A DNA stretch of 64,000 nt, from contig JANXRW010000070.1 of assembly GCA_025356655.1 (NCBI GenBank), forward strand, positions 16,620-80,619, in the 5' to 3' direction. This DNA comes from Betaproteobacteria bacterium (GTDB lineage Bacteria; Pseudomonadota; Gammaproteobacteria; Burkholderiales; SHXO01). The notes below the pieces were generated by a model. It had not been told where the DNA came from. It did no database searches and saw only the letters and a program-made list of their open reading frames with translations. The position numbers were made by a program, and so were the translations under genes. Below, piece after piece: positions 1 through 64,000 of the stretch (position 1 is its first letter; each line of letters begins with the position of its first letter).

Positions 1-1104
1 CTCGCGTCGCGTCCCCGAGCGGTTGACGTTCAGCGCGGGATAGATGCGCTTCTCCGCCATGCGCCGATCCAGGTGCACCTCCATGTTGCCGGTGCCCTTG
101 AATTCCTCGTAGATCACGTCATCCATACGGGAGCCCGTTTCGATGAGGGCCGTCGCCAGGATGGTGAGCGAACCGCCTTCCTCGATGTTGCGGGCGGCAC
201 CAAAGAAGCGCTTCGGGCGTTGCAACGCGTTGGAGTCCACGCCGCCCGTGAGCACCTTGCCCGAGGCCGGCACCACCGTGTTGTAGGCACGTGCCAACCG
301 GGTAATAGAGTCGAGGAGGATGACCACATTCTTTTTGTGCTCCACCAAGCGTTTGGCTTTTTCCATCACCATCTCGGCTACCTGAACGTGGCGGGTGGCC
401 GGTTCGTCGAAGGTGCTTGAGACCACCTCGCCGCGCACCGAGCGCTGCATCTCCGTGACCTCTTCCGGGCGCTCGTCGATTAGCAGCACGATCATGATCA
501 CGCCGGGATGATTGCTCGTGATCGAATGGGCGATGTGCTGTAGCATCACCGTCTTGCCCGCTTTCGGCGGGGAGACGATCAGCCCGCGCTGGCCCATGCC
601 GATGGGCGCGATGATGTCAATGATCCGGCCCGTGAGGTTCTCCTCGGAGCGGATGTCGCGTTCGAGGAGGAGCGGGGCGGTGGGGTGGAGCGGCGTGAGG
701 TTCTCGAAGAGGATCTTGTTCTTGGCGTTCTCGGGCGGCTCCGAGTTCACCTGGTCCACCTTGACGAGCGCGAAGTAACGCTCGCCTTCCTTGGGCGTGC
801 GGATCTCGCCCTCGATGGAGTCCCCCGTGTGCAGATTGAAACGGCGGATCTGCGAGGGGCTTACGTAGATGTCATCGGGTCCCGCCAAGTAGGAGGTGTC
901 GGGTGAACGGAGGAATCCGAACCCGTCCGACAGGACCTCCAGCGTGCCCTCCCCGAAGATACTTTCCCCTTTCTTCGCTGTGTTCTTGAGCAGGGCGAAA
1001 ATCAGGTCCTGCTTGCGCATCCGGTTGGCGTTCTCGATTTCGTGCGTGGCCGCCATATCCACCAGTTCGGTGACATGGAGGTTCTTCAGATCGGATAGAT
1101 GCAT
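1..1104 (-). CDS. rho: Transcription termination factor Rho (runs off the window at its 3' end)
   Basis: Not in the ORF track. Minus-strand translation from the ATG at 1104: [38 protein letters not shown]...[30 protein letters not shown]; Walker A SPPKAGKT; downstream of trxA. Confidence 0.97.
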
Positions 1105-1239
1105 GGGGGGAAACTTTCAGGAAGACACAGGGAAAAGGAGGAGGGGGAGGGGGAACTGCCCTTCGGACTACGACCTGAATGGGTGCCGCGGGGAGCGAGC
1201 CCGGCCAACAGACCCACTGGGCACCCGAGGTTAAGTAGT

Positions 1240-1566
1240 TTAGATGGTGCTGTCAATAAACGCGGTCAGCTGTGACTTGGACACGGCACCGACCTTGGTC
1301 GCTTCGACGTTGCCGTTCTTAAAGATCATCAGCGTGGGGATGCCCCGGATGCCATAGCGCTGCGGCGTAGCTTGGTTTTCGTCGATGTTCAACTTGGCCA
1401 GTTTCAAGCGGCCAGAATACTCCTGGGCCACTTCATCGAGGATGGGCGCGATGTTCTTGCAGGGCCCGCACCATTCGGCCCAGTAGTCCACGAGGACAGG
1501 AACCGAGGACTGCAGCACCTCCGGTTCGAAGGTGTCGTCCGTAACGTAATGAATATGCTCGCTCAT
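1240..1566 (-). CDS. trxA: Thioredoxin 1
   Basis: WAEWCGPCK motif, 108 aa from MSEHIHYV; canonical trxA-rho order. Confidence 0.97.
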
Positions 1567-1749
1567 GGAGAGATTTGCCTCCGGCAATGTAGGAATCAGA
1601 CACGGACTGCGGGCGCTGCCAAGGAATCTGAAGGGGCGCGAGGCCGGCGGACGCCGACAGGACGAGTGTGGGGAATAACCGCTGCGCCCATGGTAACAAA
1701 ATTTCCCTGCAGGGGGGAATTGATGGCTCCGAGTGGACGCCGGGGATTC

Positions 1750-1758
1750 TGCTAGAAT
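1750..1758 (+). promoter_or_regulatory. Candidate extended -10 promoter for fdxA
   Basis: TGCTAGAAT (TGn-TAGAAT) about 140 nt upstream of the fdxA ATG. Confidence 0.45.
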
Positions 1759-1898
1759 TCTCGCCTGCCCGGAGAGGGTTCCGGCGCGTCATTCGATCCC
1801 TTCGCTTGTGTCGAACGGATGTGTCAGGCGGCAGGCCGCCAACCTGCGCTCATGCGCCCTGCCGGGCCAAGCGCCATCGTGCCAGAGGAAGTGTCACC

Positions 1899-2228
1899 AT
1901 GACCTATGTCGTCACCGAGTCCTGCATCAAGTGCAAATACACGGATTGCGTGGAGGTTTGCCCCGTGGATTGCTTCCGCGAAGGCCCCAACATGCTGGTC
2001 ATCGATCCGGATGAGTGTATCGACTGCACCTTGTGCGTGGCCGAGTGTCCGGTGGATGCGATCTTTGCCGAGGACGAGTTGCCACCCGAGCAGCGTCATT
2101 TCACCGCCCTGAACGCCGACCTTGCCAAGGCGTGGCCATCCATCGTGGAACAGAAGGAAGCGCCCGCGGACGCCGACGAGTGGGCGAAGGTGAAGGACAA
2201 GGAGCAACTGCTCGAGCGCGAGGCCTGA
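1899..2228 (+). CDS. fdxA: 7Fe ferredoxin FdxA
   Basis: [26 protein letters not shown]...[12 protein letters not shown], Azotobacter FdI-type; SD-like GAGGA before ATG 1899. Confidence 0.95.
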
Positions 2229-2246
2229 ACAGCGGCAGCTGCCGGG

Positions 2247-4076
2247 CTACCCGCCGCCGTGCAAGGCCTGCGCCAGGCCTGAATGCCTACGCGTGGGCTG
2301 CCTGCACGCAGCCACGATGACCGCACGGCTGCCCGCGAGGGCCAGTCGGCGCGCAGCGCGCGTGACGCCGGTGTAGAGCAGTTCCCGCGTCAATCCGCGC
2401 GAGTTCTGCCCCGGCAATACCAACAATATTTCCTCGAACTCCGAGCCCTGGGCCTTGTGCACGGTCAGGGCGAAGGCGCCCTCGTGCTCGGGCAGTCGCA
2501 CGGGTGCCACGGCCCGATAGGCGCCTCCCGCCCGGAAGTACACCTTTGGCTGCCCGTCCGCATCCGGCAGGCAGATACCCACATCACCATTGAACAGGCC
2601 CAACTCGTAGTCGTTACGCGAGAGCATGACCGGGCGCCCCGCGAACCATGCAGCCGCCGTCGCCGGCGCACCTACTCGGTCCTTCAGGCGGCGTTCGCAC
2701 AGCAGATTGATGTCGACCGCGCCGCGCGGTCCCTCGCGCAGGGCGCAGAGCACCCGAAACCGATCGAAGGCGCTCCACAGGGAGTCGAGCGCCCCTGCGT
2801 CCCCGGTTCGGTCGGCCAACACCGCCTGAAAGTAGGCGTCGAACCCTGCTAGCGCCTGCGCTGCGAGCGCCCGCGAGAGCCCGGCCCCCTCCTCTGGGAG
2901 CCATCTCAGCGAGCCGTCGGTGTCTGCTTCGAGACACTCGAAGGCTGCCTGGGCCCGGCCTGCCCGTATATCGGCGGCCAATCGGCCGATACCCGAATCG
3001 GCGGAGAATCGGTGGCTTTCCTGCAACCACACGACGCTGTCGCGCAATCCTGGCACGCCGGAGCCTGCGGGCGGAGTGATCGTCCCCTGAGCGACCCCGG
3101 TCAGGGAAGAGAGCGCGGCACAGGTGTCCGTGCCCAGGCTGGGGTCGGCGGAAATTTCCGCGAAGACGGCGCCCGCCTCGACTGCAGCGAGTTGGTCCTT
3201 ATCGCCCAGCAGGATGAGGCGGGCCGTTTCCGGGAGGGCTTCCACCAGGCGTGTGGCGAGCGAGAGGTCAAGCATGGACGCCTCGTCGACGATCAGCGCG
3301 TCCAGTGGCAAGGGGTTTTGCGCGTGGTGCCGGTGTTTACCCGCAGCACCGGTGACGCCGAGCAACCGGTGCACCGTGAAGGCCTCCGTGGGCAGCCGTG
3401 CGCGCAGGAGTTCAGGTAAGCCCTCCGCGCGCGTCCGCAGGGCCTCCACTAGGCGGGCAGCCGCCTTGCCGGTGGGCGCAGCGAGGGCCACGCGAAGCGC
3501 TGGTTGCTGCTCGAGCAAGCAGGCGAGCAGCGCGACCACGGAACTGGTCTTGCCGGTGCCTGGTCCCCCACTGATGATGACCAGTGGCTTGAGCAGGGCC
3601 AGGGCGACGGCTAGTTTTTGCCAGTCCGGGCGCGATGGATCTCGGCCGGCGCTGGGGAACAGGCTCTCCAGTCGCGGCCGTAATGCCTGCAGTGCGAGCG
3701 CTGAGACCGGCATCTGGGCCGCGCGGCGAACCAGCGCGCCGGCCAGCCGCGTTTCGTAGTCGTGGTAGCGGTAAAGATAGAGCCGGTCGTGCGTATCGAG
3801 GACCAGCGGCGCCACCTGCCCGCTGCCGGCGGCTACGACCTGCCCGGTGGCGAGCAGCGAGGCGCGCAGCGCCTGTAAGGAGCGAGTGCCCGCACCGGGG
3901 TAGAGCTCCTCGAGGGGCAGGCACACATGCCCCTGCTGCAAAGCCTCGCATACGCCCGCGGCAGCGCGCTGTAGCGCTGCGAGATCTGCTCCCGGGGGGG
4001 CTGAAGCAAGCGCCCACTTTGCGATGTGGTGAGCAAAGCCCTGGGCAAGCGCGTTGTCTGTCAGGACTTCGGTCAT
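2247..4076 (-). CDS. recD: Exodeoxyribonuclease V alpha subunit RecD
   Basis: DWQKLAV, Walker A GGPGTGKT, APTGKAAARL, VDEASM, LGDKDQL, TVHKAQGSEF, YTGVTRA. Start placed at MTEVLT. Confidence 0.95.
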   Translation of the reverse strand: MTEVLTDNALAQGFAHHIAKWALASAPPGADLAALQRAAAGVCEALQQGHVCLPLEELYPGAGTRSLQALRASLLATGQVVAAGSGQVAPLVLDTHDRLYLYRYHDYETRLAGALVRRAAQMPVSALALQALRPRLESLFPSAGRDPSRPDWQKLAVALALLKPLVIISGGPGTGKTSSVVALLACLLEQQPALRVALAAPTGKAAARLVEALRTRAEGLPELLRARLPTEAFTVHRLLGVTGAAGKHRHHAQNPLPLDALIVDEASMLDLSLATRLVEALPETARLILLGDKDQLAAVEAGAVFAEISADPSLGTDTCAALSSLTGVAQGTITPPAGSGVPGLRDSVVWLQESHRFSADSGIGRLAADIRAGRAQAAFECLEADTDGSLRWLPEEGAGLSRALAAQALAGFDAYFQAVLADRTGDAGALDSLWSAFDRFRVLCALREGPRGAVDINLLCERRLKDRVGAPATAAAWFAGRPVMLSRNDYELGLFNGDVGICLPDADGQPKVYFRAGGAYRAVAPVRLPEHEGAFALTVHKAQGSEFEEILLVLPGQNSRGLTRELLYTGVTRAARRLALAGSRAVIVAACRQPTRRHSGLAQALHGGG

Positions 4077-4305
4077 GGTCGTCAGATTCCCCGGCACAGG
4101 GCGTCAGCATACGCCAGCGGGGGCCGACGCGGCGGTCCCTGGGGGGCGCGCCCGGTGCAGACAGCGGCGCGCTCAGGGGCTTTGGGCGCACACCGGGGAA
4201 GTCAACAGATGGGCGGTCGCGAAATGTGTAGACTTCAGCCCGTCCGGAGCCGCGCGGCTGAGCCCACCCGGCCCCTCCAATGCCACATCCCAGGGGAGTC
4301 GTTCC

Positions 4306-5268
4306 ATGAAAGCCATATCCGTTCACCAGTTCGGCGGTCCTGAAGTACTGACGATCAGCGAGGTCACTGACCCCTCACCGAGCGCGGGCCAGGTACTGGT
4401 GCGTATCCATGCGGCAGGGGTCAATCCTGCGGACACCTATCAGCGCGCGGGGACCTACGCGATCAAGCCGGCCCTTCCCTACACTCCTGGGACCGATGGC
4501 GCGGGCGTCGTCGAATCCGTGGGTGAAGGCGTCCTGACGGTGCGCCCGGGGGATCGCGTCTACCTGGCGCGCAGCCTGAGCGGCACCTATGCCGAATTGG
4601 CCCTTGCTCTGGAATCCCAGGTGCACCCGCTTCCCGCATCGATCTCCTTTGCCCAGGGCGCGGGCGTATACGTGCCCTACGCCACCGCCTATCATGCCCT
4701 GCACCGCGAGGCGCAGGCGCGACCTGGAGAGACCGTACTGGTGCACGGCGCCAGCGGCGGCGTGGGCATTGCCGCGGTGCAATTGGCCCGGGCTGCCGGT
4801 CTCAAGGTGTATGGCACCGCAGGCACTGCGAAGGGGCTTGAGCTCATCGCCAGGGAAGGCGCACATACCGTGTTCGACCACACGCGGCCGAATTACCAGG
4901 AGGAGATCTTGCAGGCGACCCAGGGTCGCGGCGTCGACGTCATCCTGGAGATGCTCGCCAACGTGAACCTCGGCAATGATCTGAAGATGATCGCCCAGCA
5001 CGGGCGGGTGGTGGTCATCGGCAGCCGCGGCGAGGTGACCATCAACGCCCGTGACCTCATGGGCCGGCGCGGCTCCGTTCACGCATTCACCCTCTGGGGG
5101 CTCACCCCGCAAGAGGAAGCGCAGGCCCACGCGGCGCTGCAGGCGGGGCTGGAGGGCGGCACGCTGCGCCCTGTCGTCGGCCGAAGCCTCGCCCTCGCCG
5201 ACGCCAGCCAGGCGCACGTGGCTGTCATGGCACCCGGCGCTTTCGGCAAGATCGTGCTGGTTTCCTGA
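4306..5268 (+). CDS. qor: NADPH:quinone reductase (zeta-crystallin-like MDR)
   Basis: MKAISVHQFGGPEVL, GVNPAD, PYTPGTDGAG, VLVHGASGGVG, GKIVL. Confidence 0.88.
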   Translation: MKAISVHQFGGPEVLTISEVTDPSPSAGQVLVRIHAAGVNPADTYQRAGTYAIKPALPYTPGTDGAGVVESVGEGVLTVRPGDRVYLARSLSGTYAELALALESQVHPLPASISFAQGAGVYVPYATAYHALHREAQARPGETVLVHGASGGVGIAAVQLARAAGLKVYGTAGTAKGLELIAREGAHTVFDHTRPNYQEEILQATQGRGVDVILEMLANVNLGNDLKMIAQHGRVVVIGSRGEVTINARDLMGRRGSVHAFTLWGLTPQEEAQAHAALQAGLEGGTLRPVVGRSLALADASQAHVAVMAPGAFGKIVLVS

Positions 5269-5326
5269 TCGAGGCACCGGGCTCACCCGAGTCAAGCCTC
5301 GCGGGATTCCTTGCCTGCTGCGCGGT

Positions 5327-8300
5327 TCATCCGCCGCGCAGCAGCGCGTCCAGGGACTCTAGCGTGCTGCGGTCCGGCCGATGGGCGTACACCCCCAGCG
5401 GGGCGCCCGCATCGTTGCACCAACCCGGGCGAACGCCGCGCAGGAAGACATAGAGCATCCCGCCCAGATGTCGATCGGGATCATAGTCGCTCAGTCGCGT
5501 CTGCAGTAGGCGGTGCAGTGCCACCAAGTAGAGTAGGCCCTGCAGCAGGTAGGCATGCTCCGCCATGGCGCCGGCGACAGCCGCCGGCGCGTAGTGCGTT
5601 GGGTCCTCGCCAAGGAAGTTGGACTTCCAGTCCAGCACGTAGTATCGGCCCTCGTGGTGGACGATCAGGTCGATGAACCCCTTCAGATAGCCCGAGAGGG
5701 GACCGAACGCCAAGCGCGGCGCCGCATAACCGTGTGTCTCCAACCATCGGTTGAGGGACGGGGCATCGAGGCGCGGTGCCGGCAGGTGGAAGCCCATCTC
5801 TACCAAGCGGCATTCCCAAGGCAGGCGATTGAGCAAAAGGCCGCCACCCAGATCCGCGCCGAGTACATCCTCCAGCATCCGGCGCAGCATCGGTGCCAGG
5901 CGGGCCGCCGGCATCCCTAGACGGGGCCCGTGCGTTGCCAGCACCCGGTCGATGGTGCGACTCCAGTCTCGGTCCTCCGTGAAATCCACCGCCTCGAGCA
6001 GGGCGTGCAGGCAATCCCCCGCCGCCGCCCCCCGCGGAAACTCCCGGATGTCATCGGCGTCGAGGGGGGCGCCCGGAGGCGCGGCCGCCGCAGCGATCGC
6101 GTAGGCGTCGTGGTCGCTGGCAGCGCCCTCGGCTTCGGCCCCGTAGCGCAAGCTACTAAAACTCCCCAGGCGCCAGATCGCCGGCGGGATCGCTGGCGGT
6201 GCCGCCGCACGCGGTTCCTGCCCACCAACGTCGGCCGCCGGCAAGGCGCGCCCGGGGCCTTCGGGGATGGGGCGTAGCGAGAGCGCCCGGGGCGCGGCCT
6301 GCGCAAGCCTTGCCCAGGCACTATCGATTTCCGCCAGGGCGCGTTCGTTATTTCGCCAATCCTCCGGCGTGGAAGAGCCGCCAGCAGCGAGCCAATTGAG
6401 CAGGCCGCGGGAGGCTTCCCGGCTGCTGTTGGATATGCCGGTCAGCGTCACGTAGCCACCAACCACCAGGTAGCATCGGTGCACCGCCCGAGTGAGCGCC
6501 ACGTAGGCCAGACGCAGCGACTCCTCGTCGCGCTCCTGGGCCTGCAGGGCTTTGATTTCCGTCAACTCCGCCTTGTCCACTAGGCAGTCCGGGCGGAAAT
6601 CCAAGGTGAGCGGGCGCTGCGGCGGGTGATATTCCCGCCCTTCATCGCTTCCGCCCCGGCGGCGCTCACCGATGCAGAGATAGGGGCAGAACACGACCGG
6701 GTATTCCAAGCCCTTGGACTGATGGATCGTCACCACCTGCACCAGATTGGCGTCAGACTCCAGACGTAACTGCTGTTCTTCCCGCTCCGCGCCGTCCGCG
6801 CGGCGCTCGCCAAGCCAGCGCAGCAGCGCTTCGGGCCCGGCGTGTTCGCTGGAGACCTGCTGCAGCAATTCGCCCAGGTGCAGGAGGTTTGTCATGCGGC
6901 GTTCGCCATTCGGGCTTCCGAGAAGCCGTAGCGCGATTTTTTCGCGCGCCATCCAGTGCCTGAACATGGGCGCGAAGCCACGGGCCTGCCACAGTTCCCG
7001 ATATTCGCCAAAGCGCGCCGAGATGGCGAGCAGCGCACCCTCATCGGCACGTAGCGCATCGATGCCGCTGGCGTCGAACCCCATGAGCTCAGTGGCCAGG
7101 CTCGTTAGCAGTCTCGAGGCCCTGGACGGCTCGAGCACGGCCCGTAGCAGCCGCTCGAGATCCCCTGCCACCGCGCAGTGCAGAACGTCCTCACGGGAGC
7201 GCTGCACCGCGCCTACTCCGAGTGCGAGCAACGCCGACTTCATGCGCGCGCCCTGCCGGTGGGAGCGCACCAGGACCGCGATCTCGCCGGGGGCCAGCGC
7301 CCGCCCCGCGAGGAGCACGCGCCCCGCGCGCGCTTCCCGCAGCAGGCGCGCGATCTCACCGGCGGCGGCTGCGGTCGCGAGCGCCTGGGCTTCCTCGCGC
7401 GTGGGGTACTGGCCGCCGGGCGAGGGCAATTGCCACAGACGCATTGCCGCGTCCGGCACCTCAGGCTCGCTGGTGTCGGAAAAGGCGCGGAGTTCGCGCG
7501 TCCCCCGCGCCACCGGGTGGTAGACCAGGGGCGGGAGCTGAAAGGCGCGCGGGTTGGTCCCAAAAAGGGTGTTCACCGCCGCGATCATCGCTTCGCTCGA
7601 GCGTTGGTTGAGCAATAGCGTGTGGCAACTGTCCGCTTGGTCGCGGGCCGACAGGTAGGTGCGCAGGTCGGCATTGCGAAACGAATAGATGGCCTGCTTG
7701 GGATCGCCCACGACGAAGAGCGTCGCCCGTGGCTCAGGTCCTGCCCCATAGATGGCTTGGAAGATCTGGAACTGCAGGGGATCGGTGTCTTGGAATTCGT
7801 CCACCAGCGCGGCGGGGTAGGCGGCGCGCAGCCGCTGTGCCAGCGGCTCTGCGCGCGGGCCCTGCAACGCGCGGTGCGTCCCCAGGAGGATGTCGTCGTA
7901 GGAGAGCAGCCGACGCTCGAGCTTGCTGCGGCGAAGGGCTTCGGCGCCTTCCTCGAAGAGGGCATAGAGCAGACGCAGCCGCTCGAGTTCGAGGCGTAGC
8001 GTAACCGCCGCGTGGCAGGTCGCCAGGCGTTCCACTGCGTCGAAAAACGGATGCGCGGGTGGCGTGTGGCTTTTTTTCGTGCCCTGCGCAATCCGTGACG
8101 TGCTCAGCTTACCCAGTGTTTGCATAAGCACTGGCGGCATGCCGAGCCCGGAGCCGAGGCGCCGGGACTCCCCTTCCCAGGCGCTCAGCAATTGCGCCAC
8201 TTGGCTCGGGCTGAAGCTGTTCTGCTTGAACCCCGCCTGGGCCGCCGCCAGGACGGCGGCCAGCGCCTCGTTCGTGTCGCGCCAAAGTATAAGGGTAGCG

Positions 8301-8989
8301 GCGTGGGTCGCCTCGAGTTCCAGCACCGTGTCGTCGGCCGCGATGCTGGCCGGGTCAGGCAGGTCCACGAGGCGGGCCAGTGGCTTGCGCAGTCGCTGAG
8401 CCAATAACGTTGCCCAGGTGTCCGGACTGTCGCGCTGCTCGACCACCCACTGGGCGAGACCCGGAAACAGTGGCGCATCGGCTACCCGTCGACGCCAGAA
8501 GTCGCGAGTGACTTCGCCCACGAGGGCACCGGAGTCCGCGTTGAGTTCCTGCCGAAAGGGTAGGCCCGCGGAGAAGGCGCTGTCGCCGAGGACGCGGTGG
8601 CAGAAGCCATGGATGGTGAGCACGGCGGCCTCGTCGAACTGCTCCAGAGCGAGCCGCAATCGCGCCTGCAGTGCCTCCATTCCCAGGCCGGTCTGCCGCT
8701 GTACCGCGCCGAGCAATTCTCCCGGGAATGGGTCTTGTTCGCTGCCGATTCCCTGAGCCCACGCAAACACCTCGCTCAGTCGCGTGCGGATGCGCGAGCG
8801 CAGTTCCGCCGTGGCCGCCTTGGTGAAGCTCACCACGAGGATCTGCTGCACCCCCAGGCCCCGTTCGAGCACTAGGCGCAGGTAGAGCGCGCAGATGTTC
8901 CAGGTTTTGCCCGTTCCCGCCGAAGCCTCCACCGCCTGCATCCCCTCAAGCGGGCACTTCAGGGGATCCAACAGGGCGGGCGCGCTCAC
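5327..8989 (-). CDS. recB: Exodeoxyribonuclease V beta subunit RecB
   Basis: EASAGTGKT, FTKAATAEL, LVDEFQDTDPLQ, VGDPKQAIYSFR, TIHQSKGLEY, YVALTRA; C-terminal nuclease GFIDL...DWKSN. GTG start overlaps the recC stop. Confidence 0.96.
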   Translation of the reverse strand: MSAPALLDPLKCPLEGMQAVEASAGTGKTWNICALYLRLVLERGLGVQQILVVSFTKAATAELRSRIRTRLSEVFAWAQGIGSEQDPFPGELLGAVQRQTGLGMEALQARLRLALEQFDEAAVLTIHGFCHRVLGDSAFSAGLPFRQELNADSGALVGEVTRDFWRRRVADAPLFPGLAQWVVEQRDSPDTWATLLAQRLRKPLARLVDLPDPASIAADDTVLELEATHAATLILWRDTNEALAAVLAAAQAGFKQNSFSPSQVAQLLSAWEGESRRLGSGLGMPPVLMQTLGKLSTSRIAQGTKKSHTPPAHPFFDAVERLATCHAAVTLRLELERLRLLYALFEEGAEALRRSKLERRLLSYDDILLGTHRALQGPRAEPLAQRLRAAYPAALVDEFQDTDPLQFQIFQAIYGAGPEPRATLFVVGDPKQAIYSFRNADLRTYLSARDQADSCHTLLLNQRSSEAMIAAVNTLFGTNPRAFQLPPLVYHPVARGTRELRAFSDTSEPEVPDAAMRLWQLPSPGGQYPTREEAQALATAAAAGEIARLLREARAGRVLLAGRALAPGEIAVLVRSHRQGARMKSALLALGVGAVQRSREDVLHCAVAGDLERLLRAVLEPSRASRLLTSLATELMGFDASGIDALRADEGALLAISARFGEYRELWQARGFAPMFRHWMAREKIALRLLGSPNGERRMTNLLHLGELLQQVSSEHAGPEALLRWLGERRADGAEREEQQLRLESDANLVQVVTIHQSKGLEYPVVFCPYLCIGERRRGGSDEGREYHPPQRPLTLDFRPDCLVDKAELTEIKALQAQERDEESLRLAYVALTRAVHRCYLVVGGYVTLTGISNSSREASRGLLNWLAAGGSSTPEDWRNNERALAEIDSAWARLAQAAPRALSLRPIPEGPGRALPAADVGGQEPRAAAPPAIPPAIWRLGSFSSLRYGAEAEGAASDHDAYAIAAAAAPPGAPLDADDIREFPRGAAAGDCLHALLEAVDFTEDRDWSRTIDRVLATHGPRLGMPAARLAPMLRRMLEDVLGADLGGGLLLNRLPWECRLVEMGFHLPAPRLDAPSLNRWLETHGYAAPRLAFGPLSGYLKGFIDLIVHHEGRYYVLDWKSNFLGEDPTHYAPAAVAGAMAEHAYLLQGLLYLVALHRLLQTRLSDYDPDRHLGGMLYVFLRGVRPGWCNDAGAPLGVYAHRPDRSTLESLDALLRGG

Positions 8990-11900
8990 GCCAGGGGCTC
9001 CAGGTGTTCTAGCAGCGGGCTGAATACGGCATGGGCACAGCGCTCGAAGGACTCCCCGAGCGCGTCGTCGACGCCGCGCAAGGCCAACGCGTGGTACAGG
9101 TCATCCTTCTCGGGCCAGGTGTTCTTGCCGTAGGGGGACCATTTGGATCGTGCCGCCGAGAGCTTGTGATCCTGCGCGTAGGCCCAGGCGCTGCGGGGAA
9201 AGAAGTGCAGTGGCGCCTGAAGTCCCTCGCGGTAGAGATCCACTAACTCGCCGAGAACCACGCCGGGGTGTTCGACCGGGCGCAAGCGAAATACTCCGCC
9301 GCGCGCGTACCAGGAGGTGCGCGGAAGCACGCCCGGTGGTGCCGCCGCGCACAGGAAAAGGTGGTCGATCCAGGCCCGCAGATAATCGCCCGCGCGCGCC
9401 TCATCGTAGCGCCAACACAGGAGTCCATCGGGGCGTAGCCCCTGCAAGACGCCCGTGATGCGCCAGGGTTGTTCGCCGGCGACGGGCACGGGCACGCTGT
9501 CGGGTGCGGCCGACAGCGGGGGCGCGGCGAGTAGCGGGCGCAGCCGCGCGCAGAATGCCGTCATCTGCGCCAACTCCCGAATGACGGCCTCGCGCCCCAG
9601 TTGGCCCTGCGGGAAAGCGTTGTCGGCCAATGCCAGCGCGTAGGCCTGTTCCTCGTCGCCCTCCAGGAGCAGGGGCAGGAGGCGCTGGGAGAGATCGCTC
9701 CGTGCCTTCCAGTCGGGGAGGAAGTGTTCGTCATCCTCGAGCGCTTCCTCGGTGCGTTCCAGGCGCAGGCCCAGGCGCTCCTGCAGCAACATGCGAGAGG
9801 GATGCCGGAAGAACCGCTGCAAGCGCTCCAACGCCACTGCGTTCACCGCACCGGAGGGCGCGGTGAGCGGTGCGGGGAAGAACAGCCGTTGCGGCCGGTC
9901 GGGGTCGACCTCCTCGGCGTCGTCGCGCTGCGCGCGAGTGGCTTCTGCAGGGTGGGGCAGCGCGGGCGGCGCAGGCTCCGCCGCCGCGAGCAGGGCCTGG
10001 GCGTACTCCTCGTTGAAACTGCGCAGGCGCGGATCTGGGCCGGGCAGAAAGTACTGGGGCGAGAATGCCTGCAGGGGGTGTTCCAGCAGTAGCTGCGCCC
10101 GCAGGTGCGCACGCGCCCGCGGTTGTGCTGGATCCGCACAGGCCTCCATCAGGAATTCCAGCAACTCCGAGACAACCACCGCCGGTGGCAGTTCGCTGTT
10201 GTCTCGCTGCTGGCGGCCCGTGTAGCTCAGGTACAGGCGCTCGCGCGCGCTCAGCAGCAGGTCCAGGAAGAGGTTACGGTCATCGAGCCGCCGTTGGCGG
10301 TCCCCGGGGCGCGGTTGCAGCGCCATCAGGTCGAACTCGGCGGGCCGCTGGTCAGCGGGAAAGGCCCCGTCGTTGAGTCCCAGGACGCAGATCACCCGGT
10401 AGGGCAGCGCACGCAGGCTGCTCATGGAACAAAACGTGAGCACGCCGGAGGGTACGCCACCGCGCACCGGATCGTCGAGCAGGCCCGAGAGCGCCTCTCG
10501 CACGACGCTAAGTGCAATCCTCGTTTCGCCCCCGCCGGCCATGTTGTCGCGGAGTTGGTCCAGTGCTGCCTGCAACTCCCGCATCTCCTCCACCCCGTCG
10601 GTCCCGGGGTCGAGGAATTGCGCTACTGCGGCGCCCAGGCTGCTGTGCCAGGCGGCCCCGTCACGAGGCCGGGTCCACTGCTCGCGCTGGTGCGAGAGGG
10701 CCGCCACGTATCGCTGCAGCCGGCCCAAGGCGGGCGCATCGGCCCCTTCCACGCTGGCGGCACCGACGCGCCCGGCGACCGTCGTACGCCGCGCCGCGGC
10801 GCTGTCGCCCAGTGCATAAGCTAAGTAGAGTCGTGAGAGCCCGTCCTCGAAGCTGTGGCGCTGCTGCGGCGGCATGCCCAGGCGCACGCGCTCGGATTCA
10901 TCGAGCCCCCAGTGGATGCGCGCTTCGCGGATCCACTCCAGTAGGCGTTCGGGGTCCTCCGCGCTTAGGCCGAACCGGCGCGCCACGGGCACCTGCGTGA
11001 GGAGGTCGAACACCTCGCTCGCCGGGAACCGACCGACGCACAGGTTCATCAAGTCGAGCAGGGCGCGTGCCACCGGGTTGGTCGCAGAGGCGGGCCGTCC
11101 GGTGATGACGTAGGCAATGCGCCGCGACGCCGGCGCGGTGCCGAAGACCGCGTCGATGGCCGGCGCCGCCGCTGCGAGGTCGGGCAGCGCCACCAGGATC
11201 TCCGCGGGGTGTGGTGGGTGCTCCTGGGTGAAGCAGGCGAGCAACTGATCCTGCAGGACCTCGAGTTCGCGGGTCAGCGAGTGACAGCAGTGGATCTCGA
11301 TGCTGCGGTCATCGGCGCGCAGGCCGAACTCCCCTGGCGCTGGGTTGCGCAGGGCGAGGATGGAGTCCTGGACCTGCCCGAGCAGGCTGGCTCGTCCGCT
11401 GCCGAAGAACTGGCTCAGCTCCTCCACCGTGTGTTGGTCATCGGCCAGCAGAAGGCCGAGCTGCGCCTGCGCTTGTCTTCCCCAGGACGCCAGCAGTGGG
11501 TTGCCCACTTCATGGTGGCCCGCCTCGCCCTGGCGGCGCAGGTAGCTGAGTCGACGGGGATTGACCACCTCGAACCAATATTCCTCGCAGGGGTTCAGCG
11601 CGTAGTAGGACAACTGTGTCCACTGGGAGAACTGGCGCAGGATGTCCAGGTAGCTCGGTGCCACTGCGGGAAGGCAGAACACATGCGCTGAGCGCGGCAG
11701 ACCCGGTCGGGCCGGGGCGGAGGCATTACGGGCCACGGCGGCGAAGAAACGTGCGGCGGGATGCTCGCTGCTCGTCCCGAGCGCCGCAGTCAAGCGGCGC
11801 CAGAGATCGGCCTGCCAATGCTCGTCCTCTGCGCGGGCTGCGTCCAGGCCGGGGATCTCCGCCCGTCGGCCGGCGGACCAAGCTTCGAGCCAGGCAGGCC

Positions 11901-12315
11901 GGTAGGTGATGTAGTGTTCGAGCAGTTCCGCCGTGCGCTGTGCGAGTTCCAGCCGCATCACCGGGTCCGCTTGACCCAGGTAGTGCGCGAGGCGAGGATG
12001 CGCCGCCGTCAGCCGCTCGTCACCCAGCAGGCTGTGGATGCGCCAGGACAGTGCGGGTGGGTTGAAGGGCGAGGATTGCTGCACCTCGATGACCCGGCCC
12101 ATCTGCGTCCACAGCCACTGCCCGAGGAAGGAGAACTCCACCTGCGCGCAGATCCCCTGCCGGTCGGCGAGCGCCAGTTCGATGCGCCGCCGCAGTGCCA
12201 AGCTAGGGATGATCACCTGCTGCGTCTCGAAGGGCCCTGGGCGCTCGTCCACCAGGCGCTCCAGCAAACAGTCCAGCAGGTACTCGAAGCGGTTGGACAG
12301 GGTCAGGCGAAGCAT
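8986..12315 (-). CDS. recC: Exodeoxyribonuclease V gamma subunit RecC
   Basis: MLRLTLSNRFE N-terminus, NPCEEYW, NPLLASWG, CHSLTRELEVL, EHPLQAFSPQYF; directly upstream of recB. The 130-codon extension in the track overlaps queC and was dropped. Confidence 0.93.
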   Translation of the reverse strand: MLRLTLSNRFEYLLDCLLERLVDERPGPFETQQVIIPSLALRRRIELALADRQGICAQVEFSFLGQWLWTQMGRVIEVQQSSPFNPPALSWRIHSLLGDERLTAAHPRLAHYLGQADPVMRLELAQRTAELLEHYITYRPAWLEAWSAGRRAEIPGLDAARAEDEHWQADLWRRLTAALGTSSEHPAARFFAAVARNASAPARPGLPRSAHVFCLPAVAPSYLDILRQFSQWTQLSYYALNPCEEYWFEVVNPRRLSYLRRQGEAGHHEVGNPLLASWGRQAQAQLGLLLADDQHTVEELSQFFGSGRASLLGQVQDSILALRNPAPGEFGLRADDRSIEIHCCHSLTRELEVLQDQLLACFTQEHPPHPAEILVALPDLAAAAPAIDAVFGTAPASRRIAYVITGRPASATNPVARALLDLMNLCVGRFPASEVFDLLTQVPVARRFGLSAEDPERLLEWIREARIHWGLDESERVRLGMPPQQRHSFEDGLSRLYLAYALGDSAAARRTTVAGRVGAASVEGADAPALGRLQRYVAALSHQREQWTRPRDGAAWHSSLGAAVAQFLDPGTDGVEEMRELQAALDQLRDNMAGGGETRIALSVVREALSGLLDDPVRGGVPSGVLTFCSMSSLRALPYRVICVLGLNDGAFPADQRPAEFDLMALQPRPGDRQRRLDDRNLFLDLLLSARERLYLSYTGRQQRDNSELPPAVVVSELLEFLMEACADPAQPRARAHLRAQLLLEHPLQAFSPQYFLPGPDPRLRSFNEEYAQALLAAAEPAPPALPHPAEATRAQRDDAEEVDPDRPQRLFFPAPLTAPSGAVNAVALERLQRFFRHPSRMLLQERLGLRLERTEEALEDDEHFLPDWKARSDLSQRLLPLLLEGDEEQAYALALADNAFPQGQLGREAVIRELAQMTAFCARLRPLLAAPPLSAAPDSVPVPVAGEQPWRITGVLQGLRPDGLLCWRYDEARAGDYLRAWIDHLFLCAAAPPGVLPRTSWYARGGVFRLRPVEHPGVVLGELVDLYREGLQAPLHFFPRSAWAYAQDHKLSAARSKWSPYGKNTWPEKDDLYHALALRGVDDALGESFERCAHAVFSPLLEHLEPLA

Positions 12316-12389
12316 GGGAGGCAGCGCGCTCTGGGGGCTCTCGGAGTGATGATTATGGCGCAGGTCACCCATCGACCGCTCGCCCGTGT

Positions 12390-13091
12390 TCAGCCCAGGC
12401 TCGCGGTCCAGCGCTCGTGGCCCTGGGCGCGCAGGGTGCAGGCGGGGCAGCCGCCACAGCCGCGGCCCCAGGGGTGACGCAGGGCGCGTTCTCCGAGATA
12501 ACAGGTATGCGTGTGTTCGCGGACCAGGTCCACCAGGGCGGCGCCACCGAGCTCCGCGGCCAAAGCCCAAGTGGCTGCCTTGTCCAGCCACATCAGCGGT
12601 GTCTCCACCCGCAGGGATCGACCCAGGCCCAAGCTGAGCGCCACCTGCAGGGCCTTCATCGTGTTGTCGCGGCAGTCGGGGTAGCCGGAGTAGTCCGTCT
12701 CGCACATTCCCGCGACCAGCACCGGGAGGTCACGGCGGTAGGCCAAGGCCGCCGCCGCGGTGAGGAAGACTAAGTTGCGGGCCGGAACGAAGGTGTTGGG
12801 CAGGCCTTGCGCGTCCAGGGTAATGGCCATCTCGCTGGTCAGTGCGGTGTCGCCGATCTGCCGGAAGAGGTCCAGCGCCAGCACATGGTCTTCCCTCAGG
12901 CGTCCGGCCCAGCGCGGGAAGCCCTGGCGCAGGGCCTCGAGCAAGGGCGGTCGGCACTGCAATTCGACGCGGTGGCGCTGGCCATAGTCAAAGCCCAGCG
13001 TCTCCACGCGATCGAAGCGCTCCAGGGCCCAGGCGAGGCAGGTGGTGGAGTCCTGCCCGCCGGAGAACAGGACTATAGCGGATGTGCTCAG
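12390..13091 (-). CDS. queC: 7-cyano-7-deazaguanine synthase QueC (probable CTG start)
   Basis: [14 protein letters not shown]-loop lies upstream of the track's start; [19 protein letters not shown] and the Zn motif TCY...GCGGCPAC are present. The only plausible start upstream of the PP-loop is CTG at 13091. Confidence 0.93.
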
Positions 13092-14080
13092 GGCAACACC
13101 TTGATCTCACGCACGAACTGCAGGGTATAAGCCTTGTGGTAGTCCATGTCGGCGCGGACCATGCCGGCGCTGACCATGAAGTCGAAGGTCTGTTTCCAGC
13201 GGGCGTCGGTCATGGTGAGGATGCCCTGGGTGCCGGCGTCCGAGCCGGTGACCAGACCGTATTCGCGCATCTTCGCCACGCCGAAGGCGAGCAAGGAGTC
13301 CTCCATTTGCGGGTTGGCCTTTTTGATGAGCGCGTTGCCCTTGGTGGGGTCCTCCAGGTAATGTTTCCAGCCCTCGGCGGTTGCCTGCAGAAATCGGCGG
13401 ATGAGTTCGGGCTTGGCGCCCAGCACGCTACGGGTCGTGACGATGGTCTCCGCGTAGGGGGGGTAGCCCACATCGGCGAGCAGAAATAGCGTGGGCTTGA
13501 TACCCGCTTTTTCGATGGACGCGGGCTCCGAGGTGAGGTATCCCTGTTGCGCGACATTCTTGTCCACCAGGAACGGTGCGACGCTGAACGCGTAGGGTCG
13601 TTTCTGGCTGTCGGCGAAACCGTAACGTGCCTTCAGCCAGGGCCAGAAGGTCGTCTCGCTCGCTTGCCCGATCAGCAGGCTACGGCTCTTCAATTCAGGC
13701 AGGCTCGTGACGTCCGGGTGGGCGATGAGCACCACGGGGTCCTTCTGGAAGGTCGCGCCCACGGTCACCAGTGGCAGGTTTTGTTCGAGCCCTTTGATGA
13801 CCTGCAAGTCATAACCCATCACTAAGTCGGCCTGCCCTGCGAGCAGCAATTGCATCACATTGACTTGCGGCCCGCCCATCCGGACTTCCACGTCCAGGCC
13901 CTGGCGCCGGTAGCTGCCGTCGGCCACGGCTTGGTAGAAGCCGCCATGCTCGGCTTCGGCGTACCAGTTGGTGACGAATACCATCTTGGTGAGTTCCGCC
14001 GCGTGGGGACCGCCAGGCAGCAGGCACAGCGAGATGACCGCGGCAGCGAGGACGCGGCGCAGGGTTGGAGCAATGTTCAT
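13088..14080 (-). CDS. ABC transporter substrate-binding protein, NMT1/THI5 (NitT/TauT) family
   Basis: Signal peptide, then [32 protein letters not shown]. Confidence 0.88.
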
Positions 14081-14121
14081 GCGATGGATCTCCTCAGTGG
14101 AAAAGGGGCCGTTGACCGTGG

Positions 14122-14928
14122 TCAGCGGGGTTCGTATTCGTTGCGCATTTCACTTTCGTGCCAACGGCCAAGGGCGAGCCTTGCCAGCAGGCTCGCGCCC
14201 AGGAACAACACGACGCCGGTGGCCGCGATGAGCAGCAGCGCGGCAAACAGCCTCGGGATGTTCAGCTGCAACCCAGACATCAGGATCTGGTAGGCCAGCC
14301 CAGAGCCCGTTCCCCCCGTGCCCGCGACGAACTCGGCCACGACCGCACCGATGAGCGCGAGTCCGCTCGACACGCGGAGCCCTGCAAAGAAATAGGGTAG
14401 GCAACTCGGGATGCGCAGCCGAAGCAGCACCTGCCAACGGCTTGCGTGGTGCAGGCGGAACAGGTCGACAAGTCCTGGGTCCACGCTGCGCAAGCCGACG
14501 ATGGTATTGGAGACGATGGGGAACAGCGCGACGATGGTGGCGCAAATCACCAATGCCGCCGTCGGATCCTTGACCCAGATGATGATGAGCGGGGCGATGG
14601 CGACGATAGGCGTCACCTGTACCAAAACGACGTAGGGGAACAGGCTGAGTTCGATGAGCCGACTCTGCACGAAGAGGAAGGCTACGAGAACGCCCAGTAC
14701 GAGCGCGAGCCCTAGCGCGAGCAGGGTGATCTTCAAGGTCACCAGCAAGGAAGCGCCCAGCAGGGCCCAGTCGCTGGCCAAGGCGCCCAGTACCACCAAG
14801 GGCGCGGGCACCAGGTACACCGGGACCTGCCCGAGGGTCACGATGAGATGCCAGGCCAGGAGGGTCGCCAGCCCCACGAGGCCGGGGGCGGCTAGGCGCA
14901 GCCAGCGCGGGTAGGCGCGCTCATTCAT
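14122..14928 (-). CDS. ABC transporter permease, NitT/TauT family
   Basis: Hydrophobic; QVTPIVAIAPL, FPIVSNT, LPYFFAGLR, LIGAVVAEF. Confidence 0.9.
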   Translation of the reverse strand: MNERAYPRWLRLAAPGLVGLATLLAWHLIVTLGQVPVYLVPAPLVVLGALASDWALLGASLLVTLKITLLALGLALVLGVLVAFLFVQSRLIELSLFPYVVLVQVTPIVAIAPLIIIWVKDPTAALVICATIVALFPIVSNTIVGLRSVDPGLVDLFRLHHASRWQVLLRLRIPSCLPYFFAGLRVSSGLALIGAVVAEFVAGTGGTGSGLAYQILMSGLQLNIPRLFAALLLIAATGVVLFLGASLLARLALGRWHESEMRNEYEPR

Positions 14929-15688
14929 CCGGGCCCGCTCCGCTTGCTGCTTCGAGCAGGCCGCCGAGTTGGGCGCAGAGCCGCGCGTGTCGCTCGGACA
15001 GGGCAAAACCACGCTCCCGCGGATAGGGTTCGTCGACGCGGATGGCGTCGAGGAGTCGGCCGGGTCGCGCGGACATCACGACCACACGGTTCGACAGCAG
15101 GACGGCCTCGGAGATACTGTGGGTGACGAACACCACGGTGAGCGGCGTTCCAGTCCAGAGTCCGAGAAGGTCGCGATCGAGGCGCGCGCGCGTGATCTCG
15201 TCCAGGGCCGCAAAGGGCTCGTCCATGAGCAGGAGGGCGGGGTCAGTGATGAGCGCGCGCGCGATGGAAACACGCATCTGCATGCCGCCGGAGAGTTCAC
15301 GCGGGTAGGCTCGGCTGAACTCCTGCAGCCCTACGCGTGCAAGCGCTGCGGCTACGCGCTCGCGCGCCTCGGGGGCCGTGGTGCCCTCCAGATCGAGTGG
15401 CAGGCGAACGTTGTCGGCGACGCTGGCCCAGGGCATGAGCGTGGGGGTTTGGAACACGAAAGCCCGCCGGCTGGCCCCGGCTGCCACGTCGACACGACCG
15501 CCCGAGGGCGTGACCAGGCCAGCAATGAGGCGCAACAGGGTGCTTTTGCCGCATCCCGACGGACCGATGAGCGTCAGGAATTCACCGCGCTCGATGTCTA
15601 GATCCACCGGGTCTAGCGCGCGCACACCGCCGCGAAACGTCTTGCTCACCTGGCGCACGCGCACCAGCGGCGCCTCGGTCCGGACCAC
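14921..15688 (-). CDS. ABC transporter ATP-binding protein, NitT/TauT family
   Basis: GPSGCGKST, LSGGMQMR, LLLMDEPFAALD, FVTHS; GTG start at 15688. Confidence 0.92.
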   Translation of the reverse strand: MVRTEAPLVRVRQVSKTFRGGVRALDPVDLDIERGEFLTLIGPSGCGKSTLLRLIAGLVTPSGGRVDVAAGASRRAFVFQTPTLMPWASVADNVRLPLDLEGTTAPEARERVAAALARVGLQEFSRAYPRELSGGMQMRVSIARALITDPALLLMDEPFAALDEITRARLDRDLLGLWTGTPLTVVFVTHSISEAVLLSNRVVVMSARPGRLLDAIRVDEPYPRERGFALSERHARLCAQLGGLLEAASGAGPDE

Positions 15689-15692
15689 TTGC

Positions 15693-16262
15693 TCAGCGCA
15701 GGAATTCACGATGCACCTCGCGGAACAGGTCGGTGCCTGCGCGTTCCAGCCATTCGAAGGCAACCATCTCGCGCGACACCAAGGTAGCGCCCGCGCCGGC
15801 CATTCGGCCCAACGCCAATTCCCGGTCCGAAGCGCGGCGCGAGCCTACGGCCTCGGCGACCACATAGACCTCGCGCGGCTGCGCGAGCAAGTCCAGGACG
15901 GTCTGCAACACACACACGTGCGATTCGCATCCGACCACCACCCATTGCTCGCGATCGGCGCCAGCTGCCTCGCGCAGGCAGCCGTCGGTCACCGCAGAGA
16001 AATGGATTTTACTGACGATGCCCGCCGCCGGAAGGTGCGCGGCCAGCGTCCCATCGGTGGGCCCCAGGCCCTGGGGATACTGCTCCGTGGCGATGATGGG
16101 TACCCCCAAGCGGCCCGCCACCCGGGTGAGCCAGAGGCAGTGCGCGAGCATATGGTCGGCCTCGTGCAGGTGGGGAAGGAGGCGTGCCTGCACGTCCACC
16201 ACCAGCAGCGTGGAGCGCCGCGCGTCGAGTCTGCCCCGGGGCCTCGTGTGGTCGACGGACAT
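15693..16262 (-). CDS. Isochorismatase-family cysteine hydrolase (YcaC-like)
   Basis: LLVVDVQARL, TEQYPQGLG, K-x-x-FS, GCESHVCV, EMVAFEWL. Confidence 0.88.
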   Translation of the reverse strand: MSVDHTRPRGRLDARRSTLLVVDVQARLLPHLHEADHMLAHCLWLTRVAGRLGVPIIATEQYPQGLGPTDGTLAAHLPAAGIVSKIHFSAVTDGCLREAAGADREQWVVVGCESHVCVLQTVLDLLAQPREVYVVAEAVGSRRASDRELALGRMAGAGATLVSREMVAFEWLERAGTDLFREVHREFLR

Positions 16263-16268
16263 GGCGGA

Positions 16269-16838
16269 TCATTCCTGCAGGAGCGGGAGGACCTGCTCCT
16301 GGTAGAAGTGGCGCAGCTTGGCGCCCCATTGGCGATGACGTAGGATTCCCTTGCGGTCGATCAGGAAACTCGTCGGCGTGGGATAGCGCGCGCCGAAGCC
16401 GTTCTCCTCCAACTCGCGCACCATGGCCCCCGGGAGTTCATAGGTCGTCAACATGCGCGCGACGCGGTCCCGGTCGGCGAGATCGTCGATGGCCAGTTCC
16501 AGGACCTCGAACCCCTCCGCTCGATGCGCCTCCCGAAACGCTTCCAGGGTTCCGATCTCGTAGGCGCAGAACTTGCAATAGCTCGAAAAGTAGTTGATCA
16601 AGACAACCTTTCCTCGTAAGGCGGCTAGGTCCAGGGGTTCACCGCTTAGCAGGTGACCGCGCAGACTTGGCGCCGGTTCGCCCAGTTCCGGCATGGTCCA
16701 GGCGTTCGCGGCGGTCAACAGGGACGCCACCAGCACCCACTGCAACAGGGATTTCGTCCCGCCCGGAGGAGTCCCACGCGAGCGCTCAAAGAATGCGGTT
16801 CCGGGCGCTTGCAGCCGGCCCGGTTGCTTACTCCGCAC
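16269..16838 (-). CDS. TlpA-like exported thioredoxin-fold protein (start uncertain)
   Basis: Hydrophobic N-segment, GEPAP, LRGKVVLINYFSSYCKFCAYE (CxxC), PTSFLIDRKG. Confidence 0.8.
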   Translation of the reverse strand: MRSKQPGRLQAPGTAFFERSRGTPPGGTKSLLQWVLVASLLTAANAWTMPELGEPAPSLRGHLLSGEPLDLAALRGKVVLINYFSSYCKFCAYEIGTLEAFREAHRAEGFEVLELAIDDLADRDRVARMLTTYELPGAMVRELEENGFGARYPTPTSFLIDRKGILRHRQWGAKLRHFYQEQVLPLLQE

Positions 16839-17790
16839 TAACCAGGCCACGGGCAAGCAGCGAGCGGAAGGCCGCGCAGGTGCCCTGCAGCCCCGCGTCC
16901 AGCGGGACGCTACCGTAGTCCCCCAGGTAGGCCCTCACCGGTTCATCCGATAGGTCCATGGGGAAGGGTAGCGTGGCACCTTCGCAGCGCACCTGTGCGC
17001 CCGGTTCCAGGGTGCGCAGGAGTTCCAGGGATTGCTCCACGGTCGAAGCTATACCGTTGATATCGAACACCGCGGCGTCGCTCCGGGGGGTCGCGACGGC
17101 GCGCAGGAAGGCGCTGGCAACCTCTCCCGCGTGCAGCCAGGACACGGGGCCGGTGAACGGAATCGTGTAGGGCCGGCCCGCCGCCGTCGCGAGCAGGGCC
17201 ACCGTTGTCTTGGAGGTCATTCCCTGATCCCGTCCGACGCCGTAGACGACCCCAGGGCGCAGGCCCACGCTGGGGATCGCCGACTCCTTCCAGTAAACCC
17301 GCGCCGTCTGCTCGTTGCAGTACTTATAGGCGCCGTAGAGGGTAGCCGCCCAAGGGCTGGCGGACTGGGCGCCGTGCGCCGCGATGGAACTCGCGTAGGT
17401 TACGCGCTGGATGCCGGCGGCGCGCGCCGCCTCGAAGACGTTGACCGTGCCCACCACGTTGACTAGGGCACCGGCGACGGGGTCGGCTTTGCAGAAGGGT
17501 ACTTGCAGGGCGGCCAGGTGCACTATCGCGCGCGCACCGCTTTCCTGGATCACGCGGGCCACGGCGGCCGTGTCGGCGATGTCGCCGCTGAACCAGCGCA
17601 CTGCCGCCAGGTCGGGTGCCTCCAGGAGCAGCCCCGGGCGCCGGCGGTCCACTTGTAGATCGAAGGCGACGGCAGGCACTCCCGCCCGAACGAGCAGGGC
17701 CAGCACCCAGCTGCCAATACAACCGCCTGCCCCGGTAACCAGCACGGGGCCATCGAAGTCGGCCGCGTTGACCGGGAAGTGTTCTAGCAT
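16828..17790 (-). CDS. NAD-dependent epimerase/dehydratase (extended SDR)
   Basis: VLVTGAGGCIG, IVHLAALQVP, YGAYK (YxxxK); AGGAG SD before MLEHFP. Confidence 0.88.
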   Translation of the reverse strand: MLEHFPVNAADFDGPVLVTGAGGCIGSWVLALLVRAGVPAVAFDLQVDRRRPGLLLEAPDLAAVRWFSGDIADTAAVARVIQESGARAIVHLAALQVPFCKADPVAGALVNVVGTVNVFEAARAAGIQRVTYASSIAAHGAQSASPWAATLYGAYKYCNEQTARVYWKESAIPSVGLRPGVVYGVGRDQGMTSKTTVALLATAAGRPYTIPFTGPVSWLHAGEVASAFLRAVATPRSDAAVFDINGIASTVEQSLELLRTLEPGAQVRCEGATLPFPMDLSDEPVRAYLGDYGSVPLDAGLQGTCAAFRSLLARGLVSAE

Positions 17791-17852
17791 GGGGCTCCTC
17801 CTGCGGGTTAGGTAGATTAGGGGACGGTAGCGTAGCGGAGTCGGCGGACCCC

Positions 17853-18734
17853 TCAGAGGGTCTCCATGGGCAGGCTTGCATCCGGCGCCCACTCGCTCAA
17901 GGAGCCATCGTAGAGGCGCACGTCCCCGTGCCCCAGCATTTGCAGGCAGAACACCGAACTTGCCGCGGCGATGCCGCCGCCGCAGTAGGCGATTACCCGT
18001 GGCCGGGCCAGCGCGGGCGCGAAAATCGCGTGCAGTTCATCCGCCGGCCGGAACCGGTTGTTGGCGTCGACTACGTTGGCAGAGGGGATGTTCACGCTGC
18101 CGGAGATGTGCCCCGGTCGGCCGTACTGGGTCCCGCCGGTACCCGCGTGCTGTTCCGGGCGCAGCGCGTTCAGCACGCAGGTGTCCTGGCGGCCCAGGGC
18201 CTGGAGGACATCGCCTCGGGCGGCGACCCCGGTCGGTTCGCGCCGGGCCTGGAAGGTGGCCTGCGGGCGCGCGCGCGCCCGTCCGCTTTCCACCGGAAGC
18301 CCCAGCCGCGTCCATTCCTGGAAGCCACCATCGAGCACCGCCACCGCGTCGTGGCCGAACAGGCGCAGGAGCCACCACAAGCGGGCGGCCCACCAGTGGT
18401 TGGCCGTGGAATAGGCGACGATGAGCGCGTCGTTGCCGATGCCCTGTTGGCCCAGGGACCGGTTGAAGTGTTGGGTTGGGGGTACCATGAAGTGGAGGTC
18501 GTGCTCGGGATCGGACAGTTCGCCGTCCATGTCCACGAAGCGGGCCCCTGGGATATGGCTGCGCTCGAAGTCCAGTCGGCCAGGGAGCACGTCGTAGGGT
18601 TTGTCCGAGCGTGGGACTAGGTGCGTCGTGGCGTCCAGGACGCGCACACGCGGGTCATCGAGGTGGGCGGCCAGCCAAGCCGGGCTGGCCAGGAAAGGCG
18701 AGGGCAGTTCCTTTAGCGGGGCAAGAGCGGACAT
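17853..18734 (-). CDS. Two-domain rhodanese / 3-mercaptopyruvate sulfurtransferase (SseA-like)
   Basis: HIPGA, AARLWW, VLDGG, GHISGSVN, catalytic loop YCGGGIAA, LYDGSLSEW. Confidence 0.9.
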   Translation of the reverse strand: MSALAPLKELPSPFLASPAWLAAHLDDPRVRVLDATTHLVPRSDKPYDVLPGRLDFERSHIPGARFVDMDGELSDPEHDLHFMVPPTQHFNRSLGQQGIGNDALIVAYSTANHWWAARLWWLLRLFGHDAVAVLDGGFQEWTRLGLPVESGRARARPQATFQARREPTGVAARGDVLQALGRQDTCVLNALRPEQHAGTGGTQYGRPGHISGSVNIPSANVVDANNRFRPADELHAIFAPALARPRVIAYCGGGIAAASSVFCLQMLGHGDVRLYDGSLSEWAPDASLPMETL

Positions 18735-18815
18735 GCGGGGAATGCTCCAGAATCAGCAGGTGGCGGAGTCGATATTCCGGCACCGAGTTTAGCCTGTTTC
18801 GCAGGGGGGGCGCCC

Positions 18816-19904
18816 GTGGGACTGAAGACGGTGGGAACGGCGGCACCAGGACCGGCCCGGGGGCGCGGTGCGGTCGGCAATCCGCACGGCCGCTTCGACC
18901 CGGAGCGGCGCGAGGTGCAATGGGACGACCAAGACCCCGAGGCCGACCTGCCCGGGCGCGCGCCCACGGTCGTGACGGCTGAGCGCGCGCGCAGCATCGT
19001 CTCGCGCAACGATTCACCGGACATCCCCTTCGTCTACTCCATCAATCCTTATAGGGGCTGCGAGCACGGCTGCATCTATTGCTACGCCCGGCCTTCCCAC
19101 GCCTATCTCGGGCTCTCCCCCGGCCTGGATTTCGAGACCCGGCTTTTCGCCAAAGTTAACGCGCCCGAACTGTTGCGCGAGTTCCTGGCGCGCCCCGGCT
19201 ATGCCTGCGAACCGATCGCCCTGGGCGCCAACACCGATCCCTACCAACCCGTGGAGCGGCAGTGGAAGATTACCCGGGCGCTAGTGGAGGAATTCGCCCG
19301 GTGCGAGCACCCATTTACGATCGTCACGAAGAATGCGCTGGTGGAACGTGACCTGGACCTGCTCGCGCCACTGGGGGCGAAGCGGTTGCTGAAGGTGTTT
19401 GTTTCAATCACCACGCTCGATAACAATCTCGCGCGCCACATGGAGCCCAGGGCATCGAGCCCGCAGCGCCGCCTGCAGGCGATCACGCGGTTGCGCGAGG
19501 CGGGTATTCCGGTGGGCGTCCTGGTGGCGCCGGTCATCCCCTTCCTCACGGATGCCGAATTGGAGTCCATCCTCGAGGCGGCGGCCGCGGCGGGCGCGGG
19601 AACCGCTGGCTATGTGCTGCTGCGATTGCCCCACGAGCTCAAGGACCTGTTCAAGGACTGGCTCGCCGCTTATTTCCCGCTCAAGGCGGCGCATGTCATG
19701 AGCCGGATCCGCGACATGCGCGACGGCCAAGAAAACGACGCTCGCTTCGGCTCCCGCCAGAGCGGCACGGGTGTGTTGGCGCAACTGTTGGCCAAGCGCT
19801 TTGCCGTTGCTCGGGAGCGCTACGGGCTCGCCACCCGCAGCAGTGACCTCGACTGCAGTTTGTTCCGACGGCCCGATGATGAGCGCCAAGGCCGTTTATT
19901 CTGA
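18816..19904 (+). CDS. Radical SAM protein, PA0069/Rv2578c family
   Basis: SINPYRGCEHGCIYCYARPSHAYLGLSPGLDFET, GANTDPYQPVE. Confidence 0.92.
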   Translation: MGLKTVGTAAPGPARGRGAVGNPHGRFDPERREVQWDDQDPEADLPGRAPTVVTAERARSIVSRNDSPDIPFVYSINPYRGCEHGCIYCYARPSHAYLGLSPGLDFETRLFAKVNAPELLREFLARPGYACEPIALGANTDPYQPVERQWKITRALVEEFARCEHPFTIVTKNALVERDLDLLAPLGAKRLLKVFVSITTLDNNLARHMEPRASSPQRRLQAITRLREAGIPVGVLVAPVIPFLTDAELESILEAAAAAGAGTAGYVLLRLPHELKDLFKDWLAAYFPLKAAHVMSRIRDMRDGQENDARFGSRQSGTGVLAQLLAKRFAVARERYGLATRSSDLDCSLFRRPDDERQGRLF

Positions 19905-19934
19905 GCGCTGGCGCCTGCGCGCCGGTGGGTTCTC

Positions 19935-20240
19935 ATGATCCGCATCTACCGCGCGGCGAGCCTGCCCGACGCCCATCTGCTGAGGGCACTCCTGGTTCAA
20001 CTGCGTATCGACGCCTGCGTGTTCAACGAGCACGCCCAGGCCGGCGCTGGTGAATTGCCGCTGACCGAGGTGTACCCCGAAGTCTGGCTCATGGATGGAC
20101 GTGACCTGGAACGTGCCCGCGAGGTCATCCGTGAGTTCGAGGCGCCCGAGCCCGTCCGCGCGCCGAGACATTGTTCGGCTTGCGGCGAGGGCAGCCCGGG
20201 AAACTTCCAGGTGTGCTGGAACTGCGCTGGACCCTTGTAG
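19935..20240 (+). CDS. DUF2007-type small protein with C-terminal zinc ribbon
   Basis: MIRIYRAASLPDAHLLRALL...GELP...PEVW; CSACGE...CWNC. Confidence 0.75.
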   Translation: MIRIYRAASLPDAHLLRALLVQLRIDACVFNEHAQAGAGELPLTEVYPEVWLMDGRDLERAREVIREFEAPEPVRAPRHCSACGEGSPGNFQVCWNCAGPL

Positions 20241-20265
20241 GCGTAGCGCTTCCGCTCTGTCGTCG

Positions 20266-20301
20266 CGCCCTCTTTTGGGGCGGTCGCACTAATTTGGTGC
20301 G
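20266..20301 (+). promoter_or_regulatory. Two tandem NtrC-type enhancer sites
   Basis: CGCCCTCTTTTGGGGCG (20266-20282) and CGCACTAATTTGGTGCG (20285-20301) against the NtrC consensus TGCACCA-N3-TGGTGCA; 75-110 nt upstream of a sigma54 promoter. Confidence 0.7.
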
Positions 20302-20375
20302 CCTCGTCTGCCTGCGCCGATGCGGCTCTCGCGGTGCTGGGCTGCGGGGGGCGCCGGCAGGGCCTTTGCCGGTGC

Positions 20376-20391
20376 TGGCACGGGCATTGCA
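20376..20391 (+). promoter_or_regulatory. sigma54 (-24/-12) promoter of ybiB
   Basis: TGGCAC-GGGCA-TTGCA, an exact match to TGGCAC-N5-TTGCW. Confidence 0.85.
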
Positions 20392-20441
20392 GAGAAGGCG
20401 AACCGTCCAGGGCTGCGAAAGCGGCCCGCCAGGAGAACCCC

Positions 20442-21476
20442 TTGACCTTCAGCCAATGCATCCGGCGCCTGTGCGCACCCGTGGGTACCGTAGAGCCCTT
20501 GAGCGAAATGGAGGCCCATGAGCTCTTCGCCGCCATGCTCGACGGTGGCGTCCAGGAAATGGAGCTGGGGGCGCTGCTGGCCGCCTTGCACCTTAGCCCG
20601 CGCAGTGCCCAGGAATTGGCGGGGTTTCATCGGGCGGCCACGGAGCGCTCCTACTGCTTGAACGCTCCGCTGGGGCGTCTGCGGCCACTGGTGATCCCGG
20701 CCTTCGGCGGCGCCCGCCGCCAGCACAATCTACTGCCGCTGCTAGCCATGCTGCTGGCCCGCCTCGGCGTGCCGGTGCTCATGCAGGGGCCGCTGGACGC
20801 GGGTGGCCGTGTCGGCGCGGTCTACATCCTGCGCGAACTAGGCGTGCTGCCGAGCGCCACAGTGGCACAGGCACAGCAAGCCCTCGACGAGCGGCTGATC
20901 GCGTTCCTCCCAGTCGCTGCCCTGTGCCCAGGGCTGGCGAGCCTGATTGGCCTGCAGCCGCGACTCGGATTTCCCACGGCCGGGCATCTGGTGGCACCCC
21001 TGATGGATCCGTTCGGCGGGGAGGGAATGCGCTTGGTGGGTGCAGCCAGCGCGGCTGAAACGGAAACCCTGGGCGGATTCCTTGCGGCCAGTGGCGCTAA
21101 TGCTCTGCTCCTGCGCTCCACCGAGGGGGATCCGTTTGCCGATCCCTTTCGGCGTCCGCGTATCGAGTTTTTCGCCGACGGGGATGCCCATGCGCTCTTC
21201 GAGGAAGAGGCGGCGCCGGTCGACCCGGTCGCGGGCCTGCCCGAGCGGGTCGAAGCCGCCGCCACGGCGGGCTGGATCCGCCAAGCACTCGCGGGCGACG
21301 CTCCCATTCCCCATCCCCTGGTCAACCAATTGGCTTGCTGCCTGTATGCCTGCGGCTATACCGACGACATGAACCAGGCGAAGGCCATCGCCGCCGTGGA
21401 GACCAGCAGTCTCTCGCCCGTGGTCGATCGTCGGCGCAGACCGCCACCACGCCTGCCAACGCCGCTGCCACGCTAA
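20442..21476 (+). CDS. ybiB: YbiB / TrpD2 family protein (glycosyltransferase family 3-like)
   Basis: AMLDGGVQEMELGALL, IPAFGGARRQHNLLPLLA, GVPVL, ALLLRSTEGDP; AGGAG SD before TTG 20442, just downstream of the sigma54 promoter. Confidence 0.85.
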   Translation: MTFSQCIRRLCAPVGTVEPLSEMEAHELFAAMLDGGVQEMELGALLAALHLSPRSAQELAGFHRAATERSYCLNAPLGRLRPLVIPAFGGARRQHNLLPLLAMLLARLGVPVLMQGPLDAGGRVGAVYILRELGVLPSATVAQAQQALDERLIAFLPVAALCPGLASLIGLQPRLGFPTAGHLVAPLMDPFGGEGMRLVGAASAAETETLGGFLAASGANALLLRSTEGDPFADPFRRPRIEFFADGDAHALFEEEAAPVDPVAGLPERVEAAATAGWIRQALAGDAPIPHPLVNQLACCLYACGYTDDMNQAKAIAAVETSSLSPVVDRRRRPPPRLPTPLPR

Positions 21477-21679
21477 GCGCCACGGCCGCGGTTCCCGCCC
21501 CACCGGGGTGAACCCCCCGACTCAGCAAATGGGGAGCCGGTGCGTATTGCAGAGGCAACGGGCTAGCGCGTCAGTGGCAAGCTGTGGGGAGCAATTTCCG
21601 TCCCTTCGGTTGTGGGACACTGGAAATTGCACCGCACCTTTGCGTCCCTTATCGGGCGCTCACCCATCGGGCCCCGCCT

Positions 21680-22459
21680 ATGAAATCGTCCGACGCTTCG
21701 TCCGTCGCCATTCCAATTCCCTCCTCGCGCTCCGCGGGCGCGCGCCTACTGGCGCGGGTTGGCTGCGCCTCGGCTGGCGCGCCGGGTAAGTCCAACGATG
21801 ATTTCTACGGTGTCGTGGGGCCGCGGAGCGCGGCCGAAGCGGGCAAGGGTCTCGTCGTCGCCGTGGCCGACGGGGTGAGTGGGGGTGGCGGGGGGCGCTT
21901 GGCGTCGGAGGTCACCGTCGGCTGCGTCACTGCGGATTACTTCACCACGCCGGACGCTTGGCCCCAGGGGATCGCGCTCGACAGGGTCCTGCAGGCGGCC
22001 AACAGTTGGCTGGCGGGCGAGGGCATGCGCCGCCCCGATCTGCAGGGCGCGGTGGCCGCCGTGAGTGTACTGATCCTGCGCGACCAAGAGTACTACTTGG
22101 CCCACGTGGGAGACACGCGCGTCTATCTCCTGCGCGACGGCCACCTGCGCCAACTCACCGCCGACCACTCCTGGCCGCGCCGGGACATGCGCCACGTGTT
22201 GCGGCGCGCGGTCGGTCTCGACAACCACCTCGTGGTGGATTGTGCCCAGGGCCCCCTGCGCGACGGGGACAAGTTCCTGCTCGTCACCGACGGCGTGTGG
22301 GATGTGCTGGGCGAGGCGGCGCTGCTCGGCGCCCTGGCCGATCCCGGCGGCGAGCAGGCCGCCGCCATCGGGCTCGTTCAGGCCGCACGCGAGCGCCAAG
22401 CGGCCTATCATGGGCGCAACGACGCTACCGCCCTTGTGGTGTCTCTGGCGAGCGCCTGA
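21680..22459 (+). CDS. PP2C-family Ser/Thr protein phosphatase
   Basis: NDDF, VAVADGVSG, AHVGDTRVY, LTADH, LRRAVG, LLVTDGVW, DATALVV. Confidence 0.88.
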   Translation: MKSSDASSVAIPIPSSRSAGARLLARVGCASAGAPGKSNDDFYGVVGPRSAAEAGKGLVVAVADGVSGGGGGRLASEVTVGCVTADYFTTPDAWPQGIALDRVLQAANSWLAGEGMRRPDLQGAVAAVSVLILRDQEYYLAHVGDTRVYLLRDGHLRQLTADHSWPRRDMRHVLRRAVGLDNHLVVDCAQGPLRDGDKFLLVTDGVWDVLGEAALLGALADPGGEQAAAIGLVQAARERQAAYHGRNDATALVVSLASA

Positions 22460-22551
22460 GCTCGTCCAAGTCACGGGGTTTTGTTGCCGCCGCCGTCATT
22501 GGATAGAATAGCGGTCTCTATAATTGTCACTTCGCCCCGGAGAACACCACC

Positions 22552-23133
22552 ATGGCCTTCGAACTGCCTGCTCTTCCCTACGCGCTCGACGCGCTGGCTC
22601 CCCACATCTCCAAGGAAACGCTCGAGTTTCACTATGCCAAGCATCACCAGACCTACGTGACCAACCTGAACAACTTGGTGAAGGGCACGGAGTTTGAGTC
22701 GGCTACCCTGGAAGACATCATCAAGAAGTCCGCGGGCGGGGTCTTCAACAACGCCGCGCAGGTTTGGAATCACACCTTCTACTGGCACTGCCTCTCCCCC
22801 AACGGCGGCGGCGAGCCGACGGGCGCCCTGGCGGCGGCTATCAACGCCAAGTTCGGCAGCTTCGAGGAGTTCAAGCGGCAATTCACCCAGACCTCCGTGA
22901 CCACCTTCGGTTCCGGCTGGGGGTGGCTGGTGAAGAATGCCGATGGATCCATCGAACTGGCGAGCACCTCCAACGCGGGCACGCCGATGACCGGCGGGAA
23001 GACCGCGCTGCTCACCTGCGATGTATGGGAGCATGCCTACTACATCGACTACCGCAACCGCCGTCCCGACTACGTCGGCGCTTTCTGGAACCTCGTGAAC
23101 TGGGACTTCGTGGCAAAGAACTTCGCCGCCTAA
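22552..23133 (+). CDS. sodB: Fe superoxide dismutase
   Basis: [24 protein letters not shown] (Fe-type AAQ), [13 protein letters not shown]. Confidence 0.97.
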
Positions 23134-23262
23134 AACCCCGTCGGGGTGCCGTCCGCCAGCGGCGGGCGGCGTCCACGGACCATCCGGCCGGAAGATGCGA
23201 AACTCCCCGCCGGTGCCGGCGACCTTCCCTGGCGCCCAATCGAACAACGGGCGAACCCGACC

Positions 23263-23685
23263 ATGACCGCTTACCCGCGTTTTACCATCAACCGCCACCT
23301 ACTGATACTCGGGTATCGACAGCCTTTCCTCGACTGGCTGCTGGAAGTCGATCCGCAGCCGCCGGGCACCATCACGCTAGAGAGCTTGCGCGAGGATGCG
23401 GAAGCTTTTCTGGTGCCGGAGAACGCCGCGGAGACGCTGGAGGACGCGGTGCGCTGGGTCGAACGGCGCTGGCGAATGTTCTTCGAGCACATCCTCGGCC
23501 AGTGGTTGACCGACGAAGCCCTCTGGCCGAAGGAGTGCAACCTGAAGATGTTCCGGCAGTGGTTCGATGTCCAGTACCACTCCCTGCTCTGGGATCTCGG
23601 CACCACGCCGCTGCTGCTGGAAGATTGGGAGGAGGAGGAGGACGACACCGAGGCCGACGACTCCCACCCCGAAACCTACCACTAG
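23263..23685 (+). CDS. Conserved-looking hypothetical acidic protein
   Basis: INRHLLILGYRQPFLDWL...FFEHILGQWLTDEALWP...FRQWFDVQYHSLLWDL; coding-like codon usage; acidic tail. Confidence 0.7.
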   Translation: MTAYPRFTINRHLLILGYRQPFLDWLLEVDPQPPGTITLESLREDAEAFLVPENAAETLEDAVRWVERRWRMFFEHILGQWLTDEALWPKECNLKMFRQWFDVQYHSLLWDLGTTPLLLEDWEEEEDDTEADDSHPETYH

Positions 23686-23709
23686 GCGCGCGGCGAAGCC
23701 ACCGCGCGC

Positions 23710-24150
23710 TTATTGGTTGCCGCCGGGAAGCCGGTCTAGCCCCTCCACCTTGTCGCCAGCGCGCACGCGATGGCGGCGGAACCAGCCTTGGTTCATCTCC
23801 AGTGCATAGGCCGCCGCTCCCAGGGCGCCGTGCGCGGTTTCCGTCTCCGGTTCCATGTCCTCTACGTTTAGGACGCGGCCGCGTGTATCGAGGAAGGCCA
23901 CGCTGAGTGGAATCAGGGTGTTTTTCATCCACATGCGCCAGGGCCCCGGCTGCTCGTACACGAACAGCATACCCGAGCTCTCGCCCAGCGATTTGCGATA
24001 CATCAGGCCAGTCATCCGGGTCTCCTGAGTGTTGGCGAGCTCCACCCGGACTGTTTCGTTGCGTAGCCGCACTGGATAGGTGAGCAACGGATCCGCCGTC
24101 GCCGATGCGGCGCACATTAAGGTCAACAGAGCAAGCAGGATACGGTTCAA
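23710..24150 (-). CDS. DUF192 family exported protein
   Basis: On the minus strand (track label is wrong; TTA at 23710-23712). GLMYR, GMLF, MWMKNTLIPLSVAF, ALEMNQGWF; GGAGGAG SD before TTG 24150. Confidence 0.88.
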   Translation of the reverse strand: MNRILLALLTLMCAASATADPLLTYPVRLRNETVRVELANTQETRMTGLMYRKSLGESSGMLFVYEQPGPWRMWMKNTLIPLSVAFLDTRGRVLNVEDMEPETETAHGALGAAAYALEMNQGWFRRHRVRAGDKVEGLDRLPGGNQ

Positions 24151-24221
24151 GCGGGCACTCCTCCGGTTGGGCCCCGATTTTGCTGGGCGATGGCGAAACT
24201 GAAAGCTTAATGTATCCCGCT

Positions 24222-24248
24222 TAAAGTATCCCGTGCGGGAGTCGTTAT
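24222..24248 (+). promoter_or_regulatory. sigma28 (FliA)-like promoter upstream of the kinase operon
   Basis: TAAA-N15-GTCGTTAT; exact spacing, 5/8 match to GCCGATAA. Confidence 0.5.
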
Positions 24249-24369
24249 TTCCCTCCGGACTGTCTAGCTCCGGGAGACATGCCGCACACACCACGCGGTA
24301 GCCTTGCCGGTCGAAAATCGCGAAGCGGGTTTACTCCAAGTGCAGAAATTGCTGCCCGTCCTGCCCCAA

Positions 24370-27300
24370 ATGAGCCCTCAGCGCGCCGCCTGGATTGCCT
24401 TTGGCGCGGCGCTGGCCGTGACCGTCGTCCTTTGGCTAAGCGTCCGCGTAGCCGAGCGCGCGCGCGCCGAGGAGGACGTGCGTGCAAGGGCGGGGGCGCT
24501 GGCTTCGCGAGTCACCGATCGTTTGCGCTCCTACGAATTGCTCCTCAAGGGAGGCGATGCGCTGTTCGGGGCCACGGGCGAGGTCTCGGCGCCCAACCTG
24601 CGCGGTTACCTCGGGGGCCTCGGGTTGGCACGCAGCCATCCCGGGCTGCTCTCGGTTGGGCTGGCAATGGCCAGTACAAGCAGCGTGGAGCCGGCGGTCC
24701 CGACGCCCACTGGCGCACTCGGCTGGCGACTGTGGGCGCCGGTGACGGTGGTGCTCGGTAGCGGTAATCCGGGCGCCTTACCCACGGGCTCGGACCTACT
24801 GGCTGACGCTTCACAGCGGGCGGCCCTGCTGCACGCCCTACCCACGGGTGCCCCGGTGCTGTTGGCGGCTGGGTCCGCCGGAGCGCCCGGTCCGGCAACG
24901 CTGATCCTGACATTGCCCCTCTTCGCGCCCGAGGTGCCGGCCGCTGACACCGCCCGGTCAACGCAGGATCCGGACTCCCGCTTGCGTGGCTGGATCTTCG
25001 CCACCTTCGCCCTCGACGCGCTCCTTAGCCCGATGTCGGAACCGCCGGCGCCGCCCCTGGAGGTGACCCTGTTCGCCGGGCCGCAGATCCGCCCGAGCGA
25101 CCTCGTCTACCGCTCGGCCAACACATCGCCCCTCTCGTCCTCGGGCGGATCTTCCGCCGAGCGCTGTACAGCGCTGTCGCGGGCCGAGGTGGCTGGTGGT
25201 GCGTGGACGCTCTGCGCTTTGGCCAGTGAACCGCGCGGCGAGTCGCTCGGGGCGGTCTTGGTGCTGCTCTTGGGGCTTTCGGGAAGCGCCGGCCTGCTAC
25301 TCTGGGGCCGGGTGCTCCTCCGCGGTGCCCCCCCCGCCGCCCCGCGCATGGGACTCGTCCCCCTGCAACCGCTGCTCGACACGCTGCCCCAGCCCGTCGC
25401 GGTGCTGGACCGGCAAGGCCGGCTGATGCTGGTTAACCGCGCCTATGGCGAAATGGCCGGGTGCCCGAGCGGTGAATTGATCGGCCAGCGCCCGGTTGAG
25501 CACCTGGGGGATGCGCGTGCCCAACTGATCGGTCTGGCAGACGCCGCGGAGGCGGCCCTGGCCGAGCGCGAGGTCGGCTGGACCGGACCTGAGGGCGAGG
25601 TGCGCTGGCTGGCGTGGTATCGCCGGCCCCTGTCGGACAAGCCACAGCCTACGCTCGGCGTCGTCTGGACCGCGTACGATCTCTCTGGCGCGCGTGCCAG
25701 CGCGACCCAGGCGGCACAATTGCTGCAGGGCGTGCTCGATTCACTGCCCTTCCCGCTCCTGGTGCGGCGGGCCGACGGCGGGGTGCTCAACGCCAACACC
25801 GCGCTGTGCCGGCTGCTCGGTCGAGACCGCGAGGAACTCCTCGGCGCCCGTTGCGAGGTTGCTGAGCCAGAGGTCAATGGGCGTGGTTTGACCGAGGAGG
25901 CGGTTCGCCGCCACAAGGGCGAGGAGATTTGGGGGCGACGTAGCCACCGGGCGGTACCGTTGCCTGGGGTCGGCCCAATCTATGTCGAGGCGCTTGCCGA
26001 GGCCGACAGCCAAGGCACAGCGCGCGAGGCGGGCGGCAGCGAGGCCCAGCCGGGCCTGCTGAACGTTATTTCCCGCGCGGTCAGCGGCCGCGAGCCGCTC
26101 GGTGGTGTCCTGGGCGCCACGGTCTTGGCGCTAGCCGGGGAGTTCCCTGATTTCGAGGTGTTCTACGCTGTGGCCGACGCCCAGGGAGTGCTCACGGCGA
26201 CTCAGGCGGCTGGGTCCTGTCGCGTGCATCTCGCCAACCTGCAGATAGCCCTCGCGCAGGCGCCCGATTGGCGCGCGGCGCTGCAGCGTGGGCGGCCGCT
26301 CGTGGCGTCTGATGTGGGCTCCGCCGGTGGCCTGGGGGAGGTCCTGGCGCATCTTCGGGCTGCCGGCGTGGCCGCCCTGCTGCAATACCCCGTACTTTGC
26401 GAAGATCAATTGCACGGGACGATCGGCTTCGCGCTCGCCCATCCCCATTCCTGGGCGCCCGCGGAGGTTAGCCGGTTGGGCGGCGTGGCGGCCACCCTGG
26501 AGGTGATCTGCCATGGGGCCCGGGCTGAGCAGGTCCGTCTGCAGGCCGAGCAGGCGCTGCGCGAGAGCGAGCGCAAACTGCAACTCGCTGTGTCGACCTC
26601 CGGGGTTGGCCTTTGGCGGCTCGATCTCGCGAGCGGGTCCTTCGAGGGGTCGCCCCTGTGGCGGGACCTCCTCGGGATTTCGGCGCTGGGCGCGCCGTCG
26701 CATTTGGATCAGTGGCTGGAGTTGGTGCATCCGGAGGATCGCAGCCGCATCTGGGCGTATAACCACGACATCCGCGCCGGTAAAGCCATCCACTTCGAGG
26801 TGGAGTACCGTGCCCGGCATGGCGACGGCAGTTACCGCTGGTTGCTCTCCCGCGGTCGCGTGGAGCGCCGCCCAGATGGCCGTGCTGCCAGCATGTTCGG
26901 CGGCCATATCGACATTACGCCCCTGAAGCAGACACAGGAGGCGCTGCGCCAGCACCGCGATAACATGCAGCAACTAGTCGACGAGCGCACCGCTCAGTTG
27001 CGGGCGGCGAAGGACGCCGCCGAGGGGGCGAACTTGGCGAAATCACAGTTTCTGGCCAATATGTCGCACGAACTGCGTACGCCCATGCATGCAATCCTGT
27101 CCTTCGCACGGCTGGGCATGGAGCGCCTGCAGGAGGCGGAGCCCAACGTTGCGAAACTCAAGCAATATCTGGCGCGCATCACCGGCGGGGGCGAGCGCCT
27201 CCTGGGGTTGCTCAACGACTTGTTGGATCTCTCCAAACTCGAGGCCGGAAAGATGGGTTACCGGCTGGCGGAGACGGACCTTGAGGACCTTGTTCGGGAC

Positions 27301-27816
27301 GTTGCCGCCGAGATGGAGGCGATGGCCCGCCACAGGCAAGTGAACCTGGTCGTCATACGGCCCGAGGTCGCCACTCTCATCTGGGGCGACCGCGACCGGA
27401 TCGGCCAAGTCGTGCGCAACTTGCTCACCAACGCCCTCAAGTTTAGTCCGGAAGGATCCGAAATTCGTGTGTGTTTCACTGCCGACGCCTTGCCCGAGCC
27501 GCGCCACGAGTCCGATCAGCCCGTCCGTGACGCGGTGCGGGTGACCGTGCGGGATTCAGGGATCGGAATTCCAGAGGATGAATTAGAGATGGTCTTCGAG
27601 TCGTTCGTGCAGAGCAGCCAAACCTCTAGTGGCGCCGGCGGCACCGGCCTGGGGCTCGCCATCTGCCGTGAAATCATCGATCATCACCGAGGGGTCATCT
27701 GGGCCGAAAACAATCCCACGGGCGGTGCCTCAGTGAACTTCGCCCTTCCCCGCGCCCCTGCACCCCTGAGTCCGGCCGTAGCGCGGTCGGGCTCGCCTAA
27801 GGAGGTAGTGTTATGA
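24370..27816 (+). CDS. Membrane sensor histidine kinase (TM-CHASE-like-TM, PAS, PAS, GAF, PAS/PAC, HisKA, HATPase)
   Basis: Two hydrophobic segments flank a CHASE-like region; LVHPEDR...FEVEYRARHGDGSYRWLLSRG PAS/PAC; H-box FLANMSHELRTPM; NLLTNALKF, DSGIGI, GGTGLGLAI. Start lies between 24304 (TTG) and 24370 (ATG). Confidence 0.93.
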   Translation: MSPQRAAWIAFGAALAVTVVLWLSVRVAERARAEEDVRARAGALASRVTDRLRSYELLLKGGDALFGATGEVSAPNLRGYLGGLGLARSHPGLLSVGLAMASTSSVEPAVPTPTGALGWRLWAPVTVVLGSGNPGALPTGSDLLADASQRAALLHALPTGAPVLLAAGSAGAPGPATLILTLPLFAPEVPAADTARSTQDPDSRLRGWIFATFALDALLSPMSEPPAPPLEVTLFAGPQIRPSDLVYRSANTSPLSSSGGSSAERCTALSRAEVAGGAWTLCALASEPRGESLGAVLVLLLGLSGSAGLLLWGRVLLRGAPPAAPRMGLVPLQPLLDTLPQPVAVLDRQGRLMLVNRAYGEMAGCPSGELIGQRPVEHLGDARAQLIGLADAAEAALAEREVGWTGPEGEVRWLAWYRRPLSDKPQPTLGVVWTAYDLSGARASATQAAQLLQGVLDSLPFPLLVRRADGGVLNANTALCRLLGRDREELLGARCEVAEPEVNGRGLTEEAVRRHKGEEIWGRRSHRAVPLPGVGPIYVEALAEADSQGTAREAGGSEAQPGLLNVISRAVSGREPLGGVLGATVLALAGEFPDFEVFYAVADAQGVLTATQAAGSCRVHLANLQIALAQAPDWRAALQRGRPLVASDVGSAGGLGEVLAHLRAAGVAALLQYPVLCEDQLHGTIGFALAHPHSWAPAEVSRLGGVAATLEVICHGARAEQVRLQAEQALRESERKLQLAVSTSGVGLWRLDLASGSFEGSPLWRDLLGISALGAPSHLDQWLELVHPEDRSRIWAYNHDIRAGKAIHFEVEYRARHGDGSYRWLLSRGRVERRPDGRAASMFGGHIDITPLKQTQEALRQHRDNMQQLVDERTAQLRAAKDAAEGANLAKSQFLANMSHELRTPMHAILSFARLGMERLQEAEPNVAKLKQYLARITGGGERLLGLLNDLLDLSKLEAGKMGYRLAETDLEDLVRDVAAEMEAMARHRQVNLVVIRPEVATLIWGDRDRIGQVVRNLLTNALKFSPEGSEIRVCFTADALPEPRHESDQPVRDAVRVTVRDSGIGIPEDELEMVFESFVQSSQTSSGAGGTGLGLAICREIIDHHRGVIWAENNPTGGASVNFALPRAPAPLSPAVARSGSPKEVVL

Positions 27817-28718
27817 CGCGCCAAGCCCGACTGCTGGTAGTCGATGACGAAGAGATCAATCTCGAGATCATCAGTGAGTTCCTCGATGGCGAGCCCTATG
27901 ATCTGGACCTCGTCGATGGAGGGGAGGAAGCGCTCGAGCGGTTCGCCCAGGGCGTCGAATATGACGCGGTGATCCTTGATCGCATGATGCCGCGCGTGGA
28001 CGGAATGGAGGTGCTGCGGCGCATGAAGGCCGAGCCGCGCCTGCTGAATATCCCCGTCATCCTGCAGACCGCCGCCGCCGCGCCCGAACAGGTGGCCGAG
28101 GGCCTGCGCCTCGGCGCCTACTATTATCTGACCAAGCCCTATCACCGCGACTCTTTGCGGGCAGTCGTGCGATCGGCCGTGGGCACCTTCACCGCGACGC
28201 AGGATCTGGCGTCCGAGATCGACCGATACCAGGGGACACTCTCACTGCTCTACAGCGGCGTCCTGCGCTTTTGCACCCTGCGCCACGCGCGCTCACTCAC
28301 CGCGGCGTTGAGCGGGCTCGCGGCCGATCCGCAGAGCGCTTGCCTGGGGCTCGGGGAGTTACTGGTGAACGCCGTGGAGCACGGAAACCTGGGCATCACC
28401 TTTCATGACAAGGCGCGTCTGCTCTCGGAAGACCGCTGGGAGCAGGAGGTGGAGGCGAGGCTGGCATCTCCCCAGTATGCGGACAAGTACGTGGAGGTAC
28501 ATCTGGAGCGCGAGCAGGGTTTATTGAACATCACCATCCGGGATCAGGGCCCAGGCTTCGATTGGCAGCGCTATCTCGAACTCGACGAGGGCAGGGCGAT
28601 GTACCCGAACGGTCGAGGCATCGCCCTGGCGCGACATATCGGGTTTCGGTCGCTTGCTTACCGTGGTACGGGCAGCGAGGTTTTCGTGACGCTGGTCGCC
28701 GCGCCCGGCCATGCTTGA
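27813..28718 (+). CDS. Response regulator: REC fused to RsbW/SpoIIAB-like Ser/Thr kinase domain
   Basis: LVVDD, ILDRMMP, YLTKP; C-terminal LGELLVNAVEHGN, IRDQGPGFD, GRGIALAR; ATGA overlap with the kinase. Confidence 0.88.
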   Translation: MTRQARLLVVDDEEINLEIISEFLDGEPYDLDLVDGGEEALERFAQGVEYDAVILDRMMPRVDGMEVLRRMKAEPRLLNIPVILQTAAAAPEQVAEGLRLGAYYYLTKPYHRDSLRAVVRSAVGTFTATQDLASEIDRYQGTLSLLYSGVLRFCTLRHARSLTAALSGLAADPQSACLGLGELLVNAVEHGNLGITFHDKARLLSEDRWEQEVEARLASPQYADKYVEVHLEREQGLLNITIRDQGPGFDWQRYLELDEGRAMYPNGRGIALARHIGFRSLAYRGTGSEVFVTLVAAPGHA

Positions 28719-29916
28719 TACGGTGGAACGACCGCGCGAAATCACCACGCCCCGGCTGGCCGGACGCCCGCCGCGGGTGCTGGTCGTCGACGACTCGCGC
28801 ACCAACACGCTGTACCTGAGCGCGTTCCTCTCCGCCGAGGGCTACTCGGTACGCACCGCCGCCAACGGAGCCGAGGCGTTGGAACTGGCCTTCACCCCGG
28901 ACCCCGTCGATCTCGTGTTGATGGATGTGGTCATGCCGGTGATGGACGGGATCGAGGCCGCCGCCCGATTGAAGGCGCTGAGCACGGGCCGGCTTCTGCC
29001 CGTGTTGTTGGTGAGTTCTCTCGCCTCCGGGGACGATGTGCTTCGGGGCCTGGAGTCAGGCGCTGACGACTATCTCGTGCGGCCCATCAACCTGGGGGTG
29101 TTGCGGGCGAAACTGCGCTCCTGGCTGCGTACGCTCGACCTGAACAACCGGCTCGGGGCTGCCGTACAGTCGCTACGGGAGCACCAAGCGGTCGCCGACA
29201 CGGATCTCGAGATCGCCACGTCGGTGATCGGCAACCTAGTGCAGCGTAAGCGTCTCTCGGATCCGGTGTTGACCTGGATGGTCCGACCTTCGGCTCGCTT
29301 CAGCGGCGACATCGTCGCGGCGGAGCGCCCGTCGCCGGGTTTGTTCTATGCCTTGATTGCCGACGCTACGGGCCACGGCCTCGGTGCCGCCATCAGTCTG
29401 CTGCCGGTGCTCCAGGTTTTCTACGGCATGGCACGTAAGGGGCTGCCCCTGCCCCAGGTGGCTGCGGAAATGAATCAATGCCTACGCCAATACGTGCCCG
29501 CAGGGCAGTTCGTGGCGGCGACGCTGCTGTGCGCGGACGAAGAGCGCGGGACGGTCAGCGTGTGGAACGGTGGTATGCCTTCGGGTCTGACCATCTGCGA
29601 AGGGATGGCCTGGCAGGATCCACGTCTGGTTTCCCGCAATATGGCGCTGGGGATATTGGGTGCCGAGGAATTCAACGCCTACGTGGAGACCATTGAGTTG
29701 GAGCGCGGCGCGTCCATGCTGTTCTTCAGTGACGGCCTGCCAGAGGCCCTCAACCCCGCGGGTGAACCCTTCGGAGAGGCGCGCGTCCATGCCCTGGCGG
29801 CGGGCGGGTCGGTCAACGACATCGTGGCGCACCTGGAGCAGCATCTTCGTGGCGTTGCCGCGCACGACGACGTCTCGCTGATGATGTACCAGATGCCGTT
29901 ACGCGTTCCCGTTTAA
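28711..29916 (+). CDS. Response regulator: REC fused to SpoIIE/RsbU-type PP2C phosphatase
   Basis: VLVVDD, LMDVVMP; FSGDI, IADATGHG, FVAA, WNGGMP, FFSDGLPEA, HDDVSL. The conserved REC Lys is replaced (YLVRP). Confidence 0.9.
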   Translation: MLDTVERPREITTPRLAGRPPRVLVVDDSRTNTLYLSAFLSAEGYSVRTAANGAEALELAFTPDPVDLVLMDVVMPVMDGIEAAARLKALSTGRLLPVLLVSSLASGDDVLRGLESGADDYLVRPINLGVLRAKLRSWLRTLDLNNRLGAAVQSLREHQAVADTDLEIATSVIGNLVQRKRLSDPVLTWMVRPSARFSGDIVAAERPSPGLFYALIADATGHGLGAAISLLPVLQVFYGMARKGLPLPQVAAEMNQCLRQYVPAGQFVAATLLCADEERGTVSVWNGGMPSGLTICEGMAWQDPRLVSRNMALGILGAEEFNAYVETIELERGASMLFFSDGLPEALNPAGEPFGEARVHALAAGGSVNDIVAHLEQHLRGVAAHDDVSLMMYQMPLRVPV

Positions 29917-30009
29917 TTGGTGCGTCGCGCCACGACAAATTGGTGCATTGCGTCATGGCCGCGTCATGAAAGCGGCCCGCAGTCCTCTGTCGGCCTTGGG
30001 GTGAGGCTG

Positions 30010-30038
30010 TTGACAATCCCATGCCCTTTAGTTAGTGT
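30010..30038 (+). promoter_or_regulatory. sigma70 promoter of the PQQ dehydrogenase
   Basis: TTGACA (30010-15), 17-nt spacer, TAGTGT (30033-38). Confidence 0.7.
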
Positions 30039-30175
30039 GCGCAAACGCTAGCCCTCGGGCAAAGCGCCACCGGCCGAGATACCTGCAGGCTTTCGGCCGG
30101 GACAAGAACGAGTAGTTTCCGCGCACCGGTCATTCCAGACCGCACCGCGCATCCAACCGGGAGGTTTTTCCAAAA

Positions 30176-31921
30176 ATGTTGACTCCAAAGTCGCTTAAGC
30201 GAGCGGCGCTGTGCCTCGCTGCCACCGCAGCCTTCGGCACGTCCGGGGTGGTCTTCGCACAGGGCCTGGACGAAGCTGGCTCCAAGCTCTACCCGAACTA
30301 CGTCACCGACGACATGCTGCTGAATGCTGACAAAGATGCCAGCAACTGGCTGCTGTACGGGCGTGATTACCAGACGACCCGCTACAGCCCGCTGAAGCAG
30401 ATCAACAAGTCCAACGTGTCGAAGCTGGTTCCCGCCTGGAATCTGTCCTTCGGCGTGCTTGACGGCCAAGACAGCCAAGCTGTTGCCGTCAACGGCATGA
30501 TCTACGTGACCGCGTCCTACAACAAAGTCTTTGCCGTTGAAGCCGCCACCGGCAAGGTGGTTTGGAAGTACGAGCGCGAGTTGCCGGGCGATGTCTTCCC
30601 GAAACTGTGCTGCGACGTGGTTAACCGCGGCGTCGCCGTGTACAAGAACAAAGTGTATCTGGCGACCCTGGATGCGCACATCGTTGCCCTCGACAACACC
30701 AGCGGTAAGGTTGTCTGGGACAAGAAGATGGGTGACTACACCTACGCCGAAACCTTCACGATCATGCCCATGGCCCTGCGCGGCAAGATCATCTTCGGCA
30801 CGGCCGGCGCTGAGTACGGTGTCCGCGGCTGGATCAAGGCGATCAACGCTGACACGGGTGAACTGGCCTGGCAGACCTACACCATCCCCGCCCCCGGCGA
30901 GGCTGGCAACGACACTTGGCCCGGCGAGTCCTGGAAGTACGGTGGTGGTTCCGCCTGGATCACCGGTTCCTACGACAAGGACACCAACACGTTGTATTGG
31001 CCCGTTGGTAACCCCGGCCCCGACTTCGACCGCCACGTGCGCCTTGGTGACAACCTGTTCACCAACAGCACCCTGGTGCTCGATCCCGATAGCGGCAAGA
31101 TCCGTAGCTACTTCAACTACACGCCCAACGATCCCTACGATTACGACGGCGTGAACGAAGTCATCTTGACCGACGTTGGTGGGAAAAAGCTGTGGCTTCA
31201 CGGTTCGCGTAACGGCCATGTCTACGGCATCGACCGCGTCGCTACCAAGAAGACCGCCTATGGTCAGGAACACCAATGCGTCTGGGCCACCGCCCTGCAG
31301 CGCGTGAACTGGACCAAGCCGATCACCACCGGTAACAACTGCAAGCCGGTGTTCAACTACCCCGAGAAAGACGTGGTGTACGACAAGGTCACGACCGACA
31401 TCGCCCCCTCGCTTGACGGTGGTAAAGAGTGGCACCCGATGTCCTACAGCCATCGCACGCACATGGTCTACGTGCCGGTGTATGACTTCGCGATGGACCT
31501 GCAAGCGAAGAAGATGGAATGGAAGCGCGGTGAGTGGTACCTCGGCGCCAAAGTCCTGAACTTCAACGCCGGCGCTGGCCACATCAAGGCCTTCGATGCT
31601 GCCACTGGCAAGCTGGCCTGGGCCAAAGCCCAGAGCTACCCGGCCACGAGCGGTATCCTGACCACCGGCGGCGGGCTGGTGTTCTACGGGGATCCCGAAG
31701 GCTACTTCCACGCTCTGGACGACGAAACCGGCGAAGACCTCTGGGCCTTCCAGACCGGCTCCGGCATCCACGGCAACCCGACCACCTTCACGGCGAACGG
31801 CCAGCAGTATGTGTCGATCGTCTACGGTGCGGGCGGTGGCGGAATCTGGCCCCTGTTCTACTCCGAGTGGTACAAGCACCAGAACAAGGGCGGCGGTCTG
31901 TTCGTCTTCAAGGTCCAGTAA
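30176..31921 (+). CDS. Periplasmic PQQ-dependent dehydrogenase, methanol/ethanol family, predicted lanthanide-dependent
   Basis: Signal peptide; RYSPLKQIN; vicinal CC (LCCDVVNRG); GAEYGVRG; GNPGP; NDPYDYDGVNE (D-x-D); RNG; repeated A-x-D-x-x-T-G-x-x-x-W propeller motifs; no CxxCH. GGGAGG SD. Confidence 0.93.
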   Translation: MLTPKSLKRAALCLAATAAFGTSGVVFAQGLDEAGSKLYPNYVTDDMLLNADKDASNWLLYGRDYQTTRYSPLKQINKSNVSKLVPAWNLSFGVLDGQDSQAVAVNGMIYVTASYNKVFAVEAATGKVVWKYERELPGDVFPKLCCDVVNRGVAVYKNKVYLATLDAHIVALDNTSGKVVWDKKMGDYTYAETFTIMPMALRGKIIFGTAGAEYGVRGWIKAINADTGELAWQTYTIPAPGEAGNDTWPGESWKYGGGSAWITGSYDKDTNTLYWPVGNPGPDFDRHVRLGDNLFTNSTLVLDPDSGKIRSYFNYTPNDPYDYDGVNEVILTDVGGKKLWLHGSRNGHVYGIDRVATKKTAYGQEHQCVWATALQRVNWTKPITTGNNCKPVFNYPEKDVVYDKVTTDIAPSLDGGKEWHPMSYSHRTHMVYVPVYDFAMDLQAKKMEWKRGEWYLGAKVLNFNAGAGHIKAFDAATGKLAWAKAQSYPATSGILTTGGGLVFYGDPEGYFHALDDETGEDLWAFQTGSGIHGNPTTFTANGQQYVSIVYGAGGGGIWPLFYSEWYKHQNKGGGLFVFKVQ

Positions 31922-31962
31922 TACGGGCGTTGAATTCCGACTGATCCAAGTCTGAGTTCCTG

Positions 31963-31993
31963 GAAAGGAGGGCTTCGGCCCTCCTTTCTTTTT
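31963..31993 (+). terminator. Intrinsic terminator after the PQQ dehydrogenase
   Basis: GAAAGGAGGGC-TTCG-GCCCTCCTTTC followed by TTTTT. Confidence 0.92.
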
Positions 31994-32134
31994 GGCGGTC
32001 CGCTAGCCCCAGCGCGCCCCTCGGCGCACGGATGGGCCCCGCTCGCGGGAACTTCCCGGACACCCTGGAACGATCTGCCGGTGGGCCTTGTCCAAACGGG
32101 TGTCTTCCGAGGTGACGATAAATCAGGAGCGTAA

Positions 32135-32992
32135 GTGAAAAGCAACCGACTGAACAAACTGATTGGCCTGGCCGGGCTTGCCCTGTGCCTTTGTGGTTCT
32201 GCTTCCGCCCTTCGCGCGGAAGATGAGCAGGACCCTAATGAAATAAAGGACACCCTGCTGCGAGCGAAGGCCAAAGGCATCCTTGTCGCCTGCGCAGATC
32301 CCTACAACTATCCCTATTCGGCGAAGGATGCCGACCCCGCTGGGTTCGACGTGGAGATCTTCCGCGCCATCGCCAAACGGGCAGGGCTGCGGGCGGAGAT
32401 GTTCTGGACCGACACCGGCACGCGCGGTGGTCTCGGCCGGGCCTTCCGCCAATCCATCTTCGCCAAGCGCTGCGATATCTTCCTCGGCCTCTCTGACAGC
32501 GGGGACGATGATCAGCTGCAGAAGAAGTTGGTCTTTACATCCCCCTACATGAGCATGGGCTACGTCCTTGTGGTCCAAGGGGCCGCCGATAAGATGAAAT
32601 CGGTCGATGAGTTGATCGCGGCCAAGGTCAAGATCGGCGTGTCCATGTCCACGCCCATGGATGACTATCTGTTCATGAACAACATTCCACGCGGCTTGTA
32701 CATGGGCAGCCGGCGCGCGCTTGAGGGTATGTACAAGGGTGAAGTGGATGCGGCCATGGTCTGGTCCAGCTCCGTGGCTGAGAACCAGCAGCACTTCCCA
32801 GATGCCAAGTTCCATCTCGTCGACGGGTATGTACCCATGAAAGGGCAGCGCTTCAACAGTCGCTACGCCGTGCGAAAGGAAGACGAAAGCCTGCTCAAGT
32901 TCGTCAACGAGGCCATCGAGGATCTCGTCGCCAAGGGCGCCGTGCAGAAGATGGTGGGGAGCTACTCGGTTCCGTTCCTGCCGCCACTCTGA
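32135..32992 (+). CDS. MxaJ/XoxJ-like periplasmic binding protein (SBP family 3)
   Basis: Signal peptide; ACADPYNYPYS, GFDVEI, RCDI, FTSPY, GEVDAAMVW, AVRK; AGGAG SD before GTG; follows the dehydrogenase. Confidence 0.85.
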   Translation: MKSNRLNKLIGLAGLALCLCGSASALRAEDEQDPNEIKDTLLRAKAKGILVACADPYNYPYSAKDADPAGFDVEIFRAIAKRAGLRAEMFWTDTGTRGGLGRAFRQSIFAKRCDIFLGLSDSGDDDQLQKKLVFTSPYMSMGYVLVVQGAADKMKSVDELIAAKVKIGVSMSTPMDDYLFMNNIPRGLYMGSRRALEGMYKGEVDAAMVWSSSVAENQQHFPDAKFHLVDGYVPMKGQRFNSRYAVRKEDESLLKFVNEAIEDLVAKGAVQKMVGSYSVPFLPPL

Positions 32993-33074
32993 GTCCAAGG
33001 GGTGCGCTCAGGCGTCTCGGCGAGCGAGACGCCTGCCAAGGGGGCTGCCAGGACTCTGGCGGCCCCCGTTTGCT

Positions 33075-33651
33075 TCTACACGTAGGCCCGCGGTGACGAT
33101 CTGTCGCACGCAGCCGCCGCTCTCAATGGCTGCGACGAAGGCTTCTGCATAGTCCCCGAAGGAGATGTGGCTGCATCCGTCGGCGCCGCTGATCAGGGTG
33201 TCTACACCCACCTTGTAGCCCCCCTGACGAGGCCCTGGGCTGATTTCCGCGGGCGGCGCGAAGGAGGTTCCAGTCGAGGTCCTCGGGTTGGCGCAGCACG
33301 CCTAGGGCTTCGCGGTGCGCCCGAGCGATGGCTTTGTAGGCGGCGGGGAAGCTGGGCGCGTCCACCCGTTGCAGGCCCGGGGCAACCAGCAGACTGCCGG
33401 CCCCTCCCACCACTACGACACGCTTCAGGTCGTCCAGCCGCGCGGCACCAATCAGAGACCCCGCGAGGCGGACCACCCCGTAGCGTTCGCCGGCGAAGTG
33501 CAGCGGGGTCGAACACGTCCACTTGGCGTTACGCGCCGGGCGCCTGGGAGCTGGGTTCGGGGGCGCGGTGACCTTGATGGCCGCGGCTGACCAACGCTGC
33601 TGCGATGATCTTGCCGCTCTGGCCGTTGGCACCGATCAGGACGGTTTTCCT
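33075..33651 (-). pseudogene. Decayed NAD(P)H-binding oxidoreductase (YwnB / NADH-flavin reductase-like)
   Basis: Fragments in several frames: (AGG in place of ATG)KTVLIGANGQSGKIIAAALVSRGHQ / VDVFDPAAL / KRVVVVGGAGSL...LDW / TSFAPPAEISPGPRQGGYKVGVDTL...SHISFGDYAEA. Confidence 0.85.
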
Positions 33652-33714
33652 GGGACGTCGGTATAAAAAAATGTAAATACGGCAGCACCAATAAAGGGTA
33701 AAAAAGTTCGACGG

Positions 33715-34137
33715 CTAGGCGGTTTCACCCTCAGCGCCTGAAAGACCTGCCCCAGCAGTCAGACTGCCCAGAGCATCCACTAGGGCCGCCTCGGCCTCAT
33801 TGATGACGGCTTCGAGCACCAGCATGATCGCCTGGCCCACCCGGGCATGCGGGATTGGGAGGCCGGCGCGGAAGGCCCAGCAGGGCCCCCGCGTCAACTG
33901 CAAGGAGACCTCACGCAGGGTAACTAACTCCGGCGTGCGCGCTAACACCGTCCCACCGGAACTCCCCCGGCGCGAGCGTGTCAATCGAACAATCGTGAGC
34001 TGCGTGATGAGGCGCCGGATCGTCGCCGCGCTCCTGTTAACACGTGAGGCGATGACGGAAGATGGCAATGGGCGGTTCTCTACGGTCAAGTGGCACCGCA
34101 CATGAACGGCCACGGCGAAACGAGAACTGGTGTTCAA
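33715..34137 (-). pseudogene. Degenerate Rrf2-family regulator (YwnA-like)
   Basis: SSRFAVAVH, SSVIASRVN, RGSSGGTVLAR, VTLREV; the conserved PNPACP segment is in another frame, between two compensating indels. Confidence 0.75.
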
Positions 34138-34373
34138 TCACGATCATTAATATGGGTCCGTGCTGCTTACAAACATGCTGCAATGCAACTGGCTTTTGGT
34201 GCGAAATTTCCTTGCCCAGAAGGCCCTCCAGGGCGATGTGCATCTTGCCTTTACGGAGGAATAACTGGATCATCTCCGCTTCGAAACGGGATCCGGAATT
34301 TTTCCGGAGCCAGCGCACCGCAACTCTATCGTGCGGCGCCCGTCCCGCAATCTACCAGAGGAAAGATAAGCAA

Positions 34374-34841
34374 ATGTCTCACGCTTTTTCCGCGGCCCTG
34401 CGCAAGTTTCGCACCGCTTTGGTGCTGTTCGCCGTGGTGTTGGGAGTCGCCTCGGCCCTGATTCTTAACCCCTCGTCGGCCCTGGCGAACGCCGACGATG
34501 ACGAGCGCGCCGAGCGTGCCGAGCGTCTGGCGAACGATATGCCCGTGCCCATGGATGACCCGGCAGCCGTCGAGTCCGGCAAGGGCCGTTTCGGTGAGCG
34601 CTGTGGATACTGCCATGGTGGTGGTGGTCGCGGCGCCAAAGGCCCGTGCTTGGTCTGCGGCCACTTCAAGCGCGGCGGCAAGAGCTCCGCGATCTACACG
34701 AACATCGCTGTGGGCGTGATGGGCACGCAGATGGGGGCTTTCGGTACCAGCCTGAGCAGTGAGGAAATCCTGAACATCGTGGGCTACCTGCGCAGCGAAA
34801 CGCGCAGGCGCGACGCCTCCGGCGAAAACGCCCCGCACTAA
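34374..34841 (+). CDS. Periplasmic class I c-type cytochrome (probable electron acceptor of the PQQ dehydrogenase)
   Basis: Signal peptide ending ALA; GKGRFGERCGYCHG heme motif; distal Met in GTQMGAF; LSSEEILNIVGYLRS; extra CLVC. Confidence 0.88.
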   Translation: MSHAFSAALRKFRTALVLFAVVLGVASALILNPSSALANADDDERAERAERLANDMPVPMDDPAAVESGKGRFGERCGYCHGGGGRGAKGPCLVCGHFKRGGKSSAIYTNIAVGVMGTQMGAFGTSLSSEEILNIVGYLRSETRRRDASGENAPH

Positions 34842-34904
34842 AAGTACCCGCAGGGCCGGTCGCGGCTGCAATGGCTCGCGGTCGGCCTACGTGCCTGGCG
34901 CCCG

Positions 34905-35351
34905 CTAGGCTCGCCCGGTACTCCCAAAGCCGCGCGTGCCCCGACTACTCTCCTGGAACTCGTCTACCACTCGGAACGCGGGTCGGATGACGGGCACCAC
35001 CAACAGTTGTGCTATGCGCTCCAGGGGTTCCAGGACGAAGGGCTTGGCTCCGCGGTTCCAGAGTGATACCAGTATCTGTCCCTGGTAGTCCGAGTCGATC
35101 AGTCCCACCAAGTTGCCCAGCACCACGCCGTGTTTGTGCCCCAAACCGGAGCGTGGAAGGACCACGGCCGCAAAGCCGGGATCGTCCAGGTGCAGGGCGA
35201 TTCCGCTCGGCACCAGTTCGGCCTGTCCGGCCTGCAAAACCATCGGCTCCTCGATGCAGGCCCGTAGGTCCAAACCGGCCGAGCCCGGGGTTGCGTAGGC
35301 AGGGAGGCGTTCCCGAAGGCGTGCGTCCAGGATTTTGATGTCCACGATCAT
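34905..35351 (-). CDS. dut: dUTP diphosphatase
   Basis: [37 protein letters not shown]. Confidence 0.97.
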
Positions 35352-36583
35352 TGCAGGTTCGGCTCCTGGTGAGTGTGTGCGCCGGAGCGCTCCCAGCGCT
35401 CCAGTAGCGGGATCATGTGCGCGATGAGCAGCCGTGCTTGCTCGAGCTTCGGTCCCCGAGGTAGCGGGTGCCGCCCGGCGTCATCGAAGAGGATCAGCGC
35501 GTTGTCCTGCGCACCGATGGCCGTCTCGGCAGCGTTTGCCGCGAGCAGCGGCAGTTGCTTGCGACGGCGTTTCTCCTCGGCGTAGCGCTCGAGGTCCTGG
35601 CTCTCGGCGGCAAACCCGACACAAAAGGGAGCGCCTGGCCGAGTGGAAAGAGTGGCTAGGATGTCCTCGGTCGGCTCGAGCTCCAGGGTGAGCGTCTGCG
35701 TCGATTTCTTAAGCTTCTGCTTGCAAATCTGAGTCGGCCGGTAATCGGCTACGGCTGCTACGCCAATGAAGACATGGCAGCGCGCCACGTGCGCTTCAAC
35801 GGCCGCGAGCATCTGTGCAGCGGACTCTACGGGCACCAGGAGCGTGCCGGGTGGCGGCGCAAGCGCTACCGGGCCCGATACCAGAGTGACCTCGGCGCCG
35901 GCCTCACGGGCCGCCTGGGCCAGGGCATAGCCCATGCGTCCGGAACTACGATTAGTAATGCCCCGCACCACGTCGATCGCCTCAAAGGTGGGGCCGGCGG
36001 TGAGCAGAACGCGCCGCCCAGCTAAGGGACCTGGGCCCAGGCGGGACTCCACTTGCCGGAGGATGTCTTCGGGCTCTAGCATGCGGCCTTCGCCGGTCTC
36101 CCCGCAGGCTTGGACCCCGCTGTCAGGACCCAGAATCTGCACGCCGTCGGCGCGCAGTTGCGCCACGTTTCGCCCGGTGGCGGGGTTGTCCCACATTTGC
36201 CAGTTCATCGCCGGAGCGACCGCCAGTGGGCAGGCACGTGCCAAGCACAGCGTGGACAGCAGGTCGTCTGCCCGCCCCCCCGCCAAACGGGCGAGAAAGT
36301 CTGCACTGGCCGGCGCCACAACAATGAGGTCCCGGTCGCGCGAGAGGTCGATGTGCCCCATCCCGTTGGGCGTGCGGTCGCTCCACAGGTCTGATTCCAC
36401 CGGCTTGCCCGAGAGCGCCTGCAGCGTGGCCGCGGCCACGAAGCGTTGGGCGGCGGCCGTCATCACAACCTGTACGTCCATGCCCCGTTTCACGAGGAGC
36501 CGGCAAAGCACCGCCGCCTTGTAAGCGGCGATACCGCCGGTGATTCCCAGCAGGATACGCCGAGGCTTGGGGCTATCGGCCAC
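35348..36583 (-). CDS. coaBC: Bifunctional phosphopantothenoylcysteine decarboxylase/ligase
   Basis: [53 protein letters not shown]; AAGGAG SD before GTG 36583. Confidence 0.96.
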
Positions 36584-37049
36584 AGGCTCACTCCTTGGCA
36601 ATTACGTAAGGCGCAGTGTAGCCGAAATGCTTGCCGACCCGGGCGAAAGCCCCCGTCCCGTGGCGCCCTGGGGAATAGCCCCAGGTCTGCTCATCGACAC
36701 ACACCACTGGTGGCTTAGAACCCTTCTCTCGCCGCCACCCAAGCGACTTCGGGAGGCAATAATCCATCGGGCGGCCCCGGGGTTGAGCTGGGAGCCCGCC
36801 GGCATGGGATCGGCATAGCGGGCGTTGCGCCCATGGCCGAGGACTTGAGTCTGAGCGACTGATGCACGGGCCCACCCTGGTCCCGCTAACCTGCGCAGCC
36901 GAGAGGCCGATCGGGCGGGGGGGGGGCGCAACAGCGACACCGAACGGCTCCGGCCATCCGCTCGGATCCTCCCGGTTCGCAGGGAGGCCATTTGTGTAGC
37001 GGAACCCGGTAGGAAAGCGGCGGTGTCGAGCAAAAATGGCGTTGGAGCG

Positions 37050-37395
37050 AGACGCCAATTCTTCGGTCTGCAGGCTCGGTGCGGCGCACTTCCGCTGGGT
37101 CATGGCGACGGTGCCGCAATAGCCGGTGAAGCAGCCCTCTTCATCGTCGGCGGCCTCGCCGCTGATGCATGAGTGGCCAACGCTTCCAACCGCGTGGACG
37201 ACCACAAGCGGAGAGTGGAAAAACGCCCAACGTGCGTCACGCCGACATTGAGTTCTGAGGCAAAAGTACGGCCCCCAAGGAGAAAAAGCCAATGGGGGTC
37301 TTCTCCGCGAAAACCTCAACCAGTGCCCCGTTTGTCATTGGACTTAAAAGAACAATTATGGCTGGCACTCACGCCCAGATGCGCTCCTTGAGCCG
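37050..37395 (-). pseudogene. Probable decayed PAS/PAC-domain gene fragment
   Basis: Minus-strand translation GSVGHSCISGEAADDEEGCFTGYCGTVAMTQRKCAAPSL resembles the PAC pattern GSVRWISISGEP-x2-D-x2-GRFTGYRGT-x2-DITERK-x-AE; upstream pieces carry stops and frameshifts. Confidence 0.5.
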
Positions 37396-37656
37396 GGGGG
37401 GGCTGTGCAGTAGCCAACACAAGTGGGGCTGATCCGGCGGGCGGCGGAGATCTTGCGGCACGCGTCGTTAGCACCCACGGCAATTAAGTCCGGAACGGAA
37501 GACCTGCTGCTCGTCGCTCCCTCTGGGCGAGCATGGCCAGACGATGGGGGCTTTCAGGGTAGCTCGGTTGCTTCGCGTCGCTCACACTCCTCCTCCCCCT
37601 AACCAACGGTCAGGGAAGCGGGCGCCGGCCGGGTGCGCGCAACCCATGGGAGGCCT

Positions 37657-38331
37657 GTGGCAATTACCGATTGGCCGGAGGCGGAGCGCCCCCGAGAGCG
37701 ACTGTTGCGGCTGGGCCCGCGTGCGGTGAGTGACGCCGAACTCTTGGCTGTGCTGTTGCGAAGTGGGATCGCGGGGCGCAATGCGCTGGATCTCGGGCGA
37801 GATCTTCTCTGCCGCTTTGGCAATCTGGCCGCGCTCTTCGCTGCCGGAGTGGACCGCCTAGGAGCCGTGCCCGGCGTAGGCAAGGTCCGCGCCTTGCAGC
37901 TGCAAGCGGCGCTGGAACTCACCCGACGGGCGCTCGGGGAGGAGATCCAGGCCGGTCTGAGCCTGACCTCGCCGGGCTCGGTCCGCGACTTTCTGCCCCT
38001 GACGCTGCTGCGCCAAGATAAGGAAGTATTTCTCGCCATCTTCCTCGACGCGCAGCACCGGGTCCTGGTGACCGAGGAACTATCCCAGGGGACCCTGACT
38101 CAGACCTCGGTCTACCCGCGGGAAGTGGTCAGGCGGGTGTTGCACCACAATGCCGCGGCGGTAATTTTTGCGCATAACCATCCCTCGGGGGTTGCTGAAC
38201 CCAGTCGCGAGGACGAACTCCTCACTCGGGCACTGCGCGAAGCCCTTGCGCTGGTTGACGTCAAGGTCCTCGACCACTTTATCGTGGGCGGCGCTGGGGC
38301 CATGTCCTTCGCGGAGCGCGGCTTGCTGTGA
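37657..38331 (+). CDS. radC: RadC/JAB (UPF0758) protein
   Basis: AITDWPEAERPRERLL, SDAELLA, VYPREV, AHNHPSG, VLDHFIV; GGGAGG SD before GTG. Confidence 0.95.
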   Translation: MAITDWPEAERPRERLLRLGPRAVSDAELLAVLLRSGIAGRNALDLGRDLLCRFGNLAALFAAGVDRLGAVPGVGKVRALQLQAALELTRRALGEEIQAGLSLTSPGSVRDFLPLTLLRQDKEVFLAIFLDAQHRVLVTEELSQGTLTQTSVYPREVVRRVLHHNAAAVIFAHNHPSGVAEPSREDELLTRALREALALVDVKVLDHFIVGGAGAMSFAERGLL

Positions 38332-38346
38332 ACTTGGGGAGGGGAC

Positions 38347-38375
38347 TTGAGCTTGCGGCGCCGGCGTGCTATAAA
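38347..38375 (+). promoter_or_regulatory. Candidate sigma70 promoter of rpmB-rpmG
   Basis: TTGAGC, 17 nt, TATAAA with TG extension (TGCTATAAA). Confidence 0.55.
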
Positions 38376-38413
38376 TGCGGGTTCTCGAGATGCAACTCTA
38401 GGCAGGAACAGTC

Positions 38414-38650
38414 ATGGCACGAGTTTGTGAAGTAACCGGCAAAAAACCGATGAAAGGAAACCGCGTTTCCCACGCCAATAACAGGACGCTACGGCGATTC
38501 CTGCCGAATCTGCAATCTCGCCGTTTCTGGGTGGAGAGCGAGAACCGCTGGATTCGATTGCGCGTGAGCGGGGCCGGTCTGCGCACGATCGACAAGAAAG
38601 GCATTGATGTGGTCCTGTCGGAGATGCGCGCCCAGGGCGCGAAAGTCTGA
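38414..38650 (+). CDS. rpmB: 50S ribosomal protein L28
   Basis: [34 protein letters not shown]. Confidence 0.98.
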
Positions 38651-38691
38651 CGAGCAGCCGCGGCTGGCTCCATTTACGCTAAGGAACGATC

Positions 38692-38847
38692 ATGCGCGAA
38701 AAAATCAAACTCGAATCGACGGCCGGAACGGGTCACTTCTACACGACGACCAAGAACAAGCGGACTACGCCTGACAAGCTCGAATTCAAGAAATTCGATC
38801 CGGTCGCGCGCAAGCACGTGGCCTACAAGGAAACGAAGCTGAAGTAG
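38692..38847 (+). CDS. rpmG: 50S ribosomal protein L33 (Cys-free form)
   Basis: Below the track cutoff: [51 protein letters not shown]. Confidence 0.98.
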
Positions 38848-38867
38848 GTAAGCGCGGCAGATAGCAC

Positions 38868-38901
38868 AAAAGAACCCCGGCAACCCCGGGGTTTTCTTAT
38901 T
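38868..38901 (+). terminator. Intrinsic terminator after rpmG (possibly bidirectional)
   Basis: AACCCCGG-CAACC-CCGGGGTT then TTCTTATT; A-run on the 5' side. Confidence 0.85.
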
Positions 38902-38929
38902 GAGTTCCCTCGCTGCGCCCGCTCACCGG

Positions 38930-38970
38930 CGCCAATCGCCCCCGCGCGTGGCCGGCGCGGGCGATTGGCG
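38930..38970. repeat. Inverted repeat at the 3' end of the desaturase gene
   Basis: CGCCAATCGCCC ... GGGCGATTGGCG, 12-bp perfect arms, immediately after the stop codon. Confidence 0.6.
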
Positions 38971-38972
38971 GG

Positions 38973-40151
38973 TCAGACGTAGCCGCGAAGGGTGCGGGAG
39001 AAATCTTGTAGCGGTGCGATGCCGCTTAGCTCGGCGCGCCGACACCAGTCTTCCAACTGCGACAGCAACTGCTCCTTGGAGGCCGTGGAGCGAGCCCACA
39101 GAGCGCTTAGCTCCTGGCGCATGGAGACGATGGTGTCGAGTACGGTACTGGCTTTGCGCGCCTCTTCCAGGTGCGCTCGGTCGTTGGCCTCGAGCGCGGC
39201 CGTGTCGCGATGCAGCCAGCGCTTCAGTTGGGCCGGATCCACCCGGTAGCCGTGCTGACGCAGCGTCTCCAGTTCAGCGCCCCAGGCTCGCCTCAGGCTG
39301 CGCACGAAGCGCTGCACCACCTCGTAGCGATGGGTGATGACGGCCTGCAGTGTATCCAGGTCGCAAACCGCCTTACCTGGGTCGATGCGTAGCCGTGGCG
39401 CTAGCTTGCGTACTTTGGCGAGGCCCAGGATCTCCAGGAGGCGAATGTACATCCAGCCGATGTCGAACTCGTACCATTTGGCAGAGAGCCGGGCGGAAGT
39501 GCCATACGCGTGATGGTTGTTGTGAAGTTCCTCTCCGCCGATGAGGATCCCCCAGGGCAAGATGTTCGTGCTGGTGTCCTCGGTTTGAAAGTTCCGATAT
39601 CCCGAGTGATGACCGACCCCGTTGATCACACCCGCGGCCAGCACGGGGATCCACAGCATCTGCACCGCCCAGATGACGACCCCGACGACGCCGAAGAGAA
39701 TCAGGTCGACCAACAGCATCAGTGACACGCCCAGCACGGAGTGATGGTACACATTACGTTCCATCCAATCGTGCGGGGTGCCGTGGCCGTACCGCTCGAT
39801 GGTCTGCGCGTCGGCAGCGGCCGCCCGGTACAACTCTGCACCGTGCGTCACCACGTGCTTCAAGCCGAGCACCTTGGGGCTGTGCGGGTCTTCCGCGGTC
39901 TCCACTTTCGCGTGGTGCTTACGGTGCACGGCTGTCCACTTCTGCGTCTCCATGCCGGTGGTCATCCACAGCCAGAATCGGAAGAAATGGCTCACCGCCG
40001 GGTGCAGATCCAGGGCTCGGTGCGCCGAGTGGCGGTGCAGGTAGATCGTGACCCCGGCGATGGTGATGTGGGTTACCGCCAGCGTGAAGACCACGTAACC
40101 CCACCAGGGCAGCGACAGCACGCCCGCCGCCAGCGCGAAGATGTATTCCAT
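38973..40151 (-). CDS. Delta-9 acyl-lipid/CoA desaturase (DesA-like)
   Basis: His boxes YLHRHSAH, HRKHH, EELHNNHH; WYEFDIGW. Confidence 0.93.
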   Translation of the reverse strand: MEYIFALAAGVLSLPWWGYVVFTLAVTHITIAGVTIYLHRHSAHRALDLHPAVSHFFRFWLWMTTGMETQKWTAVHRKHHAKVETAEDPHSPKVLGLKHVVTHGAELYRAAAADAQTIERYGHGTPHDWMERNVYHHSVLGVSLMLLVDLILFGVVGVVIWAVQMLWIPVLAAGVINGVGHHSGYRNFQTEDTSTNILPWGILIGGEELHNNHHAYGTSARLSAKWYEFDIGWMYIRLLEILGLAKVRKLAPRLRIDPGKAVCDLDTLQAVITHRYEVVQRFVRSLRRAWGAELETLRQHGYRVDPAQLKRWLHRDTAALEANDRAHLEEARKASTVLDTIVSMRQELSALWARSTASKEQLLSQLEDWCRRAELSGIAPLQDFSRTLRGYV

Positions 40152-40278
40152 GGAATTGAGATGTCCCTTTGTTGGAAGCCAGCCCGAATTATACGCTTGT
40201 ACGCGACCGCGCAACGTGCTCTAGCGCGCTAACCCCTTGTTCCAATTAGCGGCTTGGCGCACACAAGCTTGAGAGCGC

Positions 40279-41592
40279 TCAAGCGGGAGCGCGTTGTAGT
40301 ACCGCGGCATAGAACCCATCCATCCCATGGGTGTGGGGCAGGACGCGGAAGTCGCCGGCCGTGGAGAGCGCGATGCCGTGCTCGGCCAGAATGGCCTGGC
40401 AGTCCTGGCGGCTGAAGCCCGGACGATCGGCGAGGAAGGCCTCGACCACCGCCTCGTTTTCTTCATGCAGCAGGCTGCAGGTGGCGTAGACCAAGCGCCC
40501 GCCAGGCTGCACTAGGCGGCTGGCCGCGTTGATGATAGAACGCTGCCGGTGCACGAGTTCCAAGACACCGGCAGCGTTCTGACGCCACTTGAGATCGGGG
40601 TTGCGTCGCAGGGTGCCCAGGCCGCTGCAGGGGACGTCGAGCAGCACCCGGTGGATCTTGCCCGCCAGTCGCCCCACGCGCGGGTCGGTCTCGCGATCGA
40701 TCAACTGCGGATGGACGTTGGAAAGGCCGGAGCGCTTGAGCCTCGGGCGCAGGTTGTCCAGGCGCCGCGCCGAGGTGTCGAAGGCATAAAGGCGTCCCTC
40801 CGAGCGCATCAACGCGCCAAGGGCCAGGGTCTTCCCGCCGGCTCCGGCGCAGAAATCCACCACCATTTCTCGGCGGCGCGGCGCGACCAGGAAGGCGATC
40901 AACTGGCTGCCCTCGTCCTGGACCTCCACCTCGCCGGACTGCAGAAGGCGGTGCCCCACCAGCGAAGGCTTGCCCGGAAGGCGCACCCCGAGTGGGGAGT
41001 AGGGCGTCGGATGCGCCTCCAGCCCGTCATGTTTGAGTGCGGCCAGCACGGCGTCGCGACTGGTGCGTAGAACGTTCACCCGCAGGTCCAGAGGGGCTGG
41101 GCGGTTTAGCGCCTCCAGCATGGGTCCGATGTCCGCGTGCGGGCGTTCGGCGTCGAGTCGCTGTGCAAGCCAGTCCGGGATGCTCTCGCGCAGGGCCAGT
41201 GGCAGCAAGGAGAGATCGCGCGCGCACAAGTCCTCCAGCCACTGCGCCTCGCCCTCGCGCAGCACCGTCAGGAAGTCCGTCAGCGGACGTCTGTCCACCA
41301 GCGCCAGCGCCGCCAGTGCGATGCTGCGGTCGGTCGGGGGCTGGGCGAGGCTCTCGAGCAGGCGCAGGTGGCGCAGGCAGGTAAACACGAGGTCGGCAAT
41401 GAATCCGCGGTCCTGGCTACCCAGTTCCGGGTGGTCGCGGAAGTATCGGCCGAGCACGGCGTCGGCCGGGTGCGTCATTCCGCGGGCGATCGCCAGCGCG
41501 GCGAGCGCGGCCGAGAGCCGCTGGCGACTGATCGGCGCCCGTCCCGTAGCTCGACGGGGCTCAGTTGGCGGGATAGCTGATTGCGGTGACAC
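40279..41592 (-). CDS. RsmB/NOP family SAM-dependent RNA m5C methyltransferase (start uncertain)
   Basis: EVQDEGSQL, VVDFCAGAGGKT, DVPCSGLGTLRRNP, YATCSLL, HGMDGFY. Confidence 0.92.
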   Translation of the reverse strand: MSPQSAIPPTEPRRATGRAPISRQRLSAALAALAIARGMTHPADAVLGRYFRDHPELGSQDRGFIADLVFTCLRHLRLLESLAQPPTDRSIALAALALVDRRPLTDFLTVLREGEAQWLEDLCARDLSLLPLALRESIPDWLAQRLDAERPHADIGPMLEALNRPAPLDLRVNVLRTSRDAVLAALKHDGLEAHPTPYSPLGVRLPGKPSLVGHRLLQSGEVEVQDEGSQLIAFLVAPRRREMVVDFCAGAGGKTLALGALMRSEGRLYAFDTSARRLDNLRPRLKRSGLSNVHPQLIDRETDPRVGRLAGKIHRVLLDVPCSGLGTLRRNPDLKWRQNAAGVLELVHRQRSIINAASRLVQPGGRLVYATCSLLHEENEAVVEAFLADRPGFSRQDCQAILAEHGIALSTAGDFRVLPHTHGMDGFYAAVLQRAPA

Positions 41593-42277
41593 TGGACTCA
41601 AAGGCGGTGCCGTCCTTTTCCGTGTATCTGATGCGAATGGGAAGGTAGTGCTGGGTGACGGCAAGCCAGACGTCGAAGGCGCGCTTGTCGTCATCCTCCT
41701 GGACCTTCTTCACGTGTAATGCCTCGAATTCGCCCAGGGGCGTGGAGATCTTCTCCCGGCCGAGGATAGCGTAACGGTAAGCCGTGAGGCGTTTGCCGTC
41801 CGTGAGGTGCAGTTCGATCTCCTTGCCCACTGGCGGCGTAAAGGCGAAGTTATACGCAAAACTCGTGGTGTCCCAGGTGTGCGGCGGCAGAGGAACCGTC
41901 TCGCGCCGCTCGCCACCTTCCTCCAGCGTCAGGGTCGCCGCCTCCCAGTCGAATTTCGCGCCTCGCAGAGGTGAACTGTTTCGCTGCTCGCTGAAGGACT
42001 GGGGGCGAAGGGTGCGCGCGACGACGTCGCCTTGGCTCTCGCGGCGGATGTTGTACTTGTAGAGTGCCGCCGCCATCCCCGTCGTGTGTGACTCGCTCAC
42101 GACCTTGTAGCGGCGCCCGGCATGCTCGAAGAGGTCCGTACCCTCGCCGATCTTCAGCGGGCCGATGCTGACCTGATAGCTGATCCGGATTCGAGGGGGC
42201 ACTGCCGCGGCCTCGGCGGCCTGCGCCGGCAAAGTGAGCGAGCCCAGCAAGACCAGCAGCAGGGTCCTAGCGTTCAT
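41561..42277 (-). CDS. DUF3108-type exported protein
   Basis: Signal peptide; GREKISTPLGEFEALHV, VWLA...YLPIRI; typical position between purN and the methyltransferase. Confidence 0.75.
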   Translation of the reverse strand: MNARTLLLVLLGSLTLPAQAAEAAAVPPRIRISYQVSIGPLKIGEGTDLFEHAGRRYKVVSESHTTGMAAALYKYNIRRESQGDVVARTLRPQSFSEQRNSSPLRGAKFDWEAATLTLEEGGERRETVPLPPHTWDTTSFAYNFAFTPPVGKEIELHLTDGKRLTAYRYAILGREKISTPLGEFEALHVKKVQEDDDKRAFDVWLAVTQHYLPIRIRYTEKDGTAFESSVTAISYPAN

Positions 42278-42909
42278 GGGAACTCCGGGTAACAGGCGGG
42301 CGGGGGGAAGTGCACGGGAGCCAGCACCCGCGCGCGACCGTCTTCCAGTGTCACGTGATCCTCAAGTATCCAGCGCACCACCTGCGCAAAGAGCCGGTGC
42401 TCCTGGGCCAGCACCCGGGTCGCCAGCGTGCGCTCGTCATCATCGGGGAGCACCGGCACGGCTGCCTGCGCGATGATGGGGCCGCCATCGAGTTCCGGGG
42501 TGACGTAGTGCACGGTGCAGCCGTGGAGTTTGACACCCGCGTCCAGCGCTCGGCGGTGGGTGTGCAGGCCGGGAAATGCGGGCAGCAGCGAGGGGTGGAT
42601 GTTGATCAGGCGACCGGCAAAGGCCTCCAGGAACACGGCCGTCAGTACCCGCATGAAACCCGCGAGGATGACCAGATCCGGTGCGTGGGCCTGCAGCGCA
42701 TCGGTAAGTGCGCGGTCGAAGGCCTCACGCGAAGAAAACGCACGGTGGTCGAGGGCCTGTGCGGGAATCCCCCGCGCACGCGCCACGTCTAGCCCGGCAG
42801 CGGCCGGATCGTTGCTGAGTACAGTCACGAACTGTGCCGGCAGGCCCGCGTCCAGCAGTGCGCCCAGGTTGCTGCCGCGGCCGGATATCAGGACCGCCAA
42901 GCGCTTCAT
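42274..42909 (-). CDS. purN: Phosphoribosylglycinamide formyltransferase
   Basis: LISGRGSNL, LAGFMRVL, NIHPSLLP, GCTVHYV, DGGPII. Confidence 0.97.
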   Translation of the reverse strand: MKRLAVLISGRGSNLGALLDAGLPAQFVTVLSNDPAAAGLDVARARGIPAQALDHRAFSSREAFDRALTDALQAHAPDLVILAGFMRVLTAVFLEAFAGRLINIHPSLLPAFPGLHTHRRALDAGVKLHGCTVHYVTPELDGGPIIAQAAVPVLPDDDERTLATRVLAQEHRLFAQVVRWILEDHVTLEDGRARVLAPVHFPPPACYPEFP

Positions 42910-42927
42910 CGAGCGGCCCAGGCCACG

Positions 42928-43977
42928 TCAGGGGTTCCGGCCAGGGTGCGGGTGGATCAGTGTCTGCGGCTCGTCGCCCTGACGGGCGCGAATCTCGCCG
43001 ATAGCCCAGGCGGTCTCCCCGGCCTCGCGCAGCACCTCCAGGGCGAGCCCCGCCTGCTGCGCAGATACCACCAATGCAAGGCCGATGCCGCAGTTGAAGA
43101 CGCGGTACATCTCCGCCTCCTCGACGTTGCCGCGTTCGCGCAGCCACTCAAAAATGGCAGGCCGCGGCCAGGCGCCCGCTTCCAGGTGGGCACTCAGGTG
43201 CTGGCCCAGCACCCGCGGGATATTGCCTACCAGCCCGCCGCCGGTGATATGGGCGATACCGCGCACCTCCACCTGGGCCAGGAGAGCGCGCAGGGCTCGC
43301 ACATAGATCCGGGTGGGCTTGAGCAGAACCTCGCCCAGGGGGCTGCCCTCGAAGTTTTCGGTGAGGGTCGCGCCACTGCGCTCGAGTACCTTACGGATGA
43401 GCGAATAGCCGTTGGAGTGGGGGCCGCTGGAAGCCAGTCCGAGCACCACGTCGCCCGAGGCGATGCGCTTGCCGTCGATAATTCGATCGTGTTCCACCAC
43501 GCCCACCGCGAAACCGGCCAAGTCATATTCCCCAGCGGGATACATGTCGGGCATTTCGGCGGTTTCACCGCCCACGAGAGCGCAGCCTGCGTCTTCGCAG
43601 CCGCGCGCGATGCCGGAGATGACACTAGCGGCGGTGTCCACATGCAGCTTGCCACAGGCGAAGTAGTCCAGGAAGAACAAGGGCTCGGCGCCCTGTACCA
43701 GGATATCGTTGACGCTCATGGCCACGAGGTCGATGCCCACGGTGTCGTGGCGGTTCATGGCGAAGGCGAGCCGCAGTTTCGTCCCTACGCCGTCGGTGCC
43801 GGACACGAGCACCGGGCGCCGGTAGCCGGGCGGCACCTCAAACAGGGCGCCGAAGCCGCCGATACCGCCGAGCACACCTTCGCGCAGCGTTTTGCGGGCG
43901 AGCGGCTTGATACGTTCGACCAGTTCGTCGCCGGCGTCGATGTCGACACCGGCGTCGGTATAGCGGAGGGTTTCCAT
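42928..43977 (-). CDS. purM: Phosphoribosylformylglycinamidine cyclo-ligase
   Basis: [51 protein letters not shown]. Confidence 0.97.
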
Positions 43978-44199
43978 CGGGGCTGTGTTCCGGCGTTGGC
44001 GAGGATGCGGTATGAACTTGGCCAGAAGGCCGTGGACACGGGGCATGCGGCGATTTACGTTAACATGCCTGCTGATGATGCTGGCCTGTCGGTAGCGATG
44101 GCCTCGAAAGCCCCGGGCGGGCATCGAGCGGACTCGCCCGAGAAGCGTCCCTAAACGGCAAGCGTCCCCGAACCTTGATTTTACTACCGATCGGCTTTC

Positions 44200-45255
44200 A
44201 TGCGCTCAGAACTCGCCCGTTACGCGTCCTATTTGGTGTTCGTCGTCGTCGCGCTGGCCACGCTTCGGTTGCTGGGACACGTCCTGGCGCCATTCCTCGG
44301 GGCGGCGATACTGGCCTACGTGTTCGTTCCGCTGGTGGATCGCCTCGAGCGGCGAGGCGTCCCGCGGACGCTCGGCGTGGTACTGGTGTTCGGGGTGATC
44401 CTGGCCTCCCTGTTCGGCCTGCTGCTCGTGCTCGTCCCGCTGGTGGAGCGCCAGGTGTCCTCGCTCCTGCAGGGCCTGCCCGCGGCCCTGGACTGGCTGC
44501 GCACCCGGGCACTGCCCTGGGTCTCCACGGCGATGGGAACCGAGGTCGTTCTGGACTCCGAGGCCCTCAAGGCGAGTTTGATGGAACGTCTCAAGGGCAA
44601 CGGCGGTGTCCTGGCCCAGTGGCTCGGATCGGTCACCTTCGAGGGGCTGGCGCTGCTGGGCACGCTGGCGACCGTGGCGCTGGTGCCACTGGTGCTGTTC
44701 TACTTTCTGCGGGACTGGCCGACGCTACTCGGCGCGATCGCTGACCTAGTGCCGCGCCGACACCTCGCCGCGGTGAGTGCAGTGGCAAAACAGGTCGACG
44801 GCGTGCTCGGCGAGTTTTTGCGCGGCCAATTGGCGGTGATGGCGGCGCTGGGCTTTTATTACACGGTGGCGCTCCGCTTGGCGGGGCTAGACTCGGCGCT
44901 TTCCATCGGCGTGCTTACCGGACTGTTCGCCTTCGTGCCCTACCTCGGATTCAGCCTTGGGATGGTGCTGTCGATCTTTGCCTCATTCACGCAGAATCAC
45001 GGCGCGGCGGGGCTGTTGCCCGTGGCTGCGATCTACGGCGTGGGACAGGTGCTCGAAGGCTACGTGCTGACCCCCTGGTTAGTCGGCGAGCGGATCGGAC
45101 TGCACCCGGTCGTCGTGATTTTGTCGATTCTCGCCTTCGGTCAACTGCTCGGTTTCGTGGGTGTGCTCCTGGCCCTGCCGCTGGCAGCCAGTTGCTTGGT
45201 GCTGTTGCGGCACCTGCGGGGTCGTTATCACGCGAGCGGGCTCTACCGGGAGTGA
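44200..45255 (+). CDS. AI-2E family transporter (PerM-like)
   Basis: Multi-TM; [38 protein letters not shown]. Confidence 0.9.
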
Positions 45256-45935
45256 TGCGCCAGCAGATTCTGGAACTCCTGCCGCCAGCGCAGCCGACCC
45301 TGGAGGAGTTCGTACCCGGGCGCAACGTCGAGGCGCACGCTGCGGTCGCCGCGCTTGCGCGCGCCGAAGGGCGGGAGCGCTTCGTCTACGTCTGGGGGGC
45401 GCCCGGGTGCGGCCGCACGCATCTGCTGCGGGCTGCCGTGGCCAAGGCGGGGCCCGGGGCCGCCTATCTGCAGGACCCGGCCTTGGCGGGCTCCTTGCCT
45501 GGGCAGGCACTGCTCGCCGTCGATGATCTCGATGCGCTACCGGAAGCCGGCCAGGGTGCGCTCTTCACCCTGCACAACAGGATCCGGGACGACCCCCAGG
45601 GCCGCCTGCTCTGCGCAGGCCAAGCGCCGCCCGCGCGCCTTGGTCTGCGCGCGGATCTCGCGACCCGGTTGGCCGCGGGATTGGTGTTCCAGATACACAC
45701 CCTGAGCGACGAGGAGAAACTGCTCGCACTCGTCGGGCGGGCGCGTGGGCGCGGTTTCCTGCTCCCCGAGGAGGCAGCCCACCACATCCTGTCGCATAGT
45801 GCGCGCGATCTGGGCTCGCTCTTTGTCGTGCTCGACGCCATCGACCGCTACTCTCTTGCCGCGTTGCAACCGGTGACGCTGTCCTTGGTTCGGCGTGTCC
45901 TCCCAAGGGCGGCATCGGGACCAGCCCCCGTCTAG
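45255..45935 (+). CDS. hda: DnaA regulatory inactivator Hda
   Basis: MRQQILEL clamp-like motif, FVPGRN, WGAPGCGRTHLL, DLATRL, IDRYSL; conserved purM-perM-hda context. Confidence 0.9.
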   Translation: MRQQILELLPPAQPTLEEFVPGRNVEAHAAVAALARAEGRERFVYVWGAPGCGRTHLLRAAVAKAGPGAAYLQDPALAGSLPGQALLAVDDLDALPEAGQGALFTLHNRIRDDPQGRLLCAGQAPPARLGLRADLATRLAAGLVFQIHTLSDEEKLLALVGRARGRGFLLPEEAAHHILSHSARDLGSLFVVLDAIDRYSLAALQPVTLSLVRRVLPRAASGPAPV

Positions 45936-46023
45936 ACGGGGTTTTCCGCTACAATCCGCTGCAAAGTGGGACCCGCCGCCAGCCTCTCATCTTCCAGCCT
46001 CCCATCTTCGCGATCCAAACCGC

Positions 46024-46680
46024 ATGCGCCTCGCACTCTTCGACCTGGACAATACGCTCCTCGCTGGCGACAGCGACTTTGAATGGGCACAGTTCCTCAT
46101 CGAGCACGGCGTGTTGGATCGAGAGGTCTATGACGCGCGCAACCGAGGTTTTTTCGAACAATATCAGGCCGGTACGCTCGATATCCATGAATTCCTCGAC
46201 TTCCAACTGAAGCCCCTGTCGCGTCATCCCCGCCAAGTGCTCGAAGCGTGGCACCGGGAGTTCATGCGCAGCCGAGTGCTCCCGATGATGACCCGCAAGG
46301 CGCGCGATCTGGTAGACAGTCACCACGGTGACGCCCGCGTCGTGGTAACGGCCACCAACCGCTTCGTCACCGCGCCCATCGCTCGCGAGTTCGGCATCGA
46401 GCACCTGATCGCGACGGAACCCGAGGAGGTCGGCGGCGAGTTCACGGGCCGGGTGTCTGGGGTGCCTTCCTTCCGCGAAGGCAAGGTCACGCGCGTGGAG
46501 GCCTGGCTGGCGGAGCGCGGACTTGACTGGCACTCCTTCAAGGACGTCTACTTCTACAGCGATTCGCTCAACGACCTGCCATTGCTCTCGCGGGTAAGCC
46601 AACCGGTGGCGGTGGACCCGGATGAGACGCTGAAGATGCACGCGTTGGCCAAGGGGTGGCCCATCATCAGCCTGCGCTGA
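46024..46680 (+). CDS. HAD-IB family hydrolase (histidinol-phosphatase/SerB-like)
   Basis: LALFDLDNTLLAGDSD, TATNRF, FREGK, FYSDSLNDLPLL. Confidence 0.9.
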   Translation: MRLALFDLDNTLLAGDSDFEWAQFLIEHGVLDREVYDARNRGFFEQYQAGTLDIHEFLDFQLKPLSRHPRQVLEAWHREFMRSRVLPMMTRKARDLVDSHHGDARVVVTATNRFVTAPIAREFGIEHLIATEPEEVGGEFTGRVSGVPSFREGKVTRVEAWLAERGLDWHSFKDVYFYSDSLNDLPLLSRVSQPVAVDPDETLKMHALAKGWPIISLR

Positions 46681-46865
46681 GCCTCGCGCGGTGTTTTGCG
46701 GGCAACCCTTGGGGGTATAATCCGGCGCACGGACCCTGCTTGCCGTGCCCCGGGGTTCCTCGGCCTGCCTCCCCACCTGCGGCGGGGGCCGTCCGTCGCA
46801 CCCAACCCGTCTAGAAGGGATTCAATGGCCGCCTGCCCCTCTTTCACCTCAGTGGTATCCGCCGG

Positions 46866-48224
46866 ATGATCGGAAAGTTTCTCCGTCGCGTGTTTTCCCC
46901 GCGCCGTGCGAATATGCTGCGGCGCCTGCCTCTAGAAGAGCACGGGCTCTCGCGCGACCAGATCAGCTCCTGCGCCCGTCGCACCACCGAAGGGCTTCAG
47001 GCGGCGGGCTTCCAGGCCTACGTGGTGGGTGGCGCCGTGCGCGACCTGCTCGTAGGCATCGTGCCGAAGGATTTCGACGTGGCCACGGACGCCACACCCG
47101 ACCAAGTGCGCGCCACCTTTCGCCGTTCCCGCATCATCGGCCGTCGTTTCCGCTTGGTTCACGTCCTCTGCGGACAGGACACGGTCGAGGTGTCCACCTT
47201 CCGCGGCAGCGCGAACGCCGGTGGGGATTCGGTCGAGCAGGACGAGCATGGCCGTATCCTCCGTGACAACGTTTTCGGGACGTTGGAGGAGGATGCGCTT
47301 CGCCGCGATTTCACGCTGAACGCGCTGTTCTACGATCCCGCCACGCAGGAAATCTTGGATTATTGCGACGGCTACGCTGACCTGCGCGCCCGGCGCATCC
47401 GCGTGATCGGGGACGCCGAGCAGCGCTACCGCGAGGATCCCGTTCGCATGATGCGGGCGGCCCGACTGGGCGCCAAGCTGGGAATGACCATCGAACCGCG
47501 CTCGCGCGCGCCCATCGCGTCGCTCGCCTCGCTGATGGAGAATGTCCCGTCGGCGCGCCTCTTCGACGAGATGCTAAAACTGCTGCTCTCGGGCCATGCA
47601 CGCGAGGGCGTGCTGCGCCTGCGGGCCGAAGGATTGCATCACGGCCTGTTGCCCATGCTCGACGTCATCCTGGAGCAGCCGCTGGGTGAGCGCTTTGTCA
47701 TGCTTGCCCTGGAGCGCACCGACGAGCGCGTGCGCGCGGACAAGCCCGTGTCACCGGCCTTTCTGTTTGCGACACTACTCTGGCACGAGGTGCTCAGCGC
47801 TTGGACCCGTCGTGAGGTGGGCGGCGAGAAGAGTGCATTGGCTCTGATGGAGGCCATGGACGCGGTACTGGCCGCCCAGGCTGGCCGCCTCGCCATCCAC
47901 AAACGCTACCTAGTGGATATCAAAGAGCTGTGGAGCTTGCAGCCGCGCTTCCTTGTGCGAGCGGGCCGCCGGCCCCTGCGACTGCTTGAGCATCTGCGTT
48001 TCCGCGCGGCCTACGATTTCCTGGCACTGCGCTGCGAGAGCGGCGAGTTAGACGCTGAACTGGCCCAGTGGTGGGACCGGTTCGCCGGCGCCTCCGATGT
48101 CGAGCGTGAGGCGATGCTGCTGCCGGAGGAGCCGGGTCAGAAGCGTCGGCGCCGTCGCCGCAAGCCCGCCGGGGCGCCGCGCACCGACGGTTCGGGGCAG
48201 GCGGCGATCGATCCCATTGCCTGA
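46866..48224 (+). CDS. pcnB: Poly(A) polymerase I
   Basis: VGGAVRDLL, PKDFDVAT, IIGRRFRLVHV (PAP signature), RRDFTLNA, REDPVRM; basic C-tail. Confidence 0.96.
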   Translation: MIGKFLRRVFSPRRANMLRRLPLEEHGLSRDQISSCARRTTEGLQAAGFQAYVVGGAVRDLLVGIVPKDFDVATDATPDQVRATFRRSRIIGRRFRLVHVLCGQDTVEVSTFRGSANAGGDSVEQDEHGRILRDNVFGTLEEDALRRDFTLNALFYDPATQEILDYCDGYADLRARRIRVIGDAEQRYREDPVRMMRAARLGAKLGMTIEPRSRAPIASLASLMENVPSARLFDEMLKLLLSGHAREGVLRLRAEGLHHGLLPMLDVILEQPLGERFVMLALERTDERVRADKPVSPAFLFATLLWHEVLSAWTRREVGGEKSALALMEAMDAVLAAQAGRLAIHKRYLVDIKELWSLQPRFLVRAGRRPLRLLEHLRFRAAYDFLALRCESGELDAELAQWWDRFAGASDVEREAMLLPEEPGQKRRRRRRKPAGAPRTDGSGQAAIDPIA

Positions 48225-48729
48225 GGCCCTTCCGTTGGGCCCCGGCGTCGTGCGCGCCTACGTGGGCTTGGGCGCAAACTTGGGCGATCCCCGCGCTCAG
48301 GTACAGGCCGGCTTCGGCGCGCTGGAGGCTATGCCCGGCACGCGCCTAGCCGGCCGATCCTCGCTCTACCTCACGGCACCGCAACTGCTGGCGGACCAGC
48401 CGGATTTCGTCAATGCCGTGGCGGCGCTTGACACCGCGCTGGGGCCGTGTGAGTTGCTCGAGGCGTTGCTCCGCGCTGAGCGCGCTCAGGGGCGTGTGCG
48501 CGGGATTCCCAACGGTCCGCGTACCCTGGATCTGGATCTCCTGCTCTACGGCGCCTTAGTGGTGCAGGAGCCAGGGCTGGTCGTTCCCCATCCGCGGCTG
48601 GCCGAGCGCGCCTTCGTGCTCCATCCTCTGGCCGAACTGGCCCCAGGGCTCGTCGTACCAGGGCTGGGACCGCTCGCTGGGCTGTTGCCAGCGACGGCCG
48701 GGCAGCGCCTGAGGCAATTGCCGCCATGA
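48217..48729 (+). CDS. folK: 6-hydroxymethyl-7,8-dihydropterin pyrophosphokinase
   Basis: AYVGLGANLG, SSLY, FVNAV, GPRTLDLDLL, PHPRLAERAFVL. Confidence 0.95.
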   Translation: MPEALPLGPGVVRAYVGLGANLGDPRAQVQAGFGALEAMPGTRLAGRSSLYLTAPQLLADQPDFVNAVAALDTALGPCELLEALLRAERAQGRVRGIPNGPRTLDLDLLLYGALVVQEPGLVVPHPRLAERAFVLHPLAELAPGLVVPGLGPLAGLLPATAGQRLRQLPP

Positions 48730-48876
48730 GCGGTCGCGCGCGCCCCGATGTTGCGTCGCGCCAGGCCGGGCGGGGCTGCCCGCTAGGGCTGCGATATTTG
48801 CTAGCATGCGCTTCCCCGTGGCGGCCTGCGACGGGCATCCTTGAGAGGGCGGCAGCCGCCGCAGGTGGTGTATCCG

Positions 48877-49515
48877 GTGCTCGATAAGCTTCGTTATGTG
48901 GTGGTGGAAGGGCCCATCGGCGTGGGTAAAACCAGCCTCGCACGCATGCTGAGTCAACGCCTGGACGCCGGGCTGCTGCTCGAGGACCCCGAGGCGAATC
49001 CTTTTTTAGCCAGCTTCTACCAGGACCCCAAGCGCCACGCTCTGGCGGCGCAGCTGTTCTTCCTGTTTCAACGCATTGGACAGGTGGGCGGCCTAAAACA
49101 ACTTGACCTCTTCTCCAGGGCCACCGTCGCGGACTTCCTCTTCGAGAAGGACCCGCTCTTTGCCGAATTGAACCTCGGCGATGAGGAGCATTCGCTCTAT
49201 CGGCTCGTCTACGAGCGGCTCGCCCCGCAGGCACCGGTGCCCGATCTGGTGATCTATCTCCAGGCATCGCTGGCGTCGCTCTCGAACCGCGTTCGCCGCC
49301 GTGGCGCCAATTTTGAGTGGGGGCTGTCCGAGGACTACCTCCGGCGGGTGAGCGAGGCCTATGGCCGGTTCTTTCATCAGTACCGAGGTGCTCCCGTGCT
49401 CATGGTTAACAGCGACCACCTGAATTTCGTCGAGCGTCCCGCAGATTTTGCGCTGCTGGTGGAGCGCATCGATGCCATGCGCGGGGTGCGCGAATTCTTT
49501 TCTCTGCGCCGTTAG
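48877..49515 (+). CDS. Deoxynucleoside kinase
   Basis: VEGPIGVGKTSL, NPFL, QLFFLFQR, PDLVIYL. Confidence 0.92.
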   Translation: MLDKLRYVVVEGPIGVGKTSLARMLSQRLDAGLLLEDPEANPFLASFYQDPKRHALAAQLFFLFQRIGQVGGLKQLDLFSRATVADFLFEKDPLFAELNLGDEEHSLYRLVYERLAPQAPVPDLVIYLQASLASLSNRVRRRGANFEWGLSEDYLRRVSEAYGRFFHQYRGAPVLMVNSDHLNFVERPADFALLVERIDAMRGVREFFSLRR

Positions 49516-49611
49516 GCGCTCGATCTCTCGCGCACGCGCGAAGGCCCTGCAAGAGGCACCTCCGATGACCCGAACTACCCCTGGCCCATGGGCCGATTCC
49601 AGGAGCGCCCC

Positions 49612-50463
49612 GTGGAGGTCATAACCACAATCGCGGATTTGCGCCGCCGCCTGCGCGATGAGCGCCAAGTCGCGTGCGTTCCCACGATGGGCAATATCCA
49701 CGCCGGCCACCTGCGGCTCGTGGCGGAGGCGCATGACCATGCACCTTGCGTGGTGACCACCGTCTTCGTGAATCCGCTGCAGTTCAACCAGCCCGCTGAT
49801 TTCACCAGCTACCCGCGGACCTTCGAGGATGATTGCGCGAAACTCGAAGCCGCTGGCGTACACGTGGTTTTCCACCCGACCGAGGGGCAAATCTATCCGG
49901 AGGCCCAAGTCTTCATCGTGGAGCCCCCGCCCATCGCGAACAAGCTCGAGGGCCGTTTCCGGCCAGGGCACTTCCGTGGCATGACCACGGTGGTGCTTAA
50001 GCTGCTCAACATCGTTCAACCCCAGGTGGCGGTGTTCGGCAAGAAGGACTTCCAGCAGTTGCACATCGTGCGCCACATGGTCCAGCAGCTGGCGCTGCCG
50101 GTGCAGATCGTCGCGGTGGAGACCCTGCGCGCGCCGGACGGCCTCGCGCTTAGTTCGCGCAACCGCTTCCTGAGCGCCGAGCAGCGCCTCGAAGCGACCC
50201 GGCTCTACCGGGCACTGAGTGACTTGAAGGCCGCAATCGAAGCCGGTGACCGGAATTTCGCGGCCATGGAGTTTGCCGCGGACGCATCACTCGCACGCTA
50301 CGGCTGGCAGGTGGACTACGTGGCGCTACGACGCCCGCTCACGCTCACCGCCCCGGAGCCGGGCGACCGTGAATTCGTGGGCTTGGGCGCCGCCCGCCTG
50401 GGCGAGACCCGCCTCATCGACAATATGGAGATCTTCGCGGCTCAGCCCGTGGGCAACCCATAG
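49612..50463 (+). CDS. panC: Pantoate-beta-alanine ligase
   Basis: [47 protein letters not shown]. Confidence 0.96.
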
Positions 50464-52067
50464 TTACGAAACTGCTCGCGCAGGCGCGTCTTGAGTAGTT
50501 TTCCGGTGGCGGTGTGGGGGAGTTGGTCAAGGAAGACGACATCGTCCGGGATCCACCACTTCGCCACCCGTCCCTCGAAGTAGCGCAGCATCTCCTCGCG
50601 CTCCAGCGTGGCACCGGGTTTGCGCACCACCAGGAGCAGCGGGCGCTCATCCCATTTGGGGTGAGGCACGCCCACCACCGCCGCCTCGGCCACGGCTGGA
50701 TGGCCTACCGCCGTGTTTTCCAGGTCGATGGAACTGATCCACTCGCCACCGGACTTGATCACATCCTTGGAACGGTCGGTGATCTGCATGTAACCGTCGC
50801 CGTCGATGGTGGCCACGTCGCCCGTAGGAAACCAGCCATCGATCAGCGGATCGCCGCCCTCACCGCGGAAGTACTGGCGGCAGATCCAGGGGCCGCGCAC
50901 CATCAGGTTGCCGTAGGCTTGCCCATCGTGGGGTAACGCCTTGCCGTCGTCGTCGATGATCTTCATCTCCACGCCGTGGATGGGGCGCCCCTGCTTGCCT
51001 TGCAGTGCAAGGCGCTGCTCAGCATCGAGCGCGGCGTGCTTAGCTTTGAAGGAGTTGACCGTGCCCAGCGGACTGAGCTCCGTCATACCCCAGGCGTGCA
51101 ATACCTGCACGCCGTAATCCTGCTCGAAGCTGCGGATCATGGCCGGTGGACAGGCGGATCCGCCGATGACCGTGCGGCGTAAGGTGCTAAAACGCAGGCC
51201 GTTGCGCTCCATGTGCTGCAACAGGCCTAGCCATACCGTGGGAACGCCGGCGGAACAGGTCACCCCCTCTGTCTCGAAGAGCTCATGGATGCTGGCGCCG
51301 TCCATGGCCGCCCCGGGGAACACCAGCTTCGCGCCCGTGAGCGCGCAGCTGTAAGGCAGCCCCCAGGCGTTGACATGGAACATCGGCACTACCGGCAGAA
51401 TCACGTCACGCGCGGAGAGGTTCAGTGCATCGGGCAAGCAGGCAGCAAAGGCGTGCAGCACAGTGGAACGGTGGCTGAAGAGCACGCCCTTGGGATTGCC
51501 CGTAGTCCCCGAGGTGTAGCACAGCGACGAGGCGCTATTCTCGTCCAGCTCAGGCCACTCGAATTCATCGCCGTGGCCGTGGATCAGGTCCTCGTAGCAC
51601 AGCAGATTCGGCAGCGTCGAGGCCGGCATGTGCTCCCGGTCGGTCATGAGCACCCATCCGGACACACCCGGGCACAGGGGTGCGAGTTTTTCCACGAGAG
51701 GTAAGAAGGTGAGGTCGAGGAAGACAAACCGATCTTCAGCGTGATTGATGATGTAGGTGATCTGCTCGGGAAACAGCCTCGGGTTGATGGTGTGGCACAC
51801 CGCGGCCGATCCCGACACCGCGTAGTAGATCTCGAAGTGACGGTACCCGTTCCAGGCCAGGGTGCCCACGCGCTCGCCGGGCTTCACGCCCAATGCCGCC
51901 AACGCGTTGGCCAACTGCCGAATGCGCCCGTGGGCGTCGGCGTAGGTGTACCGGTGGATGCCGCCCTCGATGCGGCGGGAGACGATCTCCGTGTCGCCAT
52001 GGAAGTTCGCGGCGTGACGGATCAATGCGGATATAGTCAACGGCAGATTCATCATCAGGCCCTGCAT
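50442..52067 (-). CDS. Acyl-CoA ligase, DmdB/AlkK family (3-methylmercaptopropionyl-CoA ligase-like)
   Basis: MQGLMM start, [55 protein letters not shown]. Confidence 0.9.
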
Positions 52068-52309
52068 GAGGAGCACCTCCGGTAGCGTGTGCAGGTGGAA
52101 TCACCGCTTGATTCTAGCAGTTATGGGGGCCACGGCCGCGCCTTGGCGGGCGCCCGGTTTCGGTTGCCAATCGCCGGAGTTTGTAAGTAGAATCCGGCGC
52201 AACGGGGCAGGCCCGCGCCCGCCCGCAGCCGAAGCGCAGGCGCTCTCCGAAGCGCACACAAAAACATCACTGTCGGCTTATCGAGGGGGCCCCTGGGGCC
52301 CAACTAATC

Positions 52310-53563
52310 ATGCCAAGGATTCCCGTTCTGTTTCGTTGCGGCGCGGTACTTTTCGCCGCGCTTTGTTGCGGCGCAGCGCAGGCCGCTGACCCCATCGTCC
52401 TGGGCTTTGTGGACGGGCTCAGCGGTTCCTTTGCCAATGTGGGCGAAGCGGGGCTGCGCCACCTGCAGATCGCCGTGGAGGATGTCAACGCCCGGGGCGG
52501 GGTGCTGGGTGGGCGCAAGTTCGAGGTGCTCAGTTTCGACACCAAGAGCAGCGCGCAGGAGGCCCAGCTTGTATTCAAGCAGGCCGTCGATCGCGGCGTT
52601 CGCTATATCTTTCAGGGCAACGGCTCCAACGTCGCGTTGGCGCTCTCCGAGGCGGTTGCCAAGAACAACGCGCGCGATCCGGGTCAGGCCGTGCTCTTCA
52701 TGAACTTTGCCGCGGTGGACCCCGCACTCACCAACGAGCGTTGCAACTTCTGGCACTTCCGGCTCGATGCCGATAGCGACATGAAGATGCAGGCGGTGAC
52801 CAACTACATCGCGCGCCAACCCGGGGTGCGCAAGATCTACCTCATCAACCAGGACTATTCCTTCGGCCAGTCGGTGGCGCGTACGGCGCGCGCCATGCTG
52901 CTCGCGAAGCGGCCCGACATCCAAGTGGTGGGAGACGACCTGCACCCCATGGGCAAGGTCAAGGACTTTGCGCCTTATGTGGCGAAGATCAAGGCCTCGG
53001 GCGCCGACACCGTGATCACCGGCAACTGGGGCAACGATATCAACCTGCTGGTCAAGGCCGGCCGGGATGCCGGGCTCGCGGTGGACTACTACACCTACTA
53101 TGCCGGCGGCTTCGGCGCGGTGAGCGTGTTGGGCGAAGCGGGCGTGAATCACACCAAGCAGGTCACCATTTGGCATCCCAACATCGGCGGACGGGGTGCT
53201 GCCGAGCACTTTCAGGCCTATCGGAAGCGCTTCCCAGAGGGCCGTGAAGATCTCTACTACGCGGCGATCCGCCACGGTGTCGAGTTGCTCGCCGCGGCCA
53301 TCGAGCGGGCCCGCTCGACCGAGCCGCTCGCCGTGGCCCGGGCCCTGGAGGGCCTTCGCATCGACCAGGACGCGGGCGAGCTGTACGTGCGCGCGGACAA
53401 CCACCAAGTGATCCAGCCCATTTTTCTGTCGACGCTGGTGAAGGCCAACGGTAAGGATGTGCGCTTCGACGCGGAGAAGACCGGCTTTGGATTCCGCACC
53501 GACGCCCGGGTCGAAGGCCGCGACACCTTGCTTCCCACAGCCTGTAAGATGCAGAGGCCCTGA
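52310..53563 (+). CDS. LIV-family ABC transporter substrate-binding protein
   Basis: Signal peptide; DGLSG, QGNGS, CNFWHFR, NQDYSFG, ITGNWGND. Confidence 0.9.
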   Translation: MPRIPVLFRCGAVLFAALCCGAAQAADPIVLGFVDGLSGSFANVGEAGLRHLQIAVEDVNARGGVLGGRKFEVLSFDTKSSAQEAQLVFKQAVDRGVRYIFQGNGSNVALALSEAVAKNNARDPGQAVLFMNFAAVDPALTNERCNFWHFRLDADSDMKMQAVTNYIARQPGVRKIYLINQDYSFGQSVARTARAMLLAKRPDIQVVGDDLHPMGKVKDFAPYVAKIKASGADTVITGNWGNDINLLVKAGRDAGLAVDYYTYYAGGFGAVSVLGEAGVNHTKQVTIWHPNIGGRGAAEHFQAYRKRFPEGREDLYYAAIRHGVELLAAAIERARSTEPLAVARALEGLRIDQDAGELYVRADNHQVIQPIFLSTLVKANGKDVRFDAEKTGFGFRTDARVEGRDTLLPTACKMQRP

Positions 53564-53617
53564 GGGTCGCCACTGCCGGGCGGCAGCACCCAGGCGCGGA
53601 TAGGGAGACAAGACCTC

Positions 53618-54565
53618 GTGGAATTCTTTGTTGTCCAGTTGCTCAACAGCCTCTCCTACGGGCTGCTGCTGTTCATGCTCTCGAGCGGGCTCACCCTGAT
53701 CTTCAGCATGATGGGGGTGCTCAACTTCGCCCACGCGAGCTTCTACATGCTGGGTGCCTATTTTGCCTATCAGATCAGCCGCTATGTGGGGTTCTGGCCG
53801 GCGCTGGCGATCGCTCCCTTGCTGGTCGGCGCCCTGGGGGCGATGACCGAGCGCTTCGGGCTCCGCACCGTGCACAAGTACGGCCACGTGGCGGAACTGC
53901 TGTTTACCTTCGGTCTGTTCTACCTGATCGAGGAGGTGGTGCACTTGGTCTGGGGGCGCGCCCCGGTCGACTACCGCATTCCCCAGGCGCTGGACTTTGC
54001 CGCATTCACTATCTTCAGCACCAGCTACCCCGCCTATCGGGTGTTCATGATGGGCGTATCCGTGGCCATGCTGTTGGGCTTGTTTCTGCTGCTCACGCGC
54101 ACGCGTATCGGAACCATTATCCAGGCCTCGCTCACCCATCCCCACATGGTCGAGGCGCTCGGGCATGACGTTCCGCGCATCTTCATGCTGGTCTTTGGCG
54201 GCGGGGCGGCCCTGGCCGGCGTGGCGGGGGTCATCGGCGGTAACGCCTTCGTTACCGAGCCTGGGATGGCCTCCGCGGTTGGCAGCATCGTATTCGTGGT
54301 GGTGGTGTTCGGCGGCATGGGTTCGCTCGCGGGGGCCTTTGTCGCCTCGCTCTTCTTCGGCGCCATCCAGACCTACACGGTAGCCATGGACTACTCGCTG
54401 CTGGATTTGGCTGCCCGGCTGGGAATGGGAATCGCGGCCGACTCGCCCGTGCGTGGGTTGCTCTCCGTGAGCGTGGCGCAGACCGCCCCGGTATTGCCTT
54501 ACCTGCTCATGGTGTTGATGCTTATCGTCCGGCCCACGGGCCTTATGGGAACGCGGGAGACCTGA
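53618..54565 (+). CDS. LIV-family ABC permease (LivH-like)
   Basis: SGLTLIFSMMGVLNFAH, GGMGS, RPTGLMG. Confidence 0.92.
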   Translation: MEFFVVQLLNSLSYGLLLFMLSSGLTLIFSMMGVLNFAHASFYMLGAYFAYQISRYVGFWPALAIAPLLVGALGAMTERFGLRTVHKYGHVAELLFTFGLFYLIEEVVHLVWGRAPVDYRIPQALDFAAFTIFSTSYPAYRVFMMGVSVAMLLGLFLLLTRTRIGTIIQASLTHPHMVEALGHDVPRIFMLVFGGGAALAGVAGVIGGNAFVTEPGMASAVGSIVFVVVVFGGMGSLAGAFVASLFFGAIQTYTVAMDYSLLDLAARLGMGIAADSPVRGLLSVSVAQTAPVLPYLLMVLMLIVRPTGLMGTRET

Positions 54566-54567
54566 GC

Positions 54568-55830
54568 ATGACCCTTTCACCGTTTCTACGCCGCCTCGGG
54601 CTTTGGGGAATCACCGCGCTGGTGATGGTGGTTCTGCCGCTACTGCTGCGGCAGGGTTTCGCGCTATCCATGCTGAGCCAGATGGGCATCGCGGTCATCT
54701 TCGCCTTGTCCTACAACATGCTGCTCGGACAAACGGGCATGCTCTCCTTCGGCCACGCGGTCTATTACGGGTTGGGTGCCTACTTCTCGGCGCATGCCTT
54801 GAATGCCATCGGCGCCGGCAAGCTGGGCATCCCGGTGACGCTGTTGCCCCTGGTGGGCGGGGTCGCCGGGCTTAGCTTCGGAATAGTCTTCGGCTACGTC
54901 ACCACCAAGCGCTCGGGCACGCCCTTCGCCATGATCTCGCTGGGTATCGCCGAGATGGTGGCCGCCTGTGCGCTGATGTTCCCCGGCTTCTTCGGCGGGG
55001 AGGGGGGAATCGCTACCAACCGCCAAGTGGGCAGCGCCTGGCTGGGCATCACCTACGGTCCGCAAATCCAGGTCTACTACTTGATCGCCGGTTGGTGTCT
55101 GCTCAGCATGATCGCCATGTTCGCGCTCACCCACACCCCCCTGGGGCGTATGGCCAACGCCGTGCGCGACAACGCCGAGCGGGTGCGCTTCGTGGGCTAC
55201 AACCCCACCCGGATTCGCTTCATGATGCTCTGCCTGTCAACTTTCTTCGCTGGCGTGGCGGGGGGGCTTGGCGCGATCAACTACGAGCTCGTCACCGCGG
55301 AGAACGTGGGCACGGTGGTGTCCGGCAACGTCCTCGTGATGGCTTTCATCGGCGGGGTCGGGCATTTCTTCGGGCCGATCATCGGGGCCGTCCTGGTCTC
55401 CTTCCTGCAGTCGGCCCTATCCAGCTACACGCAGGCTTGGCTGCTCTACTTCGGACTTTTCTTTATGGTTATGGTCCTGTTCGCGCCCGGCGGTATGGCC
55501 AGCCTGATCATGATCCACGCACCGGTTGTGCGCGCCAAACGAATGGGCACACTCGCCCTGCCTTACCTGGTGTCCGGCCTGTTGGCCCTGGTGATGCTGG
55601 CGGGGCTGGTCGGGTTGGTGGAAATGATCTACTTCCTCGAAACCGGCGCCGAGGTCGGCAAACCGCTCAAGCTATTCGGGCTCGCCCTGATGCCCTCGAC
55701 GACCGGACCGTGGGTGGGGGCCATGGCGGTCATGCTGGGCGGCGCCGCCGCTTTCGCCTGGTCGCTGCGGCTGGTGCGCGATGCCTGGGCGAGGGTGCAC
55801 GCCTACCTCCAGGTGCAGGAGGGGCTATGA
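54568..55830 (+). CDS. LIV-family ABC permease (LivM-like)
   Basis: LLGQTGMLSFGHA, GGEGG, AVRDN, GPIIGA. Confidence 0.92.
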   Translation: MTLSPFLRRLGLWGITALVMVVLPLLLRQGFALSMLSQMGIAVIFALSYNMLLGQTGMLSFGHAVYYGLGAYFSAHALNAIGAGKLGIPVTLLPLVGGVAGLSFGIVFGYVTTKRSGTPFAMISLGIAEMVAACALMFPGFFGGEGGIATNRQVGSAWLGITYGPQIQVYYLIAGWCLLSMIAMFALTHTPLGRMANAVRDNAERVRFVGYNPTRIRFMMLCLSTFFAGVAGGLGAINYELVTAENVGTVVSGNVLVMAFIGGVGHFFGPIIGAVLVSFLQSALSSYTQAWLLYFGLFFMVMVLFAPGGMASLIMIHAPVVRAKRMGTLALPYLVSGLLALVMLAGLVGLVEMIYFLETGAEVGKPLKLFGLALMPSTTGPWVGAMAVMLGGAAAFAWSLRLVRDAWARVHAYLQVQEGL

Positions 55831-56576
55831 GCGCCCCGGCACTGGAACTACGCGCCGTCCACAAGTCCTTCGGCAAGACGGCGATCATCAATGGGGTCGA
55901 TCTGTCCATTGCCAAGGGCGAGCGCCACGCCATTATAGGTCCCAACGGGGCCGGCAAATCCACGCTCTTCAACCTGATCAGTGCGCGCTTCCCCTTGACC
56001 TCGGGCGACATCGTCCTGCACGGCGAGCCTGTCACGGGTTTGCCACCCCAGGAGATCAACCGCCGGGGGCTCGGCCGAAGCTTTCAGATCACCAACATCT
56101 TTCCGCGCCTGTCCGTGTTCGAGAACGTGCGCTGCGCGGTGTTGTGGTCCATGGGATATCGCTACTCGTTCTGGCATCGGGTGAGCGCCCTGCGGGCGGT
56201 GCGCGAGCGGGCCGACGAGGTCGTCTCGCTCATCGGGATGGAGCGGCGTCGCGACCGGTTGGCCGGCGTGCTCTCCTACGCCGAGCAGCGCGCGCTGGAG
56301 ATCGGGGTGACGGTGGCCGGCGGGGCCGACGTGATCCTGCTCGACGAACCCACCGCTGGCATGAGCCGCAGCGAGACTGAAGATGCGGTCGAACTGATTC
56401 GCACCGTCTCCGAAGGCAAGACCTTGGTCATGGTGGAGCACGACATGGGGGTGGTGTTCGGTTTGGCTGATCGTATCTCCGTGCTGGTCTACGGCCGGGT
56501 GCTTGCCTCCGACGTCCCCACTGCGATCCGCTCCAACAAGGCGGTACAGGAAGCTTACCTGGGAGCCGAAGACTGA
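55827..56576 (+). CDS. LIV-family ABC ATPase (LivG-like)
   Basis: GPNGAGKST, RSFQI, LLDEPTAGM, VEHDM, EAYLG; ATGA overlap. Confidence 0.93.
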   Translation: MSAPALELRAVHKSFGKTAIINGVDLSIAKGERHAIIGPNGAGKSTLFNLISARFPLTSGDIVLHGEPVTGLPPQEINRRGLGRSFQITNIFPRLSVFENVRCAVLWSMGYRYSFWHRVSALRAVRERADEVVSLIGMERRRDRLAGVLSYAEQRALEIGVTVAGGADVILLDEPTAGMSRSETEDAVELIRTVSEGKTLVMVEHDMGVVFGLADRISVLVYGRVLASDVPTAIRSNKAVQEAYLGAED

Positions 56577-57271
56577 TGCTCGACGTGCGTGATCTGCATG
56601 CCTACTACGGCAAGAGCCACATTCTGCACGGCGTGGACATGAAGGTGGCCGAGGGGGAGATCGTGAGCCTGCTCGGGCGAAATGGCGCGGGCCGCTCGAC
56701 CACCATCAAGGCCATCCTCGGGCAGGTGGTGCTGGAGGGCTCGGTACGCTTCCGGGGAGAGGAGATGGCCGGCCTCAAGACCTTCCAGATCGCTCGCAAG
56801 GGCGTGGGCTACGTCCCAGAAAACCGCGACATCTTCCCCACGCTCACGGTGCGACAAAACCTCGTACTGGGCATGAAGGGGACGCGTGAGCGCGGCCGCT
56901 GGAAACTCGATGACATGTATCGGCTTTTTCCGGTCCTGAAGCAGCGAGCCGACGCGCCTGCTGGAGTGATGTCCGGCGGCGAGCAGCAGATGCTCACCCT
57001 GTGCCGTACCCTGATGGGTGACCCCGATCTGGTGATGATCGACGAGCCCACCGAAGGGCTCGCCCCGCGTATCGTGGAGCAGGTGGCGGAGCTCTTCGAC
57101 GAGATGAAGAGCCGCGGTGTCTCCATCCTGCTCGTGGAGCAGAAACTCGCCATCGCGTTGCGCATCTCGCAGCGCCTCTACGTCATGGGACATGGCCGCA
57201 TCGTCTTCGAGGGCACGCCCCAGGAACTGCGGACCGACGATTCCGTGCGCAAGGAGTGGCTCGAGGTCTGA
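56576..57271 (+). CDS. LIV-family ABC ATPase (LivF-like)
   Basis: GRNGAGRSTT, MSGGEQQML, DEPTEGLAP, LVEQ. Confidence 0.93.
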   Translation: MLDVRDLHAYYGKSHILHGVDMKVAEGEIVSLLGRNGAGRSTTIKAILGQVVLEGSVRFRGEEMAGLKTFQIARKGVGYVPENRDIFPTLTVRQNLVLGMKGTRERGRWKLDDMYRLFPVLKQRADAPAGVMSGGEQQMLTLCRTLMGDPDLVMIDEPTEGLAPRIVEQVAELFDEMKSRGVSILLVEQKLAIALRISQRLYVMGHGRIVFEGTPQELRTDDSVRKEWLEV

Positions 57272-57318
57272 GCCCCGCCGCAGCCCCCTCCCGTCGCAGT
57301 AATTGTGAGGATCTATCC

Positions 57319-59424
<2,106 letters not shown>

Positions 59425-59468
59425 CCGGGGCGACCCGCGACCTGAGCGGCCAACCAAAGGAATCGGAT

Positions 59469-59990
59469 ATGCGCATGATCAGAAGGCTTTCGCTCGCGGC
59501 ACTCTTGGTGTTGGTTGCGGCCTGCGGCCCGACCGCGAAGCGGCCGGAGCCCGGCCCGCAGCCCTCTGCTTCCCGAGTCGAGGCGCAGGTGGTGGAACTC
59601 ACTAACCGCTTTCGCCACGAGCAAGGCCTCCCGCCCCTGGCCGTGAGCGCCCCGCTAGCCGCCGTGGCGCACCGCCACGCCGCCAACATGGCGCGGCGCA
59701 ATCGCTACGGCGACAGTGGCGACAACGGCCATGTCATGGATGGCAAGACGTATGAGGACCGCGCCCGGGAGGGAGGGTACGTCTTTGCCGCCCTGGCAGA
59801 GAATGTGGGAACGCTCTGGGGGAAGGAGATCCCCGCTGAGGAAATGGTGGAGAAATGGAAGCACTCCCCAGGTCATCGCGCCAACATGGTGAGCGACCGG
59901 GTGACGGAGATCGGCGTCGGTGCCGTCCCCAGCGCCGAGGGACACTGGTACCTCGTACAGGTGTTCGGCGGCCCGAAAGTGCCCCACTAA
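59469..59990 (+). CDS. CAP (SCP) domain lipoprotein
   Basis: Lipobox LVAAC; LTNRFR, HAANM, AENVG, WKHSPGHRANM, IGVG, VQVF. Confidence 0.88.
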   Translation: MRMIRRLSLAALLVLVAACGPTAKRPEPGPQPSASRVEAQVVELTNRFRHEQGLPPLAVSAPLAAVAHRHAANMARRNRYGDSGDNGHVMDGKTYEDRAREGGYVFAALAENVGTLWGKEIPAEEMVEKWKHSPGHRANMVSDRVTEIGVGAVPSAEGHWYLVQVFGGPKVPH

Positions 59991-60075
59991 GCCTCCGGGT
60001 TTTCCCCCCAGCTCGCGGGGGCGGCTGTTACGGGCCGCCCCGCAACCGGGCCCAATGCCCCCGCGGGCAGCGCGC

Positions 60076-60753
60076 CTAGCGCCGTCGGCGAAATACCGCA
60101 AAGCCGATGACGCCGGCCGCCAGCAAGGCGCTGGAGGTGGGTTCGGGTACGGCAGTCACCCCAAAATCTCCTCCTTGAAGGATGACCGGGGTGCCCGGTT
60201 GGGCGTCGAGGGGAGCAGCGGCGAGGCCACCCCCCGGTGTGAGGGCGACACCCCCGTCACAGGCGCCACCGCCGAAGGCGGCGCCGGCGGTACCCCAGGT
60301 GATCAGGCACCATCGGGGCGGCGCCCCAGGGCTCGTCGCGTCTCGGAAGAGTTCAAGTGAGGCGCTGTAATCGGCGTTGCTCACCGTGAGAGCGCGCACC
60401 CCGCCGGCGTCCGAGATGAAGGCTTTTTCGCCGGGGATATACTGAGGGGAGGGGCCGCTGGGTTGGTTGAAGTTGCAGTCCGAGGTCCCGCAAGCGGGTA
60501 CCAGACCTCCATCGAAAGTGGCGGTGAACAAATCCACATGGGCGTTCCCGCTTCCCAGCAGGTCCGGCGGCGCGACCCAGAAATCCCCCGTCCCGTCCAA
60601 CTGGGTGGGAATCGCTTGGTCGAAGAAGCTTAGCGAATAGTGTGTGTCGCCTGCCGGCGGCGTGGCTGCCTCTGCGCCGGTGCAAAGTGCCAGCACGGAG
60701 ATCGATGCGGCGCGCGCGATGACGCCGATATGCTTGCGGAAATAGGTGCCCAT
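60076..60753 (-). CDS. PEP-CTERM sorting-domain surface protein
   Basis: Signal peptide ending AEA; C-terminal VPEPTSSALLAAGVIGFAVFRRRR; GGAGG SD before ATG 60753. Confidence 0.88.
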   Translation of the reverse strand: MGTYFRKHIGVIARAASISVLALCTGAEAATPPAGDTHYSLSFFDQAIPTQLDGTGDFWVAPPDLLGSGNAHVDLFTATFDGGLVPACGTSDCNFNQPSGPSPQYIPGEKAFISDAGGVRALTVSNADYSASLELFRDATSPGAPPRWCLITWGTAGAAFGGGACDGGVALTPGGGLAAAPLDAQPGTPVILQGGDFGVTAVPEPTSSALLAAGVIGFAVFRRRR

Positions 60754-61034
60754 GGTGGCCTCCAATGGGGATTATGTCGGATAGGTGATACCCGGCCTGG
60801 GGAGATGATAACAAGCTCCGCCCGCCCCAAGGCTTTGTCGCGAGAGCATAACTCAATAGGGTGATCGCTGCAGCGCCTTCCGTGGAGGTCCTCGGGGTTG
60901 CGCTAGGCGCGGCGCTTTCCGCCAAGGGGACAAGCTTGTAAAGTGTCGAGTCGCCGCGCCAGTCCGGGCTCCTGGTGGCGCCCACAGGCGGCGCCCGGGA
61001 CCCAGCGCCGCCCTCGTCCAATTAGGAGAACACC

Positions 61035-62216
61035 ATGACCGACGCAGTGATCGTCGCCACTGCCCGAACCCCCATCGGCAAAGCCTACCGCGGCAGCCTC
61101 AACATGACCCACGGCGCGCAGTTAGGTGGCCACGCCGTGGCTCACGCCGTCGCCCGGGCCGGCATCGAGCCGGGCGAGGTGGAGGACGTGATCATGGGCT
61201 GCGCCATGCCCGAGGGGGCCACCGGCGAGAATATCGCCCGGCAGATCGCCTTGCGCGCCGGCCTGCCCGTTTCCGTGGGCGGGGTAACCGTGAATCGGTT
61301 CTGCAGTTCCGGGCTGCAGACCATCGTGATGGCGGCGCACCGCGTGCTGGTGGACCGGGTTCCGGTCATGGTCGCCGGCGGGCTGGAGTCCATCAGCTTG
61401 GTGCAGAACGAGCACAAGAACAACTTCCACGGGCGCGATCCGTGGCTCCTGGAGCACAAGCCCGAGATCTACCTGCCCATGATCCAGACGGCCGAGGTCG
61501 TGGCCCGCCGCTATGCAGTGAGCCGCGACACGCAGGATGAGTATGCCCTGCAGAGCCAGCAGCGCACCGCCGCTGGCCAGCAGGCCGGTCGATTCGATGC
61601 GGAGATCGTGCCCATAACGACGACCATGGCTGTGGTGGACAAGGCCACGGGCGCCACCTCGCTCAAGGAGGTGACCTTATCGCGCGATGAGGGCAACCGC
61701 CCCGATACCACGGCCGCCGGGCTCTCGAGTCTGAAGCCCGTGATCGATGGCGGCTTCATCACGGCGGGAAACGCGAGCCAACTCTCCGATGGCGCCTCGG
61801 CCTGCGTGGTGATGGACGGCAAACTCGCCGAGCGGCGCGGACTATCGCCGCTGGGGATCTTCCGCGGCTTCGCCACCGCTGGACTGGAGCCCGACGAAAT
61901 GGGCATCGGTCCGGTGTACGCCGTGCCCCGCCTGCTCGAGCGCGCCGGCCTTAAAATCGACGACATCGGCCTGTGGGAACTCAACGAGGCCTTCGCCGTG
62001 CAGGTGCTCTACAGCCGGGATCGCCTGGGTATCGACAACGACCGCCTGAACGTGGACGGCGGCGCCATCTCCATCGGTCACCCCTACGGAATGAGTGGCG
62101 CGCGCCTCCTTGGCCACGCGCTCATCGAGGGCAAGCGCCGAGGCGTGAAGTACGTGGTGGTCACCATGTGCATCGGGGGTGGCATGGGGGCCGCGGGCCT
62201 TTTCGAAGTCTGCTGA
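61035..62216 (+). CDS. Acetyl-CoA C-acyltransferase (thiolase, PimB-like)
   Basis: On the plus strand (track label is wrong). [25 protein letters not shown]; AGGAG SD. Confidence 0.95.
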
Positions 62217-62234
62217 GCGCAATTCCCCTCAATT

Positions 62235-62269
62235 CCGTAGCCCGGGGCGCTGTGCGCCGGGGGCTACGG
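62235..62269. repeat. Intergenic GC-rich stem-loop between thiolase and acyl-CoA dehydrogenase
   Basis: CCGTAGCCC-GG-GGCGC-TGT-GCGCC-GG-GGGCTACGG; no U-tail. Confidence 0.55.
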
Positions 62270-62282
62270 GGATGGATTCTCC

Positions 62283-64000
62283 ATGGACAACCGACTGATC
62301 AACCGGCGCGACCTAGCCTTCCAGCTCTATGAGGTGCTGGAGGTGCAGGCGTTGACCCAGCGTGCCCGCTACGCCGACCACAGCCGGGAGACCTTCGAAG
62401 CGGCCATCGACACGGCGCTGCGCATCGCGCTCGACCACTTCGCCAGCCACAACCGCAAGGCCGACGAGCAGGAACCACGCTTCGATGGTGAGCGCGTGCA
62501 CCTCATCCCGGAAGTGGCGCAGGCCTTGAAAGCCTTTTGCGACGCCGGGTTGATGGCGGCGGCGCGGGATTACGACCAGGGCGGGATGCAATTGCCGGTC
62601 ACCGTGGCGCAGGCGCTGCTAGCCTTGTTCAACGCGGCCAATGTCTCCACCGCGGCCTACCCCTTTCTCACCATCGCCAACGCCAACCTGATCGCCGCCT
62701 TTGGCAGCGAAGAGCAGCGCCGGTTGTACCTCCCGCCACTACTCGATGGACGGTTCCTGGGGACCATGGCACTGACCGAGCCCCAGGCGGGCTCATCGCT
62801 GGCGGACCTGCGCACCAGCGCCGTGCCGGACGGGCCAGGGCGCTACCGGATCACCGGCAACAAGATCTACATCTCCGCGGGCGACCACGACCTCTCGGAG
62901 AACATCATCCACCTCGTCCTGGCGCGCCTGCGCGGCGCGCCGCCTGGCGTGCGGGGCATCTCTTTGTTCATCGTACCCAAGTACCTGTTGAACGAGGACG
63001 GCTCCCTGGCCGAGCGCAATGACGTGACCCTCGCGGGCCTGTTGCACAAGATGGGCTATCGCGGCACGACCTCCACGGTACTCAATTTCGGCGAGCGCGG
63101 CGGCGCCGTGGGTTATCTGGTGGGCGAGGCGAACCAAGGGCTGCGCTACATGTTCCACATGATGAACGAGGCGCGTATCGGCGTCGGACTGGGCGCTGCG
63201 ATGCTTGGCCTCACGGGCTACCTGCACGCCCTGGCCTACGCTCGTGAGCGCTTGCAGGGGCGGCCCCCGGGTGCCAAGGATCCGGCCGCGCCGCCGGTGC
63301 GCATCATCGAGCACGCGGACGTGCGGCGGATGTTGTTGGCGCAGAAGGCAGCCGTGGAAGGGGCGGTGGCGCTTTGTCTGTACGCCGCGCGCCTGGTCGA
63401 TGATCAGCAAAGCGCACCTGCACCGGCGCAACGCGAGGAGGCCCGCATGCTGCTGGAGGTGCTCACGCCGGTGGTGAAGGCCTGGCCCTCCGAGTACTGC
63501 CTGCGCGCCAACGCGCTGGCCATTCAGGTCCACGGTGGCGCCGGCTACACCCGGGATTTCCCCGTGGAGCAGTTCTACCGTGACAATCGCCTGAACCCCA
63601 TTCACGAGGGTACCAATGGCATCCAGGGGCTCGACTTGCTCGGGCGCAAGCTGGCCCTGGAGGACGGTAAGCCCTTCGCACTCCTGCTTGCGCGGCTGGG
63701 CGACGGTGCGCGCGCGGCCGTAGCGCAGCCGGCATTGCAGACGCACGGTGAAGCCCTGGCACGCGCAGCGCAGCGGCTCGCGTCGGTGAGCGAGTTGCTC
63801 CGGGGAACCCTGACGACCGATCCCGCGCAAGCCCTTGCCAATGCCAGCGTTTATCTGGAAGCGACCGGTCACGTGGTGATCGCCTGGATGTGGCTGCGCC
63901 AGGCCTTGGTGGCGCTGGCCGCCCTGCCCGGGGCCAGCGCCGGGGATGGGGACTTTTACCGCGGCAAACTTGCCGCCTGCCAGTACTTTTTCCGCTACGA
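62283..64000 (+). CDS. Acyl-CoA dehydrogenase, long DmdC-like family (runs off the window)
   Basis: Not in the track. MDNRLINRRDLAFQLYEV..., GTMALTEPQAGSSL, GNKIYIS, GISLFIVPK, MFHMMNEARIGVG, QVHGGAGY, NPIHEGTNGIQ. Confidence 0.93.
   Translation, partial: MDNRLINRRDLAFQLYEVLEVQALTQRARYADHSRETFEAAIDTALRIALDHFASHNRKADEQEPRFDGERVHLIPEVAQALKAFCDAGLMAAARDYDQGGMQLPVTVAQALLALFNAANVSTAAYPFLTIANANLIAAFGSEEQRRLYLPPLLDGRFLGTMALTEPQAGSSLADLRTSAVPDGPGRYRITGNKIYISAGDHDLSENIIHLVLARLRGAPPGVRGISLFIVPKYLLNEDGSLAERNDVTLAGLLHKMGYRGTTSTVLNFGERGGAVGYLVGEANQGLRYMFHMMNEARIGVGLGAAMLGLTGYLHALAYARERLQGRPPGAKDPAAPPVRIIEHADVRRMLLAQKAAVEGAVALCLYAARLVDDQQSAPAPAQREEARMLLEVLTPVVKAWPSEYCLRANALAIQVHGGAGYTRDFPVEQFYRDNRLNPIHEGTNGIQGLDLLGRKLALEDGKPFALLLARLGDGARAAVAQPALQTHGEALARAAQRLASVSELLRGTLTTDPAQALANASVYLEATGHVVIAWMWLRQALVALAALPGASAGDGDFYRGKLAACQYFFRY

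Follow-up and report, generated by a model that had tools for sequence, protein, structure and literature searches.

The dehydrogenase gene described here raises the question of whether its product belongs to one of the lanthanide-using PQQ enzyme families already studied or to a clade of its own, and of what the genes downstream of it contribute. The window, that is, the whole stretch of 64,000 nucleotides that was analysed, comes from an uncultured soil or sediment bacterium. We favour, at a probability of roughly 0.7, a periplasmic PQQ-dependent alcohol dehydrogenase of the lanthanide type, from an uncharacterised clade, with a binding protein and a c-type cytochrome of its own. The features of the locus are collected in Table 1.

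Table 1. Features of the dehydrogenase locus, in positions of the window.
Feature	Position	Strand	Evidence or remark
PQQ-dependent alcohol dehydrogenase, 581 aa	30176..31921	+	family profiles, alignment, AF2, Foldseek
Vicinal Cys145-146	30608-30613	+	dehydrogenase residues
E213	30812-30814	+	dehydrogenase residue
N279	31010-31012	+	dehydrogenase residue
D322-Y-D324	31139-31147	+	dehydrogenase residues
Intrinsic-terminator-like hairpin, 12-bp GC-rich stem, UUCG loop, T run	31962..31993	+	centroid fold -22.5 kcal/mol, z -2.67
J-like periplasmic family-3 solute-binding protein, 285 aa, GTG start	32135..32992	+	SBP_bac_3 E 5e-14
Decayed NAD(P)H-binding oxidoreductase gene, in insertion	33060..33660	-	frame spread over three frames; partial NAD_binding_10
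Rrf2-family transcription regulator, 140 aa, in insertion	33715..34137	-	Pfam Rrf2 E 2e-15
Monohaem c-type cytochrome, 155 aa, signal peptide, CxxCH and extra CxxC	34374..34841	+	Cytochrome_CBB3 E 2e-8

The first-pass annotation had described an exported PQQ enzyme with a vicinal cysteine pair, the metal ligands E213 and N279 and the segment D322-Y-D324, and a script run on the translated open reading frame placed C145, C146, E213, N279, D322, Y323 and D324 at exactly these positions. The N-terminus, read by eye, resembles a Sec signal, and residues 1-30 have a pLDDT below 60 in an AF2 model whose overall pLDDT is 92.4. The protein matches Pfam PQQ (E 1e-58) and exceeds the cut-off of NCBIfam TIGR03075, the methanol/ethanol family (568.1 bits against 480.05, covering model positions 5-530 of 530). 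All of the top structural matches of the model are eight-bladed PQQ alcohol dehydrogenases, led in Foldseek by PedH (6ZCW; TM 0.86, 38% identity), and TM scores to PedH, XoxF, MxaF and ExaA range from 0.85 to 0.87. With the propeller, the cysteine pair and the Glu, Asn and Asp ligands all present, the protein is a member of the PQQ-dependent methanol/ethanol dehydrogenase family. A sigma-70 promoter scan of 29800-34950 returned 0 sites, and a TTGACA at 30011 is unsupported as a promoter element.

PedH of Pseudomonas putida KT2440, from the ExaF/PedH family, shares with this enzyme the eight-bladed PQQ propeller, the vicinal cysteine pair and an identical set of four metal ligands, the additional Asp among them. 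In an alignment numbered by 6ZCV, E213, N279, D322 and D324 pair with PedH E199, N281, D323 and D325, which a review gives as the Pr3+ ligands (PMC11845868); D324 thus aligns with the lanthanide-binding Asp, as had been expected. The motif is defined in the methods of Voutsinos 2025 by a second Asp two residues past the catalytic Asp. When motifs were counted by regular expression in the 120 closest members of the family, 119 had D-Y-D and the remaining one D-D-D, which places the second Asp in 120/120; five apparent misses were taken to be variants with respect to the expression. D-x-D is also the majority state among relatives (115/135 rows). Ca-type motifs in the literature have Ala, Ser or Thr at this position (Voutsinos 2025). 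The Ca2+ ethanol enzyme ExaA of Pseudomonas aeruginosa (1FLG; 344 bits, 35% identity) has the same fold, vicinal cysteines, Glu, Asn and first Asp, but reads D-F-S where the present enzyme reads D-Y-D. The D-x-D motif is only a predictor of lanthanide use; from its ligand set, the dehydrogenase very probably needs a rare-earth metal.

Compared with characterised enzymes, the dehydrogenase (P0001) scores 375 bits against PedH, 344 against ExaA, 276-308 against XoxF (XoxF2 4MAE, XoxF5 6OC5/6DAM and XoxF1 7O6Z; 32-34% identity) and 265-273 against the Ca enzyme MxaF. PedH is the best match in both sequence and structure, yet at only 38% identity, and the distance to it is about that between XoxF5 and PedH (380 bits). 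Pairs of XoxF and MxaF enzymes reach 560-650 bits; for an XoxF5 anchor (P0171, with 999 bits against 6OC5) the range is 561-652 bits against the other structures of XoxF and MxaF, and members of the PedH family reach 886-916 bits with PedH and 728-734 bits with ExaA. Both bit scores and Foldseek put P0001 slightly closer to PedH and ExaA, which act on ethanol, than to XoxF or MxaF.

A motif grep found no PedH-family member among the 150 best representatives at 50% identity, and PedH-family anchors for the tree were retrieved by pattern search; P0130 and P0133 were rejected as anchors because they are only distantly PedH-like by PDB labelling. In the tree, the group of P0001 forms its own fully supported clade, apart from the XoxF/MxaF clade, which is also fully supported. 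The three PedH-family anchors form a clade (SH-aLRT 98, and 100 with P0136 added) on the XoxF side, and the PedH family joins XoxF and the quinohaemoprotein enzymes, away from the P0001 clade. Scores and tree thus bear out the first-pass impression that the enzyme is neither XoxF/MxaF nor PedH/ExaF, and among the anchors included it nests in neither clade. Judged by sequence, its clade is an uncharacterised branch of a known enzyme family. The scheme of types 1-9 and XoxF1-5 reportedly originates with Keltjens 2014. Uncharacterised D-x-D clades are already widely known in silico and P0001 is not a surprise; predicted lanthanide-type eight-bladed PQQ dehydrogenases are counted in the literature as 14 of 17, and elsewhere as '15 clades'.

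A J-like protein and a monohaem cytochrome had been annotated as following the dehydrogenase. Both do lie downstream, but the cytochrome is not directly next to J and the start of its open reading frame had been misplaced: the frame from 34062 is too long and overlaps the opposite-strand Rrf2 gene, and the start is the ATG at 34374, with a ribosome-binding site and a signal peptide. The J and cytochrome genes are split by about 1.4 kb with two minus-strand genes in the window's locus alone, whereas about 25 nt separate them in the closest relative. Contigs from both run X3 and run X4 reproduce the decayed oxidoreductase region of this insertion gap-free, and no Rrf2 homolog was found in the 80 related loci. 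A search for repeats flanking the insertion gave only short chance-level matches and no mobile-element signature. The split may disturb co-expression of J and cytochrome in this strain.

The 80 related loci are all from metagenome-assembled genomes at species level, mostly of Burkholderiales, with 64-87% identity, and 19/201 sampled genomes of the order, including 5/5 in the genus, carry an ortholog with 73% identity or more. Where the related loci have room, J is directly 3' of the dehydrogenase in 70/70 and the cytochrome follows J in 69/69, and this order extends to Alphaproteobacteria and Rokubacteria metagenome-assembled genomes with other flanks; the proposed three-gene module is real and conserved. 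The hairpin adjoins the 3' end of the dehydrogenase gene, and in 71/73 related loci the spacer before J likewise holds a hairpin that precedes a T run and folds with at least -12 kcal/mol. Dehydrogenase, J, cytochrome (F-J-G) is the order of mxa operons, and xox operons usually run F-G-J, so the description of this layout as common to both fits mxa rather than xox. XoxF enzymes share D-x-D with P0001 and likewise have a cytochrome and a binding protein alongside. MxaFJGI has the same order of dehydrogenase, J and cytochrome as the module, but a small-subunit gene is not evident between or after the module genes in the open reading frame list or by Pfam. The genes nearby are dut, coaBC and radC, with no aldehyde dehydrogenase, other catabolic or methylotrophy gene beside the module, and this context is silent on the substrate. 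Consistent with the first-pass annotation, neither pqq nor lanthanide-uptake genes turned up when 37 more open reading frames of the window were scanned with Pfam.

The J-like protein is modelled with an SBP fold (AF2, pLDDT 87). Its best NCBIfam match is TIGR03871 (quinoprotein-associated), at 75.3 bits below the cut-off of 212, and TIGR03870 gives 44.2 bits, below 258. By sequence it scores 27.8 bits to XoxJ versus 51.5 bits to the amino-acid binder AncCDT-1; Foldseek places amino-acid binders on top, with XoxJ 6ONP absent among the top matches listed, and in these comparisons no special likeness of the model to XoxJ shows. Profile scans of the neighbourhood found no ABC permease or ATPase genes beside it.

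The cytochrome has one CxxCH, a distal Met region and an export signal, as in class I c-type cytochromes, and both Pfam Cytochrome_CBB3 and Cytochrom_C are above cut-off. Among its orthologs CxxCH is present in 71/71 and the extra Cys pair in 66/71, and the QMGAFG segment is conserved. It is closer to CcoP haem domains (50 bits) than to cytochrome cL 2C8S (22 bits) and falls below the cut-off of the MoxG model TIGR03872 (26.2 bits against 147.8). Because J scores far below the curated MoxJ/MoxJ_2 thresholds and the cytochrome far below that of MoxG, the claim of a 'complete module' is overstated. The cytochrome is likely the electron acceptor of the dehydrogenase.

The search of the genome for pqq genes that the first-pass annotation had called for found pqqB, pqqC and pqqE on contig C60, and pqqC is present in 5/5 ortholog-bearing genomes checked. 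The genome encodes six PQQ dehydrogenases, P0001 and five paralogs, all with D-x-D and none with a Ca-type motif. One D-Y-D paralog lies on contig C161; among solved enzymes, XoxF2 comes closest to the nearest representative of this paralog (P0139). Next downstream of the paralog, a J-like domain and a monohaem cytochrome c are fused in one protein, suggesting a functional tie between J and cytochrome. By description, this fusion is likened to cytochrome cGJ of Methylacidiphilum fumariolicum SolV, an XoxG-XoxJ fusion; the J and cytochrome of the window's module are separate genes.

The substrate would be an ethanol-type short-chain alcohol or aldehyde at somewhat under even odds; a substrate of some other kind is possible but doubtful, and methanol is unlikely. 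As a functional methanol dehydrogenase, the enzyme would be a counterpart of XoxF from outside the XoxF clades and would support methanol oxidation in these uncultured Burkholderiales, a reading that we likewise consider unlikely. It would fit the gene order, which is like that of mxaFJG, the conservation of the module in related loci, and the sequence conservation of 72-86% across families that is expected for a core energy enzyme. The genome also encodes a glutathione-dependent formaldehyde dehydrogenase (602 bits, over cut-off), and fae, for formaldehyde-activating enzyme, is present in 2/2 ortholog-bearing genomes of other families. But fae was not found in the window's own genome, which is 68.6% complete, or in 3/3 same-genus genomes of 97-100% completeness, which weakens the methanol reading; RuBisCO was found in only 3/5 genomes, methylotrophy genes are absent beside the module, and P0001 leans slightly towards PedH and ExaA. 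Quite unlikely, in our estimate, is a broader proposal: a third independent lanthanide-enzyme lineage beside XoxF and ExaF/PedH, co-evolved with its own acceptor (a CcoP-like monohaem cytochrome with the extra CxxC) and its own J, which would act on neither methanol nor ethanol or would be the main methanol oxidiser of widespread uncultured Burkholderiales without a canonical XoxF.

We regard it as very improbable that the D-x-D motif misleads and the enzyme runs on Ca2+ or on either metal. Single families can mix metal motifs (Voutsinos 2025), and PedH itself is said to coordinate Ca2+ when rare earths are absent (PMC11845868), but the present enzyme retains the full set of four lanthanide ligands of PedH, the second Asp is invariant in the family, and the PQQ dehydrogenases of the genome are D-x-D in six of six. 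There is similarly little to recommend treating J and the cytochrome as unrelated neighbours, namely a transport receptor of the amino-acid type and a respiratory cytochrome of general function. The scores and fold of J, the CcoP matches of the cytochrome and the hairpin between dehydrogenase and J would agree with this, but the gene order holds in all related loci with room, even where the flanks differ, J has no transporter genes beside it and is best matched by a quinoprotein-associated family, and a J-cytochrome fusion adjoins a paralog.

If the enzyme is, as we prefer, a periplasmic alcohol dehydrogenase of the lanthanide type, it would be exported to the periplasm and bind PQQ synthesised through the pqq genes of this genome, with a light lanthanide held by E213, N279, D322 and D324. 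A small alcohol, and possibly an aldehyde too, would be oxidised, and the neighbouring monohaem cytochrome c would take up the electrons and hand them to the respiratory chain. The J-like protein may help in an unspecified manner, in a role comparable to that of XoxJ and MxaJ in methanol dehydrogenase systems.

Lanthanide use has been shown at the bench only for XoxF1, 2, 4 and 5 and ExaF/PedH (Voutsinos 2025; 2024 review PMC11845868). The P0001 clade is a clean bench target, with tight conservation, four ligands and a fixed pair of partner genes for co-expression, and the presence of six D-x-D enzymes and zero Ca-type enzymes in one genome adds to the value of this lineage. Characterising the clade would test how well the D-x-D rule predicts the metal used beyond the two families studied so far, and would also reveal what J-type proteins do.

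The dehydrogenase, P0001, matches the Pfam PQQ family (E 1e-58) and scores above the cut-off of the NCBIfam model TIGR03075 ("PQQ-dependent dehydrogenase, methanol/ethanol family"; 568 bits, cut-off 480). Its closest solved structure is the lanthanide enzyme PedH (6ZCW/6ZCV, 375 bits), followed by ExaA (344), XoxF (276-308) and MxaF (265-273). A Foldseek search with an AlphaFold2 model (pLDDT 92.4, pTM 0.91; 66-sequence alignment) returned PedH at 38% identity (TM 0.86), ExaA at 35%, XoxF2 and XoxF5 at 32-34% and MxaF at 31-33%. We verified by script the residues reported in the first-pass annotation: the vicinal cysteine pair C145-C146, the ligands E213 and N279, and D322-Y323-D324. The 6ZCV alignment, whose numbering agrees with the literature, was used for ligand pairing and places PedH E199, N281, D323 and D325 opposite P0001 E213, N279, D322 and D324; these PedH residues are the Pr3+ ligands according to an excerpt of a 2024 review (PMC11845868). 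The proposal of lanthanide use depended on D324 aligning with a lanthanide-binding aspartate, as it does with PedH D325, whereas ExaA has D-F-S at the D322-Y-D324 site. We consider the predicted lanthanide dependence of P0001 well founded.

Searching 1.84 billion representatives clustered at 50% identity, we found two full-length sister clusters (P0124 and P0125) at 53% identity to P0001, and all remaining full-length matches at 44% or below. Every member of the ten neighbouring clusters is environmental. In a 135-row FastTree phylogeny (P0001, 5 paralogs, 18 hand-picked clade loci and 111 of 150 representatives, restricted to 520-800 aa with 39 fragments or long fusions left out), the P0001 clade groups with P0124 and P0125 (support 100). 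Anchors were assigned by PDB search: P0171 is XoxF5 (999 bits to 6OC5), and two of the three genes that fit a PedH motif pattern, from 3 of 401 class genomes, are PedH-family (886 and 916 bits to PedH; 734 and 728 to ExaA). The third, L092, is almost identical in the tree to the anchor gene L091.

We also ran IQ-TREE (LG+G4, with SH-aLRT as the sole support measure) on 67 rows, made up of the three anchors and 64 rows chosen by hand from the 135. Here the XoxF group and the PedH family join a third group, which we take to be quinohaemoprotein enzymes, in one clade of 22 rows (support 94). The 12 rows of the P0001 clade (support 100) fall outside it, in line with the earlier impression that the enzyme resembled neither XoxF nor ExaF/PedH. 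Pairwise scores agree: XoxF5 scores 380 bits to PedH and P0001 375, comparisons among XoxF and MxaF enzymes give 561-652 bits, and PedH-like enzymes score about 730 bits to ExaA. On this placement and these scores, P0001 nests in no characterised clade, as judged from sequence.

The D-x-D motif occurs in 115 of the 135 FastTree rows. Excerpts of Voutsinos et al. 2025 (PMC11996626) give it in 61% of marine PQQ dehydrogenases, where it predominates in 14 of 17 families, with biochemical confirmation only for XoxF and "type 2b" (ExaF/PedH), and part of a 2026 preprint (10.64898/2026.07.10.737718) describes "15 clades" of eight-bladed Ln-type enzymes. Our literature search found no bench work on the P0001 clade, an absence that is no proof.

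One scan of species-representative genomes found 159 related loci. The best 80 of these, at 64-87% identity, all come from metagenome-assembled genomes, mostly labelled Burkholderiales or Betaproteobacteria, with a few Alphaproteobacteria, Rhodospirillaceae and Rokubacteria. Where a locus extends far enough, tblastn with the window's proteins places J after the dehydrogenase in 70/70 cases (at least 1.1 kb available) and the cytochrome after J in 69/69 (at least 1.75 kb available); dut lies within 3 kb downstream in 59/68. The order dehydrogenase, J, cytochrome proposed in the first-pass annotation thus holds, but in the window a 1.4-kb insertion parts J from the cytochrome; about 25 nt separate the J stop codon from the cytochrome start codon in the nearest relative.

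Features of the dehydrogenase locus and its surroundings (window coordinates)
Feature	Coordinates	Strand	Details
CHASE-PAS-GAF sensor kinase; receiver + anti-sigma-type kinase domain fusion; receiver-PP2C phosphatase fusion	24304-29916		upstream
PQQ dehydrogenase P0001	30176-31921	+	open frame, 581 aa
Terminator-like GC-rich hairpin + T run	31962-31993		3' of dehydrogenase gene, before J; -22.5 kcal/mol
SBP_bac_3 protein (J)	32135-32992	+	285 aa; Pfam
Insertion between J and cytochrome	32993-34373		1.4 kb; Rrf2 regulator + NAD(P)H-binding gene
NAD(P)H-binding gene	~33060-33660	-	part of insertion; reading frame broken across three frames
Rrf2 regulator	33715-34137	-	part of insertion; intact
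Monohaem cytochrome c	34374-34841	+	155 aa
DesA-family fatty acid desaturase	38973-40214	-	

Neither inserted gene has a tblastn match in any of the best 80 related loci, so among these the insertion is peculiar to the window. Among public sequencing runs with matching contigs, a single 7350-nt contig of X1 spans 31471-35000 without differences, and contigs of X3 and X4 span 32598-33830 and 33869-34945, also without differences. Separate contigs cross both junctions, and a binning artefact is ruled out; the insertion recurs in contigs from four runs (X1-X4), all from a single study, of which X1 and X2 are possibly the source of the window DNA. A hairpin comparable to that behind the dehydrogenase gene, variable in sequence, lies between dehydrogenase and J in 71/73 loci, so J and the cytochrome are probably expressed at a lower level than the dehydrogenase. 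The receiver-PP2C gene adjoins the dehydrogenase in only 20/68 loci, which makes regulation by the upstream signalling genes doubtful. The C-terminal tail of the desaturase matches the "DesA/ISL3 alpha bundle tail" domain, which also occurs in ISL3 transposases.

The top NCBIfam match of J is the quinoprotein-associated TIGR03871 (75 bits, below the cut-off of 212), and J scores 44 bits against the MoxJ model (cut-off 258). In sequence it resembles amino-acid binders (51 bits) more than it does XoxJ (27.8 bits, confined to the N-terminal half), and amino-acid binders also head the structure matches of its model (pLDDT 87, 37 sequences). We call it J-like on its position, fold class and lack of accompanying transporter genes. 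For the cytochrome, a start at 34062 (34062-34841) was rejected because the longer frame overlaps the minus-strand Rrf2 gene; the start at 34374 is preferred for its RBS, signal peptide and agreement with orthologs. The protein scores 50 bits to CcoP haem domains versus 22 to cytochrome cL, and 26 to the MoxG model (cut-off 148). CxxCH is present in 71/71 orthologs, and 66/71 have a second CxxC 12-15 residues past the haem motif, which may be a disulfide or metal site.

The genome holding the window, G000 (3.8 Mb, 165 contigs, 68.6% complete), encodes pqqB, pqqC and pqqE on contig C60, three of the pqqA-E cofactor genes that the first-pass annotation had proposed seeking in the genome. It has five more PQQ dehydrogenases, all with D-x-D. 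None of those on C155, C139, C100 and C35 has a Ca-type motif; the C100 and C35 paralogs lack the vicinal cysteine pair, and a dihaem cytochrome c comes after the C139 paralog. The fifth, on C161 (L085:7214-10219, D-Y-D), precedes a 403-aa fusion of a J-like domain (TIGR03871, 92 bits) and a monohaem cytochrome c (CAHCH); P0139, its nearest representative, has XoxF2 as best solved relative (447 bits). Such a naturally occurring fusion speaks for a joint function of J and the cytochrome. Contig C141 encodes a third J-like protein (C141:39729-40898; TIGR03871, 66 bits), a binding protein with a long N-terminal extension; a tblastn search of the contig gave no PQQ dehydrogenase.

Of 201 genomes sampled from the order, 19 have an ortholog of P0001 (at least 73% identity); these belong to five families and include 5/5 genomes of the genus. 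In nine ortholog-bearing genomes (G003, G099, G083, G089, G189, G045, G034, G137 and G078) there is also a second copy, 47-51% identical, which may represent the sister clade P0124/P0125; no such copy turned up in the incomplete G000 assembly. Neither fae nor RuBisCO was found in G000 at 68.6% completeness; a glutathione-dependent formaldehyde dehydrogenase is present. Five ortholog-bearing genomes have pqqC (5/5), fae (2/5; 0/3 within the genus) and RuBisCO (3/5). The genomic context of the module gives no hint of substrate. The dehydrogenase, J and cytochrome genes make up a genuine, conserved module whose enzyme is predicted to be a lanthanide/PQQ alcohol dehydrogenase and belongs to an uncharacterised clade. 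Predictions of this class are already commonplace, and the module is a good biochemical target.
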